From: an uncultured Planctomycetales bacterium
GTDB lineage: Bacteria; Omnitrophota; Gorgyraeia; Gygaellales; Profunditerraquicolaceae
Assembly: GCA_964542785.1 (NCBI GenBank)
Contig: CAZIUK010000001.1
Span: 506,862 to 570,861 of the forward strand
Direction of reading: 5' to 3'
DNA: 64,000 bases
Shown: piece after piece, positions 1 to 64,000 of the stretch
Layout: each line of letters opens with the position of its first letter
Numbering within the stretch: the first letter of the stretch is position 1
Made by a program: the position numbers and the translations under genes
The notes under the pieces: generated by a model
Told to the model about the DNA's origin: nothing
Database searches by the model: none
Seen by the model: the letters and a program-made list of their open reading frames with translations, nothing else

Positions 1-179
1 TCATAGAGGCCTTAGTCAGGGGGGAAAAGATAGAATTGCGCAATTTCGGGGTCTTTAAGATCAAGCAGAGGAAGAGTCGTACCGGAAGAAATCCGCGTAC
101 TAACCAAGTTATTCCTGTCCCGCCGAGAAAAGTAGTAGTCTTTAAACCCGGTTTAGAGATGAAACAAAAAATTAAATAA
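1..179 (+). CDS. HU/IHF-family DNA-binding protein, 3' fragment (5' end lies outside the window)
   Basis: Frame 3 translates to ...NFGVFKIKQRKSRTGRNPRTNQVIPVPPRKVVVFKPGLEMKQKIK*, which is the characteristic HU/IHF beta-arm and C-terminus. Confidence 0.6.
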   Translation, partial: IEALVRGEKIELRNFGVFKIKQRKSRTGRNPRTNQVIPVPPRKVVVFKPGLEMKQKIK

Positions 180-204
180 ATTACCGTTTGTTTATATAAA
201 ATAT

Positions 205-1443
205 ATGTATAAAAGAGTAACGGGCACAAAGGATATCCTGCCCGAAGATTCGCCTGTTTGGCAAAAGATAGAGAATATAAGCCGTAGGATATTTTTGCTT
301 TATAATTATAAAGAAATCCGTACCCCCATCTTAGAAGAGGAATCCCTTTTCAACCGCTCATTAGGAAAAGAAACAGAGATCATTAAAAAACAGATGTTCA
401 TAATAAATAACAAGGATGAAAACTACGCCTTGCGCCCTGAGGGAACAGCTTCAGTAGTGCGCTCATATATAGAGAATAACTTAGATAAGACCCTACATTT
501 CTCTAAACTTTATTATATGGGGCCGATGTTTAGGTTGGAACGCCCACAAAAAGGCCGCCTTAGGCAATTCCATCATATCGGATGCGAGGCGATAGGCTCT
601 TATGACCCTGCCTTAGATGTTGAAATTATATCCTTGATAAATACCCTCTTAACCGAGTTTTCTATAAAAGAATTTACTATAAAGATTAATAGTTTAGGCT
701 GTCTTAAAGATAAGGAGAGATTGTCAGAACTTATACGCAAAAATCTGTCCGCAAGCCAAGATAAACTTTGCCAGGACTGTAAGGATAGGCTACAACTTAA
801 CCCTTTAAGGGTTTTAGATTGTAAAAAAGTTACCTGCAAGGATGCTGTCAAAGAACTAAAAATAGGAGATTCCTATCTATGTCCTGAATGCAAAGAGCAT
901 TTTAGAAAAGTTGTAACCGGTTTAAATTCTTTAAGGATAAATTATCAAATAGACTCTACCTTAGTACGCGGACTTGATTATTACAACCAAACAGTCTTTG
1001 AAGCAACTCATAAAGAATTAGGCTCCCAAGATGCCATAGGCGCAGGGGGAAGGTATAATAATTTAGTATCTTCTTTAGGTGGGCCTGACTTAGGGGCAAT
1101 AGGATTTGCCCTTGGGATTGAAAGAGTACTCTTACTTATGAATAAATTAAAACCCTCAAAAGAAAAAATCTTAGTTTATATCATCAGCCTAGGAGAAAAG
1201 GCAAGAGAAGAGGGAATTAAAATACTTCAACTTCTAAGAAAAAATAGAATACCAGCAGACATGGATTACGAAGGAAAATCCATAAAAGGCGCAATGCGCA
1301 AAGCAGAAAGCCTTAAAGCCGATAAATGCCTAATTCTAGGAGATAATGAAATCGAAGATAAAGTAATTACTCTTAAAGATATGTCCACAGGAACTCAAGA
1401 TAAGGTCAATTTTACCGAGTTAATAAAGAGGCTGAAATGTTAA
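205..1443 (+). CDS. hisS: histidyl-tRNA synthetase
   Basis: 412 aa, ATG start; class II aaRS with HisRS N-terminal motifs (TKDILPE, RPEGTA) and an anticodon-binding C-terminus. Confidence 0.9.
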   Translation: MYKRVTGTKDILPEDSPVWQKIENISRRIFLLYNYKEIRTPILEEESLFNRSLGKETEIIKKQMFIINNKDENYALRPEGTASVVRSYIENNLDKTLHFSKLYYMGPMFRLERPQKGRLRQFHHIGCEAIGSYDPALDVEIISLINTLLTEFSIKEFTIKINSLGCLKDKERLSELIRKNLSASQDKLCQDCKDRLQLNPLRVLDCKKVTCKDAVKELKIGDSYLCPECKEHFRKVVTGLNSLRINYQIDSTLVRGLDYYNQTVFEATHKELGSQDAIGAGGRYNNLVSSLGGPDLGAIGFALGIERVLLLMNKLKPSKEKILVYIISLGEKAREEGIKILQLLRKNRIPADMDYEGKSIKGAMRKAESLKADKCLILGDNEIEDKVITLKDMSTGTQDKVNFTELIKRLKC

Positions 1444-2837
1444 GGACACATACCTGCGCAGAACTAAGCCTTGCTGATTTTGAAAAACAGGTTTCTCTAT
1501 GCGGTTGGGTAGCTAAGAGAAGGGACCATGGGAAACTCATCTTCGTTGATCTAAGAGACCGCTACGGGATTACTCAGGTTGTCTTTATCCCTAAAGAATC
1601 AGCTGACGCCTACAAAATCGCCTCTGAATTAAGGAATGAATTTGTAGTTAAGGTAACGGGCATAGTAAATAAACGCCCCTCAGGTACGATAAATCCTAAA
1701 ATCCCAACAGGAGAAATTGAGGTTTTAGCTAAAGAGCTTGAAATACTAAACACAAGTGAAAATACCCCCTTCGAGATAGAAAATGCTTCAGAACCAGCTG
1801 AAGAGACGCGGCTTAAATACAGATATCTTGATTTAAGAAGAAAGAAGACCTTTAATAATATCTCTTTAAGAAGCAAGCTTTATTCCTCTATTCGCGCTTT
1901 TTTGAATTCTAAGGATTTTCTTGAGTGTGAAACCCCTATCCTTACTAAATCTACACCTGAAGGCGCCCGCGACTATCTCGTCCCTTCCAGGCTTAACCCC
2001 GGGAATTTTTATGCCCTTCCGCAATCCCCTCAACTATTCAAGCAGATACTTATGGTTGCCGGATTAGACAAATATTACCAAATAGCCAAGTGTTTCCGCG
2101 ACGAAGATTTAAGGGCTGACCGCCAACCGGAATTTACCCAATTAGATCTAGAAGCATCTTTTGTAGAAGAAAAGGATATATTTTCCCTTATTGAGGGCCT
2201 ATTCTTCTATATCTTTAAGGAGCTAAAAGACATAAAACTAAAGGTTCCTTTTCCGCGCATCTCTTATAGCCTTGCAATGGAAAAATATAAAACTGATAAG
2301 CCCGATTTACGTCAAGAAGATAAGAATGACTTTGCTTTTGCCTGGGTAGTTGACTTTCCTCTATTTACATACAATCAAGAAGAAAAGAAATGGCAAAGCC
2401 AACATCACCCTTTTACTGCGCCATTAGAAGAAGATTTAAAACTCTTAGGAACCTCCCCGGGAAAAATAAGGTCACGCTCTTACGATCTAGTTTTAAACGG
2501 GATAGAGCTTGGTTCAGGGTCCATAAGAATTCATCAGCAAACTCTACAGAAAAAAATATTTGAAATAATCGGTATTAACTCAAAAGAAGCAGCAGAGCGC
2601 TTTGGTTTTTTACTTGAAGCTTTTAAGTTTGGAGCTCCTCCACATGGAGGATTCGCCTTTGGTATCGACAGGCTCTTAGCAATACTTACCCAAGAGCCAA
2701 GCATAAGAGAAGTTATAACCTTTCCTAAAACCAGTATAGGCACCTGTCCCTTAACTGAAGCACCTTCAGGAGTAGATAAAGATCAACTTAAAGAACTTAA
2801 TATTACCTTAAAAAAGGAGGAGAGATGCAAAGATTAG
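1437..2837 (+). CDS. aspS: aspartyl-tRNA synthetase, short form lacking the GAD insertion domain
   Basis: 466 aa; OB-fold N-terminus, QSPQLFKQ, FRDEDLRADRQPEF and GGFAFGIDRL class II motifs; only about 8 residues separate DKPDLR from WVVDFPLF, where E. coli AspRS carries a domain of about 130 aa. Confidence 0.9.
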   Translation: MLRTHTCAELSLADFEKQVSLCGWVAKRRDHGKLIFVDLRDRYGITQVVFIPKESADAYKIASELRNEFVVKVTGIVNKRPSGTINPKIPTGEIEVLAKELEILNTSENTPFEIENASEPAEETRLKYRYLDLRRKKTFNNISLRSKLYSSIRAFLNSKDFLECETPILTKSTPEGARDYLVPSRLNPGNFYALPQSPQLFKQILMVAGLDKYYQIAKCFRDEDLRADRQPEFTQLDLEASFVEEKDIFSLIEGLFFYIFKELKDIKLKVPFPRISYSLAMEKYKTDKPDLRQEDKNDFAFAWVVDFPLFTYNQEEKKWQSQHHPFTAPLEEDLKLLGTSPGKIRSRSYDLVLNGIELGSGSIRIHQQTLQKKIFEIIGINSKEAAERFGFLLEAFKFGAPPHGGFAFGIDRLLAILTQEPSIREVITFPKTSIGTCPLTEAPSGVDKDQLKELNITLKKEERCKD

Positions 2838-3382
2838 TCTTCTTATTTACAGGCGTACTCTTTTTATTGTCAGGTTGCGTCGCCCGCACCTATCAATTAA
2901 CTCAAGATAGGATTGACCAAGATTTATCCATAGGAAACCGCGGCTATATTACCGGAAGTTCCCCTATAGAACCGCAAGATTCAAGAAAAACACAAAGAAG
3001 TGTCCGTATCTTTGAGTTTGAGTTAGGCAAATCCCATCAGACAAAAAAGATTTCTGCGGTAAAAGAAGGATACTCAGATCCGCAAGAACCAGGTTATGAA
3101 ACTTACAAAACTCCTTATTTCACAGAATCTGAAGTAGAACCAACCCCTGAACCGGTAAAAACAGAGTATCAAAGCTATACAGTCGGAAAGAATGATACCT
3201 TGCAGAAGATATCACAAAAGTTTTACGGGACTACTAAAAAATGGATTAAAATATACAACGCAAATAAGAATACCTTAAAAAACCCTGATAGGCTTTACCC
3301 TGGCCAAACCTTGAATATCCCGGAGGATAACAATTTCTCTAATGACAAGGAAATAATAGATGTACCTAAAAACTTAAAGTAA
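2825..3382 (+). CDS. lipoprotein with C-terminal LysM domain
   Basis: Signal peptide with a lipobox Cys (LLSGC); C-terminal YTVGKNDTLQKISQKFYG...LYPGQTLNIP matches the LysM pattern. Confidence 0.6.
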   Translation: MQRLVFLFTGVLFLLSGCVARTYQLTQDRIDQDLSIGNRGYITGSSPIEPQDSRKTQRSVRIFEFELGKSHQTKKISAVKEGYSDPQEPGYETYKTPYFTESEVEPTPEPVKTEYQSYTVGKNDTLQKISQKFYGTTKKWIKIYNANKNTLKNPDRLYPGQTLNIPEDNNFSNDKEIIDVPKNLK

Positions 3383-3390
3383 CTTTCTTT

Positions 3391-4311
3391 ATGCATAAGA
3401 TATTAAAATTAGAGAACAACGAAGAAGCCCGCTCTCTATGCGGAATGAATGATTCTAACATCCGACTTATTGAAAAAGATTTCAAGGTAAAGGTTGCCTT
3501 GCGCGGAGAGCACCTTAAAATCAGCGGCACAGCCAACAATATCAAAAAATCATCTGCGTTTATTGACTACCTTTTAAAAGGTTACAGGTCAAAAGACAAT
3601 AGGCTTGAAGAGTTGGGTATCAAGTATATAATAGATACTTACAAAAAACCAAAGACTTCAACACCCTTAAACCTAAAGATAGCTCCCAAGACTTCAGGAC
3701 AAATAGATTATGTTAATGCGATAAAAGAGTTTGATATTGTCTTTGGCATAGGCCCCGCCGGGACAGGCAAAACCTATCTTGCTATGGCCTCAGCTATAGA
3801 TACCTTAAAAAAACAAGAAGTGCGCAGAATAGTCCTTACGCGCCCAGCGATAGAAGCAGGGGAGTCTTTAGGGTTTCTACCCGGGGACATGCGCCAGAAG
3901 ATATCCCCATACCTACGCCCTCTGTATGACGCCCTCTATGATATGATGGAAACAGAGAGGATAGAAAAGTATTTAGATAATGGTACCATAGAAGTCGCTC
4001 CTTTGGCCTATATGAGAGGCAGAACCTTAAATGATGCCTTTGTCATCCTTGATGAAGCTCAAAACTCTACTGCTGAACAGATGAAGATGTTTTTAACTAG
4101 GCTGGGGTTTAACTCCAAAGCTGTAATTACCGGGGATATAACTCAAAGCGATCTTCCCGGAGGCAAACCCGTAGGTTTATTGCAAGCGCAGGATATACTA
4201 AAAAAAATAAAGGAGATAAAGTTTATCTATTTTAGCAAGGAAGATGTAGTCAGGCATCCTTTAGTCCAGAGGATTATTGAAGCATATGATAAAACTACTA
4301 AAAAAAATTAG
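3391..4311 (+). CDS. phoH: PhoH-like ATPase (PhoH/YbeZ)
   Basis: Walker A GPAGTGKTYLA and Walker B IVILDEAQN; PhoH architecture; upstream of a ybeY-type cluster. Confidence 0.85.
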   Translation: MHKILKLENNEEARSLCGMNDSNIRLIEKDFKVKVALRGEHLKISGTANNIKKSSAFIDYLLKGYRSKDNRLEELGIKYIIDTYKKPKTSTPLNLKIAPKTSGQIDYVNAIKEFDIVFGIGPAGTGKTYLAMASAIDTLKKQEVRRIVLTRPAIEAGESLGFLPGDMRQKISPYLRPLYDALYDMMETERIEKYLDNGTIEVAPLAYMRGRTLNDAFVILDEAQNSTAEQMKMFLTRLGFNSKAVITGDITQSDLPGGKPVGLLQAQDILKKIKEIKFIYFSKEDVVRHPLVQRIIEAYDKTTKKN

Positions 4312-5602
4312 CCTAAGAGGATTTTCCCTATTTCTATTGATTTTTTCAGTAGCCAAGGCAGCTAATATCAATTTAGCCGTCCCGTTTTTTCTCTTCTTTG
4401 TATACCTCTACCTTAAGTTAAGAAGGTTAATCACAAAGAACTCTAATCTTGCAAATCTATCTTTTTTATTCCTCCTTAATTTTGCTGGTGGATATTTCGT
4501 ATGCATAAACAACCTTCCGCTTTACTTAATCCCCTTTTCATTGCTATCTATGCTCCTAATGCTCCTCTTTACAAGCCTTGAGCTATCCGTAATTATTTCT
4601 TTATCCTTAGCAGTCTCTCTTGCCTCTATCAGTAAATACCCCTTAGAGATAATCTTTCTTTTTACAATAAGCTCTATACTAAGCGCTATCCTTGTAAAGG
4701 GTGCTAGAAAAAGAAATACGGTTATCAGTGCAGGGACTATCAGCGGGCTTATATACTCTCTTGTACTTTTACTTATAGGAAATAAAAGCATAGGCGTCTC
4801 CTATAAATATTTATACTTTTTAGCAAACGGACTATTAACAAGCATTGTTGTGTTAGGGACTTTGCCTATATTTGAATTCCTTTTTAAAGCTATAACCAAT
4901 ATCAGCCTCCTTGAATTAGCGGATTTTCATCAGCCTCTTTTATCTCTCTTAATCCAAAGAGCCCCGGGGACATACCACCATAGCCTTATAGTAGGCAATC
5001 TCTCAGAGGCAGCAGCTAATGCCATCGGAGCTAATGGTTTATTAAGCAGGGTAGGATCTTACTACCACGACATCGGAAAGCTAGAAAAACCTGAATACTT
5101 TAGCGAAAATCAAAGTAGAGCGTTTAATAGGCATGATACTCTTTCTCCTGAAATGAGCAAACTTGTAATCATGAAACATGTTAAGGTAGGGGTAGAGCTT
5201 GCGAAAAAATATAAACTTAACCCTGCCTTAATAGACTTTATTGAACAGCACCACGGCAAGGGATTAGTATATTATTTCTATCTTAAGGCATTGGAAAACC
5301 CTAAAGAAGGCCAGGAGGTAGAAGAGGAGGGCTACCGTTACCCCGGGCCTAAACCCAACAGCAAAGAAACAGCAATAGTTCTTTTGGCAGATTCCGTTGA
5401 AGCGGCGGTAAGAGCTTTAAAAGAATTTACCCCTGCCTCAATAGAAGATTTAGTCCATAAAGTAATCAATAATAAATTTATTGACGGACAACTTGACGAA
5501 TGCGACCTTACATTAAAAGACTTAGAGAAGATTTCAGCTGTATTTGTAAAGCTCCTCTGCGGCATATACCATAGCCGTGAAAGTTATCCCGATAAAAAAT
5601 AA
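4286..5602 (+). CDS. 7TM receptor with intracellular HD hydrolase domain (YqfF/PgpH-like)
   Basis: Multiple N-terminal TM helices followed by an HD domain (HHSLIVGNL...YHDIGK); the ORF track starts at TTG 4277, and the first ATG is at 4286. Confidence 0.75.
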   Translation: MIKLLKKISLRGFSLFLLIFSVAKAANINLAVPFFLFFVYLYLKLRRLITKNSNLANLSFLFLLNFAGGYFVCINNLPLYLIPFSLLSMLLMLLFTSLELSVIISLSLAVSLASISKYPLEIIFLFTISSILSAILVKGARKRNTVISAGTISGLIYSLVLLLIGNKSIGVSYKYLYFLANGLLTSIVVLGTLPIFEFLFKAITNISLLELADFHQPLLSLLIQRAPGTYHHSLIVGNLSEAAANAIGANGLLSRVGSYYHDIGKLEKPEYFSENQSRAFNRHDTLSPEMSKLVIMKHVKVGVELAKKYKLNPALIDFIEQHHGKGLVYYFYLKALENPKEGQEVEEEGYRYPGPKPNSKETAIVLLADSVEAAVRALKEFTPASIEDLVHKVINNKFIDGQLDECDLTLKDLEKISAVFVKLLCGIYHSRESYPDKK

Positions 5603-5626
5603 TAACCAGCCTTAACTTATTTTTTT

Positions 5627-6049
5627 ATGCTAAAAATAACCGTAAAAAACCTGCAGGATAAAAACTTAATTTCTTCCTTAATGATAAAAAATCTTATCAA
5701 AAGAATCCTGAAAGAAGAGCGTATCAAGGCAAGGGGAGAAATCACTGTATCCATAGTAACCGACTCTTTGATAAAAAAACTCAACCAAACGTATCGCAAA
5801 AAAAATATTCCTACTGATGTCTTAGCCTTTAACATCTCCGAACCTTTTAACAAGGAAAATTTCTTTGCCGATATTGTAGTCTCCGCTGATACTGCAAGAT
5901 ACAACTCTAAAATATACACAACCTCTCTATTAAAGGAACTAAAACTCTACATTACCCACGGGTTACTTCATCTTTTAGGATACAATCACAATACTCTTTT
6001 TAAAAAAAGGGTAATGCTAAAAAAAGAAAGGAAATATGTCGATAAATAA
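5627..6049 (+). CDS. ybeY: rRNA maturation endoribonuclease YbeY
   Basis: 140 aa with the metal-binding motif HGLLHLLGYNH. Confidence 0.85.
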   Translation: MLKITVKNLQDKNLISSLMIKNLIKRILKEERIKARGEITVSIVTDSLIKKLNQTYRKKNIPTDVLAFNISEPFNKENFFADIVVSADTARYNSKIYTTSLLKELKLYITHGLLHLLGYNHNTLFKKRVMLKKERKYVDK

Positions 6050-6791
6050 AACCGAGGCAATAGTCTTAAGAAAAAGAGATTTTAGGGAGACATCCCTAAT
6101 AGTTGATTTTTATACTCGCAATTTTGGCAGGATAAGTGGGATACTAAAAGGCATCCGCCTTGATCCTAAAAAATTTGCCAGCGCTGTAGAACCATCTTCT
6201 TATAACGAGATAATATTCTACCATAGAAATTCCACCAGCCTTCACCTTGTAAGCGCCTGCGACTTAAAAGATAATTTCTTTAATATCAGAAACAATATCT
6301 CTAGGGCAGCGATAAGCGCTTTTATGATGGAGTTAATCTTAACCCTAATGCAACCTGAAGATAAAAATGAGGCGGTCTTTGACCTTACCCTCAGTGCCTT
6401 AAAAGAGCTTGAAAAGACCAATAACCCCGATAAGATAGCCGTTATCTTCAAAATCAAAATGCTCTCCTTGTCAGGATTTAAGCCCCACTTTGACTCTTGT
6501 GTTTATTGCTCAAATAGGGTAATGGGCGTCTCTAAGTTTAGCTTAAAATTAGGAGGGCTTTTGTGTCCTAAGTGCTATTTTAAGGACTTAAGCGCTCGTT
6601 CTATCTTCCGCGGGACAGTAGCCTCAATACTGCATATTGAGCGCAACGACTTTAAAGCAACCTTAAGCCTTGGGCTTAACCCCCAGATAAAGAAAGAATT
6701 GGATTTAATTTTAAACGCATTCATAAACTTTCATTTAGAAAAAGAATTAAAGTCTCAAAAGGTTATCAATAAACTCGCTTTAACTCTTTAA
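6036..6791 (+). CDS. recO: DNA repair protein RecO
   Basis: 251 aa; RecO N-terminal OB region (AIVLRKRDFRETSLIVDFYT) and zinc motif CxxC...CxxC. Confidence 0.8.
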   Translation: MSINKTEAIVLRKRDFRETSLIVDFYTRNFGRISGILKGIRLDPKKFASAVEPSSYNEIIFYHRNSTSLHLVSACDLKDNFFNIRNNISRAAISAFMMELILTLMQPEDKNEAVFDLTLSALKELEKTNNPDKIAVIFKIKMLSLSGFKPHFDSCVYCSNRVMGVSKFSLKLGGLLCPKCYFKDLSARSIFRGTVASILHIERNDFKATLSLGLNPQIKKELDLILNAFINFHLEKELKSQKVINKLALTL

Positions 6792-6820
6792 AAAAAATAT
6801 CTTTTTTAAAGGAGGCTAGT

Positions 6821-7765
6821 ATGAAGATTGTAATTGTCGGTCCCGGAGCAATAGGCGCTCTTTTAACTGCTCTCCTCTCAAGAGCAACTAAAAATTTAAA
6901 TAAAGATGAAGTCTGGCTTCTTGATTACAAGAAGGAACGAACTAAGGAAATATTAAAAACAGGAATAACCATTGAAGGAGCTATTAAGTCTTTCCATGTA
7001 AATGTAAAAATAACTACACAGTTAAACCAAATAGGGCCTGCGGATATCTTTATAATATGCGTTAAGTCTTATAATACCAAGCAAGCAATCTCTCTAATTA
7101 AACCTCTCTTGAAAAACGATAGCTCTGTATTAACCCTCCAAAACGGATTGGGTAACGCCGAGGTAATCTCTGAGGCAGTCGGAATAGAAAGGGTAGTAAT
7201 GGGGGTTACTAACTTAGGCGCAACTCTTATTAAGCCTGGGGTTGTGCGCTTCTGCGGAAAAGGAGAAACCCTAATAGGAAGATTAGACGGAAAGATGACA
7301 GCGCAGATGCGCTCAATACGCGATATTTTTAATAAGGCGGATATAGAGACAAGGATCTCTAAGGATATAAAAAGTTTAATCTGGTCAAAACTTATAATTA
7401 ATACTGGGATTAATCCGCTTACGGCAATCTTGCGCGTCAATAACGGCAAGCTTGTAGAGATTGAGGGGGCGCGTAGAATTATGCACAAAGCTATTACTGA
7501 AGCAGTCAGGGTAGCAAAAAGAAAACGGATAAAACTTATATTTGACGATCCCTTAGCCAAGACAGAGGCTGTGGCTGAGGCAACCGCAGAAAACTTATCC
7601 TCAATGCTCCAAGATATCTTACATAAAAAACGCACGGAAATAGACTTTATAAATGGAGCCATCGTAAGACAAGGGCAGGAGTTAGGCATCCCGGTTTTAA
7701 CTAACCAACTCTTAATAGACTTAATCCACTCCATGGAAGAGAGTAACCCAAATAACCTTGGTTAA
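6821..7765 (+). CDS. panE: 2-dehydropantoate 2-reductase
   Basis: N-terminal Rossmann motif IVGPGAIGA; ApbA/PanE family length and pattern; strong RBS AAAGGAGG. Confidence 0.8.
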   Translation: MKIVIVGPGAIGALLTALLSRATKNLNKDEVWLLDYKKERTKEILKTGITIEGAIKSFHVNVKITTQLNQIGPADIFIICVKSYNTKQAISLIKPLLKNDSSVLTLQNGLGNAEVISEAVGIERVVMGVTNLGATLIKPGVVRFCGKGETLIGRLDGKMTAQMRSIRDIFNKADIETRISKDIKSLIWSKLIINTGINPLTAILRVNNGKLVEIEGARRIMHKAITEAVRVAKRKRIKLIFDDPLAKTEAVAEATAENLSSMLQDILHKKRTEIDFINGAIVRQGQELGIPVLTNQLLIDLIHSMEESNPNNLG

Positions 7766-7767
7766 TA

Positions 7768-8700
7768 ATGATAAAGAGATACATAACCGCAATAATATTA
7801 ATTTCCCTGCTAACCTTAATAGGCTATTTCTTTTTCCATAAAATATTTAAAAAAAATATACTCTACCGGGAAACAAGAATCTTACTTGGAACCTTTGTAG
7901 AGGTAATCTCCCCGGATAAAAAGGCGATAGAAATAAGCTTTAACGAAATTAAACGCATAGAAGGCCTCTTAAGTAAATACAGCCCTAAGAGCGATATCTC
8001 TATTTTAAACAAAGAGGGCTTGATTTTGGCAAGCCCGGAGACATTTTACATCATAGAAAAAGCCAAAGAGTTCTACTATCTTTCAGAAGGGGCTTTTGAT
8101 ATCACTGTTGGACCTCTTGTGGATCTTTGGGGATTTACTAAAAAAGAATATTTTCTCCCTTCGCAAGAAGAGATTAACAAAACTTTTTCTCTTATAGGTT
8201 CGGATAAAATTATTTTACGAAAGAAAGATAATATGATACAATTTAAGTTTCAAGGAATGAAGATCGATTTAGGAGCAATTGCCAAAGGCTTTGCGCTTGA
8301 CTGCGCCATCAGAAGATTAAAAGAAGAAAAAATAAAAGATGCCCTAATAAATGCCGGAGGGCAAGTATATTGCTTAGGCAATAGATTTAACAAGCCCTGG
8401 AGAGTGGCTATTAAGGGATCTCTTAAAAAAGAAGGTTTTTTATACTTACGAAACAAAGCAGTTTCTACCTCAGGAAATTACGAACAATTTTTTAAGGACG
8501 GAGAAAAAACTTACGGACATATAATTAACCCAAAGACAGGATACCCAAAAATATCTGATCTTTTTTCGGTAACTGTTATTGCTGATGACTCAATAACCGC
8601 AGACTTTTTATCCACGGCAATATTTCTTTTAGGGGAAGAAAAGGGCCTTGCCTTAGCTAAAAAATTTAAAAATACAGAAGTAAAAATATTAAAAAGATGA
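7768..8700 (+). CDS. apbE: FAD:protein FMN transferase (ApbE family)
   Basis: 310 aa with ApbE family motifs (DLGAIAKGFALD, GHIINPKTG). Confidence 0.75.
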   Translation: MIKRYITAIILISLLTLIGYFFFHKIFKKNILYRETRILLGTFVEVISPDKKAIEISFNEIKRIEGLLSKYSPKSDISILNKEGLILASPETFYIIEKAKEFYYLSEGAFDITVGPLVDLWGFTKKEYFLPSQEEINKTFSLIGSDKIILRKKDNMIQFKFQGMKIDLGAIAKGFALDCAIRRLKEEKIKDALINAGGQVYCLGNRFNKPWRVAIKGSLKKEGFLYLRNKAVSTSGNYEQFFKDGEKTYGHIINPKTGYPKISDLFSVTVIADDSITADFLSTAIFLLGEEKGLALAKKFKNTEVKILKR

Positions 8701-10097
8701 AAGGTATTTTAAGAAAAAATGTGGATGTCTTTGCCTTGTTTCTTCCTGAAACAAGGGAGTTTATAAAGAAGAGGGACTTTAACAGCCTTAAAAACTCTCT
8801 AAAGAATATGAACTCCATGGATATCGCCGAGGGCTGGAGGCACCTTGAACCAACAGAGAAGATAATCATCTTCAGACTTCTTGGGACAAAAAAAGCTGTT
8901 GAAGTCTTTGAGAACTTACCCTTCCCCGAGCAACACCACATACTAAACAACCTTGCAAATACAGAAATCTCCCAAATTTTAGAAGAGATGGCCCCTGATG
9001 AAAGGGCCGACCTTTTTAAGGAATTCCCTAAAAAGGTATCGCGTAAGTTTCTTCTTTTAGCAAGTAAGGACACCGCGCAGGAAACCTCCGAGCTGATGCA
9101 CTACCCTGAGGGAACCGCAGGTAGTCTTATGACTACAGAGTTTGTCGCCTTAAAAAAAGAGATGAGTGCAAAACACGCCATTCTCTATATACAACAAAAC
9201 CTAAGAACCAACTACAGAGAAAATATTTATTCCTTGTTTATAGTTGACGATGCTAAAAAGCTAATCGGTGTTATATCCTTGCAGGATATACTAAAGACCC
9301 CTCCGGATATGCTCATTCGCGATGTCATGAGCAGCGCTAATGTAATAAAGATTGACGCTGAGGCAGATGCTATAGAGGTAGGAAATACCTTTAAAAAATA
9401 CGACCTCTTTGACGCACCTATAGTAGATAAAGAAAACAGGTTAATAGGGATAATCACCGTTGACGATATAGTTGAAACGATAGAAAAAGAGGCAACTAAA
9501 GATATATATGAAATCGGCAAGATGGATGCTAAGGGAGGAGAGATCATAAGCTACGCTCAAGCTACTCCTCTAGAGCTTGTGCGCAGGCGAGCCGGTTGGT
9601 TAGTCTTACTTTTAATATTCGATTTTCTAACCGGAACTGTTTTAAAGTTCTTTGAACAATCTTTAAGTGCAGTCGTCTCTCTAGCCTTCTTTATCCCCAT
9701 GCTCCTTGACACAGGAGGAAATGCCGGGGCACAGACATCTATTACTATAATCAGGGGCCTTGCCACAGGAGATGTAAAGCCTAAAAATATCTGGAAGGTA
9801 GTCAGAGTAGAACTTTCTGCCGCACTCCTTATGGGACTTGTAGTAGGTCTAGTTGCCTTTGGCAGAGCGTTTCTTTTACAAAAAGATATTATGCTTTCTC
9901 TTGTAGTAGGCTTGACTATGATTTTAATCGCTCTTCTTGCGATAGGAACTGGGATCTCTCTTCCTTTAATCTCAAAGAGAATAGGGCTAGACCCTGCGGT
10001 ATTAGCAGGACCAATTACAACAAGCGTAGTGGACGTAATAGGACTTATTATATACTTTAAAATTGCGCAGTTTTTCATACCTGCTTTAAGGTTTTAA
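8697..10097 (+). CDS. mgtE: magnesium transporter MgtE
   Basis: 466 aa; MgtE N-domain, tandem CBS domains and a C-terminal 5-TM MgtE membrane domain (PMLLDTGGNAGAQ). Confidence 0.85.
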   Translation: MKGILRKNVDVFALFLPETREFIKKRDFNSLKNSLKNMNSMDIAEGWRHLEPTEKIIIFRLLGTKKAVEVFENLPFPEQHHILNNLANTEISQILEEMAPDERADLFKEFPKKVSRKFLLLASKDTAQETSELMHYPEGTAGSLMTTEFVALKKEMSAKHAILYIQQNLRTNYRENIYSLFIVDDAKKLIGVISLQDILKTPPDMLIRDVMSSANVIKIDAEADAIEVGNTFKKYDLFDAPIVDKENRLIGIITVDDIVETIEKEATKDIYEIGKMDAKGGEIISYAQATPLELVRRRAGWLVLLLIFDFLTGTVLKFFEQSLSAVVSLAFFIPMLLDTGGNAGAQTSITIIRGLATGDVKPKNIWKVVRVELSAALLMGLVVGLVAFGRAFLLQKDIMLSLVVGLTMILIALLAIGTGISLPLISKRIGLDPAVLAGPITTSVVDVIGLIIYFKIAQFFIPALRF

Positions 10098-10106
10098 GAA
10101 TAAAAA

Positions 10107-10943
10107 ATGAGGCTAACGATAAAAGATATAAAAGAATTAAAAAATAAGCGGAAGATTACTATGCTTACTGCCTATGATTATCCTACTGCCTTTTTATTAG
10201 ATAAGGCGGGGATAGATATCATCCTTGTCGGGGACTCTTTGGCTAATGTCGTCTTAGGATTAGATTCAACTACTTCAATAGACATGTCTGAGATGATCCA
10301 CCACTCAAAAGCAGTCACCCGTGCAGTAAAAAATAGTATCGTCTTAGGTGATATGCCCTTTAGCTCCTACCAGTTAAACCCCAATGAAGCCTTGCCAAAT
10401 GCAAAGAGATTTATTACCGAAGCGTCTTGTTCAGGAGTAAAATTAGAGTGGTTTGATAAATGCCCCGAGGTAACTAAAGAAATAACCCAAGAAGGCATAC
10501 CGGTCATGGGGCATATTGGGCTTACTCCACAGACAGCAGAAAAAGAAAGAGGTTTTAAGGTCCAAGGAAGAGAAGCTCTTTCAGCTAAGAGGTTAATTGA
10601 AGAGGCTATTATCCTTGAAGATAGCGGGTGTTTCGCTATTGTCTTAGAGTGCGTACCGGATAAACTTTCCGAGATAATTACAAAAAAAATAAAAATCCCT
10701 ACAATAGGAATTGGCGCAGGGCTACATTGTGATGGGCAGGTATTAGTGATCAATGATATGCTCGGATTATTTGAGAGATACACGCCTAAGTTTGTTAAAA
10801 AATATACTGACCTCTCCGATATAATCTTAAAGGCGATTAAAGAATACAAGGAAGATATCTTAAAAGAACGCTTCCCGCAAAAAGAGCACTCCTTTCTTAT
10901 GAAAGAAGAGGAGTTAAAAAAAATATACGAAGAAGAAAGTTGA
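10107..10943 (+). CDS. panB: 3-methyl-2-oxobutanoate hydroxymethyltransferase
   Basis: N-terminus MLTAYDYPTA...ILVGDSLANVVLG is diagnostic for PanB. Confidence 0.9.
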   Translation: MRLTIKDIKELKNKRKITMLTAYDYPTAFLLDKAGIDIILVGDSLANVVLGLDSTTSIDMSEMIHHSKAVTRAVKNSIVLGDMPFSSYQLNPNEALPNAKRFITEASCSGVKLEWFDKCPEVTKEITQEGIPVMGHIGLTPQTAEKERGFKVQGREALSAKRLIEEAIILEDSGCFAIVLECVPDKLSEIITKKIKIPTIGIGAGLHCDGQVLVINDMLGLFERYTPKFVKKYTDLSDIILKAIKEYKEDILKERFPQKEHSFLMKEEELKKIYEEES

Positions 10944-10987
10944 ATTATCTTGACTTTTTATTTGCTTTAGGTTAATAATAAAAGACT

Positions 10988-12295
10988 ATGTCTGCAACAA
11001 CAATGGATAAGATAGTTTCACTCTGCAAGCGCCGTGGTTTTATATTCCAATCTTCGGATATTTATGGAGGCTTAAGCAACACCTGGGATTATGGGCCGCA
11101 TGGAGCAGAACTAAAGAGAAACCTTAAAAACGCCTGGTGGAGCGCTAACGTACATAATCGTGATGATATGTATGGAATGGACTCAGCCATCCTTATGCAC
11201 CCAAAGGTCTGGGAGGCTTCCGGCCATGTAAAAAACTTCTTCGATTTAAAAAGCGACTGCTTATCCTGCCGTAAGCGCTTTAAAACCGAAGACTTAAAAG
11301 ACAAAAGTAAATGCCCTCAGTGCCAGGGAGAACTTACTGAAAGCAGGCCATTTAATCTTATGTTTAAAACCCATCAGGGCCCTTTAGAAGATGCTGAAAA
11401 CTTAATATATCTAAGGCCTGAAACGGCGCAAGGAATATTTGTCAACTTTGCTAATATCCTTGACTCACGCCACCCAAAGCTTCCCTTTGGCTTAGCGCAA
11501 ATAGGAAAATCTTTTAGGAACGAGATTACCCCGGGAAATTTTACTTTCCGCACGCGCGAGTTTGAACAGATGGAAATTGAATACTTTGTCCGGCCGCAAG
11601 ATGCAGACGAATATTATCAAGAGTGGGTTAACCTAAGGAAAGAATGGTATATTGCTTTAGGGATGACAAAAGAAAATTTACGCCTACGCCAACACAATAA
11701 AGAAGAGCTCGCCCACTACGCCTTAGCCTGCACAGATATAGAGTATAACTTTCCCTTTGGCTGGTCAGAATTAGAAGGAATTGCCAATAGAAGCGACTTT
11801 GACTTAAAAGAGCACTCAAAATACAGCAAGAAAGATTTAAGGTACTTTGACGATGCTGTAAAGGAAAGGTTCTATCCTTTTATCATTGAGCCTTCAGGAG
11901 GCATTGACAGGGCAGTTTTGGCATTTTTAGTTGACGCCTATACAGAAGAGAAAGTAAAGGATGAAACACGAGTAGTATTAAAATTAAGCAGAGAGCTTGC
12001 ACCAATAAAAGTAGCAGTATTTCCTCTTTTAAGGAATAGACAAAAGATAGTGACTTTAGCTAAAAATATCGCCTTTGATTTAAAAAAAGTTACCGTAGCC
12101 GTATATGATGACACAGGAGCGATAGGAAAACTTTACCGCAGGCAGGATGAAATCGGCACGCTTTATTGTATTACGGTGGATATCCAGTCCCTTGAGGATA
12201 ATCAAGTAACAGTCCGTAACCGTGATACTATGCAGCAAGAGCGGATTGGTATTGACAGATTAAAAGAGTATATTACTAATAAGTTGCAGAGTTAG
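10988..12295 (+). CDS. glyQS: glycyl-tRNA synthetase, dimeric alpha2 type
   Basis: 435 aa with the class II GlyRS N-terminus (IVSLCKRRGFIFQSSDIYGGLSNTWDYGP) and a C-terminal anticodon-binding domain. Confidence 0.9.
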   Translation: MSATTMDKIVSLCKRRGFIFQSSDIYGGLSNTWDYGPHGAELKRNLKNAWWSANVHNRDDMYGMDSAILMHPKVWEASGHVKNFFDLKSDCLSCRKRFKTEDLKDKSKCPQCQGELTESRPFNLMFKTHQGPLEDAENLIYLRPETAQGIFVNFANILDSRHPKLPFGLAQIGKSFRNEITPGNFTFRTREFEQMEIEYFVRPQDADEYYQEWVNLRKEWYIALGMTKENLRLRQHNKEELAHYALACTDIEYNFPFGWSELEGIANRSDFDLKEHSKYSKKDLRYFDDAVKERFYPFIIEPSGGIDRAVLAFLVDAYTEEKVKDETRVVLKLSRELAPIKVAVFPLLRNRQKIVTLAKNIAFDLKKVTVAVYDDTGAIGKLYRRQDEIGTLYCITVDIQSLEDNQVTVRNRDTMQQERIGIDRLKEYITNKLQS

Positions 12296-12394
12296 TTTAC
12301 CGGTTAGCCAGTTATTCGGTTATTTTGTTGAGTAATCTTAAAAAGAGGCAACAGGGAAAACTAAAAAACTAAAAAAGGGAGGGTTACAAAGAAA

Positions 12395-15124
12395 ATGGCA
12401 AAGAAATATGTTTACAGCTTTGGTGGAGGAAGGGCAGACGGAAATGAAAGCATGAAGAACCTCTTAGGAGGGAAGGGTGCTAATTTAGCAGAGATGGCAG
12501 GGCATAAAAATTTAAAACTTCCTGTTCCGCCGGGATTTACTATAACTACGGATGTCTGCACCTACTATTACGCAAATAAACGCTCTTACCCAAAAGAACT
12601 CAAAGAGCAGGTAAATAAAGCTCTTGTTATAATAGAAAAAATAATGGATAAGAAGTTTGGCGATGTCAATAACCCTTTATTAGTATCTGTCCGCTCCGGA
12701 GCGCGCCGCTCAATGCCCGGAATGATGGAGACAGTATTAAATATCGGGTTAACTGAAAAGACTATCCCCGGGCTTATAAAACAAGCAGGGGGTAATGAGC
12801 GTTTTGTCTATGACGCATACAGAAGGCTGATTATGATGTATTCTGATGTAGTTATGGAGAAGGCCGCCGGTATTGAGCCAAAAGAGGATATGGGTATCCG
12901 TAAACAACTTGAACGGATTATGGATGAAGTAAAGCACAAAAGAGGAGTTAAGGCAGACACCGACCTAAACGCTAACGACCTAAAAGAGATATGCAGTAGT
13001 TTTAAATCTAAAATCAAAGAGGTCTTAGGCAAAGAATTCCCGGACAACCCGATACAACAGCTATGGGGCGGGATAGGAGCAGTATTTGCCTCTTGGAACG
13101 GAAAGCGCGCAATAAGTTACCGCCGGATTGAGAATATACCTGATGAGTGGGGGACAGCAGTAAATGTTCAAGTAATGGTCTTTGGCAACATGGGAAGTGA
13201 CTCTGCTACCGGGGTTGCCTTTACCAGAAATCCCGGCAACGGGGATAACCACTTCTACGGAGAATACCTTATGAATGCCCAAGGAGAAGATGTTGTTGCA
13301 GGTATCAGGACTCCTGCGCCGATCAACTCCTTTTCGCAATCTGTGCATAATAAAGATTTAGTAACCCTTGAAAAGGGTATGCCTAAGATATACCAAGAGT
13401 TATTCGCAATACAAAAGCGCTTAGAAAAACACTACCGCGATATGCAGGATATAGAGTTTACCATTGAAAGGGGCAAGCTCTATATGCTTCAATGCCGCGT
13501 AGGAAAACGCAATGGCCCGGCTGCGGTAAAAATGGCTGTAGATATGGTTAAAGAAAAGCTAATTAAAAAAGAAGAGGCTGTAATGCGCGTTACCCCTGCG
13601 CAATTAGATGAGCTTCTGCATCCTATAATTGACCCAAAAGCAGAAGTCCCCACTAAGCAGATAGCAAAAGGGCTTCCCGCAGGTCCAGGTGGCGCAACAG
13701 GACAAATAGTCTTTACAGCCTCAGATGCCGTATCTTGGACAAAAGAGGGAAAGAAGGTTATCCTTGTGCGTGAAGAGACAAACCCTGAAGATGTTGAAGG
13801 AATGCGCTCAGCCCAGGCAATACTTACTGCCCGCGGAGGGATGACATCACATGCGGCATTAGTAGCAAGAGGTTGGGGTAAGTGCTGTATTGTAGGTTGC
13901 AGTGCTTTACATATTGACCTGTCAAAAAGAGAGCTTAGCATCGGTGAAAAGACCTTAAAAGAGGGTGATTGGATATCCTTAAATGGAACTAAAGGCATTG
14001 CCTATGAAGGAAAGTTGCCAATGATAGACGCAAATCAAGAGAATGGACTTTTGATGAGTTTCCTTAAACTCTGCAATAACTTCCGTAAACTAGGGATACG
14101 TACCAATGCCGATACCCCAGAAGACGCCTCTATAGCAAAACAATTTGGCGCAGAGGGCATAGGACTCTTTAGGACTGAACATATGTTTTACGGTAAAGGA
14201 GCAGATGAACCCTTGTTTCATCTGCGTAAGATGATAGTCTCAACTACTAAAGAAGAAAGAGAAGAAGCCATAGCAGAACTATTCCCCTTTGTAAAAAAAG
14301 ATATAAAGGGAACGCTTGCGGCTATGGACGGATTCCCTGTGGTTATCCGTTTACTTGACCCGCCCTTACATGAGTTTGTTCCGCGTGAAGAGGCAAAATT
14401 AAAAGAGTTAGCCAAAGAGTTAAATATTTCAATGGAAGAGCTCTCTGAACGCGCTAAAGCTTTACACGAATCAAACCCAATGATGGGGCACCGCGGAGTG
14501 CGTCTCGGAGTAACTTACCCTAAGGTAAGCGCAATGCAAATGAGAGCTATACTTGAGGCAGCGGCAGAGCTTATAAAAGAGGGCAAGAAACCATATCCTG
14601 AAATTATGGTTCCGGTTATCTGTGATGTCAAAGAGTTAAATGACCAGTATGAGATATACAAAAAGGTATATGCTGAAACATTAAAGAAATACAACCTAAA
14701 AAGGATAAAAGCGCTCTATGGGACGATGATTGAGATTCCCCGGGCTGCCTTAGTCGCAGAAAAGATAGCCAAAACAGCGCAATTCTTCTCTTTTGGTACA
14801 AATGATATGACCCAGATGGGGTTTGGTTTCTCCCGCGACGATATGGGTGGATTTTTGCCGGATTATATAAACAAAGGGATATTACCGGAAGACCCATTTC
14901 AGACCATTGACCAAGAAGGAATTGGAGAGTTGATTAAAATTGGAATTCAGCGCGGAAGAAAAGGGCAAAAAGGCCTTGAGGTAGGAATTTGCGGCGAGCA
15001 TGGCGGAGAACCAAGATCAGTTGAGTTCTGTCATAATGTAGGTATGGATTATGTCAGCTGCTCGCCATTCAGGGTTCCTATTGCTAACTTAGCCGCTGCC
15101 CAAGCCGCCCTTAAGAAAAAATAA
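12395..15124 (+). CDS. ppdK: pyruvate, phosphate dikinase
   Basis: 909 aa; PPDK N-terminus (YSFGGG..GNESMKNLLGGKGANLAEM), phospho-His region (GGMTSHAALVARGWG) and a PEP-utilising C-terminal TIM barrel. Confidence 0.95.
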   Translation: MAKKYVYSFGGGRADGNESMKNLLGGKGANLAEMAGHKNLKLPVPPGFTITTDVCTYYYANKRSYPKELKEQVNKALVIIEKIMDKKFGDVNNPLLVSVRSGARRSMPGMMETVLNIGLTEKTIPGLIKQAGGNERFVYDAYRRLIMMYSDVVMEKAAGIEPKEDMGIRKQLERIMDEVKHKRGVKADTDLNANDLKEICSSFKSKIKEVLGKEFPDNPIQQLWGGIGAVFASWNGKRAISYRRIENIPDEWGTAVNVQVMVFGNMGSDSATGVAFTRNPGNGDNHFYGEYLMNAQGEDVVAGIRTPAPINSFSQSVHNKDLVTLEKGMPKIYQELFAIQKRLEKHYRDMQDIEFTIERGKLYMLQCRVGKRNGPAAVKMAVDMVKEKLIKKEEAVMRVTPAQLDELLHPIIDPKAEVPTKQIAKGLPAGPGGATGQIVFTASDAVSWTKEGKKVILVREETNPEDVEGMRSAQAILTARGGMTSHAALVARGWGKCCIVGCSALHIDLSKRELSIGEKTLKEGDWISLNGTKGIAYEGKLPMIDANQENGLLMSFLKLCNNFRKLGIRTNADTPEDASIAKQFGAEGIGLFRTEHMFYGKGADEPLFHLRKMIVSTTKEEREEAIAELFPFVKKDIKGTLAAMDGFPVVIRLLDPPLHEFVPREEAKLKELAKELNISMEELSERAKALHESNPMMGHRGVRLGVTYPKVSAMQMRAILEAAAELIKEGKKPYPEIMVPVICDVKELNDQYEIYKKVYAETLKKYNLKRIKALYGTMIEIPRAALVAEKIAKTAQFFSFGTNDMTQMGFGFSRDDMGGFLPDYINKGILPEDPFQTIDQEGIGELIKIGIQRGRKGQKGLEVGICGEHGGEPRSVEFCHNVGMDYVSCSPFRVPIANLAAAQAALKKK

Positions 15125-15280
15125 GGATAAAATAAGGGACGGTTCTGCGCAACAGAGCCTATTAAAACATAACGAGTTAGAAGAAGAGCAAAGTATGATT
15201 TTAAGGGATATATTTTTTGATTATGGTCATGCTGTAACTTATTGCTATACTGATAGTTGCAAGCAGGAGAACCGCCCCCC

Positions 15281-16096
15281 ATGGAATCGTTAAGGATATA
15301 TCTAAAAGAGGTTAGGAATATACCCCTTCTTACAGCAAAGGAAGAGATAACGCTCTCCCATAAGATAAAAAAAGGCGATGAGCAGGCGCGCAAAAAGATG
15401 ATTAAGTCAAACCTACGCTTAGTTATCAATATCGCTAAAAGGTATATGCGTTTAGGCACTCCCTTTCTAGATTTAATAGAAGAGGGAAACTTAGGATTGA
15501 TGAAGGCAGTTGATAGATTCAACCCTAAAAAGGGTTTTCGTTTTTCTACCTATGCGGCGTGGTGGATAAAACAGGGAATTACCCGCTCGCTCTCTGAACA
15601 GGGAAAGATGATACGCGTCCCGGTCTATATGAATGAACTCATAACCAAGTGGCGCAAGACTAAGGAGCGCCTTACCCAAAAATTTAAAAGGGCTCCTACT
15701 GATTTAGAGATAGCCAAAAAATTAAAACTCTCCGAAGATAAGATTGAACAGATAAACTTCTGGATGGGCTCTACAACCTCATCCCTTGACTCACCTATAG
15801 GAGAAGAAAATGAAGGTAAGGTTTCAGACCTTATAGAGGACCAAACTGCTATCCAGCCAGACAGCTCAATTGAGCGCATACTAGATAAGGAACGCGTAGA
15901 GAATCTCCTTGAGATAATGAGCCAGAGGGAGCGAGAAATATTAGACTTGCGTTTTGGCTTGGCAGATAAAAAACCTCATACCTTAGCCGAGGTCGCCAAA
16001 AAGTTTAAAATTTCAAGAGAGAGGGTTAGGCAAATAGAAGAGTCTGCCCTAAAAAAAATCCGCAAGTTCGTTAAAGAAACAAAAGAAGAGATCTAA
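15281..16096 (+). CDS. RNA polymerase sigma factor, sigma-70 family
   Basis: Regions 2-4 are recognisable (LRLVINIAKRY, IEEGNLGLMKAVDRF, YAAWWIKQ; C-terminal HTH TLAEVAKKFKISRERVRQIE); the ORF track's TTG start at 15257 is replaced by the ATG at 15281. Confidence 0.8.
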   Translation: MESLRIYLKEVRNIPLLTAKEEITLSHKIKKGDEQARKKMIKSNLRLVINIAKRYMRLGTPFLDLIEEGNLGLMKAVDRFNPKKGFRFSTYAAWWIKQGITRSLSEQGKMIRVPVYMNELITKWRKTKERLTQKFKRAPTDLEIAKKLKLSEDKIEQINFWMGSTTSSLDSPIGEENEGKVSDLIEDQTAIQPDSSIERILDKERVENLLEIMSQREREILDLRFGLADKKPHTLAEVAKKFKISRERVRQIEESALKKIRKFVKETKEEI

Positions 16097-16098
16097 AG

Positions 16099-16632
16099 AT
16101 GCCAAAAAAAACAAGTCTTGAAAAATATATCCGCAGTATCCCTAACTTTCCTAAAAAAGGAATTCTCTTTAGGGACATAACCACACTAATTCAACACAAA
16201 AAAGGTTTTAAAGAATCAGTTGACCTCTTGGTGAAAAAGTATAAAACAAAAAAAATTGACAAGGTTGTTGCAGTTGAAGCACGCGGCTTTATCTTTGGCG
16301 CGGCAGTAGCCTACAAATTAGGCGCCGGCTTTGTTCCAGTAAGAAAAAAAGGCAAACTTCCTTATAAAACAAACTCCGTAACTTATTCCCTTGAATATGG
16401 GATAGACACTTTAGAAATTCATCAAGACGCAATTAAAAAAAGTGAAAAGATTTTAATTGTAGATGACCTTTTAGCCACAGGCGGAACAGTTAAAGCAGTT
16501 ACTAGGCTGATAAAAAAGTTGGGGGGAAAGATAGTCAGCATTGCTTTTGTAATTGAGCTATTTGATTTAAAAGGCAAAGATAAACTAAAAGGTTATGATA
16601 TTTATTCTTTGATAAAGTTCCCCGGGCATTAA
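16099..16632 (+). CDS. apt: adenine phosphoribosyltransferase
   Basis: 177 aa with the PRPP-binding motif ILIVDDLLATGGT. Confidence 0.9.
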   Translation: MPKKTSLEKYIRSIPNFPKKGILFRDITTLIQHKKGFKESVDLLVKKYKTKKIDKVVAVEARGFIFGAAVAYKLGAGFVPVRKKGKLPYKTNSVTYSLEYGIDTLEIHQDAIKKSEKILIVDDLLATGGTVKAVTRLIKKLGGKIVSIAFVIELFDLKGKDKLKGYDIYSLIKFPGH

Positions 16633-16638
16633 CAAGTT

Positions 16639-16712
16639 GCCCCTGTAGCTCATAAGGATAGAGCAACGGTTTCCTAAACCGTGTGCGGCAGGTTCGATTC
16701 CTGCCAGGGGCA
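16639..16712 (+). tRNA. tRNA-Arg (anticodon CCT)
   Basis: Cloverleaf folded by hand: acceptor GCCCCTG/CAGGGGC, anticodon stem ACGGT/ACCGT with loop TTCCTAA, T-arm GCAGG-TTCGATT-CCTGC, discriminator A; no CCA encoded. Confidence 0.8.
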
Positions 16713-16721
16713 TTAAAGTAT

Positions 16722-17378
16722 ATGTATAATCTACACGCGCATACATTTTTAAGCGACGGACAGCTGCTTCCTTCGGAAGTAGCTGTCCGTTACCAAGCAG
16801 CAGGGTATAAGGCAATAGCTATCACTGACCACGCAGACTATAGCAATATAAAACCTGCGTCTAAAGCAGTTGTAGAGTTTGTCCGTAAGTGGCCAAAGGA
16901 CTCAAATATTGCAGTACTCTCAGGAATAGAACTAACTCATCTCCCTCCGCAGCAATTTAAGCCCTTAGCAGCTTTGGCAAGAAGATTAGGGGTAGAGATT
17001 ATCATTGCTCACGGAGAGACCCCAATGGAACCAGTTGCCGCAGGCACAAACCACTTTGCACTCTTATCTGATATTGACATTTTAGCTCACCCGGGTTTAA
17101 TTACTGATGAGGACACCCAACTTGCCGCTAAAAGAGGCATATTTCTTGAGGTTACCAGTAGGCACGGTCACTCTCAAACCAATGAACACGTTGTAAAACA
17201 GGCAAGAAAATTTAATGCTAAATTAATCCTAAATAATGACAGCCACGCACCAATAGATATCATCACCCCGGAAAAGTTAAAAGAGGTCGGTTTAAAAAGC
17301 GGCTTGACTGAAGAAGAGACAGATAGGATAATAAAGGATACTGAAATCTTAATTAGAAAAAAGCGGAGGCAAATATGA
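16722..17378 (+). CDS. PHP-domain phosphoesterase
   Basis: Opens with the HAHT motif (MYNLHAHTFLSDG) and has downstream His/Asp PHP motifs; the ORF-track start at 16683 lies inside the tRNA, so the ATG at 16722 is used. Confidence 0.65.
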   Translation: MYNLHAHTFLSDGQLLPSEVAVRYQAAGYKAIAITDHADYSNIKPASKAVVEFVRKWPKDSNIAVLSGIELTHLPPQQFKPLAALARRLGVEIIIAHGETPMEPVAAGTNHFALLSDIDILAHPGLITDEDTQLAAKRGIFLEVTSRHGHSQTNEHVVKQARKFNAKLILNNDSHAPIDIITPEKLKEVGLKSGLTEEETDRIIKDTEILIRKKRRQI

Positions 17379-17851
17379 AAAAAAGACTTTCTCTGACTAC
17401 TAACTACTGGCTGCTAACTACTCTTTCTCTACTTATCATAAGCGGATGTGCCACAACAGACAATAGTGACTTTAAATCTCCAGGCTCAGTAGCTCCCCTT
17501 AAAACTCAAGCAATCTTAAAATTTACTGATATCCCGGTTCCTGTTGGTTTAAAACCTTTGCCCCTTGAATCCTACTCATTCGAATCTTCAGGTATACGCG
17601 TAGGAGCATTAAAATACATAGGCAAGGCAAATCCGGACCAGGTCATTACCTTTTATAAAGACCAGATGCCGATGTACAATTGGTACTTAGTCAATATAAT
17701 AGAGTACGGACAAAGGTTACTTAACTTTGAACGGGAGACAGAGTCCTGTATAATCTCCATACAGCCAAAAGGAAGCAGTATCATCTTAACCATATCCTTA
17801 GGCCCTAAACCACAAACACCTATAAGAAAAAGTCGTCAGGCGCTTCACTAA
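17375..17851 (+). CDS. hypothetical lipoprotein
   Basis: Signal peptide with lipobox LIISGC; no recognisable domain. Confidence 0.45.
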   Translation: MKKRLSLTTNYWLLTTLSLLIISGCATTDNSDFKSPGSVAPLKTQAILKFTDIPVPVGLKPLPLESYSFESSGIRVGALKYIGKANPDQVITFYKDQMPMYNWYLVNIIEYGQRLLNFERETESCIISIQPKGSSIILTISLGPKPQTPIRKSRQALH

Positions 17852-17984
17852 CCTAAGAAAAAAAGCTTGACAAGCTTCTCTATATGTGTTAAAAAAGATG
17901 ATAATACTAACACGGTAAGTGTATTTATATAGATTACTAGGTTTAAAATTATACTAAGAACAAAAACAAAGGAGGGAACAAAAA

Positions 17985-19307
17985 ATGGGAAGACGCTTGA
18001 TTGTAGTCTTAGCACTCGCCTTAGCAGTTGCTATTACGCTTAGCCCTGCTTTTGCCGAAGTGCAAAACGTCAAAGTAAGCGGAGACCTAAATATGTTCGG
18101 GGCTATCCGCAACAACTTTGGTTTGACTCGCGGCCCGGATGGTAACAGACGCAATAATGACGAAAGTTTTATTGCTACGCAGACTCGCGTAAAGATTGAC
18201 GCAGACTTAACAGATAATGTATCTGCGGTAGTCAGGTTAATTAACGAAAGAAAATGGAATAGCAATGAAGAGACTAAGATTGACTTGGATTTAGCATATG
18301 TAGGTTTAAAAGAATTCCTATACTCTCCGTTATCTCTTACCATAGGTCGTCAAGAACTAATTTATGGCAACAAACTCATTCTTGGCAAGAGTAGTGTAGG
18401 CTCTAGTGCTAGCGGCATACCAACAGACTTAAGCTTAAAAAAGTCCTTTGATGCTATAAAGGCAGTTCTTAACTATGACCCGTTGGTAGTTGATTTAATT
18501 TATGCTAAGATTAGCGAAGATAGTAGTAGAAGCGTAAAAGATGATGCTAACCTATACGGCATCTATGCATCCTATGATGTAAATAGGAAACTTAAAGCAG
18601 ACGTTTATGGGTTTTACAAAAAGGATAGGAATAAGGCTTCAGCTATATTCAAAAATGATACAGTCTTAACTGTCGGTTCCTTAATAACTGCTACGCCAAT
18701 AGATAACTTAAAGACATCCTTAGAAGCAGCTATGCAGTTTGGGAAACGCGCTATAGGCAAAACAACTACAAGAGACAGCAGAACAAAGGCATGGGCTTTG
18801 CAAGCAGCAGCTGAATATACCTTAAGTAACGTAAAGTTTACTCCTACAATCGGAGCATCCTTTACCCACCTAAGTGGCGACAAAGATGGAGAAAATGGAA
18901 AGAGGGCTTGGGATTCAATGTTCCAGGATCAAGCACTTAATAACATCACTAATGCTATAATTCCTTTTACAAACTTAAATGTCCTTAACCTAAAAGGAAG
19001 CATGAAGCCAACTGATGATGTTACCTTGTGCGCTAACTGGGGTTTTTATATTAGAGATAGAAAGAGCCCAGGCAGCATGATTAGTCCAGCAACTGATTCC
19101 AATGGTTCTTCTTCTTCATATGGCAATTACAATATGACCAGTAAGAAATACTTAGGCAATGCCTTGGACCTTACTGCTACTTATGATTACACTGAAGATG
19201 TTCAATTTGGTTTAACTACCGGATGGTTTATGCCTGGAAATGCATTCGAAAAAGATAACCGCCGCATAGCATCTCAGGTAATCGGTTCAATGAAAGTAAC
19301 ATTCTAA
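17985..19307 (+). CDS. outer-membrane beta-barrel protein (porin-like)
   Basis: Cleavable signal peptide (AFA-EV), alternating amphipathic beta-rich sequence and an aromatic C-terminal residue (…MKVTF); good RBS AAAGGAGGG. Confidence 0.5.
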   Translation: MGRRLIVVLALALAVAITLSPAFAEVQNVKVSGDLNMFGAIRNNFGLTRGPDGNRRNNDESFIATQTRVKIDADLTDNVSAVVRLINERKWNSNEETKIDLDLAYVGLKEFLYSPLSLTIGRQELIYGNKLILGKSSVGSSASGIPTDLSLKKSFDAIKAVLNYDPLVVDLIYAKISEDSSRSVKDDANLYGIYASYDVNRKLKADVYGFYKKDRNKASAIFKNDTVLTVGSLITATPIDNLKTSLEAAMQFGKRAIGKTTTRDSRTKAWALQAAAEYTLSNVKFTPTIGASFTHLSGDKDGENGKRAWDSMFQDQALNNITNAIIPFTNLNVLNLKGSMKPTDDVTLCANWGFYIRDRKSPGSMISPATDSNGSSSSYGNYNMTSKKYLGNALDLTATYDYTEDVQFGLTTGWFMPGNAFEKDNRRIASQVIGSMKVTF

Positions 19308-19330
19308 GTAATTAATGTAATAACCTTAAA

Positions 19331-19360
19331 CCCTCGGGGAGCAATCCCCGGGGGTTTTTT
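19331..19360 (+). terminator. rho-independent terminator downstream of the outer-membrane-protein gene
   Basis: CCCTCGGGG-AGCAAT-CCCCGGGGG stem-loop (one G.U wobble) followed by TTTTTT. Confidence 0.6.
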
Positions 19361-19385
19361 ACTAACCTAATTACTATCTACTATC

Positions 19386-20939
19386 ATGCTTTACTTATCA
19401 TTAATATTTCACATGCACCAACCTTATTACAAAAACCTCTTAACAGAAGAGAGTCATCTGCCTTGGGTGCGCTTACACGGGACAAAAGACTACCTTGATA
19501 TGCTTGAAGTAATAACTAACTACCCAAAAATCCAGGCTACCTTTAATATCGTTCCTTCCTTAATTGAGCAGATAGAAGATTATGCTAACGAGACAGTAAA
19601 AGATACTTTTTTAGAGCTCTCTTACAAAAAAGCAGTAGATTTAACTCATCTAGATAAGGAATTTTTGCTTAAGAACTTTTTTTCCATAAATAAGGACCGG
19701 GTAATTTCTTTATTCCCCCGCTATTATGAGCTTTATTTTAAGAAACAAAAATCCCTAAGCTTTGATACTCAGGATTTTCTTGACCTACAAACCCTCTTTA
19801 ACTTAGCCTGGATAGACCCTATCTATAGAGAAAGATACGAACCCTTAAAAAACGCAATAAAAAAAGCCCGCTATTTTACTGAAGAAGAAAAGCGCGCAGT
19901 TTTAGATACCCAGATAGCTATACTAAAAAAGATACTCCCTGCTTATAAAAAGGCAGGGGAGGCAAGACAAATTGAGTTTAGCGTAACTCCTTATTATCAC
20001 CCTATACTTCCGCTTTTAGCTACTACCAATGCTGCAAAAGAGGCAAACCTACGCTCTCTATTACCAAAAAAAGAGTTTAAATATCCTCTTGATGCAAAGG
20101 CACATATAGAAAGCGCGGTCAATTTCTATAAAGAACGCTTAGGGTACAGTCCTCTTGGTATGTGGCCATCTGAAGAGGCAGTAAGTGAAAAGATACTCCC
20201 CTATATAATTGAATCCGGCATAAATTGGATAGTTACTGATGAAGCAATCCTCTTTAAGTCTTTAAATAAAAATAAAAGAGATACTAAATTTTTATACCAA
20301 CCCTATACCTTAAAAAGAAAAGAAGGGAATTTAAATATAATCTTTCGCGATACAAGCCTCTCTGATTTAATTGGCTTTGTCTATCATAATTGGGAGGCAA
20401 AAGCAGCAGCAACTGATTTTATCAACCACTTAGAGAATATAAATAAGGCATTTAAGGGTAAGGATCTATTAGTTGTAGTAGCTATGGACGGAGAAAACGC
20501 CTGGGAATACTTTGCTAATGACGGGCATTACTTTCTAAATGAGCTTTACAGCCAATTGTCAGACTCAAAAACAATTAAAACTACAACCGTCTCAGAATAT
20601 CTTAAAAATACCCCCCCAAAATTAAATATAAAACATCTATCCAGCGGCTCGTGGATTTATGGTAATTTTGACAAATGGATGAATAACGATTTAAAGACTC
20701 AATGTTGGGACTGGCTCCTTGATGCGCGCAAAAAAGTTGAAGAGGTAGAAAAAGCAAAAGATATTGACGAAAAAACAAAAAAACTAATCCTAAAGCAACT
20801 CCACATAGCTGAAGGAAGTGACTGGTTCTGGTGGGCAGGGGAGGACCCTGACGGCTCATTTGACCGCCTATACAAGATGCACTTAAATAACCTCTATAAG
20901 CTCCTACAAAAACCCCTTCCTGAATACTTAAAAGGATAG
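19386..20939 (+). CDS. glycoside hydrolase family 57 enzyme (glycogen branching enzyme or alpha-glucanotransferase type)
   Basis: N-terminal FHMHQPYY motif typical of GH57; 517 aa, close to the length of characterised GH57 branching enzymes. Confidence 0.75.
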   Translation: MLYLSLIFHMHQPYYKNLLTEESHLPWVRLHGTKDYLDMLEVITNYPKIQATFNIVPSLIEQIEDYANETVKDTFLELSYKKAVDLTHLDKEFLLKNFFSINKDRVISLFPRYYELYFKKQKSLSFDTQDFLDLQTLFNLAWIDPIYRERYEPLKNAIKKARYFTEEEKRAVLDTQIAILKKILPAYKKAGEARQIEFSVTPYYHPILPLLATTNAAKEANLRSLLPKKEFKYPLDAKAHIESAVNFYKERLGYSPLGMWPSEEAVSEKILPYIIESGINWIVTDEAILFKSLNKNKRDTKFLYQPYTLKRKEGNLNIIFRDTSLSDLIGFVYHNWEAKAAATDFINHLENINKAFKGKDLLVVVAMDGENAWEYFANDGHYFLNELYSQLSDSKTIKTTTVSEYLKNTPPKLNIKHLSSGSWIYGNFDKWMNNDLKTQCWDWLLDARKKVEEVEKAKDIDEKTKKLILKQLHIAEGSDWFWWAGEDPDGSFDRLYKMHLNNLYKLLQKPLPEYLKG

Positions 20940-20949
20940 GCTAATAAAG

Positions 20950-20977
20950 TTGACAAATCCTTTAAAAATGTTATACT
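20950..20977 (+). promoter_or_regulatory. sigma-70-like promoter (TTGACA, 16 nt spacer, TATACT) ahead of the pilus-like locus
   Basis: Hexamers read directly from the sequence at 20950-20955 and 20972-20977. Confidence 0.4.
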
Positions 20978-21125
20978 TAATAGATAAATAAGCATACTGG
21001 CTATTCGGTAATCCTTTGTTGGAGGACAAAGGAGCCATGCGTATCAACCGGATTTGACCAAGGTCAATTATGGGCAGTCCGGTTTTTTATTTTTTATTGC
21101 TTTTAAAAAAATATTTGCTAAAATT

Positions 21126-22523
21126 ATGCAGATAAAAAAGATGACAAAATTAAAAATATTTATTTTTACCGCTATAGCCATACTTATATTTTCTAATCAA
21201 GCATCGGCTATTTTTGATTTAAGCTACATCCTTACTGAAGGAGGGTTTAGGCTTGAATTTAACCAGAGGAATTTCTCTAGCGCCGTAACATTTACAGCTT
21301 ATAGCGATATCGCCAAGCGTTACGAGATACGCCAGCGTATTGATAGCCCATTAAGAAGCCGTGATAACCCTTCTATCGTTATCCGGGATAACTTTGTTGT
21401 AAGGGGGATAAGAGGCTCCAACAGATACGGGGACCTACGCATCCCTCCGACAGATACAACTGTACGTAATGACGAACTTATCTATGTCTCTACCCCAACA
21501 GGCAAGCAAGATTCATTTACCTTAGTTTACAGCATTATAAACCCCCAGACACTTACTCCCGGTTATTATACCGGCAGAATTGGCTTGATCTTAAAACCTA
21601 TTGATTCGGTTCAAGCACAAGTTACCAAAATTATAGATGTTTATGTTTCTATACATGATGACGGAACCTTGCCCTCTATAACCATAACCTCAGAAGAGAG
21701 TTTAAACACCCTTACTCTTAAGGCCAATAGTAATACTATGCGTAACACAGCTAATGCAATAGTCTCTATAGATGGTGGCTTTAGGGAGCCTTTTAAAATT
21801 ATGCAACTTGTTAACCTACCGATACAATCACAAGAGGGGAAAGTATTTGATTACAAAAATATCCTCTTTAATATTCTTGATGCAAAGGTAGGAGTAGGGA
21901 TAAACCAGCCGACCTTGTTTACTAATACCCCTCAAATAATTTATTCCTCTAAACCTGACGGTTCTTCTGATAAGGTATTTGCTGTAACATACTCTTTAGC
22001 AAACCCTTTTACAATCCCAGCAGGAAAATACCGTACACACATTCAGTATATACTTGAATCATCCGGAAAACAGGTAAATTTAGGAATGCTTAATCTTGAG
22101 ATAATTCAAGAGCGTATCTTTGAACTTTTAGTAACCCCTCAAGACCAACGCTATAGCATTGATTTTAATAATCTTAAACCCGGCGAAGGTCCGCATACAA
22201 ATGAAGTACTTATAGAGGTAAATACAAACACCAACAAAAGATACCAAGTCACGCAAGAGGTTATCTCTGACTTAACTACCTCTACAGGAGAAAAAATACC
22301 CTCAGAGAACTTCTTAATAAGAACCTTGCCAGTAAAAGAGACTAAGGGAAAAGTAAAGCTTACGGATAAATCACGGGTAGAAAAGGGAGGGAGACTTTTG
22401 TTCATCTCTGATAATAATGGGTCTTCTGATACCTTTAAGATAATCTATGAATTAAACTGCCCGTCAAATTTAAAGGCAGGCAATTATTCATCAAGGATAA
22501 CCTATACCTTAACTGAAATTTAA
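21126..22523 (+). CDS. secreted protein made of three tandem spore-coat-U/Csu-pilin-like domains (candidate tip or adhesin subunit)
   Basis: Signal peptide MTKLKIFIFTAIAILIFSNQASA; three internal repeats, each ending in a ..P(A)G.Y.(G/S).I.Y.L motif like the C-terminal strand of SCPU-type pilins; the ORF-track TTG start at 21054 sits inside a palindrome, so the ATG at 21126 is used. Confidence 0.45.
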   Translation: MQIKKMTKLKIFIFTAIAILIFSNQASAIFDLSYILTEGGFRLEFNQRNFSSAVTFTAYSDIAKRYEIRQRIDSPLRSRDNPSIVIRDNFVVRGIRGSNRYGDLRIPPTDTTVRNDELIYVSTPTGKQDSFTLVYSIINPQTLTPGYYTGRIGLILKPIDSVQAQVTKIIDVYVSIHDDGTLPSITITSEESLNTLTLKANSNTMRNTANAIVSIDGGFREPFKIMQLVNLPIQSQEGKVFDYKNILFNILDAKVGVGINQPTLFTNTPQIIYSSKPDGSSDKVFAVTYSLANPFTIPAGKYRTHIQYILESSGKQVNLGMLNLEIIQERIFELLVTPQDQRYSIDFNNLKPGEGPHTNEVLIEVNTNTNKRYQVTQEVISDLTTSTGEKIPSENFLIRTLPVKETKGKVKLTDKSRVEKGGRLLFISDNNGSSDTFKIIYELNCPSNLKAGNYSSRITYTLTEI

Positions 22524-22590
22524 AAAAGGAGTACAATGTGGATCTATTTAAAAAAATAAACAAAAATAAACCGGGAAAGGAGATGAAAAA

Positions 22591-23172
22591 ATGAAGAAGA
22601 TTGCTGTTTATATAACCGCCTTGATATTAACCGTATCTTTTGCCAATATTACATTAGCTGCAACAAGCCAATCAATTAACGTTAGTGCAACTGTACCTAC
22701 TACCACCAATGCAATGGCAGTCAATATAAGCAAAATTACAGGTTCTACCTGGATAACAGATACTGCCATTAATTTTGGCTCATTAGTTTTTGATGCTGAG
22801 AATAATATCTACATGCCTTCTGATGGAAGATATTATGCGGTAGATGTATACGTACAGGATAACACCGGACAAACTTGGACATTAACCCACACCCGTCAAT
22901 CGCTAAAAAGCGGAACTAACACCTTAGACAACAATGTTAACGTTACCTTTGCAAAACAAGGAAGTGAATCCGGAGTTGACCTATCTAAGGTAAGTTTTGC
23001 TAATAGTAATAACAAAGCTTACACAAAAACAGACTTAGGTACCGGAAACCACTTGCGCATATATTATGGCCTTGCAACAGGCTCAAAAGATGCCCCAGGA
23101 GCAAGCCCAATAGGCATAAATCAGCCTGCAGGAACATATACAGGGTCAGTAACTATAACCTTAACCCCATAA
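22591..23172 (+). CDS. spore-coat-U/Csu-type secreted pilin-like subunit (single domain)
   Basis: 193 aa; signal peptide; mature N-terminus SINVSATVPTT...INFGSLVFD and C-terminus PAGTYTGSVTITLTP follow the SCPU-domain pattern; RBS AAGGAG. Confidence 0.5.
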   Translation: MKKIAVYITALILTVSFANITLAATSQSINVSATVPTTTNAMAVNISKITGSTWITDTAINFGSLVFDAENNIYMPSDGRYYAVDVYVQDNTGQTWTLTHTRQSLKSGTNTLDNNVNVTFAKQGSESGVDLSKVSFANSNNKAYTKTDLGTGNHLRIYYGLATGSKDAPGASPIGINQPAGTYTGSVTITLTP

Positions 23173-23198
23173 ACAAGATAAAGAAGAAAGGGATAATT

Positions 23199-24074
23199 TT
23201 GTTTATCTTTCTACGCTTATCTTTATTTATTTGCATAATAGGAAGCTTTTTTGCTCCTTTGGCTACTGCAGAGAAGCTTCCTTTTATGAACCAGTCTAAG
23301 ATTAGGGTTATAGCCTCTCCCGAAGAGCGTGTCTTTGGCGAATTACTCCTGCAAAACCCTACGGATAAACCTAAAAATATTCGCCTCTACTTAGAAGACT
23401 GGCGCTATCTTCCGGATGCTACAGGCGCTAAAGAGTTTCTCCCTGCCTCTTCAACACCTCTTTCTGCTTGTCCTTGGATGGATTTTTCTCCTGGGGAAGT
23501 ACACATCCCTCCTTATGGTAAGCAAAGAATAAATTATTCTATATCTATCCCAAAGGAAGCCTCGGGAGCAAGATATGCCTCGCTATTCTTTGAAACATTA
23601 GTTACGGAAAAACTTTCTACCGATAAGATTGACTCCGCAGGTTTAGATATTACCGTAAGGGTAGCCACTCTTTTTTATGTGGAAGTAAAGGGCTCTGCGG
23701 AAAGAAAAGCTAAAATTGATAATTTAAAAATTGTAAAAGATAATAAAGATGCTTTAATTATTAGCCTTGATTTTGAAAATACTGGTAATACCGATATAAC
23801 TACCTCTGCAACCTTTAACCTTATGGATAAAAAAGGGAAAATATATGCCCGTGGGGCCTTCAATGAACTCTACACCTTCTTAGGGGGAAAGGGAATTCTG
23901 CAAGGAATATGGAAAGAGCAAATCCCCAAAGGTACTTACGACCTTGTAGTAACTATAGACCTTGGCAAAGCACTCATAGATGCAAAAATAGGTAGAGGCC
24001 CTGTGATTACTAAAGAGGCCCTGGTTACAATTGGAGAGAACAACCAAGTTGTGCAAATCGGCCAATTGCAGTAA
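23199..24074 (+). CDS. periplasmic protein, candidate pilus chaperone (assigned by gene order only)
   Basis: Signal peptide; about 260 aa mature and beta-rich; sits between the pilin-like and giant outer-membrane genes as in chaperone-usher loci; no ATG before residue 31, so the start is probably TTG. Confidence 0.3.
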   Translation: MFIFLRLSLFICIIGSFFAPLATAEKLPFMNQSKIRVIASPEERVFGELLLQNPTDKPKNIRLYLEDWRYLPDATGAKEFLPASSTPLSACPWMDFSPGEVHIPPYGKQRINYSISIPKEASGARYASLFFETLVTEKLSTDKIDSAGLDITVRVATLFYVEVKGSAERKAKIDNLKIVKDNKDALIISLDFENTGNTDITTSATFNLMDKKGKIYARGAFNELYTFLGGKGILQGIWKEQIPKGTYDLVVTIDLGKALIDAKIGRGPVITKEALVTIGENNQVVQIGQLQ

Positions 24075-26901
24075 TACTTCTTTAATTTTCCTACTTCTGT
24101 TTATCTGCCTAATAACTATCATTTTATCCCCAACCTATTTATTCGCCTATGGCCAAGTAGCTAAATTTATCTGCGAAAAAGGTATAGATTATTATAAGAA
24201 AGGAGAATTTACCAAAGCAGAGAGTGAATTTAAAAAAGCGCTTCTTGCCCAGCCTGATTATCCTCCTGCCATATATTATCTTCAGTTGATTGATGAAATA
24301 TTAGGTAACGCTAAAAAACCCTCTCATCCTACGCATAAGGCCCTAGCAATAGATAAAGGCTTAATAATAGATAGGGAAACGGCGATGGAAAAGTTTCTTT
24401 ATGATACTTATCCTGCTCCTATAATAAAAACTAAGCCTAAAACCTCTTTAGAGGCGCCACCTGAAACCCTAAAAAAAAATAACATAGCCATCCCAAAAAA
24501 ATCAAAAATAGACGAAAAAAAATCCGGATACTACTTTCTTGATGACCCCCGCTTCTTGCTTCAACAGCCGATACAAATAGAAGAGGGAAAGGATATCATC
24601 ATAAGAGGCAAAAATATCAGTCGTTTCCTTATTGTTCAGCCAGATATTTTACGTGCCGAAAAGTTAAACGACAATGACTTATCTGTTACGGCAAAGAATA
24701 TTGGCCTATCTTCGCTTATCATATGGGACGATAACGGGCGCAGAGTTATAGAATGCAGCGGTATTATGCCTATCCCGGAAGGGGTGATGGTAGAAGACCT
24801 TATGCGCAAAGAAAAGGAGAGGACAGAGAATTTTAAGCTTCGTTATAACTTAGATTGGTATTCCTATGAGTCCGGGCGAAGATTATCTTCTATTGAGCGC
24901 TCCGGAACTTACTCTTGGATACATAACTTACGCCTAAACGGCTTAAGCCCTTACGGGCTCCTTGATTCGGCAGTAACCTTACGCAAGCTTTCCACAACAA
25001 CAGACATGACCTATATTACAGCCGGGATAACAGACGGAAGGATAGGTAATTTTAAGGGTTTTAATCTAAGAGCAGGAGACTACAATTCTTATTTTAATAA
25101 TATGGCTATACCAAACGTTGATTTAAGAGGCGTATATTTTAATTCACCTGCTTTTGATAATAAACTTGATTATACTATATTTTGGGGCAGGGAAAATGGC
25201 GGAGGATACGGAATATTAGCTTATAACAATTTTGAGACCCTACATTCATTCTTAAGCGGATTTAACTTAAATTTTTCGCCCTTGCCTTGGCAAAGTTATA
25301 AAATTAGTGTAGCTTCCGGCTGGGGGCATGACCGGCAGGATTATCTTAAAAAATACGCTTATGACTTTATCGGAGATTGGAACTTTAAAAATTCTGCGTT
25401 TAGTTATGAAATAGCAAGCGACACAGAGAACCTTGCGCATCTATTGACCAGCCGTTATAGCAAGAATAACTTTAACGCCGACCTTCAACTTAGGGATGTG
25501 GATAAAGAATTTACCAGCATTACCGGTTCAGGCTGGCGGCAAGGAGAATTAGGCGCGCTATTTAATTTAAATTATATGCCCACAGAAAATCTTTCTATTA
25601 CCCAGCGCATAGATATTTACCGTGACCGGCTTTACCCTGCAGAAGGCAACCCCAAACGCTTCAATGAAGATTTAGATACTACGGTTACTTACCGTTTAGG
25701 GCCCCTTACTGCCGTTGAAGCAACATACACATTGCAAAATGATTTAGGCAAGATGTCTAAAACAAGATATCAATCTCCAGGAGTGGGGATAAATAAACTC
25801 TTTTTCTTTTTTGGCAGAGATATATCTACCTATATAAAATATTCGCATCAGGAGAGTAAAAACTATACTACTCCCAGCCTTAATTATACAAATGAAAAAA
25901 TATTCGGGGGAATCCGTTTTAAGCTTGCAGGAGCATTATATTACTTTCTTAATAAAGAGATAAATTGGCTTACTGAACGTTACTATGGAAATCACAACCG
26001 TCCGCATGTTACTGAAACCGGCTTAGATTGGTATGACCGTATAGGCGCATCTTCTTTCTGGGGCGCTCTGCGCTTTACCTACCGCGATGAAGAGAAAGCT
26101 AACTCTCCCTTGTCATTCCTATCAGGAGAAGATTATATAGAAGGCTACGGAGAACTTTCTTTTAAGCCTTACGACGGACAAGAACTCTTTGCCTCTTGCA
26201 GGGTAAGGAATATATGGAAAGAGAATAACTCTGCACAAAGCAGGATTGAGGCAACCTTTAACGCCGGGATGAGGCTTATGTGGGATACGGGGTTGCGTTG
26301 GGACGCTACCGCTAATATTCAAGGATATGTTTTTAAAGACTACAACTCTAATGGCTTAAGGGAGAAAGATGAGCCTCCTATATCAGGGGTAAAAATTTGG
26401 TTGGGGAAAAAAGAGTTTCAAATTACTGATGAATTCGGCTATTTTAAATTTCCTAAGGCGCGCGGAAAAAATGTTTACCTTACCCTTGATACAGCAACTT
26501 TACCTACAGGGTATATACTTACGGTCCCTGTAACCCAGGGGGTTCCGGTTGTTTCCGGGACTATCTCTAAGATCTATTTTGGCGCTACCTCACGTTCAGA
26601 GATCCGCGGTATAGTCTTTGAAGATACCAATGAAGATGGAGAATACTCCCCGGGAGAAGAAGGCATTGCAGAAATAGCTATAATCTTAGATAATGAGAAA
26701 AGAAGCGTTACTAACTCAGAAGGCAGATACATATATCCACAGGTTTCTTTAGGGGAACATGAGTTAACTGCTGATTTAAATACTATACCGGTTTATTATT
26801 TACCTTCGGTTGCCCTAAAGAAACAACTCTACCTTTATGAAGGAGATTCTTTTGTTTGGAATATACCCTTGCGTAGGATAGAAGAACAGGAGGGAGGTTA
26901 A
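24031..26901 (+). CDS. large outer-membrane protein, candidate atypical usher/secretin-like pore
   Basis: 956 aa; hydrophobic signal-like N-terminus; TPR-like segment; a region resembling the pilus-formation N domain of CpaC-type secretins (ISRFLIVQPDILRAEKLNDNDLSVTAKNIGLSSLIIWDDNGRRVIE); about 500 aa of Tyr/Gly/Trp-rich beta-barrel-like sequence; two C-terminal SdrD-B/Cna-B-like beta-sandwich repeats; no in-frame ATG in the first 118 codons. Confidence 0.4.
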   Translation: MERTTKLCKSANCSNTSLIFLLLFICLITIILSPTYLFAYGQVAKFICEKGIDYYKKGEFTKAESEFKKALLAQPDYPPAIYYLQLIDEILGNAKKPSHPTHKALAIDKGLIIDRETAMEKFLYDTYPAPIIKTKPKTSLEAPPETLKKNNIAIPKKSKIDEKKSGYYFLDDPRFLLQQPIQIEEGKDIIIRGKNISRFLIVQPDILRAEKLNDNDLSVTAKNIGLSSLIIWDDNGRRVIECSGIMPIPEGVMVEDLMRKEKERTENFKLRYNLDWYSYESGRRLSSIERSGTYSWIHNLRLNGLSPYGLLDSAVTLRKLSTTTDMTYITAGITDGRIGNFKGFNLRAGDYNSYFNNMAIPNVDLRGVYFNSPAFDNKLDYTIFWGRENGGGYGILAYNNFETLHSFLSGFNLNFSPLPWQSYKISVASGWGHDRQDYLKKYAYDFIGDWNFKNSAFSYEIASDTENLAHLLTSRYSKNNFNADLQLRDVDKEFTSITGSGWRQGELGALFNLNYMPTENLSITQRIDIYRDRLYPAEGNPKRFNEDLDTTVTYRLGPLTAVEATYTLQNDLGKMSKTRYQSPGVGINKLFFFFGRDISTYIKYSHQESKNYTTPSLNYTNEKIFGGIRFKLAGALYYFLNKEINWLTERYYGNHNRPHVTETGLDWYDRIGASSFWGALRFTYRDEEKANSPLSFLSGEDYIEGYGELSFKPYDGQELFASCRVRNIWKENNSAQSRIEATFNAGMRLMWDTGLRWDATANIQGYVFKDYNSNGLREKDEPPISGVKIWLGKKEFQITDEFGYFKFPKARGKNVYLTLDTATLPTGYILTVPVTQGVPVVSGTISKIYFGATSRSEIRGIVFEDTNEDGEYSPGEEGIAEIAIILDNEKRSVTNSEGRYIYPQVSLGEHELTADLNTIPVYYLPSVALKKQLYLYEGDSFVWNIPLRRIEEQEGG

Positions 26902-27194
26902 CGAGCATAAATAGTCTTTCTCTTAAAGGTGATCCTCCCTCCTGAATTCAGAGAAGATTCTTTTACCTCATCTTTTTTAATCATCTCTATTTTAAATGAA
27001 TTATCCAAATCCTTCTTCTCAATTTCTTTTGCCTGACTATCTTTAGTTAAATTATCCTGAGAAAGAAGAGGGGCATTAACCCCGGGTATAACCGGTATTA
27101 CGCAAGACATACCTATAGTTACGCTATCACCGGCCCATGCAAACGGCGCTACAAGAAGAAATATAATTAGTATAATAAATCCTTTTCTTCCCAT
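26898..27194 (-). CDS. small secreted hypothetical protein
   Basis: 98 aa with a signal peptide; GGAGGG Shine-Dalgarno 8 nt upstream; converges on the giant outer-membrane gene. Confidence 0.35.
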   Translation of the reverse strand: MGRKGFIILIIFLLVAPFAWAGDSVTIGMSCVIPVIPGVNAPLLSQDNLTKDSQAKEIEKKDLDNSFKIEMIKKDEVKESSLNSGGRITFKRKTIYAR

Positions 27195-27443
27195 CTTGTT
27201 AAGCCCTCCGCTTTTAACCGGGGCAACAAAAACCCCTAAAGGCTTCCTCTCTAGGGGTTATCTACTTTTTGGCAACGCAGCCCTCCAATTATATCGGAGC
27301 TGTCGCTTTGCGCCCCAGCATTACTGCTAGTTAGCCTTTTTCAAAAACTTAATCCTAATTATCAATAAAAGCATAACATATATTTATATCAATTTCAACC
27401 TCCTAAGAATTTTTTATCCTAAAGTCTTAAGTATTCTAAACTC

Positions 27444-27472
27444 TTGACAGGTAAAGGGTTTTATGCTATAAA
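27444..27472 (+). promoter_or_regulatory. sigma-70 consensus-like promoter (TTGACA, 17 nt spacer, TATAAA)
   Basis: Hexamers at 27444-27449 and 27467-27472; the TTG start in the ORF track is in fact the -35 hexamer. Confidence 0.5.
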
Positions 27473-27485
27473 ATTAAGAATTACG

Positions 27486-28046
27486 ATGGATAAAAAAGAA
27501 ATTTACGAACATCTGGCCAAGATTTATCTTGACGCTTCATCCAAGAAAAAAGAAAAGACCAAAAACCATTTAAGGCTTTATAATAATTTATTTATCATCG
27601 GTTTAGTCTTTTTGATTGGAACGGCCCTAACTCTATCCTATCTATCAAAAAATAAAAATCTTACATCTGAAACCGCACTATTTATCCTTAACGACCCGGC
27701 AAAGATAAACTTTAACTTTAACCCGGCAAAAAAAGAGTCCTTCACCATAAACCTAAATGGCTTAAGCTTAAGCCCCTTTAAAGCTTTAGCCTTTGCCGTA
27801 AAAAATACCGATAAAAACAGCAACGTTGCCTTACGGATTGAGCTTACCAATTCTTTTAAAGAAAAATCTGAGGTTTACCTAAAACAAATTCCGGCTAAAT
27901 GGGATGAATTTAAGATATCTTTCCTTGATTTTAAAAATATAAATGATTGGTCTAATATGCAAAGTATATCCTTTACGGTTGAAGAGTGGAACGCCCAAAA
28001 AAATAAAGGCATAGTTTATATAGATAACCTGCGTTTCTTAAAATGA
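27486..28046 (+). CDS. membrane-anchored protein with an extracytoplasmic beta-rich (possibly carbohydrate-binding-module-like) domain
   Basis: ATG at 27486; one TM helix (LFIIGLVFLIGTALTLSYL); C-terminal domain ends ...KGIVYIDNLRFLK, reminiscent of CBM/galactose-binding-like folds. Confidence 0.45.
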   Translation: MDKKEIYEHLAKIYLDASSKKKEKTKNHLRLYNNLFIIGLVFLIGTALTLSYLSKNKNLTSETALFILNDPAKINFNFNPAKKESFTINLNGLSLSPFKALAFAVKNTDKNSNVALRIELTNSFKEKSEVYLKQIPAKWDEFKISFLDFKNINDWSNMQSISFTVEEWNAQKNKGIVYIDNLRFLK

Positions 28047-28081
28047 CAGCTAAAAAAATAAAGGGGAGGCGTTAGAAAAAT

Positions 28082-29167
28082 ATGCGCATAATTTCTATTA
28101 CTAATCAAAAAGGCGGTTGCGGAAAGACAACCACGGCTGTTAACTTGGCAGCTTCACTATCTATAAACAATAAAAAAACTTTATTAATAGACCTCGATCC
28201 TCAGTCTCACGCAACCTTAGGTTTAAATATAAAATCATCCTTAAGTATTTATAACGTCCTTTCTAAAGTTTCACACCAAAAAGCAAAAATAGAAACTATT
28301 ATTCAAAACATAAGTCCTGACTTTGATATCGCCCCAAGCAACATAGTCCTAAGCACCTTAGAACAGGAGTTAGCCGGTGAGATAGGCAGGGAGTCGCGTT
28401 TAAACGAGGTATTAAAGGCTTTTAAGAATAATTACGATTATATTATTATTGACTGCCCTCCAAACTTAGGTATTTTAACCATAAATGCTATCCGTGCTTC
28501 TTCAGAGGTTATCATACCGGTTGAGGCAAGCAGGTTTTCTTTAGAAGGCTTAACTCAGCTTATCAGCATAATTGATTTAGTCCGCGACCGCTTAAGCCAC
28601 AGGGTAGATTTTAGAGTCTTAGTTACCAACTTCGACTCCCGTCTTGCGCATTCTTTTAAAATGCTTAAAAAAATCAAGGAGGACTTTAAAGAAAAGTTGT
28701 TTAGCAATATAATCCATGTTAATGTTAAGCTAAAAGAAGCGCAGAATCAAGGAAAGCACATTTTAAACTTTGATAAATACTGCCGCGGAGCAAAGGATTA
28801 TTTTAGCTTAGCAAGAGAGATAATTACTCAAGAAAAAATACCCACCCCAGCTTTAATCTTAGAAAAAAGAATGAAAGAGATTCTAAAAGAGCAACTACCG
28901 GGCTTAACAGAAATTGCCTTTTCGGTATTTGCCCCTGAAGCCCGTGATGTTTATCTGGTAGGCGAATTCAATAACTGGCAGATAAATGATTCCTCCCGAA
29001 TGACCCAAAATAACGGGACTTGGAGCAAAAAATTAAATCTAAATACCGGAAGATACCGTTATCGCTTTGTGGTAGATGGCAGCTGGATGGAAGATACCAA
29101 AAACCCAAATAAAGAGAACAATCCTTACGGATCTGTTGATTCCCTGCTTGAAGTTAAAACAAAATAA
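28082..29167 (+). CDS. ParA/MinD-family ATPase fused to a C-terminal AMPK-beta-type glycogen-binding domain (CBM48)
   Basis: Deviant Walker A NQKGGCGKTTTAVNLA and a ParA-like core of about 250 aa; the C-terminal 90 aa (VYLVGEFNNW...YRYRFVVDGSWMED...SLLEVK) matches the AMPK beta glycogen-binding domain motif VYLSGSFNNW...YKFFVDGQW. Confidence 0.8.
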   Translation: MRIISITNQKGGCGKTTTAVNLAASLSINNKKTLLIDLDPQSHATLGLNIKSSLSIYNVLSKVSHQKAKIETIIQNISPDFDIAPSNIVLSTLEQELAGEIGRESRLNEVLKAFKNNYDYIIIDCPPNLGILTINAIRASSEVIIPVEASRFSLEGLTQLISIIDLVRDRLSHRVDFRVLVTNFDSRLAHSFKMLKKIKEDFKEKLFSNIIHVNVKLKEAQNQGKHILNFDKYCRGAKDYFSLAREIITQEKIPTPALILEKRMKEILKEQLPGLTEIAFSVFAPEARDVYLVGEFNNWQINDSSRMTQNNGTWSKKLNLNTGRYRYRFVVDGSWMEDTKNPNKENNPYGSVDSLLEVKTK

Positions 29168-29197
29168 AATTTTTCCATAAAAAATGGGAGGCATATT

Positions 29198-29668
29198 ATG
29201 GCGTTAAAGAAAAGAAAGGTTAAGAACAAGAAAAAAATTATTAGAAAGCGCTTACTAAAAAAGAAAAATCCGGCAAAAAATAAGCAGGTAAAAAGAAAAC
29301 CTATAAAAAAAAGCAAAATATTAAAAAAGAAACCAGCTAAAAGACTTATAAAAAAGCGCCTTAAAAAACCCGCCAAAAAACCGGTTAAAAAATCGCCTAA
29401 AAAAACAATTTCCAGGAGGCTAGATGGAATAGAGGTAGGGACAATAACCCATTATTTCCCGCATGTCCAAGCTGCAGTCATTAAGCTTAAATGCCCGTTA
29501 TCTATAGGGGATAATATAAAGATTAAAGGCCATACAACAGACCTTACCCAAACCGTAGTTTCAATGCAGATTAATCGGGTTCCTGTAAATTCAGCTAAAT
29601 CAGGCCAAGAGATTGGCATTTTAGTCAAATCAAGGGTTAGGCATGGGGATTTAGTTACTAAATGTTAG
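29198..29668 (+). CDS. histone-H1-like lysine-rich protein with a C-terminal small beta-barrel domain
   Basis: N-terminal 70 aa are almost entirely K/R/P/A (KKRKVKNKKKIIRKRLLKKKNPAKNKQVKRKPIKK...); the C-terminal 85 aa resemble an EF-Tu-domain-2/TOBE-like barrel; GGGAGG RBS; lies 30 nt after the ParA-like gene. Confidence 0.6.
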   Translation: MALKKRKVKNKKKIIRKRLLKKKNPAKNKQVKRKPIKKSKILKKKPAKRLIKKRLKKPAKKPVKKSPKKTISRRLDGIEVGTITHYFPHVQAAVIKLKCPLSIGDNIKIKGHTTDLTQTVVSMQINRVPVNSAKSGQEIGILVKSRVRHGDLVTKC

Positions 29669-29791
29669 GATAAACAGCCTATCCTTTAAAAACTATTTAG
29701 GGGAAAGGCTCAAAAAATAAGGGATTTTTGAGTAGATACTCAAAATAAATAGGGCGTTAAAAATAAGTAAGTTTAGGTAAATTATACTAGC

Positions 29792-30106
29792 ATGCAGCCA
29801 AGAGGAAGGCCAAAGAAGTATAGGATAGTCCGGTTGGACCCTAAAATAGCCAGATTTAGCCCAAGGGGCAAGCCCGGTAGGCCTGATGAGATAGACTTAC
29901 CTATGGATCAATTCGAAGCAATAAGGTTATCTGATTATATGGAACTGCCGCAAAAAAAGGCTGCTGAATCAATGAGAATATCCCAACAAACCTTTAGTCG
30001 GATACTAAATAAAGCAAGAAGAGCCCTTGCACATGCCTTAATTAATGGAAATACCATAAAAATTCAAGGCGGACACTACGTAATAACCTCAAAAGAAACC
30101 CCCTGA
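29792..30106 (+). CDS. DUF134/UPF0251-family predicted DNA-binding protein
   Basis: N-terminal RGRPKKYRIV motif (the DUF134 signature) and a C-terminal sigma-70 region-4-like HTH (ESMRISQQTFSRILNKAR). Confidence 0.65.
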   Translation: MQPRGRPKKYRIVRLDPKIARFSPRGKPGRPDEIDLPMDQFEAIRLSDYMELPQKKAAESMRISQQTFSRILNKARRALAHALINGNTIKIQGGHYVITSKETP

Positions 30107-30152
30107 AAACCTTAAAAATCAACTCTTTAGCCTGAACTTACCTTATAGCTTA

Positions 30153-30180
30153 ACTTCCTATAATATATCTTATGTTAACT
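30153..30180. other. dif-like XerC/XerD chromosome dimer resolution site
   Basis: ACTTCCTATAATATATCTTATGTTAACT matches B. subtilis dif (ACTTCCTAGAATATATATTATGTAAACT, recalled from memory) at 25 of 28 positions; it lies in the convergent AT-rich gap where the gene strand switches. Confidence 0.6.
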
Positions 30181-30347
30181 ATTATATATTGGATAAATAT
30201 CAGTAATCATTTGCAGGACATAGAGTTAAAGAAGTATATTATTATCCTGTGGATAAGCAGAATTTTATTTACTTAAACTTACTTCTATTATTTAAAGTTA
30301 ACAGATTATAAGAGATTAATGAATAGTCTTACCGGGATTTTTAGCCC

Positions 30348-31022
30348 TTAATCTCTTAGGGGGGGTTTAACCATAATATCAGTAGTTAAACTAGCACCGC
30401 TTGCTATGCCGAAGATAGTAGTTCGAGCAAAGACCTTAACTAAAATTGTGCCTAAAACTGTATTAATATTTGTAATATCAGCATATTTTTCATAAAGATT
30501 GACATTAAATTCCTTAACTAGAGGGGCGCCTTTCTTTGTGTAATCCTTGTATATTAATCTACCTATTCTAAGCTCTAAATTATCTATTTGGATATCTAAG
30601 GTTTTTGCCTTAAGCTTGTCCTTCTTTCCTACCCCTTCTTTTTGCTCTTTATAAGAGTTTAAATAATCAAGGTTAGTCTTCCCCTCCTTATTCTTGACTA
30701 CCTTAAGCTCCTTTAAATTAAGCTTTAACTCTTTAAAGTAAGCCCTCCTTTCAAAGATTGCCGGCAAGCTATAATCAATAAAAATATTGGGGATATCTAG
30801 CATAATCCTATCTTCAAATCCTTTTGGGTTATATAGTTTAAGCCCGGTTATATTTACCCTGCTTTTAAATACCCCCACATTAAAGCTATCCACACTTAAT
30901 TTAACTCCGGTGGCGAATCGTACACCATTTTCAAAGACAACCTTTAGAAAAATGTCCTTTAAAAATAAAACCCCTAAAATAATAATAAAAAGGAAGGTTA
31001 ATATTTTTTTAAACTTCTTCAT
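30348..31022 (-). CDS. hypothetical membrane-anchored protein
   Basis: 224 aa with an N-terminal TM helix; no recognisable motif. Confidence 0.4.
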   Translation of the reverse strand: MKKFKKILTFLFIIILGVLFLKDIFLKVVFENGVRFATGVKLSVDSFNVGVFKSRVNITGLKLYNPKGFEDRIMLDIPNIFIDYSLPAIFERRAYFKELKLNLKELKVVKNKEGKTNLDYLNSYKEQKEGVGKKDKLKAKTLDIQIDNLELRIGRLIYKDYTKKGAPLVKEFNVNLYEKYADITNINTVLGTILVKVFARTTIFGIASGASLTTDIMVKPPLRD

Positions 31023-31058
31023 CGTCCCTCCTTACAGGCTCGTTTTTTAAGTACTATG

Positions 31059-31565
31059 TTAACTTGACCTGATAAAATCATCCATTATCTTTTTGCCTGT
31101 TGTAAATGATGAATCTAACTTAGGGAGGCTTGAAATCTTATCTGTAATCTGCCGTATTCTCTCTAGATTATCTTTCATCGTTTTAACCCTATCAATTAAT
31201 TTATCCGATAATTTATTTTCTAAAATATAGTCTTCTACTATCTCTAAGTTTCCCCTAATCGCAAGGAGAGGATTATTTATCTTATCTCCAACCCTTAATG
31301 CTGCTTCGGCTATTGCTGCCTGCTTATTTTTTTCCATTATCTCATCTACTAAAGAACGAAACATCCTTTTACCAGCGTATATACCCAACATAAAGACTAC
31401 CAGCGTACAGAAAACTATACACCCTATCTGGCTTGCAAGAATTTTTAAGGTAGATAACCTTACAGTTATTAGATACGTAAAAACCAAGAAAGGTATAACC
31501 CCAACCATAGAAAGAGAAAGGTCAAAATCTCTCTTTCTTTTAAAAATAAACCTCTTAATATCCAT
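31059..31565 (-). CDS. membrane protein with a degenerate HisKA-like dimerisation helix (no conserved His, no ATPase domain)
   Basis: Two TM helices followed by DKINNPLLAIRGNLEIV, which resembles the histidine-kinase phospho-acceptor helix with Asn in place of His. Confidence 0.3.
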   Translation of the reverse strand: MDIKRFIFKRKRDFDLSLSMVGVIPFLVFTYLITVRLSTLKILASQIGCIVFCTLVVFMLGIYAGKRMFRSLVDEIMEKNKQAAIAEAALRVGDKINNPLLAIRGNLEIVEDYILENKLSDKLIDRVKTMKDNLERIRQITDKISSLPKLDSSFTTGKKIMDDFIRSS

Positions 31566-31701
31566 CCCCCTCCTCCTTTAATCTTCCTTTGGCCAACCTT
31601 ATAAATTTTTCCTCCTGCTAAACTAACGGCCAATCTAACCTTAGTATAACAGAACCAATATTAATTGAAAAGAGAAAGGTTGCCAAACCCAACCAATAAC
31701 A

Positions 31702-32673
31702 TTAACCATTTTTTAAGACGGATTTTATATTAACCCCGGCAAACCTTTCTAAACCAAATGAATCCTGAACCCATCCACCTGATAAGCCAAACTCCTCCAT
31801 TATTCTTTTAGCCTCCTCATATTCTTTAATTTTTAAACTACGAGCTATAAGTTCATCTTTATCTGCTTTATAATAAGGAAGATACTGGCTCATCAGGCTA
31901 ATTAAAGAATTAACAGACACCTCTTCTGCTATAAAACGCATAATTTCTTTGGTTCCGGAGAGTCCATTAGGCAAGACAAGGTGCCTTATAATTAATCCAC
32001 GCCTCATTATACCGCTATCGTCAAACTCATCTTTATTTATTTGGCGACGCATCTCAATAAGTGCTCTTTTGCTATACTCAGGATAGTTAAAAGCAAAAGA
32101 ATACTTTTCTGCTATCTTAGCGTCTGCGTAACGCATATCGGTTAAATAGATATCCACTATTCCCTCAAGCAACTTAAGGGCTTCTGTTGTCTCAAACCCG
32201 CTTGTATTATAGACTAAAGGAATCTTCAAGCCTTGAGGTATTGCTATCCTTAAAGCCATTAGTATCTGAGGGAGTATATGGGTAGGCGTTACAAAATTTA
32301 TATTATGACAACCTAAGTCCTGAAGGCTTAGCATAAAATCCGCCAACTCCTTAAAAGAAACCTCCCTTCCCTTCCCTAATTGGCTAAACTCATAATTCTG
32401 GCAATACAAACACCCCATATTGCAATTTGAAAAGAAGATTGTCCCGGATCCATTTTTACCTGAGATGGGGGGTTCCTCGCCTTTATGGCTCATAAAACTA
32501 TAAACCTTAGGCAGGTATCCTGTTTTACAAAATCCATTTTCATTATCAAGACGGTTAACTCTGCAATTACGAGGGCATAAAGAGCAGGATTTCATCATCA
32601 AGGTAAGTCCTTCAATCGCTTTATCTAATTTTTTATCTTGGAAAGCCCTTAAGTATGAGGGATAAAGAACCAT
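31702..32673 (-). CDS. radical SAM protein, PflX-like (pyruvate formate-lyase activase homolog)
   Basis: CNMGCLYC CxxxCxxC cluster motif plus an upstream Cys cluster (CSLCPRNC); about 320 aa as in COG1313. Confidence 0.7.
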   Translation of the reverse strand: MVLYPSYLRAFQDKKLDKAIEGLTLMMKSCSLCPRNCRVNRLDNENGFCKTGYLPKVYSFMSHKGEEPPISGKNGSGTIFFSNCNMGCLYCQNYEFSQLGKGREVSFKELADFMLSLQDLGCHNINFVTPTHILPQILMALRIAIPQGLKIPLVYNTSGFETTEALKLLEGIVDIYLTDMRYADAKIAEKYSFAFNYPEYSKRALIEMRRQINKDEFDDSGIMRRGLIIRHLVLPNGLSGTKEIMRFIAEEVSVNSLISLMSQYLPYYKADKDELIARSLKIKEYEEAKRIMEEFGLSGGWVQDSFGLERFAGVNIKSVLKNG

Positions 32674-32676
32674 CGA

Positions 32677-33414
32677 TTATTCAATTTGCCTTATTAAAGT
32701 TATTTCTTTTTCCACTCTCTCTATCCTATCTTTAATTGGAGGATGGGAGCTTAAAAAAACTAAATCTGTCCCGGATTTTTTATTATTCTCTAACTTCCTA
32801 AAAAAAGTAATCATCCCGTAAGGGTTAAAACCTGCCGCATAGGAATATTTTACAGACAACTTATCAGCTAAAAATTCATCCTGACGGCTAAATCCCAAAG
32901 CAATAATGTTATAAGTTATATTCAAAACTTCAGATATTGCCCCTGCCTTGTCTTTGCCTAAGGCTATATTAAGAAGGATTTGATAGCCCATGTTCGCCTG
33001 TAGCCTTTTTACGCTATGCCGCGCTGCAATATGCCCTATCTCATGCGCCAATACCGCAGCCAGTTCGTCGTCGTTAGCCTCATTTATCAGCCCGCTGTTA
33101 ACATAGACAAACCCCCCGGGGATAGCAAAGGCGTTAAACTCATCATCTTTGATAATACCAAATGTGTATTTTAAATCTTGCCTATCTGAAACAGCTGATA
33201 TTCTTTGTCCTATAATATCTAACCTCTCTTGCATTAACCTGTCTTTTAATATCTTAAAGTCTTTCTTTACCTGCTTATCTAAATCTCTACCTAAAGCAAC
33301 TTCGTCTTTAGTGTCAATAAGGATAAGCTCATTTCTACCCGTAGCAGGGTTATACAATGTAGCGCAACCGCTTAAAAATACTATTAAGAAGGTAAGGATA
33401 AAAAACTTTCTCAT
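32677..33414 (-). CDS. M48-family zinc metalloprotease lipoprotein
   Basis: Lipobox LSGC; HEIGH (HExxH) zinc motif and the M48 pattern. Confidence 0.75.
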   Translation of the reverse strand: MRKFFILTFLIVFLSGCATLYNPATGRNELILIDTKDEVALGRDLDKQVKKDFKILKDRLMQERLDIIGQRISAVSDRQDLKYTFGIIKDDEFNAFAIPGGFVYVNSGLINEANDDELAAVLAHEIGHIAARHSVKRLQANMGYQILLNIALGKDKAGAISEVLNITYNIIALGFSRQDEFLADKLSVKYSYAAGFNPYGMITFFRKLENNKKSGTDLVFLSSHPPIKDRIERVEKEITLIRQIE

Positions 33415-33415
33415 T

Positions 33416-33934
33416 TTAAATCTGTTTATGGTATAACTCTCTTATGCAGTTAAAAATATCAATATACTCGCCTTTCTTAAAATCAGGATAAGACCATTGA
33501 CTAGGAAGAAAAGATCCCCCCTTAAAATAAAGTGAGACCTCGGCAAATATCCCTTTATTAAGGTATATTCTGTGGGAATAATCTTTTGTGGTAGCTAAAA
33601 CAACTTTTGCTAAATCTAAGTAGCCGGGGTCAATATTTACCCGGCGCTTGCCTTTAAATGAAAGCTTACTTTCCAGAGCATTAGTTAAGGACTTTATCTT
33701 ATAAAGGCTTAAAGGATTTATCAGTTTAAAGAAACTTACAAAAGAGCGTTTTAGGTTTTTTCCAAATTCCTCAGCGTAATAATCGGTTAGATCAAAAGGA
33801 AGAATTTTGCTTTCAAAATCTATCCGTCCGTATTTTTTTTCTAAGATATCTTTAGATTTTTTAAAAACTTCTTCGTCTAAATATATAAACCCAGCTATAA
33901 GTTTAACAGGTTTTACTTTAGAGGCTCTGCCCAT
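33416..33934 (-). CDS. hypothetical protein
   Basis: 172 aa with no recognisable motif; translationally coupled to the M48 protease gene. Confidence 0.4.
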   Translation of the reverse strand: MGRASKVKPVKLIAGFIYLDEEVFKKSKDILEKKYGRIDFESKILPFDLTDYYAEEFGKNLKRSFVSFFKLINPLSLYKIKSLTNALESKLSFKGKRRVNIDPGYLDLAKVVLATTKDYSHRIYLNKGIFAEVSLYFKGGSFLPSQWSYPDFKKGEYIDIFNCIRELYHKQI

Positions 33935-33968
33935 ACTATTTTAAAAGGCAAGGTTCGGAGGGAAAGTA

Positions 33969-34319
33969 TTAACGGATAAACTGTTTAATATACTTGGAGA
34001 TTTTCTTGCGTTGCTCATCCTTAATAGCATTAAAAAATATAGCTATATTAAAACCATCCTTATTCTCATCGTCAGTCCTTACGATCACGCCTTCGCAAGT
34101 TACAGTATAATTTTTATCCTTATTCTTCTCTTTTATCGGTAAAGTTAATTTAACCAATACTTTAGTAAAGGGAGGTATATATTTGGCAATTCTACAATAA
34201 GCCCCAATACAGCTTAAATTCTTAGTCGTAGTTGAAAAACCATATCCATTGGCAGCTACATTGAAAGGAAGCTCTTTATTTATACGCGGGTGTATTCTTC
34301 TTTCTGCGCCTATCTTCAT
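33969..34319 (-). CDS. PilZ-domain protein (c-di-GMP receptor)
   Basis: RRIHPR (RxxxR) and NLSCIG (D/NxSxxG) PilZ motifs; 116 aa. Confidence 0.55.
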   Translation of the reverse strand: MKIGAERRIHPRINKELPFNVAANGYGFSTTTKNLSCIGAYCRIAKYIPPFTKVLVKLTLPIKEKNKDKNYTVTCEGVIVRTDDENKDGFNIAIFFNAIKDEQRKKISKYIKQFIR

Positions 34320-34328
34320 TAATTTTCC

Positions 34329-34508
34329 TTAAGAAGCCTTAGACTTCTCTAAAAAATTCTTCCAGCATCTCTTGGTACAATAGAATTTGCCGTTACGGTA
34401 ATATATCTTTATCTTCTTTAATGGCTTATTGCATGCTAAGCAATTTGTTTGTTTTTCTTCTTTTTGTTTTGTTTCTGATGTAACTGTTGTAGTAGTTTCT
34501 TGAGACAT
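34329..34508 (-). CDS. small zinc-ribbon protein (59 aa; below the ORF-track length cutoff)
   Basis: Hand translation gives MSQETTTTVTSETKQKEEKQTNCLACNKPLKKIKIYYRNGKFYCTKRCWKNFLEKSKAS with a CxxC...C..(K)RC ribbon; sits between the two PilZ genes. Confidence 0.35.
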   Translation of the reverse strand: MSQETTTTVTSETKQKEEKQTNCLACNKPLKKIKIYYRNGKFYCTKRCWKNFLEKSKAS

Positions 34509-34533
34509 ATTCTCTTTATCTTCCTTTCTTAAA

Positions 34534-34911
34534 TTAAGCTCTTTTAACCTTTAAATAATCTGATAAAAAAATCTTTTCATTCTGGTCAAACTCTATAAAC
34601 TCTACCCCTAACCTGTTTTTTTGCGAATGAGGCAAAGGTTGACACCATGAGACTCTTCCAATAGGATAAAGAGTCCTGTTAAGAAGATCTAACTCCAACG
34701 TCAAGGCGGTAGTAGGCGGGATGAATTTTAAGGCAACAAATCCTACCCCTCCTTCACTTATATTATCAGAAATGGTATTAGCATACTCTGGCTTTCCCCT
34801 TACCTGATAACGAAGTCTTGTGCGTAAACTAACACGCTGAAATTGCCTCTTCTCCTTTTTCGCCTTTATAAAATCTATCTCTTCCTCCTTATGATGGTAA
34901 AATAATAACAC
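34534..34911 (-). CDS. PilZ-domain protein (c-di-GMP receptor)
   Basis: RQFQRVSLR (RxxxR) and DNISEGG (DxSxGG) PilZ motifs. Confidence 0.65.
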   Translation of the reverse strand: MLLFYHHKEEEIDFIKAKKEKRQFQRVSLRTRLRYQVRGKPEYANTISDNISEGGVGFVALKFIPPTTALTLELDLLNRTLYPIGRVSWCQPLPHSQKNRLGVEFIEFDQNEKIFLSDYLKVKRA

Positions 34912-35002
34912 ATATTAATCTTTATGTCAATTTAATTATCTTATTTACCAAATAATTGACATATGGCTTCCTTTTGTTATAATAAAGACGAAAGGAAAAT
35001 GA

Positions 35003-35827
35003 ATGTATTGTAAGTTTTACAACTTAAAAGAACGCCCCTTTAATGTTACATCTGACCCGGCATTTTTTTTCTTCAGCAATAAGCATAAAGAGGCCTTGGC
35101 CCACCTACATTACGGAGTCTCAGAGAGAAAAGGGATTATAGTTTTAACCGGAGAGATAGGCACCGGTAAAACCACCCTCTGTAGGTTCTTCTTAGGCGAG
35201 CTTGAGAAAAATGTAAAAACTGCTTTTATATTAAATCCCCGCTTCTCTGAAGCACAACTCCTAGAATCTATAGTAACTGACTTTGGGATCCCCGCCTTAG
35301 GAAAGAATAAATTAGGAATGGTCTCCCAGCTAAACGAATTTCTTCTACGGGAATCATCTTTAAAGAATAATGTCGTATTAATTATAGACGAAGCGCAAAA
35401 CTTAAAACCCGGACTCTTAGAGCAGATACGTCTTCTCTCTAATATTGAGACAGAAAAAGAAAAACTCCTTCAAGTAATACTCGTAGGCCAACCTGAACTT
35501 AATGCACGGCTAAACCTCTATGAGTTAAGGCAACTAAGACAAAGGATTATGGTTAGATACCATATCCTCCCCCTTGAACACAGAGAAATAGCAGATTATA
35601 TTAAGCATAGGCTTAATATCGCCGGTTTAGCCGAAGGGATAGAGTTTACTATTGAGGCTATAGAAAGAATTAGCAGCTTTTCTTCAGGAACCCCACGATT
35701 AATAAATATGATTTGCGATAGAGCCTTACTAGCAGGGTTTACCGCAGGGTCCAAAAGCATAGATCGGGATATAATCAACAGGTGTCTTGAAGAACTGGAT
35801 AGTTATGCGATAGGAGGTAAAATTTGA
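35003..35827 (+). CDS. ExeA/GspA-family AAA ATPase
   Basis: FYNLKERPFNVTSDPAFFFFSNKHKEALAHLHYGV...GIIVLTGEIGTGKTTL is the ExeA N-terminal signature plus Walker A; a TTGACA-16-TATAAT promoter lies at about 34962-34989. Confidence 0.8.
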   Translation: MYCKFYNLKERPFNVTSDPAFFFFSNKHKEALAHLHYGVSERKGIIVLTGEIGTGKTTLCRFFLGELEKNVKTAFILNPRFSEAQLLESIVTDFGIPALGKNKLGMVSQLNEFLLRESSLKNNVVLIIDEAQNLKPGLLEQIRLLSNIETEKEKLLQVILVGQPELNARLNLYELRQLRQRIMVRYHILPLEHREIADYIKHRLNIAGLAEGIEFTIEAIERISSFSSGTPRLINMICDRALLAGFTAGSKSIDRDIINRCLEELDSYAIGGKI

Positions 35828-36303
35828 GTATAATTTATGATGCCTTAAAAAAATTAGAAAAAAATATAAGTCATCCCAATAACCAACAGGATAACCCTAA
35901 ACTTACAAAAAAACCTGAAATCAAAAAACCAAACCCCTTACTTGTATTTACCCTCATTCTTTTATCGTTAGTATTTATAACAAAAACTATTATACAAATA
36001 GTTAAGAATTCTAAAACAGCACAACTTTCTACAACCCCTAAATCCATAGCAATAGAGCCAACTGCAGAAATTACTCCTCAAGATAAAATAGAAGAATCCC
36101 CTCTTATAAAAGAACCCCCAGAACCTGAATTAACATTAAATGGGATATATTTCCAAGGCAGTGAAAGCTATGCCTTAATCAATAACAAGGTAGTTAAACC
36201 CGGTGATACCATACAGAATGCAAAGGTAAAAGAGATAAACTTAGAGAAAGTATCTTTAGACTTTGAGGGAAAAGTAATTACCCTGCTTAATTCTTCGCAT
36301 TAA
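35824..36303 (+). CDS. GspB/ExeB-like membrane-anchored partner of ExeA
   Basis: N-terminus (M)SIIYDALKKLEK resembles the GspB N-terminal motif MSYILDALKK; one TM helix; TTG start overlaps the ExeA stop. Confidence 0.5.
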   Translation: MSIIYDALKKLEKNISHPNNQQDNPKLTKKPEIKKPNPLLVFTLILLSLVFITKTIIQIVKNSKTAQLSTTPKSIAIEPTAEITPQDKIEESPLIKEPPEPELTLNGIYFQGSESYALINNKVVKPGDTIQNAKVKEINLEKVSLDFEGKVITLLNSSH

Positions 36304-37391
36304 AGATAAACCCTATCCCTAACAGCAGAACGTATAATCTCAAGAGGAAGGTTATTAACTATTTTTACCCTGCCTAATTTAGACAAGAGAACAAATTTAT
36401 TGGCTTTACCGCAAAACTTCTTATCGTGATAATGTTTTTTTAGGATGCTATTTAAAGGCACTCCTTCTATCTTTACCGGCAAACCGATATTCTTAATCAA
36501 TAACTCTACCCTTTTAAGCACCTCCTCGCCTATAAGCTTAAGTTCAACGCTTATCCTAAGCGAGACAAGCATCCCTAAAGCTATCGCCTCCCCATGGGTA
36601 TAGCCCTTAAAACCCAAGGCCGCCTCAATAGCATGGCCTATGGTATGCCCAAAGTTTAATATAGTGCGTATCCCTTTCTCCTCCCTTTCATCAGAAGAGA
36701 CAACCATAGCTTTTATCCTTGCACAAGAGTTAACTATATATTCCAAAGAAAGCTTGTTTAGATTGATTATCTTTTTATAGTTTTTCTCTAAATAAACAAA
36801 CAACCCACTATCCTTAATCAGCCCATATTTTATCACTTCCGCTAAGCCACTTTTAATATCTTTCTTGCTTAAGGTTGTAAGGCAGGATACATCGCTTAAA
36901 ACCATTTTAGGCTGATAAAATGCCCCGACTAAATTCTTCCCCTCTCTTAAATCTATGGCAGTTTTTCCCCCGATAGCAGAATCTACCTGAGCTAATAAAG
37001 TAGTCGGAACCTGAATATAAGGTATCCCTCTTTTATAAACAGAAGCAACAAATCCGCTTAAATCCCCGATAACCCCTCCTCCTAAAGCAATGATAAAGGG
37101 CTTTCTCTTAAAGTCAAATTTAGCCAAATCTTTAATCAAAGAAGCAACAACATTTATATCTTTTGCCTCTTCTGCGTCAGGGACTATCTTGAATACAAAA
37201 TTAAGATTACTGCTTTTTAAGCTTTCAGCAATTAGATTGCCATAAAGTTTTTTAATGCGGCTATTGGTAACGATATAAGCATCCCTGCCTATTTTAATAC
37301 GGTTAAGAAAATGCCCCAATAAAGGCAGTATTTTTATACCGATGAGAATATTGTAGGATTTTTTTTTAAGGTTTAATTTAATAATACGCAT
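36300..37391 (-). CDS. aroB: 3-dehydroquinate synthase
   Basis: 363 aa; GGGVIGDLSGFVA NAD-binding loop and DHQS metal-binding His residues. Confidence 0.85.
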   Translation of the reverse strand: MRIIKLNLKKKSYNILIGIKILPLLGHFLNRIKIGRDAYIVTNSRIKKLYGNLIAESLKSSNLNFVFKIVPDAEEAKDINVVASLIKDLAKFDFKRKPFIIALGGGVIGDLSGFVASVYKRGIPYIQVPTTLLAQVDSAIGGKTAIDLREGKNLVGAFYQPKMVLSDVSCLTTLSKKDIKSGLAEVIKYGLIKDSGLFVYLEKNYKKIINLNKLSLEYIVNSCARIKAMVVSSDEREEKGIRTILNFGHTIGHAIEAALGFKGYTHGEAIALGMLVSLRISVELKLIGEEVLKRVELLIKNIGLPVKIEGVPLNSILKKHYHDKKFCGKANKFVLLSKLGRVKIVNNLPLEIIRSAVRDRVYL

Positions 37392-37418
37392 AGAGACGAA
37401 GCTTAAGAAACCTACTAT

Positions 37419-37664
37419 TTATTTACTCTTTGTTTCAGCGGCTGCCTCGGCAGAAACTCCTTTTAGAGCGGCTGCCTCGGCTTTAGCAGACTTTTCTTTC
37501 TTGATTTTAATCCTTACTGTTTTAAGTTTAGGCAACCCATAGACCTTATCCCCCTCTTTCCAGTTGCCCTTATCAATCATCGCCCTAATCCGTTCGCTGC
37601 GTTTTAATACGGATCTTTGTTTCTTATCTTTTTCAGCTACTGCCAATGACGGGTGTATAGACAT
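37419..37664 (-). CDS. small basic Lys/Ala-rich protein of unknown function
   Basis: ORF with a likely start at MSIHPS; very basic, not recognisably a ribosomal protein. Confidence 0.3.
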   Translation of the reverse strand: MSIHPSLAVAEKDKKQRSVLKRSERIRAMIDKGNWKEGDKVYGLPKLKTVRIKIKKEKSAKAEAAALKGVSAEAAAETKSK

Positions 37665-37666
37665 CT

Positions 37667-38194
37667 TTATAACCTCCTTATAAAGCAATCTTTATAATAT
37701 CTCCTTAACTCTAACAACAAGGCCTGCGCTTCTTCCTTATTAGAAAGATTGCCTACACATAAAATAATATGTTTTCCTTTGTTAATAATAGTAGAACCAT
37801 AACCTCTTTGTTTTAATAATTTCGCTTCTCTTTTAGCATTAGAGGTTGTTTTAAAACTCGCTACCTGTATAGTATAATCCTCTTTAGAGGGAATATCAAA
37901 GGTTAATTCCTCTTTAACAGTCTCTTCAGGGACAAAAGATACCTCCTCTTCTTCCTTAGGATATACCAAGGGAGATTTTTCTACAGTAACTACTCGCAAA
38001 TTCCTGCCCTTTTTAACTCCTAAAGAAAAGGCAACTATAGCTATTACCATTAAAACAATAAAAATAAGTATAGCCCTTTCATAGTTCCAAATATTTGTAT
38101 AATTACGCTTTAAATTAGGCTTTCTATAAGAAGATTTTTGTTTTTCAGTTGAATCTGAAAAGAGTTCTAATTGATCCTGGTATTTCTCGTCCAT
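37667..38194 (-). CDS. SPOR-domain membrane protein (septal peptidoglycan binding)
   Basis: N-terminal TM helix; C-terminal YTIQVASFKTTSNAKREAKLLKQRGY...LCVGNLSNKEEAQALL follows the SPOR repeat pattern. Confidence 0.6.
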   Translation of the reverse strand: MDEKYQDQLELFSDSTEKQKSSYRKPNLKRNYTNIWNYERAILIFIVLMVIAIVAFSLGVKKGRNLRVVTVEKSPLVYPKEEEEVSFVPEETVKEELTFDIPSKEDYTIQVASFKTTSNAKREAKLLKQRGYGSTIINKGKHIILCVGNLSNKEEAQALLLELRRYYKDCFIRRL

Positions 38195-38202
38195 ATCTTA
38201 AT

Positions 38203-39258
38203 CTAGTTAGTATAAACCTTCGTATTGAATTTCTTTATAACCCTAAGGAAGGCCTCTACTACTTTAGGGTCAAATTGAGTACCGCTTTTTTTACGTATCT
38301 CTCTTATAGCAGAATCTATATTCTTTCTTTCACGATAAGGCCTACCGTAAACCATTGCTTCAAAGGCATCAGCAACAGCCATGATACGCGCGCCCTCAGG
38401 TATCTGGCCCTTTTTAAGTCCAGAAGGGTATCCTGTCCCATCGTATCTTTCATGGTGATGCATAATAATAGGAATAACAGGCTTTAATATCTGCAAGGGC
38501 CTTAATATCTGTGCTCCCTTGATAGGATGTTTTTTAATTATATTATACTCTTTAGAGGTAAGCTTAGTAGTTTTTGTAAGTATCTCCAGAGGTATATCGG
38601 CCTTACCTGCATCATGAAGAAAACTAGCATACTTTAAACTCTGTATTTGTTTTTCATCCAAGCGAAGCTCATTACCTATAGCAACTACTAAACGGCTAAA
38701 ATAAGGAGAGTGCGTATATTCATTAGGAACCCTTGTATCTAAAAGAGTTACCAAAGACTTAACGCTCCCTAAAACTATTCTTTGCTGCTCTTCATAAAGT
38801 TGTAGATTTTTAATTCCGGTTATAGATTGTTCTACAGAAGTAAGCAGTATATCTTGATCAAACTTCTCAAAAGGGGACTGATTTTTAAAACGTCTTACAA
38901 TAATTAAGCCTATAAGATCATCGGATATTAAGGGAGCGGCAATTAAATTAGGCCTTCTTATAACCGAACTGTTTTTAAGTATCCTTTTTTCTACCCTATC
39001 AGTAATTTTATTTTTTTTATCGTTAATAAAACGGCGCTTATTACTAATAGAAGACCTTAAAACAGAATACTTCTTTGTTGCATCCAATAATGCAATCATG
39101 CAGTAATCAGAATTTAATATCTGGGCGAACAACTTTGTTAGCCTACCGACTAAATCTTTTAAGTCATAGGTAGAATTAATCAACCTGTAAATAGCGTGTA
39201 TAGAAGATACTAATATCTTATACCGCTTCGTAGGGGGTAAATAGTTTTTTGTATTCAT
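38203..39258 (-). CDS. GAF-domain HD-GYP phosphodiesterase (c-di-GMP)
   Basis: HD...HHERYDGTGYP signature with the GYP motif intact. Confidence 0.8.
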   Translation of the reverse strand: MNTKNYLPPTKRYKILVSSIHAIYRLINSTYDLKDLVGRLTKLFAQILNSDYCMIALLDATKKYSVLRSSISNKRRFINDKKNKITDRVEKRILKNSSVIRRPNLIAAPLISDDLIGLIIVRRFKNQSPFEKFDQDILLTSVEQSITGIKNLQLYEEQQRIVLGSVKSLVTLLDTRVPNEYTHSPYFSRLVVAIGNELRLDEKQIQSLKYASFLHDAGKADIPLEILTKTTKLTSKEYNIIKKHPIKGAQILRPLQILKPVIPIIMHHHERYDGTGYPSGLKKGQIPEGARIMAVADAFEAMVYGRPYRERKNIDSAIREIRKKSGTQFDPKVVEAFLRVIKKFNTKVYTN

Positions 39259-40369
39259 CTAAGGCATACCTATCTGTCATTGCAGCAATGTAATCACATA
39301 CTGCCCTCTTCGTCCCATCCTTAGCTACCCTTTCTTGTATATCCAAAGGCAACTGCTTAGGATTTTTTAGGTAAACTTTAAAAAGTTCCTGTATGAAGCG
39401 TTTTGCCTTAATACTCATACGCACTACGCGAAAATGATGATAAAGCCGATTCAAAAGAAAATCCTTCAAAGGCACCCTTAATTTTAACATATTGTTGCTA
39501 AAAGTAACCACTTTTTTGTTTAACCTTCTTACGCTATCGCAGTTAGTAGGTTTTAATAAAAGTATATTCTTCTCTGTCTCTTTAATTAAATCAGTAACCT
39601 GCAAATCAATAAGCGAACGTATAATAAGGTATCTTTTTTTAATGGACGAGATATTCCCGTATTCTTTAGATATCCTCTTGTCTATGTCTCTCCATATATC
39701 TATCTTTAATAAATCAGATTCTACTATTAATCCTGAAGCTAACCCATCATCAAGATCATGGTTATCATAGGCTATCTCATCGGCAATATCAACTACCTGA
39801 GCTTCAAGACTTGAAGAAGGAAACTTAGCAAATTCTTTCACCTTACCTGCAACATCAAATAAGGTAGAGTGCTTTATTATCCCTTCTCTTACTTCCCAAG
39901 TAAGATTCAGCCCCGGGAAATGAGGGTATCTCTCTTCAAGGTAATCAACTATCCTTAAGCCATGCGCATTATGATTAAACCCACCTTCTTTAAACATAAG
40001 CTCATTAAGGGCTTCTTCTCCTGAATGCCCAAAAGCAGTATGTCCTAAATCATGGGCTAACGCAATAGCCTCTGTTAAATCTGAATTAAGGCATAAAGCT
40101 GAAGCTATTGTCCGAGCAATTTGAGATACCTCTAATGTATGGGTTAAACGTGTTCGGTAATAATCTCCTTCGTGATTAACAAAAACCTGAGTTTTATATT
40201 CCAGCCTTCTAAAGGCCGCTGAATGTATTATCCGATCCCGATCACGCTGGTAGCAGGAGCGATAAGGATGCTCTACCTCAGGATAAACCCTCCCTTTGCT
40301 TTCTGAGCTACTCATAGCATATAGGGCAAGAGAACCTCTATCCTTATTTATCATTTTTTTTCTATACAT
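39218..40369 (-). CDS. dGTP triphosphohydrolase-like HD protein (Dgt family)
   Basis: HDLGHTAFGHSGE HD motif and Dgt-family length and pattern. Confidence 0.75.
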   Translation of the reverse strand: MYRKKMINKDRGSLALYAMSSSESKGRVYPEVEHPYRSCYQRDRDRIIHSAAFRRLEYKTQVFVNHEGDYYRTRLTHTLEVSQIARTIASALCLNSDLTEAIALAHDLGHTAFGHSGEEALNELMFKEGGFNHNAHGLRIVDYLEERYPHFPGLNLTWEVREGIIKHSTLFDVAGKVKEFAKFPSSSLEAQVVDIADEIAYDNHDLDDGLASGLIVESDLLKIDIWRDIDKRISKEYGNISSIKKRYLIIRSLIDLQVTDLIKETEKNILLLKPTNCDSVRRLNKKVVTFSNNMLKLRVPLKDFLLNRLYHHFRVVRMSIKAKRFIQELFKVYLKNPKQLPLDIQERVAKDGTKRAVCDYIAAMTDRYALDEYKKLFTPYEAV

Positions 40370-40859
40370 TATTAATTTTTACTATTCTTGCCTTAATATC
40401 TCCATTGATCTCAATTATCCCATAGGAATTAAACTTAGAGTAAAATCTATCAAAGAGAGATCCAGGGTTAAAATAGAGGGTATTATTTATTTTTTTATTA
40501 AGAGCCATATGGGTATGCCCGAAAATAATAATATCAAGCTCCTCTACCTTAAAGGCGTCATTTAATACAGAGATTATATTAACAGGCGCGCCACTGCCAT
40601 GAGTAATCGCAATCTTATACCCACCTACATTAAAAAGGCTCTTTGCGGGAAGCTTTTTCTTTAATTCTTCGGAATCCATATTCCCATGCACAGCCCGAAA
40701 ATCTTTAGCTAGGATTTTTAGGCTTTGGAAGCATTCAACCTCTGTAAAATCGCCTGTATGTATAACTAAATCAGCGCTCTTTATATCATCAAGCAAGCTC
40801 CCAGGAAACTCTTTAATCTCACCGCAAATATGAGTATCTGATATCGCAACTATCTTCAT
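40362..40859 (-). CDS. YfcE/MJ0936-type metallophosphoesterase
   Basis: Calcineurin-like motifs DTH, GDFTE, GNMD, GHTH. Confidence 0.75.
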   Translation of the reverse strand: MKIVAISDTHICGEIKEFPGSLLDDIKSADLVIHTGDFTEVECFQSLKILAKDFRAVHGNMDSEELKKKLPAKSLFNVGGYKIAITHGSGAPVNIISVLNDAFKVEELDIIIFGHTHMALNKKINNTLYFNPGSLFDRFYSKFNSYGIIEINGDIKARIVKINNV

Positions 40860-42448
40860 GGTATAACCCTAGGCCTTGAATAAAGATCAAAGAGGTAATT
40901 TAGATTATTAATATCCCAAGCCCAAACCTTCTCTTCCATCGCCCTTAATCTTGTATTTGCATCTATATCATCTAAAGTAATAATTACCTTTCTTTGCTGC
41001 TTATGCCTATATTTTCTGCACTCTTTGGAAAACTCAATTATATCTTCTTCTTTTAGGCTTTTGGCTTTAACTGCCACTATCCAGAGAGATTGAGCAGAAC
41101 GCCCAATCAAGCCTTTTTTAAGCGCATTGCCTTTAAACTCTAAAGGCTTTATCTCCCGAAAATGATTCAACCTTATCTTCTTTTTTTCTATTTGTAAAAT
41201 TTCATCTTCAAAAAGCCTAAATAAATCATTCATCCTCTCCATAAGCGTTTTTTGAGAGATAAGCGTAAATTCCTGAATCATAGCTTCTATCTGATCACGA
41301 AACCTCGCCTTTTGATTTTTTGCATCAAAGGTTAAAGAGTTAAGCTTTTCTTGATAAACAAACTTTAACCAAAAACTAAAAACACGGTCATTAATCTGCA
41401 GGAAATCCCCACTGCGAGTAATAATGTCTAGCTCTAATAACCGGGTAATCATAAGGTTAATCTCACTCTTCTTCCTACGTAATATATGCACCAATTCTTT
41501 TAGTTTATTCCTACCGCTAGATATAAGATGAAGGATATTTATACTATCGTTACCTGAAGGGCGTTTATCAAAGCGCTTTAAATAATTAACAAAACGTTGG
41601 TTTAAAACCCCTGAAGTAGCAAATAATATATCCTCTAAAAGCTCAGGAAGGAGAGAGTCTTTTTTAGCTAGAAGCGAATCGCAGATAATATCAATATACA
41701 TCGGATACCCACCAGTAAAATGTATGATAAATTCCTTGGAAGGCAAAGAGATATCCAAATCCTTAAGACGTAAGTTTAAATACTCCATACTCACCCTTGT
41801 ATCAAAAGGCTCAATGGTAATAATCTCAAAATTCCCAAAAAGCAAAGAGAGCCCCTTAGAGAGTATCTCTTTGGCTTTAAACTTTAAAGAACTGATAATA
41901 ATAAACATAGTATGTTTGTTAGAGACTAAGGCCTTTGACCAATCTTTATAAAAATTTTTAAAGCCTAAAAGCTCTAAATTATGGAATTCATCAAAAATAA
42001 TTACTGATGATTTGCCTGTCTCCTGATAAAGGCTCTCACATAAAAAAATAAGCTCAGGAAATATCCCAGAAGTTTTTCTCTTAGATAAGTTGCTTAAGAT
42101 AGACTTTATTTTCTCTGTTGTTTTGGGGATATAACGCAAAGACCTATTAATAAGAAAATCCAAATCCTCCTTTAATATCAAGCCGCTATTACTTAAAAAG
42201 TTATAAAGCAACACGCCGATAAACCTTTTTGAAAAAATCTCTACAGACTCAATACGGGTATCAATAAAAAGAGTCAGAATTTGGTTATCATGAAAAGTCT
42301 CTATGAATTTAAAAATTAAGGAAGTTTTCCCAACTAATTCATCTCCTATTATAGCTATATTCTGGCGGTAATTATCTTTAAGTCCGCTAACACGCTTATT
42401 CAATAACTCTAACTGTGCTTGACGTCCAAAAAAATTATTCTTACTCAT
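40856..42448 (-). CDS. AAA+ ATPase (archaeal-ATPase-type) with a C-terminal DUF234 restriction-endonuclease-like domain
   Basis: Walker A IIGDELVGKTS and Walker B IIFDEFHN; 530 aa; the C-terminal region carries the DUF234 pattern. Confidence 0.65.
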   Translation of the reverse strand: MSKNNFFGRQAQLELLNKRVSGLKDNYRQNIAIIGDELVGKTSLIFKFIETFHDNQILTLFIDTRIESVEIFSKRFIGVLLYNFLSNSGLILKEDLDFLINRSLRYIPKTTEKIKSILSNLSKRKTSGIFPELIFLCESLYQETGKSSVIIFDEFHNLELLGFKNFYKDWSKALVSNKHTMFIIISSLKFKAKEILSKGLSLLFGNFEIITIEPFDTRVSMEYLNLRLKDLDISLPSKEFIIHFTGGYPMYIDIICDSLLAKKDSLLPELLEDILFATSGVLNQRFVNYLKRFDKRPSGNDSINILHLISSGRNKLKELVHILRRKKSEINLMITRLLELDIITRSGDFLQINDRVFSFWLKFVYQEKLNSLTFDAKNQKARFRDQIEAMIQEFTLISQKTLMERMNDLFRLFEDEILQIEKKKIRLNHFREIKPLEFKGNALKKGLIGRSAQSLWIVAVKAKSLKEEDIIEFSKECRKYRHKQQRKVIITLDDIDANTRLRAMEEKVWAWDINNLNYLFDLYSRPRVIP

Positions 42449-43122
42449 GATAGATAAAATGTAGGGTTTTGGGGAGTCTGCCCCTTCCTTATTTCAAAAT
42501 GAAGATAAGCATTCTTACCTGAGGTAGAAATACGACTTATAACTGTCCCCCGCTTAACCATCTCTCCTGGCTTAACAAATATATCAGAATTTACTCCATA
42601 AACAGTAAAGAATCCGTCTGCGTGGTCTATGATTAGAGTCGCCTCTAACCCGGCGAATTTTTTGCCTAAAAAGACAACCCTCCCTGAACGAGAAGCTAAA
42701 ACATCACCGCTATCATAGGGAGTTAAAATTAAACCTTTATTAACCATATTCTTAAAAGTAGCGCCAAAAGGACAAACCACCCTTCCTTTAACCGGCCAGA
42801 TAAAATCATCCCCTACGCTATATTGATGCTCTAGCACCTTATCTCTTAGCTTATCCGGAATAAAAATCTTCTGCCCTACCTCAATAGACCTATTATCTAA
42901 AATTCGGTTTATCTTGGTTAATTGCTCTAAATCTACCCCATATTGTTTAGATATTCCCCAAAGGGTTTGCCCCTTAGTCACCGTATGGTAAATACCAGAA
43001 GAATCTAAAATTGGTAGTTGCGAAGGAGGATAGATATTCGGCGTTGTAGAACATCCTAAAATATAAAGAATAGGTAATACTAATAAAGGAGTAAAGAAAA
43101 ATACCTTTCTTTTAATAAACAT
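42445..43122 (-). CDS. LysM-domain M23 peptidase lipoprotein
   Basis: Lipobox LGC; LysM (TVTKGQTLWGISKQYGV) followed by an M23 domain (HADGFFTVYG, HFEIR). Confidence 0.8.
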   Translation of the reverse strand: MFIKRKVFFFTPLLVLPILYILGCSTTPNIYPPSQLPILDSSGIYHTVTKGQTLWGISKQYGVDLEQLTKINRILDNRSIEVGQKIFIPDKLRDKVLEHQYSVGDDFIWPVKGRVVCPFGATFKNMVNKGLILTPYDSGDVLASRSGRVVFLGKKFAGLEATLIIDHADGFFTVYGVNSDIFVKPGEMVKRGTVISRISTSGKNAYLHFEIRKGQTPQNPTFYLS

Positions 43123-43132
43123 AACTTTATAA

Positions 43133-43203
43133 AGCGGGCGAGCGGAATCGAACCGCCCTATCCAGCTTGGGAAGCTGGTGTTCTACCGATGAACTACGCC
43201 CGC
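43133..43203 (-). tRNA. tRNA-Gly (anticodon CCC)
   Basis: The reverse complement GCGGGCGTAGTTCATCGGTAGAACACCAGCTTCCCAAGCTGG...GGTTCGATTCCGCTCGCCCGCT is near-identical to E. coli tRNA-Gly(CCC) as recalled; anticodon loop TTCCCAA; no CCA encoded. Confidence 0.85.
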
Positions 43204-44460
43204 AAGCTTAACCGGACAATACCCCCCGCACATAGTGCATACCTCATTATCTAACGGCTTAGAAGAAGACCTGTATTCTTTAGCCTTATCAGGGTCTATA
43301 GATAATTTGATCTGATTAACCCAATTACGAGCTCTTCTAGAAAGAGAGATCTGCCTATCAAGATTAATTGCCCTTTTATTTTTTTTAACTATATCCGCCG
43401 CATGCGCTGCTATCTTAGAAGCTATCACCCCCTCCTTCACATCGGATAAAGAGGGGTGCCTTAAATGCTCAGCCGGGGTAACATAACAAAGAAAATCAGC
43501 GCCAAAAGCTGCAGCAATAGCCCCTCCTATAGAAGCATTTATATGGTCATAACCACTTGCAATATCCGTAACCAGAGGTCCTAATACATAAAAAGGCGCT
43601 CCGTAACAAAATTTTTTTTGCATCTCTATATTCTTTTTAATAAGGTTTAGCGGAACATGCCCGGGGCCTTCTATCATAACCTGAACGCTTCTTCTTCTTG
43701 CCTTAAGTGCTAATTCCCCTAAAATTTTAAGTTCGGTAAATTGAGCGCTATCGTTTGCATCAAGTATAGAACCAGGGCGCATCCCGTCTCCTAAACTCAA
43801 CACCACATCATACTTATAAGCTATATCCAATATCTTATCAAAATGCTCAAAAAACGGATTCTCTTTTTTATACTTCTTAACCCAACTAGCTAATATCGCC
43901 CCACCCCTTGAGACTATATTTAAAATTCTCCTACTCTTCTTAAGAGCGCTTATACTTTTTTTTGTTACTCCCGCGTGTATTGTAAAGAAATCAACCCCTT
44001 CTTTAGCTTGAGATTCAAGAACCTCCAACATATCTATATAATCAAATTTTAGTAAATTGCCTCTTTTTTGAGCATTCACCGCTAATTCATAGACAGGGAC
44101 AGTGCCTACAGGAATAGGCGAATAGCCAAGGACCTCAGCGCGCATCCTCTTTATATTGCCACCCACGCTTAAATCCATAATAGTATCCGCCCCATATTTT
44201 ATACAGATATCTATTTTTTTTAACTCATTTTTAATATTGCATTTATCGGTAGAGGTACCGATATTAGCATTAATCTTAGTTAAAACACCCTTGCCTACTG
44301 CACAAGGATTTTTAAGAAAGCGCGAATTATTCTTTAAGATAACCGTCCTGCCTGACTTAATATTTTTAAGTAGCATTGAAGAAGGCAACCCTTCTTTTTT
44401 TGCTATCCTACACAAGGTTGAATTAATTTTATTATTCTTTGCTTCTTCTAATTGGGCCAT
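43183..44460 (-). CDS. thiC: phosphomethylpyrimidine synthase
   Basis: 425 aa; ThiC pattern including the C-terminal CTMCGGYC Fe-S motif; the 3' end overlaps tRNA-Gly by 21 nt. Confidence 0.9.
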   Translation of the reverse strand: MAQLEEAKNNKINSTLCRIAKKEGLPSSMLLKNIKSGRTVILKNNSRFLKNPCAVGKGVLTKINANIGTSTDKCNIKNELKKIDICIKYGADTIMDLSVGGNIKRMRAEVLGYSPIPVGTVPVYELAVNAQKRGNLLKFDYIDMLEVLESQAKEGVDFFTIHAGVTKKSISALKKSRRILNIVSRGGAILASWVKKYKKENPFFEHFDKILDIAYKYDVVLSLGDGMRPGSILDANDSAQFTELKILGELALKARRRSVQVMIEGPGHVPLNLIKKNIEMQKKFCYGAPFYVLGPLVTDIASGYDHINASIGGAIAAAFGADFLCYVTPAEHLRHPSLSDVKEGVIASKIAAHAADIVKKNKRAINLDRQISLSRRARNWVNQIKLSIDPDKAKEYRSSSKPLDNEVCTMCGGYCPVKLAGVVHR

Positions 44461-44876
44461 TTTACCATTTTAGTTAAAACCTGTTTTTCTACCTCATAAA
44501 TTGAATAACGAAGATTCTTAAATTTTATTGACACCCTAACGTTAGATAACTTAGTAAACTCCTCTAATACCCTTACTGATTCTTTTACTCTTTGGATATT
44601 AGCCATAAATATATCCATTATCCCCAATCTCTTTAACTCATCCCCTTTAATCCTTTTACCGGTATCTTTAAGGCTATCGCGGTTTCTTATAAAATTAACC
44701 CTAAGATCAAGCTCTCTTACCAGGCGAGTTAATTTATGCCTAATCTTCTTAAAAAGAATAGTGGAGTTTTTGTTCTCTAAAGCAAACCTACAAACCTCCT
44801 CACAAACACGTAAGCCCTCTTTAGCGCGATTAATATTAGCGTCAATAATACGGTTAATGATTTTTTGTTTTAACAA
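44448..44876 (-). CDS. hypothetical protein
   Basis: 142 aa; function not recognised; translationally coupled between the hldE-domain gene and thiC. Confidence 0.35.
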   Translation of the reverse strand: MLKQKIINRIIDANINRAKEGLRVCEEVCRFALENKNSTILFKKIRHKLTRLVRELDLRVNFIRNRDSLKDTGKRIKGDELKRLGIMDIFMANIQRVKESVRVLEEFTKLSNVRVSIKFKNLRYSIYEVEKQVLTKMVKWPN

Positions 44877-45339
44877 TTTTATTTATAAGATTGGTCGTAG
44901 AAAGCCCTTTACAGAACTTTACCCTTGCAACCCTTCCGCCACGACTTAAGACAAAATTATTCCCAACTATCTTCTCTTTACTCCAATCAGAGCCTTTAAC
45001 TAAAATATCCGGCTCTATCTTTTTTATAATATTTAAGGGGGTATCTTCGTTAAATTTTAAAACAAAATCAACGCTCTCTAAAGCAGCGACTAACTTTAAA
45101 CGATAACCCTCTCCTACTATAGGACGTAAGCTACCCTTAATCCTTCTTACCGAAGAATCGCTATTAACCCCCACTATAAGAATATCCCCTTTGGCTTTAG
45201 CATCCTCAAGATACTTAGCATGCCCATAATGAAGAAGGTCAAAACAACCATTAGTGAAAACTATCCTTTTGCCTTTCTTTTTAAATTTTAGAATTTTTTT
45301 CTTAAGGGCACTTAAACTCTTTATTTTATCTTTCAACAT
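44854..45339 (-). CDS. hldE: D-glycero-beta-D-manno-heptose-1-phosphate adenylyltransferase (RfaE domain II / HldC)
   Basis: Cytidylyltransferase motif FTNGCFDLLHYGH; 161 aa single-domain form. Confidence 0.8.
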   Translation of the reverse strand: MLKDKIKSLSALKKKILKFKKKGKRIVFTNGCFDLLHYGHAKYLEDAKAKGDILIVGVNSDSSVRRIKGSLRPIVGEGYRLKLVAALESVDFVLKFNEDTPLNIIKKIEPDILVKGSDWSKEKIVGNNFVLSRGGRVARVKFCKGLSTTNLINKIVKTKNH

Positions 45340-45950
45340 ACGCCAAGCTTTTCTACTAATTCACAAATAATATGTCCGATTAAAATATGACACTCCTGTA
45401 TCCGAGGAGTATCATAAGAAGGCACGATCAAGGAAATATCCGCGTTATTTTTAACCTCTCCTCCGTCGCAACCGGTTAGAACTATTGTATAAAGACCCAT
45501 TTTTTTTGCTTCCCTTAATCCTAAGGAGACATTTTTAGCTTTTCCACTAGTAGATATACCTAATACTATATCTGGTTTTTTGGCCAGCGCTTCAATCTGC
45601 CTTGCAAATACAGTCTCATAACCAAAATCATTAGCCAATGCCGTTATTATTGATGTATTTACAGTAATGGCTATAGCTGGTAAAGCAGGGCGATCTTTTT
45701 TAAACCTACCTACCAATTCCGCGGCAATATGCTGGGCATCGCTTGCTGAACCACCATTGCCAAAGATAATTAACTTCCCACCTTTTTTAATAGAAGATAA
45801 TATTTCATTAGCTATTTTAATAATATCCCCTATATTGACTTTAATAAGTTCTTCTTTGACCCTTACGCTTTCTAATATAGCATCTTCTACTACCCTACGC
45901 ATCTTACTCCCTTTACCCTGAAAAAACTTTAGCAACATTATACAATTCAA
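45333..45950 (-). CDS. gmhA: phosphoheptose isomerase (SIS domain)
   Basis: FGNGGSASDAQH SIS motif; 205 aa. Confidence 0.85.
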   Translation of the reverse strand: MNCIMLLKFFQGKGSKMRRVVEDAILESVRVKEELIKVNIGDIIKIANEILSSIKKGGKLIIFGNGGSASDAQHIAAELVGRFKKDRPALPAIAITVNTSIITALANDFGYETVFARQIEALAKKPDIVLGISTSGKAKNVSLGLREAKKMGLYTIVLTGCDGGEVKNNADISLIVPSYDTPRIQECHILIGHIICELVEKLGVC

Positions 45951-46950
45951 GGTCCACAGTTTTTAATTTTTTTACCGCTTCCTTTAAGGACACATCCACT
46001 ATGCTAACCCCTTGCAAAGCTGCCATCCTCCCAAATTTCTTATCCTTAATCATCTCTACTGCCTTTACCCCTAACCTTGTCCCGAGGACTCGGTCAAAAG
46101 CAGTAGGAGAGCCTCCCCTTTGAAGATGTCCTAAGACTGCAACCCTTGTTTCAAAACCAGTCTTTTTTTCTATCTCTTTAGCTAAAATATCCCCTATTCC
46201 ACCAAGCCGCACATGGCCAAAAGCATCTAATTCTTGCTTCTGAAGCACCATCCCTTTTTCTTTAAATTGCGCCCCCTCAGCCACTACTACTATGCTAAAA
46301 TACTTTCCCCTAGAACGCCTCTTAGTTATTACCTCACAAACCTCATTTAAATCAATCGGAATCTCCGGGATTAACGTTACATCAGCTCCTCCGGCTATCC
46401 CTGCTTCAACCGCAATCCAGCCTGCATGCCTACCCATTACCTCAACAACTATAACACGATGATGGCTCTCAGCAGTTGTATGCAACCTATCTATCGCTTC
46501 TGTAGCTATATTTAAAGCCGTATCAAAGCCAAAGGTATAATCTGTGGCAGAGAGGTCGTTATCTATAGTCTTGGGGACCCCAACTACATTAGTTAATCCA
46601 TCATCAAAAAGCTTTGAAGCCACACCTAAAGTATCTTCTCCTCCAATTGCTATTAAAGCATAAAGACCCATTTTTTTGAAATTTTCCCTTACCTTTTCTA
46701 CTAAACCCTCTTTCTTGTAAGGATTAGTACGTGAGGTCCCTAGTATAGTTCCGCCTTTATTAAGAATACCCGAAACGGTATCTATATTTAACGGAGTAGC
46801 AATATTCTCTACCAACCCCTTCCACCCATCTTTAATCCCTACAAACTCAAAACCTTCTAACAAACCTTTTCTTACTGCTGCTCTTATTACCGGATTTAAC
46901 CCTGGACAATCTCCTCCTCCGGTTAAAATACCTATCCTCTCCATTTTCAT
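45913..46950 (-). CDS. pfp: 6-phosphofructokinase, predicted PPi-dependent
   Basis: PFK N-terminus GILTGGGDCPGLN; GGEDT (Asp where ATP-PFKs have Gly104) and PKTIDND (Lys where ATP-PFKs have Gly124), the published PPi-specificity signature. Confidence 0.75.
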   Translation of the reverse strand: MKMERIGILTGGGDCPGLNPVIRAAVRKGLLEGFEFVGIKDGWKGLVENIATPLNIDTVSGILNKGGTILGTSRTNPYKKEGLVEKVRENFKKMGLYALIAIGGEDTLGVASKLFDDGLTNVVGVPKTIDNDLSATDYTFGFDTALNIATEAIDRLHTTAESHHRVIVVEVMGRHAGWIAVEAGIAGGADVTLIPEIPIDLNEVCEVITKRRSRGKYFSIVVVAEGAQFKEKGMVLQKQELDAFGHVRLGGIGDILAKEIEKKTGFETRVAVLGHLQRGGSPTAFDRVLGTRLGVKAVEMIKDKKFGRMAALQGVSIVDVSLKEAVKKLKTVDLELYNVAKVFSG

Positions 46951-46970
46951 CTTCTCCTTTTAATTGATAG

Positions 46971-47570
46971 TTAAACTCTCTCGTAACCGGTAAAAGGAGC
47001 TGTTAACCCCTCTTTCTCCCAGTCCTTCTTCTTCTTTTCTTCCGATGCTACTATCTTAGCCACATGAATCTTAACAATAATCTGCTCTTCTATGCCTAAA
47101 ATCTCTTGAATCCTTCCCCTTGTTATCTCTTGTAAGTGTGAAGTTAATTCCGGAATATTAACCTCTCTTTTTAATATAACCCTTAAATCAACAATTATTC
47201 CTTTTTTACTGGCGATTACATCAGGCCTAAGCTCTTTTATCTCCGGTATAGCAGTTGTAAGCCTACGTATTAAATCCTCAACCGCAGAAAGGGCTATAGT
47301 CACTTCTCCTGAAGAAGTGCTAAAAGCTATCGTCTTCTCACGCTGAAGGCGCCCAAGAATCAACTGGGCAAAAGAAAAGCTTATTAAAATTAAAAGCAAT
47401 CCGGATAAACCAGTAATCATGCGGGTATTAACGCTCTCTTGGATATGAAAGAGCGCTTGATTTATATCCTGCGGCAATAAGAGATTAAAAGAAAAGGATA
47501 TTAAAACTATACCTGTTAAAATTATAACCGTTGCATAAAATAGTACCCCTAGAACAGTAAATATCCTCAT
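46971..47570 (-). CDS. Asp23 membrane-anchoring protein (AmaP-like)
   Basis: N-terminal TM helices followed by an Asp23-like region; directly downstream of an asp23-family gene. Confidence 0.5.
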   Translation of the reverse strand: MRIFTVLGVLFYATVIILTGIVLISFSFNLLLPQDINQALFHIQESVNTRMITGLSGLLLILISFSFAQLILGRLQREKTIAFSTSSGEVTIALSAVEDLIRRLTTAIPEIKELRPDVIASKKGIIVDLRVILKREVNIPELTSHLQEITRGRIQEILGIEEQIIVKIHVAKIVASEEKKKKDWEKEGLTAPFTGYERV

Positions 47571-47572
47571 AA

Positions 47573-47950
47573 TTAGCCCCTTTCTATACCGGTTACATTA
47601 ACATTTATATCCTTAATTAACAAGTTAGTCATCTTCTCTAAAGCCTGCCGGACACTATCCTGTACCATTCCTGCTACCTCAGGAATATTAAAACCGTATT
47701 TTATTATTAAAGGTATCTCTATGCTAACCTCCTGACTCCTGCCAATCTTAACGTTAACTCCTAAGTTACCTTTTCTGCCCAAAATTTCTACAACTCTAGC
47801 CCTTAGGCTTTTATCTACGGACTTTACCCCAGGGGTCTCCACCGCTGCAATAGAAGCAACAGAAGCAATCACATTTTCATGTATTCTAATCAAGCCTAAT
47901 TCCGTACGCGTCTCTTCCTGTGTCAATCTTCTAGCCTCCCTTAAGTTCAT
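47573..47950 (-). CDS. Asp23/Gls24-family alkaline shock protein
   Basis: 125 aa with the family pattern ([25 protein letters not shown]). Confidence 0.7.
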
Positions 47951-49292
47951 CCTTAAGCATATCCTGTATAAAATGCGTGGATATATCGCCTTTTAAAAAT
48001 AAAGGATTCTCCATAAGTTTTAGATGAAAAGGTATTGTTGTTTTTATCGGTGAAATAACAAACTCGCTTAAAGCACGCGACATGCCCTTTATCGCTTCAT
48101 TACGGTTATTCCCACATACTATAAGCTTAGCCAATAATGAATCATAATAAGGGGGAACCTCGTATCCTGCGTATAAATGCGTATCTACCCGGACATTAGG
48201 CCCTCCAGGCAAGACTAAATCATTAATCTTTCCAGGAGAAGGCATAAACCCTGCTTCCGGATCTTCAGCATTAATCCTGCATTCTATAGCTGCGCCTTTA
48301 ATCTGAATATCCTCTTGACGAATTTTAAGCTTCTCTCCTGCGGCTACCTGTAACTGCTCTTTAATCAAATCTATCCCTGTAACCATCTCTGTTACAGGAT
48401 GTTCTACCTGGATACGGGTATTCATCTCCATAAAATAAAACTTGCTTGTTTTTGTGTCCAACAAAAACTCTATCGTCCCACAACTTAAATAATTTACTGA
48501 CTTCATCCCTTTTACTACTAATTCTCCGAGCTTTTTACGCATCTTAGTATCTACAACTGAAGAGGGAGATTCTTCAAGGAGCTTTTGATGCCTTCTTTGA
48601 ATACTACAATCCCTTTCTCCTAACTGTAATATATTCCCTAACCTATCGGCTATAATCTGAACCTCTATATGACGGGGTTTCTCAATATACTTTTCTATAT
48701 ATACATTTGAATTCCCAAAATTTGCTTCTGCTTCTGACTGCGCAGTCATGATGCTTGAAATAAGGGTAAGATCATTATGGCATATACGCATCCCCTTACC
48801 CCCTCCTCCGGCAGCAGCCTTAATGATTACAGGATAGCCTATTGATTTGGCTGTCTTTAATGCCTCCTCTTTATTTTTTATTGCTGCAGCGCTACCGGGA
48901 ACTATCGGTAACCCTGCCTTATGCATAGAAGAACGCGCAGCCATCTTATCCCCCATCAATCTAATATTTTGAGGAGTAGGACCAATAAAAGTTATCTTGC
49001 AAGATTCGCATATCTCGGCAAAATGAGGATTCTCCGCTAAAAACCCGTATCCCGGGTGTATAGCCTCTACATCAGTAATTTCAGCTGCGCTGATAATAGC
49101 GGGGATATTAAGATAACTACCAGAGGAAGGAGCACTACCTATGCAAACAGCCTCATCTGCAAAACGGACATGCAAAGAATCGCGATCAGCCTGAGAATAA
49201 ACCGCTACTGTGCGTATCCCCAATTCACGGCAAGCCCGTATAATCCTTAAGGCTATTTCGCCCCGGTTTGCAATAAGTATCTTAGAAAACAT
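47931..49292 (-). CDS. accC: acetyl-CoA carboxylase biotin carboxylase subunit
   Basis: 453 aa; ATP-grasp motifs and biotin carboxylase signatures ([24 protein letters not shown]). Confidence 0.9.
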
Positions 49293-49295
49293 CCT

Positions 49296-49748
49296 TTATA
49301 GAGGTTCTATTAAAAATATCGGTTGGCCGAATTCAATAGGCTCAGCGTTGTCAACTAATATCTCAAGTATCTTCCCTCTTACCTCTGCTTTAATCTCGTT
49401 CATAAGTTTCATTGCTTCTATTATACAAAGAACCTGCCCAGGCTCTACCTTCTGTCCAATCTCTACAAAAGGCGCAGATTCAGGGCTAGGAGCGCGATAA
49501 AATGTCCCAACCATAGGAGATTTTATCTCTATAGATTTACTACTCTGTTCCTTGGGAAGCTCTTTAGGCTGACTTACAGGAACCTTAACATATTTTTCTC
49601 TCTCTGTCATAATAGGCATTGAAAGAGCCTCTACCCCAGCAGGAGTTTTTTTAAGGCGGATGCGCATGCCATCCTTCTCAATTTCAAGCTCCATTAAGTT
49701 GTTATCGTTCATAAGATTAACCATCTCTTTAATCTCTTTTATATTCAT
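49296..49748 (-). CDS. accB: biotin carboxyl carrier protein
   Basis: C-terminal biotinyl domain with EAMKLMNEI. Confidence 0.85.
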
Positions 49749-49765
49749 AGGTTCCTTCCCTCTTC

Positions 49766-50329
49766 TTAATTAACCCTTTCAACGTATTCAGCACTACGGG
49801 TATCAACTTTTATCCTATCCCCGATATTAATAAAAAGCGGGACCTGAATAGTTGCGCCTGTCTCTACCTGCGCAGGCTTAGTGCCGCTTTTAGCCGTATC
49901 CCCTTTTATCCCCGGCTCAGTATGAGTAACCTCAAATTCAATAAAGTTAGGCAGGTTAATAGAAAGAATATCGTCTTTATAAAAGTGTCCTAAAACCTCA
50001 AGGTTATCTTTGAGGAATATTCTTTTTTCTCCCAATGCTTCTTGAGAAACAGCTATCTCCTCAAAGTTATCCTGGTCCATAAAATGGAATAGGTGACCTG
50101 AGGCATATTGGTACTGAAGCTTACGCTCCTCCACATAAGCCGGTTCGATCTTTTCATCGCCACGAAAGGTTTTATCTAAAATAGAAGCATTTCTCATATT
50201 TTTAAGTTTAGCGCGCACAAAAGCAGTCCCTTTCCCCGGCTTAACATGCTGAGCATCAACAACAACAAAAACCCCACCGTCAACAAGAATAGTAACCCCT
50301 GATTTTATCTCATTTATTGATAGAGCCAC
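49766..50329 (-). CDS. efp: elongation factor P
   Basis: 187 aa; EF-P KOW and OB domains ([16 protein letters not shown]). Confidence 0.9.
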
Positions 50330-51371
50330 TTAAAACCTCGCATCCATTTTTAATCACTAAAACCATATCTTCAATACGTACTCCAAATTTACCGGGTAGA
50401 TAAATAGCCGGCTCTACGGTAAAAACCATTCCCTCCCTTAAAATCTCATTGTTCCCACAGGTTATATGAGGAGACTCGTGCACATTTAGGCCAATCCCAT
50501 GGCCTAAGCTATGGGTAAAATTTTTTGCATAACCCTTAGAGGCTATATAGTTACGAGCAACGGCATCTATCTGAGCACAACTCTTCCCCGGCCTTATCTC
50601 TTTGATTGCTAATCTCTGGGCCTCCTTTACAATATTGTAAATTTTTAAGACAAGGGTATTAATTTTACCCAAAAAGAAGGCCCTTGTCAAGTCGGATTTA
50701 TAACCAAGATAATCTACCCCCATATCAACAAGAAGAATTTCGTTATTTTTTAACTCTCTTAAGGTAGGTTTATGATGAGGATAAGCAGAATTATTCCCTA
50801 TAGCAACAATAGTGTCAAATGAAGAATCACTAGCTCCCTGATACCTTATAAAACGTTCTAATTCAGCGGCTATCTCTAACTCTTTAAGGCCCGGTTGCAA
50901 AAAATCTTTAATGAAATTAACTGCAGAAGCAGTAATTGTAAGCGCTCTTCTAATCTTTGATATCTCTTCAAGGGTTTTGACCTCCCTTAGTCCCTCTACA
51001 ACCCCATAAGTGGGTATAAGAAGAGTTCTCCCTTTAAGTAGAGATTTTATTTTCTTATACTCGGCAAAAGGCAAGTGCCTCTCTTCAAAACCTACCCTCT
51101 TTAACCTCTGTTTTATAATTGTTTGCGCAAGCTGAGTAAATACAGAGCCATGGAAAATTTTCAAAGCAGCCAACCCTTTAAGTATCTTTTTTGAACTATC
51201 TTTAAACCTTGGATCAGTAAAATAAGTTACTGCGCGCTTAGAAATAAGGGCATAAGCATCAGAATTAAAAACTCCAGTCAGGTAGGATAGATTTTGCGCG
51301 GAAGAAAAGATAAACCCATCTAAGTTGTTGTTAGAAAGCCTTTTTTGAAAAACTCGGGCCCTAGTATTCAT
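50310..51371 (-). CDS. pepP: Xaa-Pro aminopeptidase (M24B family)
   Basis: M24 metal-ligand motifs (HSLGHGIGLNVHE) and a creatinase-like N-domain. Confidence 0.8.
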   Translation of the reverse strand: MNTRARVFQKRLSNNNLDGFIFSSAQNLSYLTGVFNSDAYALISKRAVTYFTDPRFKDSSKKILKGLAALKIFHGSVFTQLAQTIIKQRLKRVGFEERHLPFAEYKKIKSLLKGRTLLIPTYGVVEGLREVKTLEEISKIRRALTITASAVNFIKDFLQPGLKELEIAAELERFIRYQGASDSSFDTIVAIGNNSAYPHHKPTLRELKNNEILLVDMGVDYLGYKSDLTRAFFLGKINTLVLKIYNIVKEAQRLAIKEIRPGKSCAQIDAVARNYIASKGYAKNFTHSLGHGIGLNVHESPHITCGNNEILREGMVFTVEPAIYLPGKFGVRIEDMVLVIKNGCEVLSGSINK

Positions 51372-51375
51372 TAAG

Positions 51376-51807
51376 TCAAATTAATTCTAAAATTGCCTCT
51401 AATCCCAAATAATAACTTTTAGCGCCAAAACCTAAAATAGTCCCGTTGGCTACCGGGCTAATGAGGGATTTATGGCGAAATTCCTCGCGAGAATAAATAT
51501 TAGAGAGGTGGACCTCTACTGTGAAAAGTCCTGTGGCAGCTATTGCATCTCTTATAGCAACACTAGTATGCGTATAAGCTGCGGGGTTAATCAAAAGGGC
51601 ATCAAATTTACCCATGGCCTTATTGATTATCTCTACTATCTGCCCTTCATGATTAGACTGCTTAATGATTAAAGAGGCCTTACGTTTTTTAGCTATCTTC
51701 ATTAACCCTTGGTTAATCTCTTTAAGGGTTATCTTACCATATACCTTAGGCTCTCTTTTGCCTAATAAATTTAAATTAGGCCCGTGTATAACTAATATCC
51801 GTTTCAT
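51376..51807 (-). CDS. aroQ: 3-dehydroquinate dehydratase, type II
   Basis: [20 protein letters not shown]...HLSNI motifs. Confidence 0.9.
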
Positions 51808-51809
51808 GG

Positions 51810-51964
51810 TTAATCTTCGGCTTCCTCTATAATCATAACCGGCACCCCGTCTTTAAGAGGATATTTTTTTCGCAAGACTTACAGGTTATTTTATCGTCTT
51901 TTAAAAATACATCCCCCTTGCACAAAGGGCAGGCTAAAATATTTAAAAGCTCCTGGTCAATCAT
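51810..51964 (-). pseudogene. Trm112/YcaR-like zinc-ribbon gene interrupted by a 1-nt frameshift in an A7 run
   Basis: Frame 1 reads MIDQELLNILACPLCKGDVFLKDDKITCKSCEKN...; the +1 frame continues [19 protein letters not shown], matching the Trm112 C-terminal motif YP(I/L)(R/K)DGIPVM; the frames join only if the A7 run (plus-strand T7 at 51864-51870) were A8. Confidence 0.45.
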
Positions 51965-52250
51965 TCTTTCCTTCCTTGCCCTTAGCCTTTAAAAGATAGG
52001 CGCTTCTTAATTCATAAAGCAGGTTTTCTAAAAGCTTAGATTCGTTTGCGTCTAAATTACCCTTGGTCTTGCCTTCTAACATCCCTAAGGTATCTATAAG
52101 AAACTTTGCTTGAGATAAGTCTTCTTCTATCTTTTGTGTAGCAGGATTTGCTATTTTACCTAAAGCAATAGAAGCCTGTATAGAAATAGTAGTAATAAAA
52201 AAGCTAAAATCCGGGTTAGGGGGGATAAAATCTTTTTTTTGTCCGTCCAT
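51957..52250 (-). CDS. hypothetical protein
   Basis: 97 aa; stop overlaps the Trm112-like start (ATGATTGA); translationally coupled to the Memo-like gene. Confidence 0.35.
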   Translation of the reverse strand: MDGQKKDFIPPNPDFSFFITTISIQASIALGKIANPATQKIEEDLSQAKFLIDTLGMLEGKTKGNLDANESKLLENLLYELRSAYLLKAKGKEGKND

Positions 52251-53059
52251 CAGTTTAGTATTATTCCTGCGTATCCGACTACGCTTGACTTATCATTGCT
52301 TGTCTCTGCGCTTGTCTGATATGCAACCAACTTACCCTTTGACGCTCCTAATTCTTTAACGCAGGATAACATAGCTATCACCGGGGCATACCCACACATG
52401 GTTATATTAAAAGAGGCAACGCGTTCCATAAGTTTTTTTTCATCTAAAGAAAGGATTGCTTCTATCGCCTGATTATCTTTGTCTTTTACCTTTGCCTCAG
52501 GCTCATAATGAGTCATATCAGAACTAGCTACTAAAAGCACTCTATAAGCAGAATAATCCTTAATAGCCTTAGCAATATTAACCCCCTCTTCAATTAAAAT
52601 GTCCAAATTATCTGACAAGAAGGCTATTGGAACAATCTCAAAATCATTTTTAAAATACTGGATAACGGGTAGCTCTACTTCTAACGAATGCTCTTTAGCA
52701 TGGGCAAGATAATCTTCTTTAATATGCCTTGAATAACGCAAAATAAGCTCGGCTAAATCGCTATCAATCCTTATATCTCCTAAAGGGCTACCCCAAACCC
52801 CTTTAGGCATTAAACTAAAAGGAGCACCTAATCCGGTATGATTAGGACCAAAAAGAACTACCCTTTCAGGTATATCTATCTGAGAGAGAGTTAAGGCGGC
52901 TACCTTACCTGAGTAAATATACCCTGCATGAGGTAAAATACAACCTATGGCTTCTGTCTTGGCAACCTCTACTTTAGGCAAAAATCCTTTCAGGATACTC
53001 TTTATTTTAAGAGCTGAAGAAGGATAAAATACGCCTGAGAAAACAGGATTACGAATCAT
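52250..53059 (-). CDS. MEMO1-family protein (AmmeMemoRadiSam system protein B-like)
   Basis: N-terminal VFSGVFYP and the Memo signature LPHAGYIYSG. Confidence 0.75.
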   Translation of the reverse strand: MIRNPVFSGVFYPSSALKIKSILKGFLPKVEVAKTEAIGCILPHAGYIYSGKVAALTLSQIDIPERVVLFGPNHTGLGAPFSLMPKGVWGSPLGDIRIDSDLAELILRYSRHIKEDYLAHAKEHSLEVELPVIQYFKNDFEIVPIAFLSDNLDILIEEGVNIAKAIKDYSAYRVLLVASSDMTHYEPEAKVKDKDNQAIEAILSLDEKKLMERVASFNITMCGYAPVIAMLSCVKELGASKGKLVAYQTSAETSNDKSSVVGYAGIILN

Positions 53060-53108
53060 AGATAAATGCCTAAAACCCTTAAAAAGAAGTTATAAGGTAA
53101 AGTATGTT

Positions 53109-53279
53109 CTATGCTCTCTCCTTAGACCTTTTTCTTTTACGCTCGCTTGGTTTTTCGTAGTACTTTCGGTCTCTTACTTCTCTTAATATCCCTTCTTGCT
53201 CAATCTTCTTCTTAAACCTACGCAAGGCTGATTCAAAAGACTCATCTTTTTTAACTTCAACCTCTGGCAATGTAATCAT
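53109..53279 (-). CDS. rpsU: 30S ribosomal protein S21 (not in the ORF track; 56 aa)
   Basis: Hand translation gives [56 protein letters not shown], which matches the S21 consensus (…ESFDSALRRFKRK..EGIL.E.R.R.YYEKPS..RKR…). Confidence 0.75.
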
Positions 53280-53359
53280 CTCCTTTCATCTCTATTTAAG
53301 TATATTATTATAACACGATTTTTAGCTCTGTCAACATAAGGAAAAACCAACAAAAAAAA

Positions 53360-54004
53360 CTACTCAAGCTCAAAAGATATAGCTACATTAAAGGAGAGCT
53401 CCTCATAATCAAGTTCTTTAGGAAAATTAGGGAATGGCGAAGCATCTTTAATGCTAGATAATGCAACGTTTTTAAGGTAAGGACTTTTTGATGACTTTTC
53501 CTCAACCAAACGCGCCTGCTTAAGGAGACCGTCATTAGTAATAATAAAAACAAGGTAAATCTCTCCGGTCTCATTCTTTGCGTAATTTCTATAAGCAGAC
53601 CTTCTTATTTTTTCTCTTACTATTTGATAATAACTTATGTAAGAAGGATTGTCTATCTTTGCCAGCTCAATCGCAGGCATCTTTATTATCTTTTTTAAAG
53701 CTACTACCTCAGGCTCTATTAATTCCGGTTTATCAAATTTTAACTCTTTTAGCTTTTGAATATTATTATCTTTACGTATATCTTTTGGATCAATAAAAGG
53801 AGGTGGTGAGCGCTTAGGTATCTTTTCTTCTAACGGATTAGGAAGTTTTTTTGGCTTATGCTCTATCTTTATGTAAGATACTTTTATCTGCTTCTCTTCA
53901 TTTAAAACCTTAAAGTAAGGCAAAAGGTTTCCGCCAAATATAATAAGAGCATGCATAGATAATGAAACTAATATCGCTCCCTGTAACAACCTAAAGTCTT
54001 TCAT
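53360..54004 (-). CDS. tonB: TonB-family energy transducer
   Basis: N-terminal TM anchor, Pro/Lys-rich spacer (KPKKLPNPLEEKIPKRSPPP) and a TonB-like C-terminal domain. Confidence 0.6.
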   Translation of the reverse strand: MKDFRLLQGAILVSLSMHALIIFGGNLLPYFKVLNEEKQIKVSYIKIEHKPKKLPNPLEEKIPKRSPPPFIDPKDIRKDNNIQKLKELKFDKPELIEPEVVALKKIIKMPAIELAKIDNPSYISYYQIVREKIRRSAYRNYAKNETGEIYLVFIITNDGLLKQARLVEEKSSKSPYLKNVALSSIKDASPFPNFPKELDYEELSFNVAISFELE

Positions 54005-54209
54005 AGCCTTAGTTTAACACAACCATTCTAGTCAATCAATAATACAATACTCCCGTTAGTCAGGCTAAATTTTGGCAGTAAACAACATCCCTTCTTTCTT
54101 AAAAACAGATGGTGTTTGGTAATTCAGTGCAAGATAGAGGCAGCCATTATTATATCCCCCTACCTATGTTTTAACCGCCTCCATAGACTCAACAGGACAA
54201 GAACAAGCA

Positions 54210-56270
54210 TTAAAACTTTTTGGAAACTTTTATATAAAAGTTTCTCCCTAAAGCGGGATAATAATTAACCGCTCCTGAAGTAGCATTGCATACACCGTAT
54301 TCATAGTATTTTTCATCAAACAAATTATTTATCCCAACCGATACCTTAAAATCATTTCTTTCGAATAATATTTTCAGGTCTACGGTAAAAACCTGCTTTA
54401 AGCTAGGCCACCTGTTTGCCTGGTCATTTATAAACCTACGACTAGTCATATAATTTAATCCTATGCCAGCCGACAAAAAATCTGTAAAAAAATGCGAAAG
54501 GTTTGCGCTAAATTTTTGATCCGGCACCATAGGGATATGTTTATTTTTATAATCGCCCTCCTTAAAAACAGCATGCTGAAAAGAATAATTACCCGAAAAA
54601 TTAAATCTCCAGGGGAGCTTAGAGGAAAAATCAAATTCAATACCTTGATGTCGTGTCTTATCGTAATTTTCATTTGATCCAAGACCAAATGGTCCTCCAG
54701 CAGGATTATAATATAACTCATTTTTCAAATTCATTAAATACCCAGAAACACTAATATCTAAAAATTCACAAACTTTATGACGTAAACCGATTTCATAGTT
54801 CTTACTATCCTGCTGTTTAAGATTCGGATTAAATGTCCCCCAAACAAAATACTCGTCAGTTGCCGGAGAACGAAAACCTTTACTATGGTTAATGTAGACG
54901 CTTCCTTGGTCATATTTGTAGGTAAGCCCGAAGTTATATGCTGTAGCTTTCAAGCTTATCTTAGAATCAACAGGAGGATTCGGGAAAAAGATAGAATAGT
55001 CGTTATAATTAAAATTATAATTTATATCTTCATAGCGATACCCTCCGGCAAAAATGAGGTTTTGAGTTAAAGAAAGCTCATCCTGAAAATATAAAGCCCT
55101 AGATACTTTTCTTACGTAATTATCGCTTTGTTTAATTACCGATAAATCAAAAGTATCAGAATTAAAGTCATAGTTATAGAAATCCATCCCCACAATTGCC
55201 TTATTTCCTAAAGAGAGGATATCTTTATCAAAAATATATCTTGGATTAAACCCAACTGTTTTAATATGAGACTTTGTTATGGGATTCCATCCGGCATTAG
55301 CCCCGATAAAATTTGTAAATGTTTGTCTCCTGCGCAGCGAGACGTCAAATGAAAATTTACCAAAATTTCCTGTGGTTTGATCAAAACCTACCCCAAAATT
55401 GTAGTCAACATCCTTAGCGTGGTCATCACCATAAGCAGAATATCTACGGCTATTCGCTGCTAAATCTAAGCTAGAAAGCGCTCCTGGCAAACCATACTCA
55501 GATTTACTATACCCTTGGGTAAAACGCAAATTAGTATCGGTAGCCTCGAGCAAATAATCTAAGTTGACAGAAAAGTTGGTACCCTTAAAGTAGGAGTTGT
55601 TCCTATAGCCTTTGGTAGAATTATTACTGTAGGTTAAAAAATAGTTAAGATTATTCTTCTCTCCTCCTAGGTTTACCCCTTCTTTATGCAAATAGTAACT
55701 GCCATATTCACCTATTAACTCGGCAGAAACAACCTTGCCAGAACCCTTCTTAGTAATAATATTAACTACGCCGCTAACAGCATTATCTCCGTATAAAACA
55801 GATCCGAAGCCACCTTTTAATACTTCGATTCTTTCAATTTGATCCACAGGAATTTGTGTCCAGCTAACCCCTGATAAATCAACCTCATTAACTCTTCTAC
55901 CATTAACTAATACCAAGACATTCATAGCAGCTTGTTCTCCAAAACCTCTTATATCCACACTAGCTTTAGAGCCATTTCCCGCCCAGTCTCTGACTACAAG
56001 ACCTGATAATCCTAAAAGAAGTCCCACCGTAGTTGAGGCGTTCGATTGAGATATTTGATTGGAATTGATTACAGAAACGCTAGCCGGAGCATTAGCTAAA
56101 CTTTCTGCATAACGATAAGGAGTAACTACTATTTTTTCTAAACTAACCTCATTATCTTCTACTAAAGCGTTCTGAGCTAAATCAATATTCTCTCCCAAAG
56201 ACACTCTTGTAAAACCTACTAATAAAACTACCCCTATTAAAACTACCCCTGCTACTTTTGCTACCCTCAT
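54210..56270 (-). CDS. TonB-dependent outer-membrane receptor, BtuB-like (under a cobalamin riboswitch)
   Basis: Signal peptide, TonB-box/plug region, 22-strand-barrel-type sequence, C-terminal aromatic residue (…VSKKF); sits directly downstream of a cobalamin riboswitch. Confidence 0.8.
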   Translation of the reverse strand: MRVAKVAGVVLIGVVLLVGFTRVSLGENIDLAQNALVEDNEVSLEKIVVTPYRYAESLANAPASVSVINSNQISQSNASTTVGLLLGLSGLVVRDWAGNGSKASVDIRGFGEQAAMNVLVLVNGRRVNEVDLSGVSWTQIPVDQIERIEVLKGGFGSVLYGDNAVSGVVNIITKKGSGKVVSAELIGEYGSYYLHKEGVNLGGEKNNLNYFLTYSNNSTKGYRNNSYFKGTNFSVNLDYLLEATDTNLRFTQGYSKSEYGLPGALSSLDLAANSRRYSAYGDDHAKDVDYNFGVGFDQTTGNFGKFSFDVSLRRRQTFTNFIGANAGWNPITKSHIKTVGFNPRYIFDKDILSLGNKAIVGMDFYNYDFNSDTFDLSVIKQSDNYVRKVSRALYFQDELSLTQNLIFAGGYRYEDINYNFNYNDYSIFFPNPPVDSKISLKATAYNFGLTYKYDQGSVYINHSKGFRSPATDEYFVWGTFNPNLKQQDSKNYEIGLRHKVCEFLDISVSGYLMNLKNELYYNPAGGPFGLGSNENYDKTRHQGIEFDFSSKLPWRFNFSGNYSFQHAVFKEGDYKNKHIPMVPDQKFSANLSHFFTDFLSAGIGLNYMTSRRFINDQANRWPSLKQVFTVDLKILFERNDFKVSVGINNLFDEKYYEYGVCNATSGAVNYYPALGRNFYIKVSKKF

Positions 56271-56304
56271 CTACTCTCTTCCCTTTCTCGAACCTAAAAA
56301 AATA

Positions 56305-56340
56305 AAAAACCCTTAACGCTAACCTTTAGCATTAAGGGTA
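56305..56340 (-). terminator. intrinsic terminator hairpin serving as the riboswitch expression platform
   Basis: Minus strand reads CCCTTAATGCTAAAGGTTAGCGTTAAGGG followed by a U-run, located between the aptamer and the receptor-gene start. Confidence 0.5.
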
Positions 56341-56399
56341 TCCCTGTTTCCTTCTTAGCCTTGTCCGCGGGCTAGAATTTTTTTAAAAATAGACTTTAT

Positions 56400-56550
56400 T
56401 TATGGCTAGGTCTTCTGACTTAAGGACTCATCCTAATCTCTTCCTTTTGCCTTCCCGGATTACCCAGTGGCTTATACTACTTAAGGAAGATTTCGTACCC
56501 CTCTTACAGCAGCGGGACTGTGGTTGATTTGCACAACCTTCCCTTAGCTC
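56400..56550 (-). promoter_or_regulatory. cobalamin (B12) riboswitch aptamer
   Basis: Minus strand carries GGTTGTGCAAATCAACC...CCCGCTGCTGTAAGAGGG...AAGCCACTGGGTAATCCGGGAAGGC, i.e. the B12-box GCCACTG and the GGGAAGGC and CUGUAAG elements of the Cobalamin consensus as recalled. Confidence 0.7.
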
Positions 56551-56569
56551 GTAAACTTTAACTAAAAAA

Positions 56570-57070
56570 TTACAAAAGAACCTTTGCTAACTTCTTTTCT
56601 TTTACTTTTAAGGTAATATATTCATAAGTAGTAAAAAATACTGCCGAATAAATCAAAGTTGAAATTGTAAAATCGCGTAAAAAAGGCAATGCTAAGATAT
56701 AACTATCTATTAGGCCTTTTAGGTTTTGTGGATACCAGCCCATAGCCCAAACACCAAAATTAGTAACTATATAAAAGACCAAAGAAGAAAGTATCGATAT
56801 ACCCGCTACAGAAAGAATACCTATATGCTTATACAAGGATCTGCCTAACAATGCTGATAAAACAAAACAACCCCATGTAAATACCAAGACATTATGCATA
56901 CCGATAAAAACATCGCTTAAGACCATAAGAATCAGGGGCACAAATATAGCATACCTTCTCTTTAAATAAGCACCGGAAAATAAAGCTATAGCTGCTACAG
57001 GGGTAAAATTTGCCGGATGAGGCATAAACCTTAATAATATCCCAACTAAAATCAAACTTAAAACAAACAT
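56570..57070 (-). CDS. small polytopic membrane protein, possible vitamin/cobalamin uptake component (ECF-S or BtuM-like)
   Basis: 166 aa with about 5 TM helices; lies between the B12 adenosyltransferase gene and the B12 riboswitch/btuB-like receptor; functional call rests on context only. Confidence 0.35.
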   Translation of the reverse strand: MFVLSLILVGILLRFMPHPANFTPVAAIALFSGAYLKRRYAIFVPLILMVLSDVFIGMHNVLVFTWGCFVLSALLGRSLYKHIGILSVAGISILSSLVFYIVTNFGVWAMGWYPQNLKGLIDSYILALPFLRDFTISTLIYSAVFFTTYEYITLKVKEKKLAKVLL

Positions 57071-57124
57071 AAATTGCCTCCTCTAATGAAACAATGTTAG
57101 CACAAACCTTTTAAGTTGTCAAGA

Positions 57125-57628
57125 TTAAAATTCTATTCCCCTGCGCGCCTTAACGCCCTTATTGTAATAATGCTTTAGCTCATCTATAAGACTTACTAAA
57201 TCTGCTATTTTAATAATCTGTAAAGGTGCATACCGCCCGGTAAGGACTATCTCTTTTTCTTTTGGGGCGCTCTTTAAGATCTCTAAGACTTCTTTTAAAG
57301 GGACTAATTTTAAATTTAAAGCAATATTTATCTCATCAAGTATAACTAAACGATATTTTTTACTCAAGATAGCTTTTTTAGCTCTTTCTAGCCCCTTAGA
57401 AGCAAGTTCTATGTCTATCTTTTGAGGTTTACTCTTTATAAAACATCTCCTACCAAACTGCTCTATCTTAATATTTTTTATCTTCCTTAAAATCTTTAGC
57501 TCGCTATAAAGTCGTCCCTTAGCGAATTGAGCAATATAAACATTCAAGCCTGCACCTGAGGCTCTTAAGGCTAGGCCTAGGGCAGCAGTTGTCTTTCCTT
57601 TTCCGTTACCGGTATAAACTTGAATCAT
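57125..57628 (-). CDS. cobO: cob(I)alamin adenosyltransferase (CobO/BtuR type)
   Basis: MIQVYTGNGKGKTTAALGLALRA P-loop and family pattern; the ORF track extends the start to 57667. Confidence 0.8.
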   Translation of the reverse strand: MIQVYTGNGKGKTTAALGLALRASGAGLNVYIAQFAKGRLYSELKILRKIKNIKIEQFGRRCFIKSKPQKIDIELASKGLERAKKAILSKKYRLVILDEINIALNLKLVPLKEVLEILKSAPKEKEIVLTGRYAPLQIIKIADLVSLIDELKHYYNKGVKARRGIEF

Positions 57629-58131
57629 CCTAATACCACCTTCCAGCCCATCAACCCTAAAATGCACAACAATAAAACAATCAATCCTGCTAAAACTACT
57701 CCTAAGAAGATAGACATAAAAGCATACCTAAACTTAATCTTAAATAAAGTAGCCGCAACAACCCCTGTCCAAGCCCCAGTCAAAGGCAAAGGTATCGCCA
57801 CAAGAATAAAAAGCCCTAATGCCTCATACCTTAAAACCTGCTTTGCGTTTCTTTTAGTACGCTCAAAAACCCACTCAAAGAATCTTGCCCAAATTCTAAA
57901 TTTTCTTAAATATGCTGAAATCGGCTCAAATAAAAAAAGGGCAGGAGCAATAAAAATAGTATTTCCTAAAAGCGAAAGAAAAAATACTTTTACCAAAGGC
58001 ATGCCAAGATAAAGCCCCAAAGGTATCGCCCCCCTAATCTCAGAGACAGGCAGGCTTGCTAAAATTATTACCGAAGCCTCTTTAGGAAGAGCATTAAACC
58101 AAGGGGTTATCAAATTTAATGCCTTTTCCAT
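57625..58131 (-). CDS. small membrane protein (putative small multidrug-export family, PF06695-like)
   Basis: 168 aa, 4 TM helices; LPVSEIRGAIPLG motif as recalled for this family. Confidence 0.4.
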   Translation of the reverse strand: MEKALNLITPWFNALPKEASVIILASLPVSEIRGAIPLGLYLGMPLVKVFFLSLLGNTIFIAPALFLFEPISAYLRKFRIWARFFEWVFERTKRNAKQVLRYEALGLFILVAIPLPLTGAWTGVVAATLFKIKFRYAFMSIFLGVVLAGLIVLLLCILGLMGWKVVLG

Positions 58132-58787
58132 TTGTAGATTAAACGGAAAAACCTTAACGTATCAGAAAAAGGGTTAATCCGGCTCTTCTCTTCCCCATAA
58201 ATACTCTTTATAGGAACAGACTTTATTTTAAAACCCATGCGCGAAGCCTTAATCAATATCTCAGACTCTGTCTCAAACTTACTCGTCTTTAATTCTATCC
58301 TTTCTAAAACTTTTCGCTTAATCAACCTTAAACCGCATTGAGTATCAGGAATAGACTGCCTACCTATAAAGGAGATAAACCATGACATAAATTTGTTAGT
58401 CGCTACCCGGATAAGAGGCATCCCTTTAGCCTTAAGCATACGGTTTCCTATGACTATATGCACATCTTTATCCTCGGCTGCTTTAAGAAATAAAGGTAAA
58501 TCTTTAGGCTGATGCTGTCCGTCTGCATCCATAGTTATTACTGCTTCAAAATCATTCTCTAAGGCATACCTAAAACCTTTAATCAAGGAAGCTCCTTTAC
58601 CCTGGTTCCGTAAATTAAGCATCACATTAACCTCTAAGCCTTTTGCGATATTGTATGTATCATCTGAAGATCCGTCGTCAATGACCAGTATTTTAAGATG
58701 GTAATTTTTGACTTCCTTAATCAGATTATAAATATGCTCGGCCTCGTTGTAAGCAGGTATGACTACTAAAACCTTCATTCTCTCCAA
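58116..58787 (-). CDS. family 2 glycosyltransferase (polyprenyl-phosphate sugar transferase-like)
   Basis: VVIPAYNE...VIDDGSSDDT and a DAD motif. Confidence 0.8.
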   Translation of the reverse strand: MERMKVLVVIPAYNEAEHIYNLIKEVKNYHLKILVIDDGSSDDTYNIAKGLEVNVMLNLRNQGKGASLIKGFRYALENDFEAVITMDADGQHQPKDLPLFLKAAEDKDVHIVIGNRMLKAKGMPLIRVATNKFMSWFISFIGRQSIPDTQCGLRLIKRKVLERIELKTSKFETESEILIKASRMGFKIKSVPIKSIYGEEKSRINPFSDTLRFFRLIYKWKRH

Positions 58788-59632
58788 AACCTCCTAAACA
58801 TATACCATTGATCAGGATATTTATTAATGTATTTTTCAAATATTCCTGCACACTTATTTATAATAAAATCTATAGCTTGAGTGCGATTAACCCCAAGGGG
58901 AAACTCTAAAGGTTTTTCAAAAATCAGATCATAACTATTATCTCTATTACGAAGCATAAATCCGGGAATTATTAAAGATCCTGTTTTCAAAGAAAGCACT
59001 GCGGCTCCTTGTGGGAAAAGCGCTATTTTCCCAAAAAAGTAAGCGGGTCTTCCTTTATCCGAAAAATCCCTATCACCCACCAAGGCTATCAAACGATTCT
59101 CCTTTAAGGCCTTAATGCAAGCCTTAGCAGCCCTGCCTAAAGGAAAAATATCTACCCCCTTACTTTGCCGCTTCTCATTAAAAAACTCATCTACCTTTTT
59201 AGATTTATGCGGCAAAGCAACACTTAATAAAGAATACCCCAGTTGTGAAACAACTACCCCACCTAGTTCCCAGTTGCCTAAATGCGCAGTTAATAAAATA
59301 ACTCCTTTACCTGCCTTAAGCCCCTCTTTAATATTTTCTATCCCCTTAATATTGACTTTATTTTTTATATAATCCATATCTAACTTTTTAAAACGCAGAA
59401 AATCAACAAGGTATCTAGCAAAGTTTAAAAAAACTCTTAATCGTATTGAGGATATCTCTTTTTTACTCTTTTCAGGAAAAATTACCCGTAGGTTCTCTGT
59501 GACTATTTTACGGTCTCTAAAAGCAAAAATATAATACCCAGCAGATATAAAAACAGCTACTGAGTAACCAAAATTTAAAGGCAACGACAATGCCAATGCT
59601 TCTGCAAATTTATAAAAAAAATAACTTATCAT
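58775..59632 (-). CDS. LpxL/HtrB-family lipid A (Kdo) late acyltransferase
   Basis: HLGNWE acyltransferase motif; N-terminal TM helix; about 285 aa. Confidence 0.7.
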   Translation of the reverse strand: MISYFFYKFAEALALSLPLNFGYSVAVFISAGYYIFAFRDRKIVTENLRVIFPEKSKKEISSIRLRVFLNFARYLVDFLRFKKLDMDYIKNKVNIKGIENIKEGLKAGKGVILLTAHLGNWELGGVVVSQLGYSLLSVALPHKSKKVDEFFNEKRQSKGVDIFPLGRAAKACIKALKENRLIALVGDRDFSDKGRPAYFFGKIALFPQGAAVLSLKTGSLIIPGFMLRNRDNSYDLIFEKPLEFPLGVNRTQAIDFIINKCAGIFEKYINKYPDQWYMFRRFWRE

Positions 59633-60777
59633 GCGTTTATTTCCTTTAGAATAAATTCTGCGATATTTATACTCGCCTTAGGCTTAGCTATTTTTTTTAC
59701 GGATTCTCTTAGTTTAGATAACTTATCTGGGTTTCTAATAAGCTCATCTACAGCTAAATAGGCCTCTTTAGGATTATCCACTTTAATAGCCGCTCCCACT
59801 GAAGTTAAATATACGGTATTATTCGCTTCCTGCCCGGGTAAAGGTCTTATAATAATCATCGGCTTACTCTTAGAGAGCGCTTCTGCCGTAGTAATCCCTC
59901 CAGGCTTACTAATTACTATATCCGCTAAATCCATAAGCTCATTAATACGATGAGTATAGCCAAAGAGGAGTATCTTCTTTTTGTATCTCCTCATCTTTCT
60001 TTTTAATACATTATAAAGCCTACTATTTGTTCCGGTAACTACAATCTCTTGTATCTCTCCCTTTACCCTTTCTAACGATTTTACAATCTCTTTGATAGGA
60101 CCTAAACCTTGCCCTCCTCCCATAATTAATATAGTAGGAATTCCGTTTTTAAGATTGTAATTATTTAACAACTCCTCCTTAGGCCGCTCTTGGTCAAATT
60201 TAGGGCTAAAAGGGATACCTAATGGCTTGACTTTTGTAAAAGGGACTCCTCTTTTAATTAAAATAGTAGCTATATCTTCTGTAGGGACTATATAATAATC
60301 CACCGCATCATAAATCCAATAGGCATGCGGAATGTAATCAGTTAGGACTGCAATTAGGGGGACTGAAGAAGAATAGGCTTTCTTGTAATCAGCTACCATC
60401 CCACAGGGAAAGGCCTGTGTACAGACAACCACATCAGGACGATATCTATCAAAAAGCCTCTTTAATTTAGGGGAATTAGCCTTATGGATATTACTTTTTG
60501 TCCGCTCTACTTTTTTTAATACCTTAGGGTTATCATAAAGATAATCCCATATCTGTGGGGCAATCTTGATAATCCCCATATAAATACTATTAGTTATCTT
60601 TTCCGCTATAGGATTAGTGTAGTTAAAGGCATTGATATTTAATGTATCGATATCAGGCTTTAAAATACCCAATGCCCTCTCTATAGCCATAGCAGCATTG
60701 CGGTGCCCAGAAACCTCTGATATATACATCAAGATAATCCGCTTAGAAGACATGGTAAAATTACAAGGCCCCCTCAA
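59629..60777 (-). CDS. GT28 glycosyltransferase (MGDG synthase / UgtP-like)
   Basis: MGDG-synthase N-domain pattern (ILMYISEVSGHRNAAMAIERAL) with a GT28 C-domain. Confidence 0.65.
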   Translation of the reverse strand: MRGPCNFTMSSKRIILMYISEVSGHRNAAMAIERALGILKPDIDTLNINAFNYTNPIAEKITNSIYMGIIKIAPQIWDYLYDNPKVLKKVERTKSNIHKANSPKLKRLFDRYRPDVVVCTQAFPCGMVADYKKAYSSSVPLIAVLTDYIPHAYWIYDAVDYYIVPTEDIATILIKRGVPFTKVKPLGIPFSPKFDQERPKEELLNNYNLKNGIPTILIMGGGQGLGPIKEIVKSLERVKGEIQEIVVTGTNSRLYNVLKRKMRRYKKKILLFGYTHRINELMDLADIVISKPGGITTAEALSKSKPMIIIRPLPGQEANNTVYLTSVGAAIKVDNPKEAYLAVDELIRNPDKLSKLRESVKKIAKPKASINIAEFILKEINA

Positions 60778-61927
60778 GACATAATTCCAAAAATGCCTCA
60801 GTTACTTGAGGAGAGAATTGAAGGTTGGAAAGCTTATGGATCTCTTTAACAGCCTCATCCTTAGATAGTGCGCAACGATAAGGCCTATTTGTAGTCATAG
60901 CATCAAAGGAGTCAGCAACCGATATTATTGAAGCTATCAAAGGTATATCCTTGCCTTTTAATCCTTCAGGATACCCTAAGCCATCAGGCCTCTCGTGGTG
61001 GTATTTTATTCCAACCACAGACTCTTCTAATTCCTCAATCGGTTTTAAAATAGTAGCACCTATTAGTGGATGTTCTTTAATCCTGTTTCTTTCCCCTACA
61101 GTAAGACTACTTTTCTTATTTAATATATGTTCAGGCACGCCAATCTTGCCAACATCGTGCAAGAGGCTGGCTATATATAAATTCTCAATAAACTTTTCAT
61201 TTATAAGTTTTCTATTCTTATTTTTTAATTTATTAGCTATCTTAAGACTAAAATTACTGACACGCGTAGTATGTCCATGAGTATAGTGATCTTTAGCCTC
61301 AATTGCGGCTACAAGCGCAATAGTAGTGCGCATAAAAAGTTGGTGTTTTTTATTAAGCTCAGACTCTAAATCTTTAAATAACTGGGCATTTCTAATAGCC
61401 ATAGTCATATTTGAAGCAAGAGCAGAAAAAAAATCAAGCTCTTCAGGAGAGAAATCCTTACCGTCTTTTTTCTTGCCTAAAAGAAAAAGACATAAGAGGT
61501 CGTCCCTAAAGTAGCTAGGTATGCAAAGAGCCGTATCAAGTAGCTTTACCTGATAAAGCGCATCTTTTAAAAGATTCTGCACCCTCTCTGAAAGAACGCC
61601 TTTTTTAAGGGTTCTTTCGGCTAAGCTAAGAGGAAGTAAATCATTAGTAGATATTAACCTATTATTTCGTTCTCTAAAAAAACGTATCAGGGGGTCATCT
61701 TTATCTAAAGAAGCAAAGCCGACCGGAACTTTTTTTGACAAGGAGCCCCCAGAGAGGCTTAATACATACGCTTGACGCTTAGGGTCATAGAGAAGAATGC
61801 TCGCATGCTCTATCCTCGCCTTTTCTACCAAAGCACGAATGACCATCTTAATCAATACATCCGGGTCATGCACTAAAATCATCCCACGCGCAGCATTCTC
61901 TAATTCTTTCTTATAATCAATAGGCAT
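60761..61927 (-). CDS. GAF-domain HD-GYP phosphodiesterase
   Basis: HD...HHERPDGLGYP motif. Confidence 0.8.
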   Translation of the reverse strand: MPIDYKKELENAARGMILVHDPDVLIKMVIRALVEKARIEHASILLYDPKRQAYVLSLSGGSLSKKVPVGFASLDKDDPLIRFFRERNNRLISTNDLLPLSLAERTLKKGVLSERVQNLLKDALYQVKLLDTALCIPSYFRDDLLCLFLLGKKKDGKDFSPEELDFFSALASNMTMAIRNAQLFKDLESELNKKHQLFMRTTIALVAAIEAKDHYTHGHTTRVSNFSLKIANKLKNKNRKLINEKFIENLYIASLLHDVGKIGVPEHILNKKSSLTVGERNRIKEHPLIGATILKPIEELEESVVGIKYHHERPDGLGYPEGLKGKDIPLIASIISVADSFDAMTTNRPYRCALSKDEAVKEIHKLSNLQFSPQVTEAFLELCLEGAL

Positions 61928-61980
61928 GAATAATCACCTTTTTAATATATACTAACAAATTAGTCTATATTGTCAAGGTT

Positions 61981-62217
61981 TTAGCTCTCTTCTATAACCG
62001 CTAAAAGATCGCCTACTTGGACATCTTCTCCTACGGAAGCTACAATCTCAGAAATGACCCCTTTACAGGGGCTAGGAAGGTTAAAAGTTGTTTTATCTGT
62101 AGTAAGTTCTACTAAATCATCCTTTTCGTTAACCTGTTCTCCAGGCCTAAAAAACCAATGCGATACTGTTGCTTTTTTAATTCCTTCTCCAAGCTCAGGT
62201 AAAACCACCTTAACCAT
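61981..62217 (-). CDS. free-standing lipoyl-attachment domain protein
   Basis: 78 aa biotinyl/lipoyl domain with the conserved lysine in LTTDKTTFNL. Confidence 0.65.
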   Translation of the reverse strand: MVKVVLPELGEGIKKATVSHWFFRPGEQVNEKDDLVELTTDKTTFNLPSPCKGVISEIVASVGEDVQVGDLLAVIEES

Positions 62218-62243
62218 ATAAGACCTCCGAGATTTTATAAAAA

Positions 62244-63539
62244 TTAGTTTTGCTTAAAAACCTCTCCTATGGATTCACTAATTGTCGGATGCGCAAAAAT
62301 AGTTGAATGTATATCTTCTTCCTTTAAACCAGAGGAGATTGCCAAAGTTAAAGCCGCCGAGACTTCAGAGGCCATAGGGGCAATGATAGAAAAACCCAAA
62401 AGTAACCCTGTATCCTCATCAGAGATTATCTTAAGAAAACCTTTAGTCTCGCCTAATATACGCGCCATTCCGGAAGCCATAAAATCAAACTTGCTTACTT
62501 TAAATCTTACTCCTTCCTCTTTAGCTTTATCCTCTGTTAAGCCGGCTGAAGCTATCTGCGGGTCAGTAAAAATAATATTAGGTATAATACTAGGGGTAGT
62601 TTTTTGTTTATTCTTGCCTTTAAATATATTATCTACGGCAATCCTACCCTGGTAACCGGCTAGGTGCGCAAGCATAACCTCAGAAGCGCAATCTCCAGCA
62701 GCATAAATATTCTCTACATCAGTTTTTAAAAAATCATCGGTTATAATCCTACCTCCTTGAGTCCTTACCCCTAATTCTTTTAACCCTTTAAGGCTAGAGA
62801 CAGGTTTCCTTCCAATAGAGACTAAAACATAATTATAATCCTCTAAATTTAAGGATGAATAATCATAATCTGTTTTAACGTTAATATTTTTTTTCTTAAA
62901 AAAATATTCTAACCTAAAAGATAAATCTTTATCCTCTAACGGCAAGAGCCGTTGCTCCTTCTCAACTATAGTAACTTCTGTTCCAATTCCAGAGAATAAA
63001 TCTGCAAACTCGCACCCAACAACTCCTCCTCCTATAATCAAGATAGAAGGAGGAACTTCACTTAAACTTAAAGCTTCATTGCTAGATATAATCTTTTTAG
63101 TATCAAATTTTAAGGTATTTAACTCTAAAGGCATAGAACCTGTGGCTATAATAATGAATTTGGTCTTCAATAAATCTTTACCAACCTCTATTGAATTAGA
63201 AGAGACAAGGACTGCTTCGCCTTTAATGATGTCTATGCCTTTAAGCATAAAAGTCATCCCTGAACGTAAACTATCCACCACCTCTTTTTTTCTCTTTATA
63301 GCTAAAGAGATATCAAATGAGGGGTTTAAATTAGATACACCAAAATCCAAAGACTTCTTAAAAGTATTAAAAACTTTCACAGAATGCAACAATGACTTAG
63401 TAGGTATGCACCCTAAGTTTAAACAGGTACCGCCTATCTGGCTTTTTTCTATAATGGCTATTTTAAGCCCCAATTCTTTAGCCCTCATAGCGGCATTAAA
63501 ACCTGCCCAGCCTGCGCCGATTATTACTAAGTCATACAT
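62244..63539 (-). CDS. lpdA: dihydrolipoyl dehydrogenase-like flavoprotein disulfide reductase
   Basis: FAD motif IIGAGWAG, redox-active disulfide GGTCLNLGCIPTK, C-terminal dimerisation domain with HAHPTISE. Confidence 0.85.
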   Translation of the reverse strand: MYDLVIIGAGWAGFNAAMRAKELGLKIAIIEKSQIGGTCLNLGCIPTKSLLHSVKVFNTFKKSLDFGVSNLNPSFDISLAIKRKKEVVDSLRSGMTFMLKGIDIIKGEAVLVSSNSIEVGKDLLKTKFIIIATGSMPLELNTLKFDTKKIISSNEALSLSEVPPSILIIGGGVVGCEFADLFSGIGTEVTIVEKEQRLLPLEDKDLSFRLEYFFKKKNINVKTDYDYSSLNLEDYNYVLVSIGRKPVSSLKGLKELGVRTQGGRIITDDFLKTDVENIYAAGDCASEVMLAHLAGYQGRIAVDNIFKGKNKQKTTPSIIPNIIFTDPQIASAGLTEDKAKEEGVRFKVSKFDFMASGMARILGETKGFLKIISDEDTGLLLGFSIIAPMASEVSAALTLAISSGLKEEDIHSTIFAHPTISESIGEVFKQN

Positions 63540-64000
63540 GGCAAACCCTTAAGGAGATTAGATATGGATTCTGCTGAAAGAAAGAACCTCTCTGACTCTT
63601 CTTTATTTAAATCCAACTCGATTATCTTTTCTATTCCCCCTCTTCCAATCCTACAAGGAACCCCTAGACAAATCCCATTAACCTTGTACTCTCCCTCTAA
63701 ATAGGCAGACACTCCGGTAACTATCTTCTTATCTAAGACAATAGAAGAAACTATATCTGCTATTGCTGCAGAAGGAGCAAAAAAAGCACTTCCTGAACCT
63801 AAGGCAGATACTATTTCAGCACCCCTGTTAACCGTTTTATTTACGATAACCCCTGATTTCCCTTCCCCGGCTAAAGTTAAAAGGTTTATCCCTGCAATCT
63901 TAGTATGCCTAGGTAAAGGCAACATCCCTTCACCATGAGGCCCTATAACTACAGAGTTAATTTCTTCTATTGGTACAACTAGCTCCTGAGAGATTATATT
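63527..64000 (-). CDS. mdh: malate dehydrogenase (LDH-like family), C-terminal part (5' end lies outside the window)
   Basis: …VIGPHGEGMLPLPR…RGAEIVSALGSGSAFFAPSAAIADIV… pattern of LDH-type MDH/LDH; the ORF runs off the window edge. Confidence 0.75.
   Translation of the reverse strand, partial: NIISQELVVPIEEINSVVIGPHGEGMLPLPRHTKIAGINLLTLAGEGKSGVIVNKTVNRGAEIVSALGSGSAFFAPSAAIADIVSSIVLDKKIVTGVSAYLEGEYKVNGICLGVPCRIGRGGIEKIIELDLNKEESERFFLSAESISNLLKGLPCMT

Follow-up and report, generated by a model that had tools for sequence, protein, structure and literature searches.

The E. coli common pilus (EcpA-E) is built by an alternate-type chaperone-usher system, whose operon encodes the subunits, the two-domain chaperones EcpB and EcpE and a large outer-membrane (OM) β-barrel, the usher EcpC. 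Within a 64,000-nucleotide stretch of Omnitrophota DNA (the window), we have analysed a locus of five genes, g1 to g5, in which a comparable set of parts recurs. The g3 protein is homologous to EcpB and EcpE. As in Ecp, the OM barrel, g4, has one periplasmic domain before it and two β-sandwich domains after it, g2 has a subunit's N-terminal extension and C-terminal strand, and g1 corresponds to a multi-domain subunit without the extension. In contrast to EcpC, g4 is not homologous to ushers (0.6%), is modelled with about 26 rather than 24 strands and with no plug, and carries TPR helices and a secretin-type pil_N domain. The g1 and g2 proteins fall outside the known pilin families, and g5, a putative strand-only subunit under riboswitch control, is additional.

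Two further systems invite comparison. In the WxL/WxLIP systems (DUF916-DUF3324) of Firmicutes, a hairpin strand inserted by WxLIP is predicted to complete the β-sandwich of the partner protein (PMC10599100). The g3 family aligns with EfmWxLIP1 over both domains; those systems are, however, monoderm, and their WxLIP, which a C-terminal helix anchors in the membrane, has peptidoglycan-associated WxL proteins as its binding partners, whereas g3 has no such helix and the present locus has an OM barrel but no WxL domain. Pam pili are reported to be exclusive to the Candidate Phyla Radiation (CPR), which is monoderm, and to use membrane-anchored chaperones and no trans-envelope machine (bioRxiv 10.64898/2026.03.03.709456). 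They resemble the fibre that we propose in being donor-strand-exchange assemblies whose Ig-like pilins have several domains and a linker strand, in their PapD/FimC-like chaperones, in having a tip and a strand-bearing terminator (a single-domain tip and PamR in Pam) and in their truncated C-terminal acceptor domain, to which the last domain of g1 recurrently shows a sub-threshold match (NF058581). The g1 match is nonetheless below the curated cut-off, and g2 is unmatched.

The likeness to the archaic Csu/SCPU pili is looser, being confined to gene order and short motifs in g2, and a family-level match is absent for every component. The c-di-GMP-I (GEMM-I) riboswitches control pilus and adhesin genes, for example pilA1 of C. 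difficile and gbpA of V. cholerae. The present locus likewise has an aptamer at the Rfam gathering score, with strong covariation and a terminator platform, before a surface-structure gene, but its target is a 98-aa strand-only protein and not a pilin or adhesin operon. In the Omnitrophota papers that we consulted, we found reports of type IVa and Tad pili only and none of fibres of this kind. On balance, we favour the view that the locus specifies an undescribed donor-strand-exchange surface fibre system, chaperone-usher-like with a different OM machine.

Organisation and conservation of the locus

The first-pass annotation had described four co-directional genes, and all four ORFs are present. 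The fifth gene and its riboswitch lie just outside the interval then annotated and were missed.

20950-20977, forward strand: promoter-like site TTGACA-16 nt-TG-TATACT (11/12), upstream of g1
21126-22523, forward strand: g1, ORF from the first ATG, secreted 465-aa protein
22591-23172, forward strand: g2, ORF for a secreted 193-aa subunit, a β-sandwich in its AF2 model
23199-24074, forward strand: g3, ORF with TTG start, 291-aa periplasmic two-domain protein with signal peptide
24031-26901, forward strand: g4, ORF with TTG start, 956-aa outer-membrane protein
26898-27194, reverse strand: g5, conserved ORF after g4 and convergent to it, 98 aa

The DNA has a GC content of ~0.37-0.38, and a Sec signal peptide can be read from the sequences of all five products. 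The site at 20950-20977, between the previous gene, which ends at 20939, and g1, is the top sigma-70-like match within 20700-27600, where the total of such matches is not above shuffled expectation; it is likely, as a candidate only, to be the promoter of a g1-g4 operon. The longest ORF for g1 starts at TTG 21054 (489 aa). For g4, a start at TTG 24049 gives 950 aa, matching the identical NCBI protein P0001; NCBI P0089 is a truncated 262-aa version of g3. TTG starts for g3 and g4, as first suggested, are supported: Shine-Dalgarno-like AAAGGGA and GGAGAG precede 23199 and 24049, respectively, the g3 signal peptide is conserved in homologues and is lost if the first ATG is used, and the overlap of g3 and g4 is found also in other loci. 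This overlap suggests translational coupling.

The synteny that was to be looked for in related genomes is indeed found. The order g1-g2-g3-g4 is kept in >60 species-level Omnitrophota genomes, down to ~30% g4 identity and between unrelated flanking genes, and the arrangement is far above chance expectation. The exact order g1+ g2+ g3+ g4+ g5- occurs at 43 loci, and most of the remaining loci have the same order with g2 or g2-g3 pairs duplicated. A relative of g4 is encoded in 145 species genomes. The five-gene locus is apparently specific to Omnitrophota.

The candidate chaperone g3

Comparison of the g3 profile with the PDB identified EcpB (5dfk_A, E 2.5e-5) and, with both domains aligned, EfmWxLIP1 (9i25/9i1y, E 6e-4). 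An hhalign comparison with EcpB and EcpE together gave 96.1% (E 2.9e-9), against 0.1% for a control with reversed sequence; the alignment covers the F1-G1 region and a common NTGN motif in domain 2. Residues R36 and R154 are nearly invariant. The family comprises 9085 cluster representatives at E<1e-3, and distant relatives of g3 lie above the Pfam threshold for WxLIP_PGBD (PF06030). PapD_N/PapD_C Pfam matches were not found in g3 and its homologues (36), nor was similarity of g3 to FimC-class chaperones. On these profile comparisons, g3 is a distant homologue both of the pilus chaperones EcpB/EcpE and of Gram-positive WxLIP, and it may well have a PapD-like fold. Its assignment to the chaperone position holds as regards kinship with EcpB/EcpE, though not as regards a PapD Pfam match. 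We propose that g3 acts as a chaperone.

The relationship to WxLIP raises the question of whether fibres are formed at all, since WxLIP is described as a partner-binding surface protein and not a pilus chaperone (PMC10599100). A non-polymeric display would have g3 as a scaffold that stabilises g1 and g2 and presents them on the cell surface as single adhesins, g4 as their translocon or anchor and g5 as a competing or regulatory peptide. The alignment with EfmWxLIP1 across both domains, the relatives above the WxLIP_PGBD threshold, the want of a significant pilin match for g2 and the silence of the consulted Omnitrophota papers on such fibres are all in keeping with this arrangement. However, g3 has no C-terminal membrane helix, the element that tethers WxLIP, and is closer to EcpB, a true pilus chaperone. 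The g2 extension, its copy in g5 and the co-variation of the two (see below) are hard to explain without inter-subunit strand-in-groove contact, and linkers after domains 1 and 2 only of g1 suggest a free terminal acceptor. We therefore regard display of single adhesins as unlikely, while taking it seriously.

The outer-membrane protein g4

In the model of g4, the following parts succeed one another after the signal peptide (residue numbers; the gene is on the forward strand).

41-91: TPR helices
94-164: disordered segment
167-245: pil_N β domain
254-266: helix
269-752: 26 consecutive β strands
760-864 and 883-949: two SdrD-B-like domains

Pfam places a TPR at 47-77, T2SS-T3SS_pil_N at 180-238 (E 9e-9) and two SdrD_B domains (E 2e-13), in agreement with the TPR, pil_N and paired C-terminal Cna-B/SdrD-B-like domains that had been read from the sequence. 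The presumed β-barrel appears in the model as an uninterrupted run of 26 strands. The protein had been called atypical for its position, and it is: the model has neither plug nor inserted domain, against 24 strands and a plug in established usher structures, and sequence homology to ushers was not found (0.6%). The domains stand in usher order, with an N-terminal β domain, the barrel and two C-terminal β-sandwich domains. A large β-barrel flanked by periplasmic domains in this order is thus supported by the model, and we propose that g4 is a translocation and assembly pore.

On a reading without fibres, the locus would encode a complex for transport or uptake across the OM. In such a complex, g4 would be a large gated porin, such as one for polymers, with its TPR as in exporters of the BcsC/PgaA/PelB type; g1 and g2 would bind substrate at the surface, and g3 would act in the periplasm as a binding or escort protein. 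However, genes for a glycosyltransferase, an ABC transporter or polysaccharide synthesis are absent from the conserved cassette, as are a TonB box and a plug, and the flanks vary. Moreover, g3 is related by homology to pilus chaperones, and the N-terminal strand that g2 and g5 have in common, with its co-variation, would have no role. We judge a transport function to be quite improbable.

The candidate subunits g1 and g2

The three tandem repeats reported for g1 are homologous segments (hhalign 99.0-99.7%, E 1e-18 to 1e-26) forming domains of ~130 aa at about 29-161, 184-315 and 334-464, and the C-terminal motifs of g1 and g2 are as originally given. The repeat unit consists of a core and a strand-like linker of ~18-20 aa. 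Linkers follow domains 1 and 2; domain 3 has none, with nothing after its last core strand, and g1 lacks a g2-type N-terminal extension. Linker strands after the first two domains and not the third are the pattern expected of a tip subunit, the role that we propose for g1, and suggest a free acceptor at its end. Homologues of g1 stand first in the cassette at 64 loci. NF058581, the Pam pilin C-terminal domain, which is strand-accepting, gives a sub-threshold match in 11 of 38 g1 homologues (best E 1e-7); for g1 of the window, the weak match has E 3.7e-5 and 23.8 bits against a curated cut-off of 55, and it falls on the last domain.

The AF2 model of g2 (pLDDT 89.5, pTM 0.80) confidently predicts a β-sandwich, the strands of which start at residue 41 and end with a strand at 184-192 (..AGTYTGSVTITLTP) that forms the C-terminus. 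Outside the sandwich in the model lies a 17-residue N-terminal extension, 24-40 (SQSINVSATVPTT..), with alternating hydrophobic residues. We found 213 homologues, and among the 120 matches listed all come from Omnitrophota or a plain 'bacterium'. As the most variable component, g2 has full-length relatives of ≤61% identity, and it is often duplicated, singly or as a g2-g3 pair; the co-duplication suggests a pairwise interaction of g2 and g3. The g2 profile found nothing in the PDB and no match to NF058581, its homology to the g1 domains is detectable at the last strand only, and a fold comparison gave no significant match to any pilin. Weak fold matches covering most of the chain are to CanX, TasA, FimI, FimG, CfaB and Caf1, which are donor-strand filament subunits. 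We propose g2 as the major fibre subunit.

These proteins had initially been labelled SCPU/Csu-type pilins. That label finds no support: PF05229 and DUF4402 are unmatched in 34 g2 and 38 g1 homologues, even at E≤1, and no SCPU, DUF4402, PapD or Usher Pfam match was found in g1-g4. A very divergent but true archaic pilus (sigma-clade, Csu/spore-coat-U-type) would account for the subunit-subunit-chaperone-OM protein gene order, for a chaperone homologous to a CU chaperone and for the g2 pattern 'VSATVP ... INFG ... AGTYTGSVTITL', which is reminiscent of SCPU-type subunits; it is largely refuted by the absence of all four families from 34 g2, 38 g1, 36 g3 and 87 g4 homologues, by the 0.6% of g4 against ushers and by 26 strands without a plug in place of 24 with one, and we give it hardly any credence. 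The general idea of a divergent or hybrid chaperone-usher-like fibre locus is supported by the EcpB/EcpE-related g3, the barrel of g4 in usher order and the extension and sandwich of g2.

g5 and its riboswitch

The g5 protein consists of a signal peptide, a g2-like N-terminal strand, GDSVTIGMSCVIPVIPGVNAP, a charged low-complexity linker and a conserved C-terminus, ..KTIYAR. In 73 loci, g5 directly follows g4 and is encoded on the other strand. A jackhmmer search with g5 as query recovered 80 g2 ORFs, the match lying in the N-terminal segment. The similarity of cognate g5 and g2 N-termini is 33.2, compared with 26.6 for non-cognate pairs and 19.6+-4.4 for shuffled segments (permutation p 2e-4), and the two strands co-vary clade by clade. 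We propose that g5 is a strand-only terminator or cap subunit. Three elements precede it.

27231-27259, reverse strand: intrinsic-terminator-like hairpin and U tract, AACCCCTAGAGAGGAAGCCTTTAGGGGTT/TTTGTT, between aptamer and g5
27267-27345, reverse strand: c-di-GMP-I-clan riboswitch aptamer in the g5 leader, Rfam RF03167
27370-27398, reverse strand: promoter-like site TTGAAA-17 nt-TG-TATGCT, consensus match 9/12, upstream of the aptamer

The aptamer matches RF03167 over its full length with 60.9 bits (gathering score 59; E 7e-13). Seven of nine diverse loci have a c-di-GMP-I-clan aptamer at gathering score, and a purpose-built covariance model places one upstream of g5 in 68/73 loci. In the alignment, 95.3% of cells are paired and 18 of 23 pairs show double changes, a result matched by 0/500 shuffles. 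The best-scoring model for the aptamer of the window is the GGC variant, with c-di-GMP as the putative ligand. From its sequence context, the hairpin at 27231-27259 appears to be the expression platform: an equivalent with a U tract lies ≤170 nt from the aptamer in 64/69 leaders, and its 5' arm is able to pair with the P2-3'/junction segment GCUGGGGC of the aptamer, a pairing that co-varies across loci. Promoter matches of the type at 27370-27398 are not more numerous than in shuffled sequence. At most loci, the riboswitch does not control the structural operon.

Expression in Ca. Velamenicoccus archaeovorus

Orthologues of g1, g2 and g3 are clearly detected in the metaproteome of V. archaeovorus. 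Among g1-g4, the g2 orthologue, QAT17154, has the top mRNA level (110 TPM), and its protein signal is the most evenly spread over the fractions. The g5 orthologue, QAT17151, has an mRNA level of 2991 TPM, ~30 times the mean per gene (199,496 TPM over 1,936 CDS, about 103 TPM per CDS); g5 protein was not detected in the metaproteome. Two observations here speak against a fibre. The g5 mRNA level is high for a terminator subunit, of which few copies would be expected, and the g4 orthologue is barely detected as protein (0-1.5 ppm).

A model for fibre assembly

In the donor-strand-exchange fibre that we favour, g3 would capture subunits in the periplasm by β-strand complementation and hand them to g4, an OM barrel of about 26 strands, in which the pil_N domain would take the position of the usher N-terminal domain and the SdrD-B domains those of the usher's two C-terminal domains. 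Exported first, g1 would form the tip; in domains 1 and 2, the following linker strand would complete the fold in cis, and domain 3, ending at its last core strand, would need a strand in trans. The g2 subunits would then join singly, the N-terminal extension of each entering the preceding subunit.

Having an N-terminal strand of the g2 type and no globular body, g5 could only cap the last subunit and would therefore terminate fibre growth; perhaps it also anchors the fibre or blocks assembly. It would have its own transcript, governed by a c-di-GMP-I riboswitch that has a terminator platform and is probably an OFF switch, so that the second messenger would set the growth, length or retention of the fibre. 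If this is true, Omnitrophota have a new kind of OM pore and a tiny, riboswitch-switched subunit that consists of a strand only.

A conserved five-gene cassette in Omnitrophota

ORF calling across the locus, where GC is about 37–38% as in the remainder of the window, recovered in place all four of the co-directional genes proposed in the first-pass annotation, and added a fifth on the opposite strand.

Genes of the cassette (window coordinates, strand, product)
21126–22523, + strand: g1, 465 aa counted from the first ATG
22591–23172, + strand: g2, 193 aa
23199–24074, + strand: g3, 291 aa, TTG start
24031–26901, + strand: g4, 956 aa, TTG start
26898–27194, − strand: g5, 98 aa, convergent with g4, the stop of which it overlaps by 4 nt

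The TTG starts originally read for g3 and g4 are credible because Shine–Dalgarno-like sequences lie upstream of them, the g3 signal peptide is conserved in homologues and would be lost if translation began at the first ATG, and the g3/g4 overlap is present in other loci as well. The NCBI record identical to g3 (P0089, 262 aa) begins at an internal ATG, omitting window positions 23199–23285; its start has probably been mis-called, since this version is missing the conserved signal peptide. The NCBI protein identical to g4 is 950 aa long, matching a start at TTG 24049, and an exact look-up of the window's own g4 returned no record.

A distribution scan using one genome per GTDB species identified a relative of g4 in 145 species genomes, the figure for the cassette being at least 145. 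Of these genomes, 80 were retrieved; all are Omnitrophota or MAGs recorded under another name, and one is the complete genome of Ca. Velamenicoccus archaeovorus LiM. Wherever the source names the organism, homologues of g2, g3 and g4 belong to Candidatus Omnitrophota. ORF calls from every locus were searched with the proteins of the window. The exact order g1+ g2+ g3+ g4+ g5− is found in 43 loci, and g5 directly follows g4 in 73; most of the remaining complete loci have only extra copies of g2 or extra g2–g3 pairs. The synteny thus recurs while the flanking genes vary from locus to locus, and we conclude that the locus is a conserved cassette of five genes, not four. In L039, L041, L053, L058 and L060 are found g2–g3 duplications of both genes together, with three pairs in L060, and g2 alone is duplicated in other genomes. 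The paired duplication suggests dedicated chaperone–subunit pairs.

Several neighbouring features were noted. A six-codon mini-ORF (21030–21057, + strand; ATG CGT ATC AAC CGG ATT TGA) lies between a promoter-like site and g1; it has a strong AAAGGAG ribosome-binding site and may be a leader peptide or a chance occurrence. Upstream of the cassette, 17985–19307 (+ strand) encodes a secreted 440-aa protein that weakly matches an LbtU-type porin; it is probably a further outer-membrane barrel and as such favours a diderm envelope. A 200-aa ORF at 27444–28046 was rejected as a cassette member, having a homologue in no other locus. At 28082–29167 (+ strand) lies an unusual fusion, a ParA/MinD-type ATPase of 361 aa, which over its last 90 or so residues matches both a T9SS plug model and the glycogen-binding N-terminal region of GlgB; it adjoins a 200-aa membrane protein with a weak CBM11-like match.

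The cassette proteins are annotated only as hypothetical, save for one wrong RNA helicase label. The protein concerned is the V. archaeovorus g1 orthologue QAT17155.1 (L077:2624–4153), called 'ATP-dependent RNA helicase DBP9' in GenBank and UniRef and hypothetical in RefSeq. The helicase name looks like an annotation error, because QAT17155.1 has a signal peptide and three g1-type domains.

g3 is a distant relative of the Ecp chaperones by profile comparison

No Pfam domain was found in g1, g2 or g3, and the PapD families PF00345 and PF02753 are absent from g3 and 36 homologues at E ≤ 1. Nevertheless, the best PDB match of a profile of 36 g3 homologues is the solved fimbrial chaperone EcpB (E 0.002). 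With a broader profile of 96 representatives, EcpB is matched at E 2.5e-5, and the solved structure of EfmWxLIP1 is aligned across both domains at E 6e-4. Chaperone sequences of E. coli K-12, taken from annotated records, were compared with the g3 profiles by hhalign. EcpB and EcpE together gave a probability of 87.6% (E 3.5e-6) with the 36-homologue profile, signal peptides having been removed, and 96.1% (E 2.9e-9) with the broader one, in an alignment spanning the F1–G1 region of domain 1 and the NTGN motif of domain 2. The reversed-sequence control gave 0.1%, and the FimC-class chaperones FimC, YadV and SfmC showed no similarity. On the strength of these profiles, g3 is a significant distant homologue of the chaperone–usher chaperones EcpB and EcpE. 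Two arginines, R36 in the first strand and R154 in a G1-like strand, are nearly invariant in the g3 family; by analogy with R8 and K112 of PapD, they may clamp the C-terminus of the subunit.

The family is very large, with 9085 cluster representatives at E < 1e-3 in an exhaustive HMM search, and its distant members P0439, P0437 and P0451 pass the Pfam threshold for WxLIP_PGBD (PF06030), a domain of the WxLIP surface proteins of Firmicutes (PMC10599100). Proper WxLIP proteins have PF06030 and PF11797 (DUF916 and DUF3324) and a transmembrane helix at the C-terminus. The window's g3 matches neither Pfam domain, one of its 36 close homologues matches at E 0.009, and its C-terminus is without a hydrophobic helix. 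We therefore rejected g3 as a WxLIP protein proper; with no transmembrane helix, and with matches confined to relatives and the profile, the relationship holds at the level of the superfamily only.

A 4.4-kb metagenome contig (L090:139–2987) encodes a tandem-duplicated g3-like protein of 531 aa that passes the WxLIP_PGBD threshold. Its gene overlaps the start of a true secretin gene (PF00263, E 7e-43), which is followed by that of an LVIVD-repeat protein, an arrangement that may be a secretin-coupled variant of the system. Together with the secretin-type pil_N domain of g4 (see below), this overlap suggests that the g3-type chaperone family can be paired with different outer-membrane conduits.

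Candidate subunits g2 and g1

The Csu/spore-coat-U label first attached to the small proteins is unsupported, and a Csu/SCPU system is rejected, since SCPU (PF05229) and DUF4402 gave no Pfam match at E ≤ 1 in g2, g1 or the 34–38 homologues of each. The model of g2 (pLDDT 89.5, pTM 0.80) is a beta-sandwich extending from residue 41 to a C-terminal strand at 184–192. Residues 24–40, the mature N-terminus (SQSINVSATVPTT..), lie outside any strand in the model, and hydrophobic residues alternate along them in the family alignment. Classical chaperone–usher subunits are defined by an incomplete Ig fold that lacks the G strand and by an N-terminal donor extension; of these, the g2 model shows an extension ahead of the sandwich, with the last strand at the C-terminus. 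The g2 profile found no match among PDB sequences, and a 42% hhalign probability against eleven E. coli pilins was driven by the signal peptide, so that an E. coli-type pilin was not accepted. Nor is g2 a single g1 repeat: only the last strand aligns (17 columns, 34%), and the overlap of g1 and g2 in jackhmmer searches is for this reason probably drift.

The three tandem repeats claimed for g1 are borne out by hhalign, in which the segments are mutually homologous at 99.0–99.7%. In the alignments, each repeat unit is a core of about 130 residues followed by a strand-like linker of 18–20 residues, which reads ..AQVTKIIDVYVSI.. in the first unit and ..KQVNLGMLNLEII.. in the second. Domain 3 stops two residues past its last core strand, and an N-terminal extension of the g2 type is absent; by the logic of the repeat, no last strand would follow domain 3. 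Against NF058581, the Pam pilin C-terminal domain, g1 reaches 23.8 bits (E 3.7e-5), short of the curated cut-off of 55 bits. Sub-threshold matches to this model fall in the last g1 domain in 11 of 38 homologues (E ≤ 0.01, best 1e-7), and in none of 34 g2 homologues. The NF058581 domain is the strand-accepting domain of the recently described Pam pili of CPR bacteria (bioRxiv 10.64898/2026.03.03.709456). The sole PDB match of the g1 profile, non-significant at E 0.08, is an engineered, donor-strand-complemented CfaE–CfaB fusion. We infer that g1 is a tip subunit in which domains 1 and 2 would be completed in cis and domain 3 would need a strand in trans.

g4 is predicted to form a plug-less barrel unrelated to ushers

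The TPR, T2SS-T3SS_pil_N and two SdrD_B domains initially read in g4 were confirmed by Pfam. The AlphaFold2 model has a mean pLDDT of 81, rising above 90 through the barrel.

Parts of the g4 model in order (AlphaFold2, residue numbers)
N-terminus: signal helix
41–91: TPR helices, then a disordered stretch
167–245: eight-strand pil_N beta domain, then one helix
269–752: 26 consecutive strands with no inserted domain
760–864: first beta-sandwich domain
883–949: second beta-sandwich domain

In the usher family (PF00577), a plug sits inside a barrel of 24 strands, which is preceded by one N-terminal domain and followed by two C-terminal ones. The suspicion that g4 does not resemble a canonical usher proved correct. 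Usher, PapC_N and PapC_C have no Pfam match in g4 or 87 homologues, comparison with the four E. coli ushers FimD, EcpC, HtrE and SfmD gave 0.6% by hhalign, that is, no similarity, and the 26 strands of the model run on without an inserted plug; on these grounds an usher is ruled out. What g4 has in common with ushers is only the order of domain, barrel and two further domains. As the number of strands is even, both termini would lie on one side of the membrane, so that the layout mirrors that of an usher with neither homology nor plug. A polysaccharide exporter was retained solely as a weak rival reading of g4.

g5 carries the g2 extension on a small protein of its own

g5 comprises a signal peptide, the segment GDSVTIGMSCVIPVIPGVNAP, a charged variable linker and a conserved extreme C-terminus, ..TIY[ST]R, which in the window reads ..TIYAR. 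An iterative search seeded with g5 retrieved 80 g2 proteins through their N-terminal segment. The local alignment score of g5 with the N-terminal segment of its cognate g2 is 33.2, against 26.6 for non-cognate pairs and 19.6 ± 4.4 for shuffled g5 segments, with a permutation p of 2e-4, and the two segments change together between clades.

Segments of g5 and g2 in two loci
L001: g5 GTASCIMPQLLEI; g2 GAASATVPQVLEF
L078: g5 GSASCFMPYQLEFE; g2 GSASVTVPQFMEFA

Judged by this N-terminal similarity and co-variation, g5 is the g2 extension without the g2 body. A lipoprotein was discounted, the Cys of g5 being outside any lipobox and replaced by Leu, Ala or Val in homologues.

A variant cassette without g1 occurs at L091:6559–13223 (GCA_018812485.1). 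It encodes two small proteins (188 and 158 aa), a doubled g3 (568 aa), a g4-like protein of 995 aa with pil_N matched in two stretches and SdrD_B in three, and a convergent gene product of 115 aa, and it is flanked by aptamers on both sides.

A predicted c-di-GMP-I-clan riboswitch precedes g5

Features of the g5 leader (window coordinates, strand)
27231–27398, − strand: leader with aptamer, terminator-like hairpin and promoter-like site
27267–27345, − strand: c-di-GMP-I-clan aptamer, Rfam RF03167, full-length, 60.9 bits against a gathering score of 59
27259–27231, − strand: terminator-like hairpin and U tract after the aptamer, followed by the ribosome-binding site

RF03167 or RF01051 reaches its gathering score in seven of nine other diverse loci. 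Our own covariance model, built from the loci whose aptamers reached the gathering score, places an aptamer ahead of g5, in the same orientation, in 68 of 73 loci, V. archaeovorus being one of them. In the alignment 95.3% of cells are paired and 18 of 23 pairs show compensatory double changes; none of 500 shuffles scored as high, and slid controls gave 28–50%. We assign the element, as a predicted member, to the c-di-GMP-I riboswitch clan (Rfam CL00126). The best-scoring model in the window is the GGC variant of this clan, on whose ligand the literature searched states nothing.

Of 69 leaders, 64 have the terminator hairpin after the aptamer. For the 5′ arm of the hairpin the best pairing partner is the P2-3′/junction segment of the aptamer, GCUGGGGC, at a mean of −9.9 kcal/mol compared with −6.6 kcal/mol for shuffled arms, and the pairing has co-varying extensions in L042, L052, L024 and L091. 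Such complementarity is what an antiterminator broken up by ligand binding would show, and we therefore tentatively favour an OFF switch. No aptamer was found upstream of g1 in the window by covariance-model search. Five loci have a second aptamer, placed ahead of the gene that opens the structural operon; both arms of the cassette can therefore be under the switch.

Second aptamers (own covariance model, all + strand)
L083:1977–2089
L041:277–418
L024:1407–1541
L032:1692–1795
L091:6559–6652

Expression in V. archaeovorus

Orthologues were identified by exact match for g1 (QAT17155), g3 (QAT17153) and g5 (QAT17151), and by position for g2 (QAT17154) and g4 (QAT17152). The values for mRNA (TPM) and protein (riBAQ ppm) are those of the supplementary table of PMC12583861, and establish that the cassette is expressed.

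Expression of the cassette (PMC12583861; protein in 10kS cells / 100S aggregates / 100S cells)
g1: mRNA 21 TPM; protein 93 / 27 / 96 ppm
g2: mRNA 110 TPM; protein 151 / 135 / 128 ppm
g3: mRNA 12 TPM; protein 44 / 53 / 158 ppm
g4: mRNA 18 TPM; protein 0.5 / 0 / 1.5 ppm
g5: mRNA 2991 TPM; protein not detected

Of g1–g4, g2 is the most abundant as mRNA and the most uniform across fractions as protein, and its level is held in the aggregate fraction while the organism's total signal drops about threefold. This is compatible with material stuck to aggregates, and is only a hint. With so high an mRNA level, g5 is more readily seen as inhibiting or capping the subunit pool than as an anchor used once per fibre.

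A model for the cassette and its relation to known systems

We are confident that the locus is a conserved and expressed envelope or surface system, and consider it somewhat probable that this system is a strand-exchange fibre. In the proposed mechanism, g3 would hold the subunits by strand complementation after Sec export, and the g3–subunit complexes would dock on the periplasmic domains of g4. g1 would enter first, as the tip, and g2 would then polymerise, each N-terminal extension being inserted into the preceding subunit. g5 would end chains, and could only do so, since it has a donor strand and no acceptor; the conserved strand at its C-terminus may serve as the minimal element by which g3 can handle it. 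Through riboswitch control of g5, c-di-GMP would adjust the length, retention or assembly of the fibre, and if the switch is of the OFF type, high c-di-GMP would remove the cap.

The proposed system would work in the manner of a chaperone–usher pilus, and the Ecp family has a chaperone homologous to g3; by the definition of that class, g4 is no usher, and the subunits match no known pilin family. Pam pili have membrane-anchored chaperones and no outer-membrane component, whereas the cassette has the outer-membrane barrel g4 and a g3 without the C-terminal hydrophobic helix found in both WxLIP and Pam chaperones. With g1 below the NF058581 cut-off, g2 homologues unmatched and a barrel present, the cassette was rejected as a Pam system. 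WxLIP touches the cassette at g3 and the CPR Pam pili at domain 3 of g1, and neither system has an outer-membrane machine.

Full-text literature searches found no description of the cassette. The Omnitrophota papers searched for such terms mention only type IVa and Tad pili, and what is known of host attachment comes solely from inventories of type IV and Tad pilus genes. Strand-exchange fibres are of a known kind; we could not find a description of the non-usher barrel or of the riboswitch-controlled strand-only subunit. It is conceivable, at rather less than even chances, that the cassette represents an unrecognised diderm pathway of fibre assembly by donor-strand exchange, in which a chaperone of the EcpB/WxLIP superfamily is combined with a non-usher, plug-less barrel of about 26 strands bearing a secretin-type pil_N docking domain, and in which growth is ended or blocked by a minimal subunit that has nothing beyond a donor strand and a short strand at the C-terminus, and whose supply a c-di-GMP riboswitch sets directly.

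Should the locus indeed build such a fibre, an outer-membrane protein with no relation to ushers could serve for the assembly of strand-exchange pili, and the PapD/EcpB-type chaperone fold would be part of a far larger family, the 9085 clusters of which reach the WxLIP proteins of Firmicutes. The c-di-GMP riboswitch would control the fibre by dosing a chain-capping peptide, not by switching the structural genes. The cassette is made as protein in the one enrichment-cultured species, V. archaeovorus. Omnitrophota are abundant, uncultured and ultra-small, and are thought to be epibionts or predators. The wider pathway, if true, would provide an evolutionary link between the chaperones of diderm chaperone–usher systems and monoderm systems of the WxLIP and Pam type, and would give predatory or epibiotic Omnitrophota an attachment fibre tuned by a second messenger.

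Follow-up and report, generated by a model that had tools for sequence, protein, structure and literature searches.

To our knowledge, chromosomal dif sites are near-universal. The described systems closest to the locus presented here are the dif site of Bacillus subtilis, which works with CodV (XerC) and RipX (XerD), and that of Escherichia coli, which works with XerC, XerD and FtsK. A further likeness is found in cer/psi, xerS-difSL and the XafT system of TLC-phi, where an Xer core likewise lies beside conserved DNA and a gene for a small DNA-binding protein. In cer, the accessory DNA stands on the XerC side of the core, and difSL is 31 bp long. We know of no conserved flanking cassette described for Bacillus. 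The experimentally confirmed dif of B. subtilis has been printed as ACTTCCTAGAATATATATTATGTAAACT and the dif of E. coli, in the same list, as GGTGCGCATAATGTATATTATGTTAAAT (Kono et al., 2011; PMC3025954). Dif sequences of the Firmicutes type were reported to be widely conserved across phyla, the Omnitrophota lying outside that survey and the prediction failing for the Planctomycetes (Kono et al., 2011; PMC3025954). No paper linking a dif site with the Omnitrophota was found in the literature searched.

The site analyzed here is a 28-mer, ACTTCCTATAATATATCTTATGTTAACT, on the + strand of a 64-kb window, by which we mean the whole stretch of DNA that was analyzed; the coordinates of the site and of its surroundings are collected in Table 1. 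The 28-mer is very probably the chromosomal dif of a Candidatus Omnitrophota bacterium, placed where the two replication arms meet. Its format is that of an XerC/XerD dif, with two 11-bp arms, an imperfect dyad and a 6-bp centre; the dyad symmetry amounts to 9 of 14 pairs, equal to that of the B. subtilis dif, and the 28-bp 11-6-11 layout is likewise shared. An earlier note on this DNA had put the likeness to the B. subtilis dif, including both arms, at 25 of 28 positions. The reference string that it used agrees with the published one (PMC3025954), and recomputation returns the same total, with three differences from ACTTCCTAGAATATATATTATGTAAACT and identities of 10/11 in the left arm, 5/6 in the centre and 10/11 in the right arm. 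The centre is TATATC in place of the TATATA of Bacillus, and the phylum differs as well: the implicitly Bacillus-like framing of that note was wrong, the host being a member of Candidatus Omnitrophota, in the PVC group. Identity to the E. coli dif is lower (20/28 in total) and unevenly spread, the left arm agreeing at only 6/11 and the centre at 4/6, whereas the XerD-side arm TTATGTTAACT matches TTATGTTAAAT at 10/11. Likeness to validated dif sites is thus found in both references, at 10/11 in each for the XerD arm, the part that matters above all. A comparison with dif sites predicted for relatives, which had been proposed as a check, gave 21 to 23 of 28 identical positions to Verrucomicrobia and others (Acholeplasma 23/28, Methylacidiphilum 22/28, Akkermansia 21/28), all with the common core ACTTC...ATAATATAT.TTATGT (Kono et al., 2011; PMC3025954). 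This near-sameness with Bacillus and Verrucomicrobia sites agrees with the earlier reports of Firmicutes-type dif sequences across phyla.

Table 1. Features of the candidate dif locus and its immediate surroundings (positions in the 64-kb window).
Feature	Position	Strand	Remark
Palindrome TGAGTAGATACTCA, candidate operator	29729..29742		in conserved DUF134 upstream region
GTAAG-N5-GTAAA repeat, left copy	29767..29781	+	10 nt upstream of DUF134 start codon
DUF134 (PF02001, UPF0251) small helix-turn-helix protein	29792..30106	+	last gene of left arm
Intergenic gap, 241 nt, between convergent genes	30107..30347		lowest GC of the window's sizeable gaps
Candidate dif core site, 11-6-11	30153..30180	+	identical in at least 119 Omnitrophota loci
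Left (XerC-type) arm ACTTCCTATAA	30153..30163	+
Central region TATATC	30164..30169	+
Right (XerD-type) arm TTATGTTAACT	30170..30180	+
Perfect DnaA-box consensus TTATCCACA (TGTGGATAA on +)	30248..30256	-	67 nt right of site
GTAAG-N5-GTAAA repeat, right copy of inverted pair (TTTACTTAAACTTAC on +)	30268..30282	-
Perfect 11-nt inverted repeat TAAGAGATTAA / TTAATCTCTTA, spanning stop codon of right-hand gene	30309..30358		T5 run at 30338-30342
DUF748-like membrane protein	30348..31022	-	last gene of right arm in this genome

The 28-mer is the sole match in the 64-kb window at three or fewer mismatches, and none of 100 dinucleotide-preserving shuffles of the sequence gives such a match. An exact-match scan covering one genome per species returned at least 119 loci from at least 118 assemblies, nearly all of them labelled Candidatus Omnitrophota or Omnitrophica and a minority Planctomycetales or PVC. 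The 28/28 identity across these loci is partly by construction, because the scan took exact 28-mers only and variant sites in the phylum lay outside its reach. A chromosomal dif, like that of E. coli, is expected once per chromosome. The 28-mer is single-copy as far as can be checked, with one occurrence in the window and exactly one in each of the 119 loci listed; the earlier note had made uniqueness a condition of its reading. Two of these loci (L006 and L087) are contigs of one public metagenome-assembled genome (CAYXSY01); their dif regions are orthologous and 86% identical, and this assembly is therefore a mixed bin of two related populations rather than a genome with a duplicated site. 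The surroundings of the 28-mer have diverged far more than the site itself. The nearest locus among those listed (L011) is 89% identical to the window at the DNA level, the median pairwise identity of the flanking proteins is 67% for DUF134 and 60% for DinB, and the bases directly outside the 28-mer are variable across loci. Twenty-eight non-coding bases that are fully identical amid diverged neighbours therefore point to strong constraint, and the conservation is independent of the flanking genes, since 21 loci of the exact-match scan carry the site among unrelated neighbours. A dif site is in itself an ordinary and expected feature; what is unusual is only the exact identity across at least 118 species, together with the cassette described below.

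The gap that holds the site has a GC content of 26.1%, against 37.5% for the window, and it is free of gene calls on independent contigs carrying the same locus as well. It had been called the only sizeable AT-rich gap of the window; it is indeed the most AT-rich, but six other gaps measure 275–542 nt. Gene orientation switches here, as had also been claimed: among ORFs of at least 100 aa that fit a non-overlapping gene map, those on the left all lie on the + strand and those on the right on the - strand, except that two + ORFs (35003-36303) break the - block. The convergence spans the whole 64 kb of the window. The genes flanking the site are chromosomal housekeeping genes, namely those for the His-, Asp- and other tRNA synthetases, PhoH, YbeY, RecO, a sigma-70 factor, pyruvate phosphate dikinase, ThiC, phosphofructokinase, biotin carboxylase and a ParA-type ATPase, and the site therefore belongs neither to a plasmid nor to a prophage. 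No gene for an integrase and none of phage or plasmid type turned up among the scanned ORFs of the window, and neither tRNA genes nor other integration targets were found near the site. The same arrangement recurs among the relatives. In 80 of 92 related loci, the genes next to the site point toward it from both sides, the right-hand gene never being on the + strand; 88% of the coding sequence to the left lies on + and 96% of that to the right on -. The 21 loci without the customary neighbours keep the pattern. A conserved position of the site, where two co-oriented arms of the chromosome meet, is thus supported.

The genes that end the right arm vary. In the window, DUF748-like, HisKA-like and radical-SAM genes stand to the right of the site and a lexA-dinB operon is absent, while in about half of the related loci the right arm ends in a - strand operon of the SOS type, made up of lexA, an ORF of about 100 aa of unknown function and dinB (a Y-family polymerase), which ends about 184 nt after dif (e.g., L008, L043, L044, L108). 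The perfect inverted repeat at the far end of the gap probably acts as a transcription terminator for the converging genes. In 41 related loci, a run of T begins at a distance of exactly 157 nt after the site, and in many of these it is preceded by a hairpin whose stems differ in sequence while the pairing is kept (CTGGTA/TACCAG, CAGGT/ACCTG); this combination looks like an intrinsic terminator of the + strand.

Strand composition turns at the same place. On crossing the site from left to right, the purine skew goes from +0.082 to -0.082; its cumulative maximum is at 30,098, and the cumulative A-T maximum falls at 30,122 in the window. The mean G-C skew of the window is about 0 over the left arm and -0.19 over the right, and the change-point of the detrended G-C curve lies at 30,528 (block-permutation p <= 5e-4). 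A change of sign in GC skew had been expected at the site, and this expectation was borne out in part: besides the change-point, 60 of the 63 related loci that extend 1.5 kb or more to either side show a drop in GC skew from left to right (a comparison independent of the strand read), but the raw cumulative maximum stands at 18,912: with G-C skew nearly absent from the left arm, the peak is displaced leftward by 11 kb. The turning points of gene orientation and of purine and A-T skew, like the G-C change-point, all lie within 30.1-30.5 kb, so that the switch of polarity as such, which the earlier note had placed here, stands. No switch of keto skew was seen at the site in the window; since the asymmetry is of the purine, or coding-strand, type, the compositional signal is not independent of gene orientation. 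The purine excess is made up differently on the two sides, the leading/coding strand being A-rich without G-C skew in the left arm, but G-rich with only slight A-T skew in the right. We infer that the polarity switch is the replication terminus, so that this site resembles the E. coli dif, too, in standing at a switch of the terminus type, and the B. subtilis dif in lying where strongly co-oriented replichores join. An origin of replication was considered for the locus and rejected, as there is a single conserved DnaA-box-like motif, the genes converge and the skew changes in the direction of a terminus.

If the site works as dif does in E. coli and B. subtilis, each 11-bp arm would be bound by a tyrosine recombinase, one of the XerC and one of the XerD type. 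Where sister chromosomes had become joined as a dimer, two copies of dif would be paired at the division septum, probably by FtsK, and paired strand exchanges across the 6-bp centre TATATC would then restore monomers. Both the identity of the recombinases and the dependence on FtsK, a part of the E. coli system, are suggested by the format of the site and the similarity of its arms. The KOPS-type polarity of GGGNAGGG ran 66:8 toward the site in the pooled loci, but all permutations of the motif were equally skewed (87% pooled), so that the test is uninformative and, in contrast to E. coli, a KOPS-specific polarity is not discriminated. The scan of window ORFs brought up no tyrosine recombinase, and a tblastn search of the window and 119 loci, in which an E. 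coli XerD sequence served as no more than a probe, gave no Xer match.

This lack of xer genes in the window and the 119 loci would also suit a genuine Xer site of another kind, either one served by a single recombinase in place of an XerC/XerD pair or one at which the switch is only local and not a terminus. We consider both unlikely. For a single recombinase, the two arms would hardly be expected to differ as they do, at five of the 14 dyad pairs, each resembling its own counterpart in the dif sites of two-recombinase systems, and the 28-bp 11-6-11 format is unlike the 31-bp difSL. A merely local switch could draw on the coding-strand character of the compositional change and on the displaced raw G-C maximum; dif and the shift-point of the skew may also lie apart, as the two need not coincide exactly (Kono et al., 2011; PMC3025954). 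Against it stands the convergence over all 64 kb of the window, joined by the flanks of the related loci, read in 8-kb blocks, in which skew and orientation were followed for up to about 7 kb.

The site does not stand alone in its gap. Of 107 related loci, 73 have a DUF134 gene next to the site on the left, its stop codon mostly 32-114 nt before the site, and the DUF134 homologues, among the best 120 of 730, are all at least 67% identical, those with a source name being from the Omnitrophota. To the right of the site, on the side of the XerD-type arm and at a fixed distance, a conserved non-coding module of 130-150 nt is present in 82 of 112 loci (30181-30312 in the window). One of its two strongest blocks is TGTGNAWAA, the reverse complement of the DnaA-box consensus TTWTNCACA; 80 of 113 loci have it at 65-69 nt right of the site, where chance would give 0.001 per locus. 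The other is the right copy of the GTAA repeat; TTTACTTAAACTTAC is found 100-119 nt after the start of the site in 63 loci. In many loci, the left copy is found 0-30 nt ahead of the DUF134 start, with the inverted copy in the module. In the window, both copies are contained in a 23-nt inverted repeat of 87% complementarity (29760-29782 / 30267-30289), which brackets DUF134 and dif, and the looser pattern GTAAR-N5-GTAAA is present six times against 1.0 expected. The spacing of 10 nt between GTAA half-sites would be compatible with a protein that binds one face of the DNA. Upstream of DUF134, the palindrome TGAGTAGATACTCA is followed by a -10-like AATAAA motif and then by GGGCGTTAAAA; a palindrome of the form tGAGTA-N2-4-TACTCA recurs in most of the DUF134 upstream regions displayed. 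This region looks like the operator and promoter of a small, autoregulated helix-turn-helix protein. The upstream/leader stretch as a whole (29702-29791), with the palindrome, the -10-like ATAATAAA and GGGCGTTAAAA, is strongly conserved across species. The full order is thus palindromic operator, GTAA-N6-GTAA, DUF134 gene, dif, DnaA box and inverted GTAA-N6-GTAA, and DUF134 and the module tend to occur together (odds ratio 18, without correction for phylogeny).

Several other explanations of the conserved neighbourhood were tried and rejected. As to a structured RNA, the gap and module had no Rfam match better than E = 7, and RNAalifold on 80 sequences predicted the dif palindrome only, with no covariation. 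A pairing of the 5' and 3' UTRs through the GTAA repeats was considered on the strength of a complementarity of 14.6 of 23 positions within loci against 14.0 between loci (permutation p = 0.002), an excess so marginal, and so devoid of clear compensatory changes, that relatedness among the loci can explain it. A short inverted repeat bracketing the 28-mer can pair in only about 50% of loci, and its positions -4/+4 show both C-G and G-C.

The 23-nt inverted repeat around DUF134 and dif could also be taken for the boundary of a mobile unit, the 28-mer then being the attachment site or end of a mobile element, such as an IMEX-type phage or a unit bounded by inverted repeats, and not a dimer-resolution site of the host. 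Two related viral contigs, 28 and 32 kb in length, lend this some colour. In them the exact 28-mer lies close to a contig end, at distances of 27 and 107 nt, with a terminator-like hairpin before it (IMGVR_UViG_3300044580_000221, L120, at 28-55; IMGVR_UViG_3300028622_000016, L121, at 10979-11006), and only weak phage-protein matches are found nearby. These contigs may represent Xer-exploiting phages of the IMEX type or proviruses bounded by dif. Elements of the IMEX type use the dif site of their host, however, so that viral copies argue for the host site as a real Xer target, and if the contigs do use the host Xer system, that status of the 28-mer would be favoured. The window ORFs scanned include no integrase or phage genes, and, as far as the loci show, the site occurs once per assembly and at the orientation switch. 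Nor was a second bounding site found, as no other match at three or fewer mismatches exists in the window; a degenerate dif-like sequence at 30277-30304, considered as an IMEX remnant, agrees at 15 of 22 arm positions, a level reached 469 times in 946,000 positions, which is no better than chance. A match to the module core in a further viral contig (L122) was set aside, since the region looks, by eye, unrelated to the module and apparently coding. An origin of the site in a mobile element is accordingly very improbable.

There is equally little to recommend a reading of the 28-mer as chiefly a transcriptional element of the DUF134 locus (a promoter or operator, or part of a terminator) with an incidental likeness to dif: a perfect TATAAT inside the site (30159-30164), preceded at 16-17 nt by a conserved TTTACC-like motif, the frequency of DUF134 as left neighbour and the module that follows the site would all suit it, but the identical 28-mer stands between converging genes in the 21 loci with neither DUF134 nor the module, none of its 28 positions varies, even in the half that is unlike any promoter, both arms match dif sites validated in two other phyla, and no + strand gene lies downstream for a promoter to serve.

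With the 28-mer read as the chromosomal dif, the locus provides a candidate dimer-resolution site, hence a likely replichore junction, for a large uncultivated phylum outside the dif surveys, and the exact 28-mer can be used to anchor scaffolds of metagenome-assembled genomes, to orient replichores and to flag phages that exploit Xer. The neighbourhood of DUF134, DnaA box and GTAA repeats may further point to accessory factors at a chromosomal dif and to what DUF134 does. It differs from the systems that it recalls: the module lies on the XerD-type side and not, as in cer, on the XerC side; the centre, set against cer/psi, xerS-difSL and XafT, measures 6 bp; and the neighbouring gene codes for a DUF134 helix-turn-helix protein, not for a recombinase, PepA/ArgR or a DUF3653 protein. 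One could imagine that dif forms part of a conserved nucleoprotein cassette in which DUF134, and possibly DnaA, would bind on both sides and modulate Xer recombination or couple the terminus to replication control, a proposal that we hold to be unlikely. The survival of the 28-mer in loci without DUF134 or the module indicates that retention of the site does not depend on the cassette, and the DUF134/DnaA-box/GTAA-repeat arrangement is best regarded as an unexplained lead rather than a finding. Were that proposal right, it would give the uncharacterized DUF134 family its first functional context, with a modulation akin to that by the accessory factors of cer/psi or by XafT in TLC-phi.

A last observation concerns the left arm. 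Two genes upstream of the site (28082-29167), an ATPase of the ParA/MinD type carries a fused glycogen-binding module (AMPK1_CBM / CBM48) at its C terminus, which is an unusual combination of domains.
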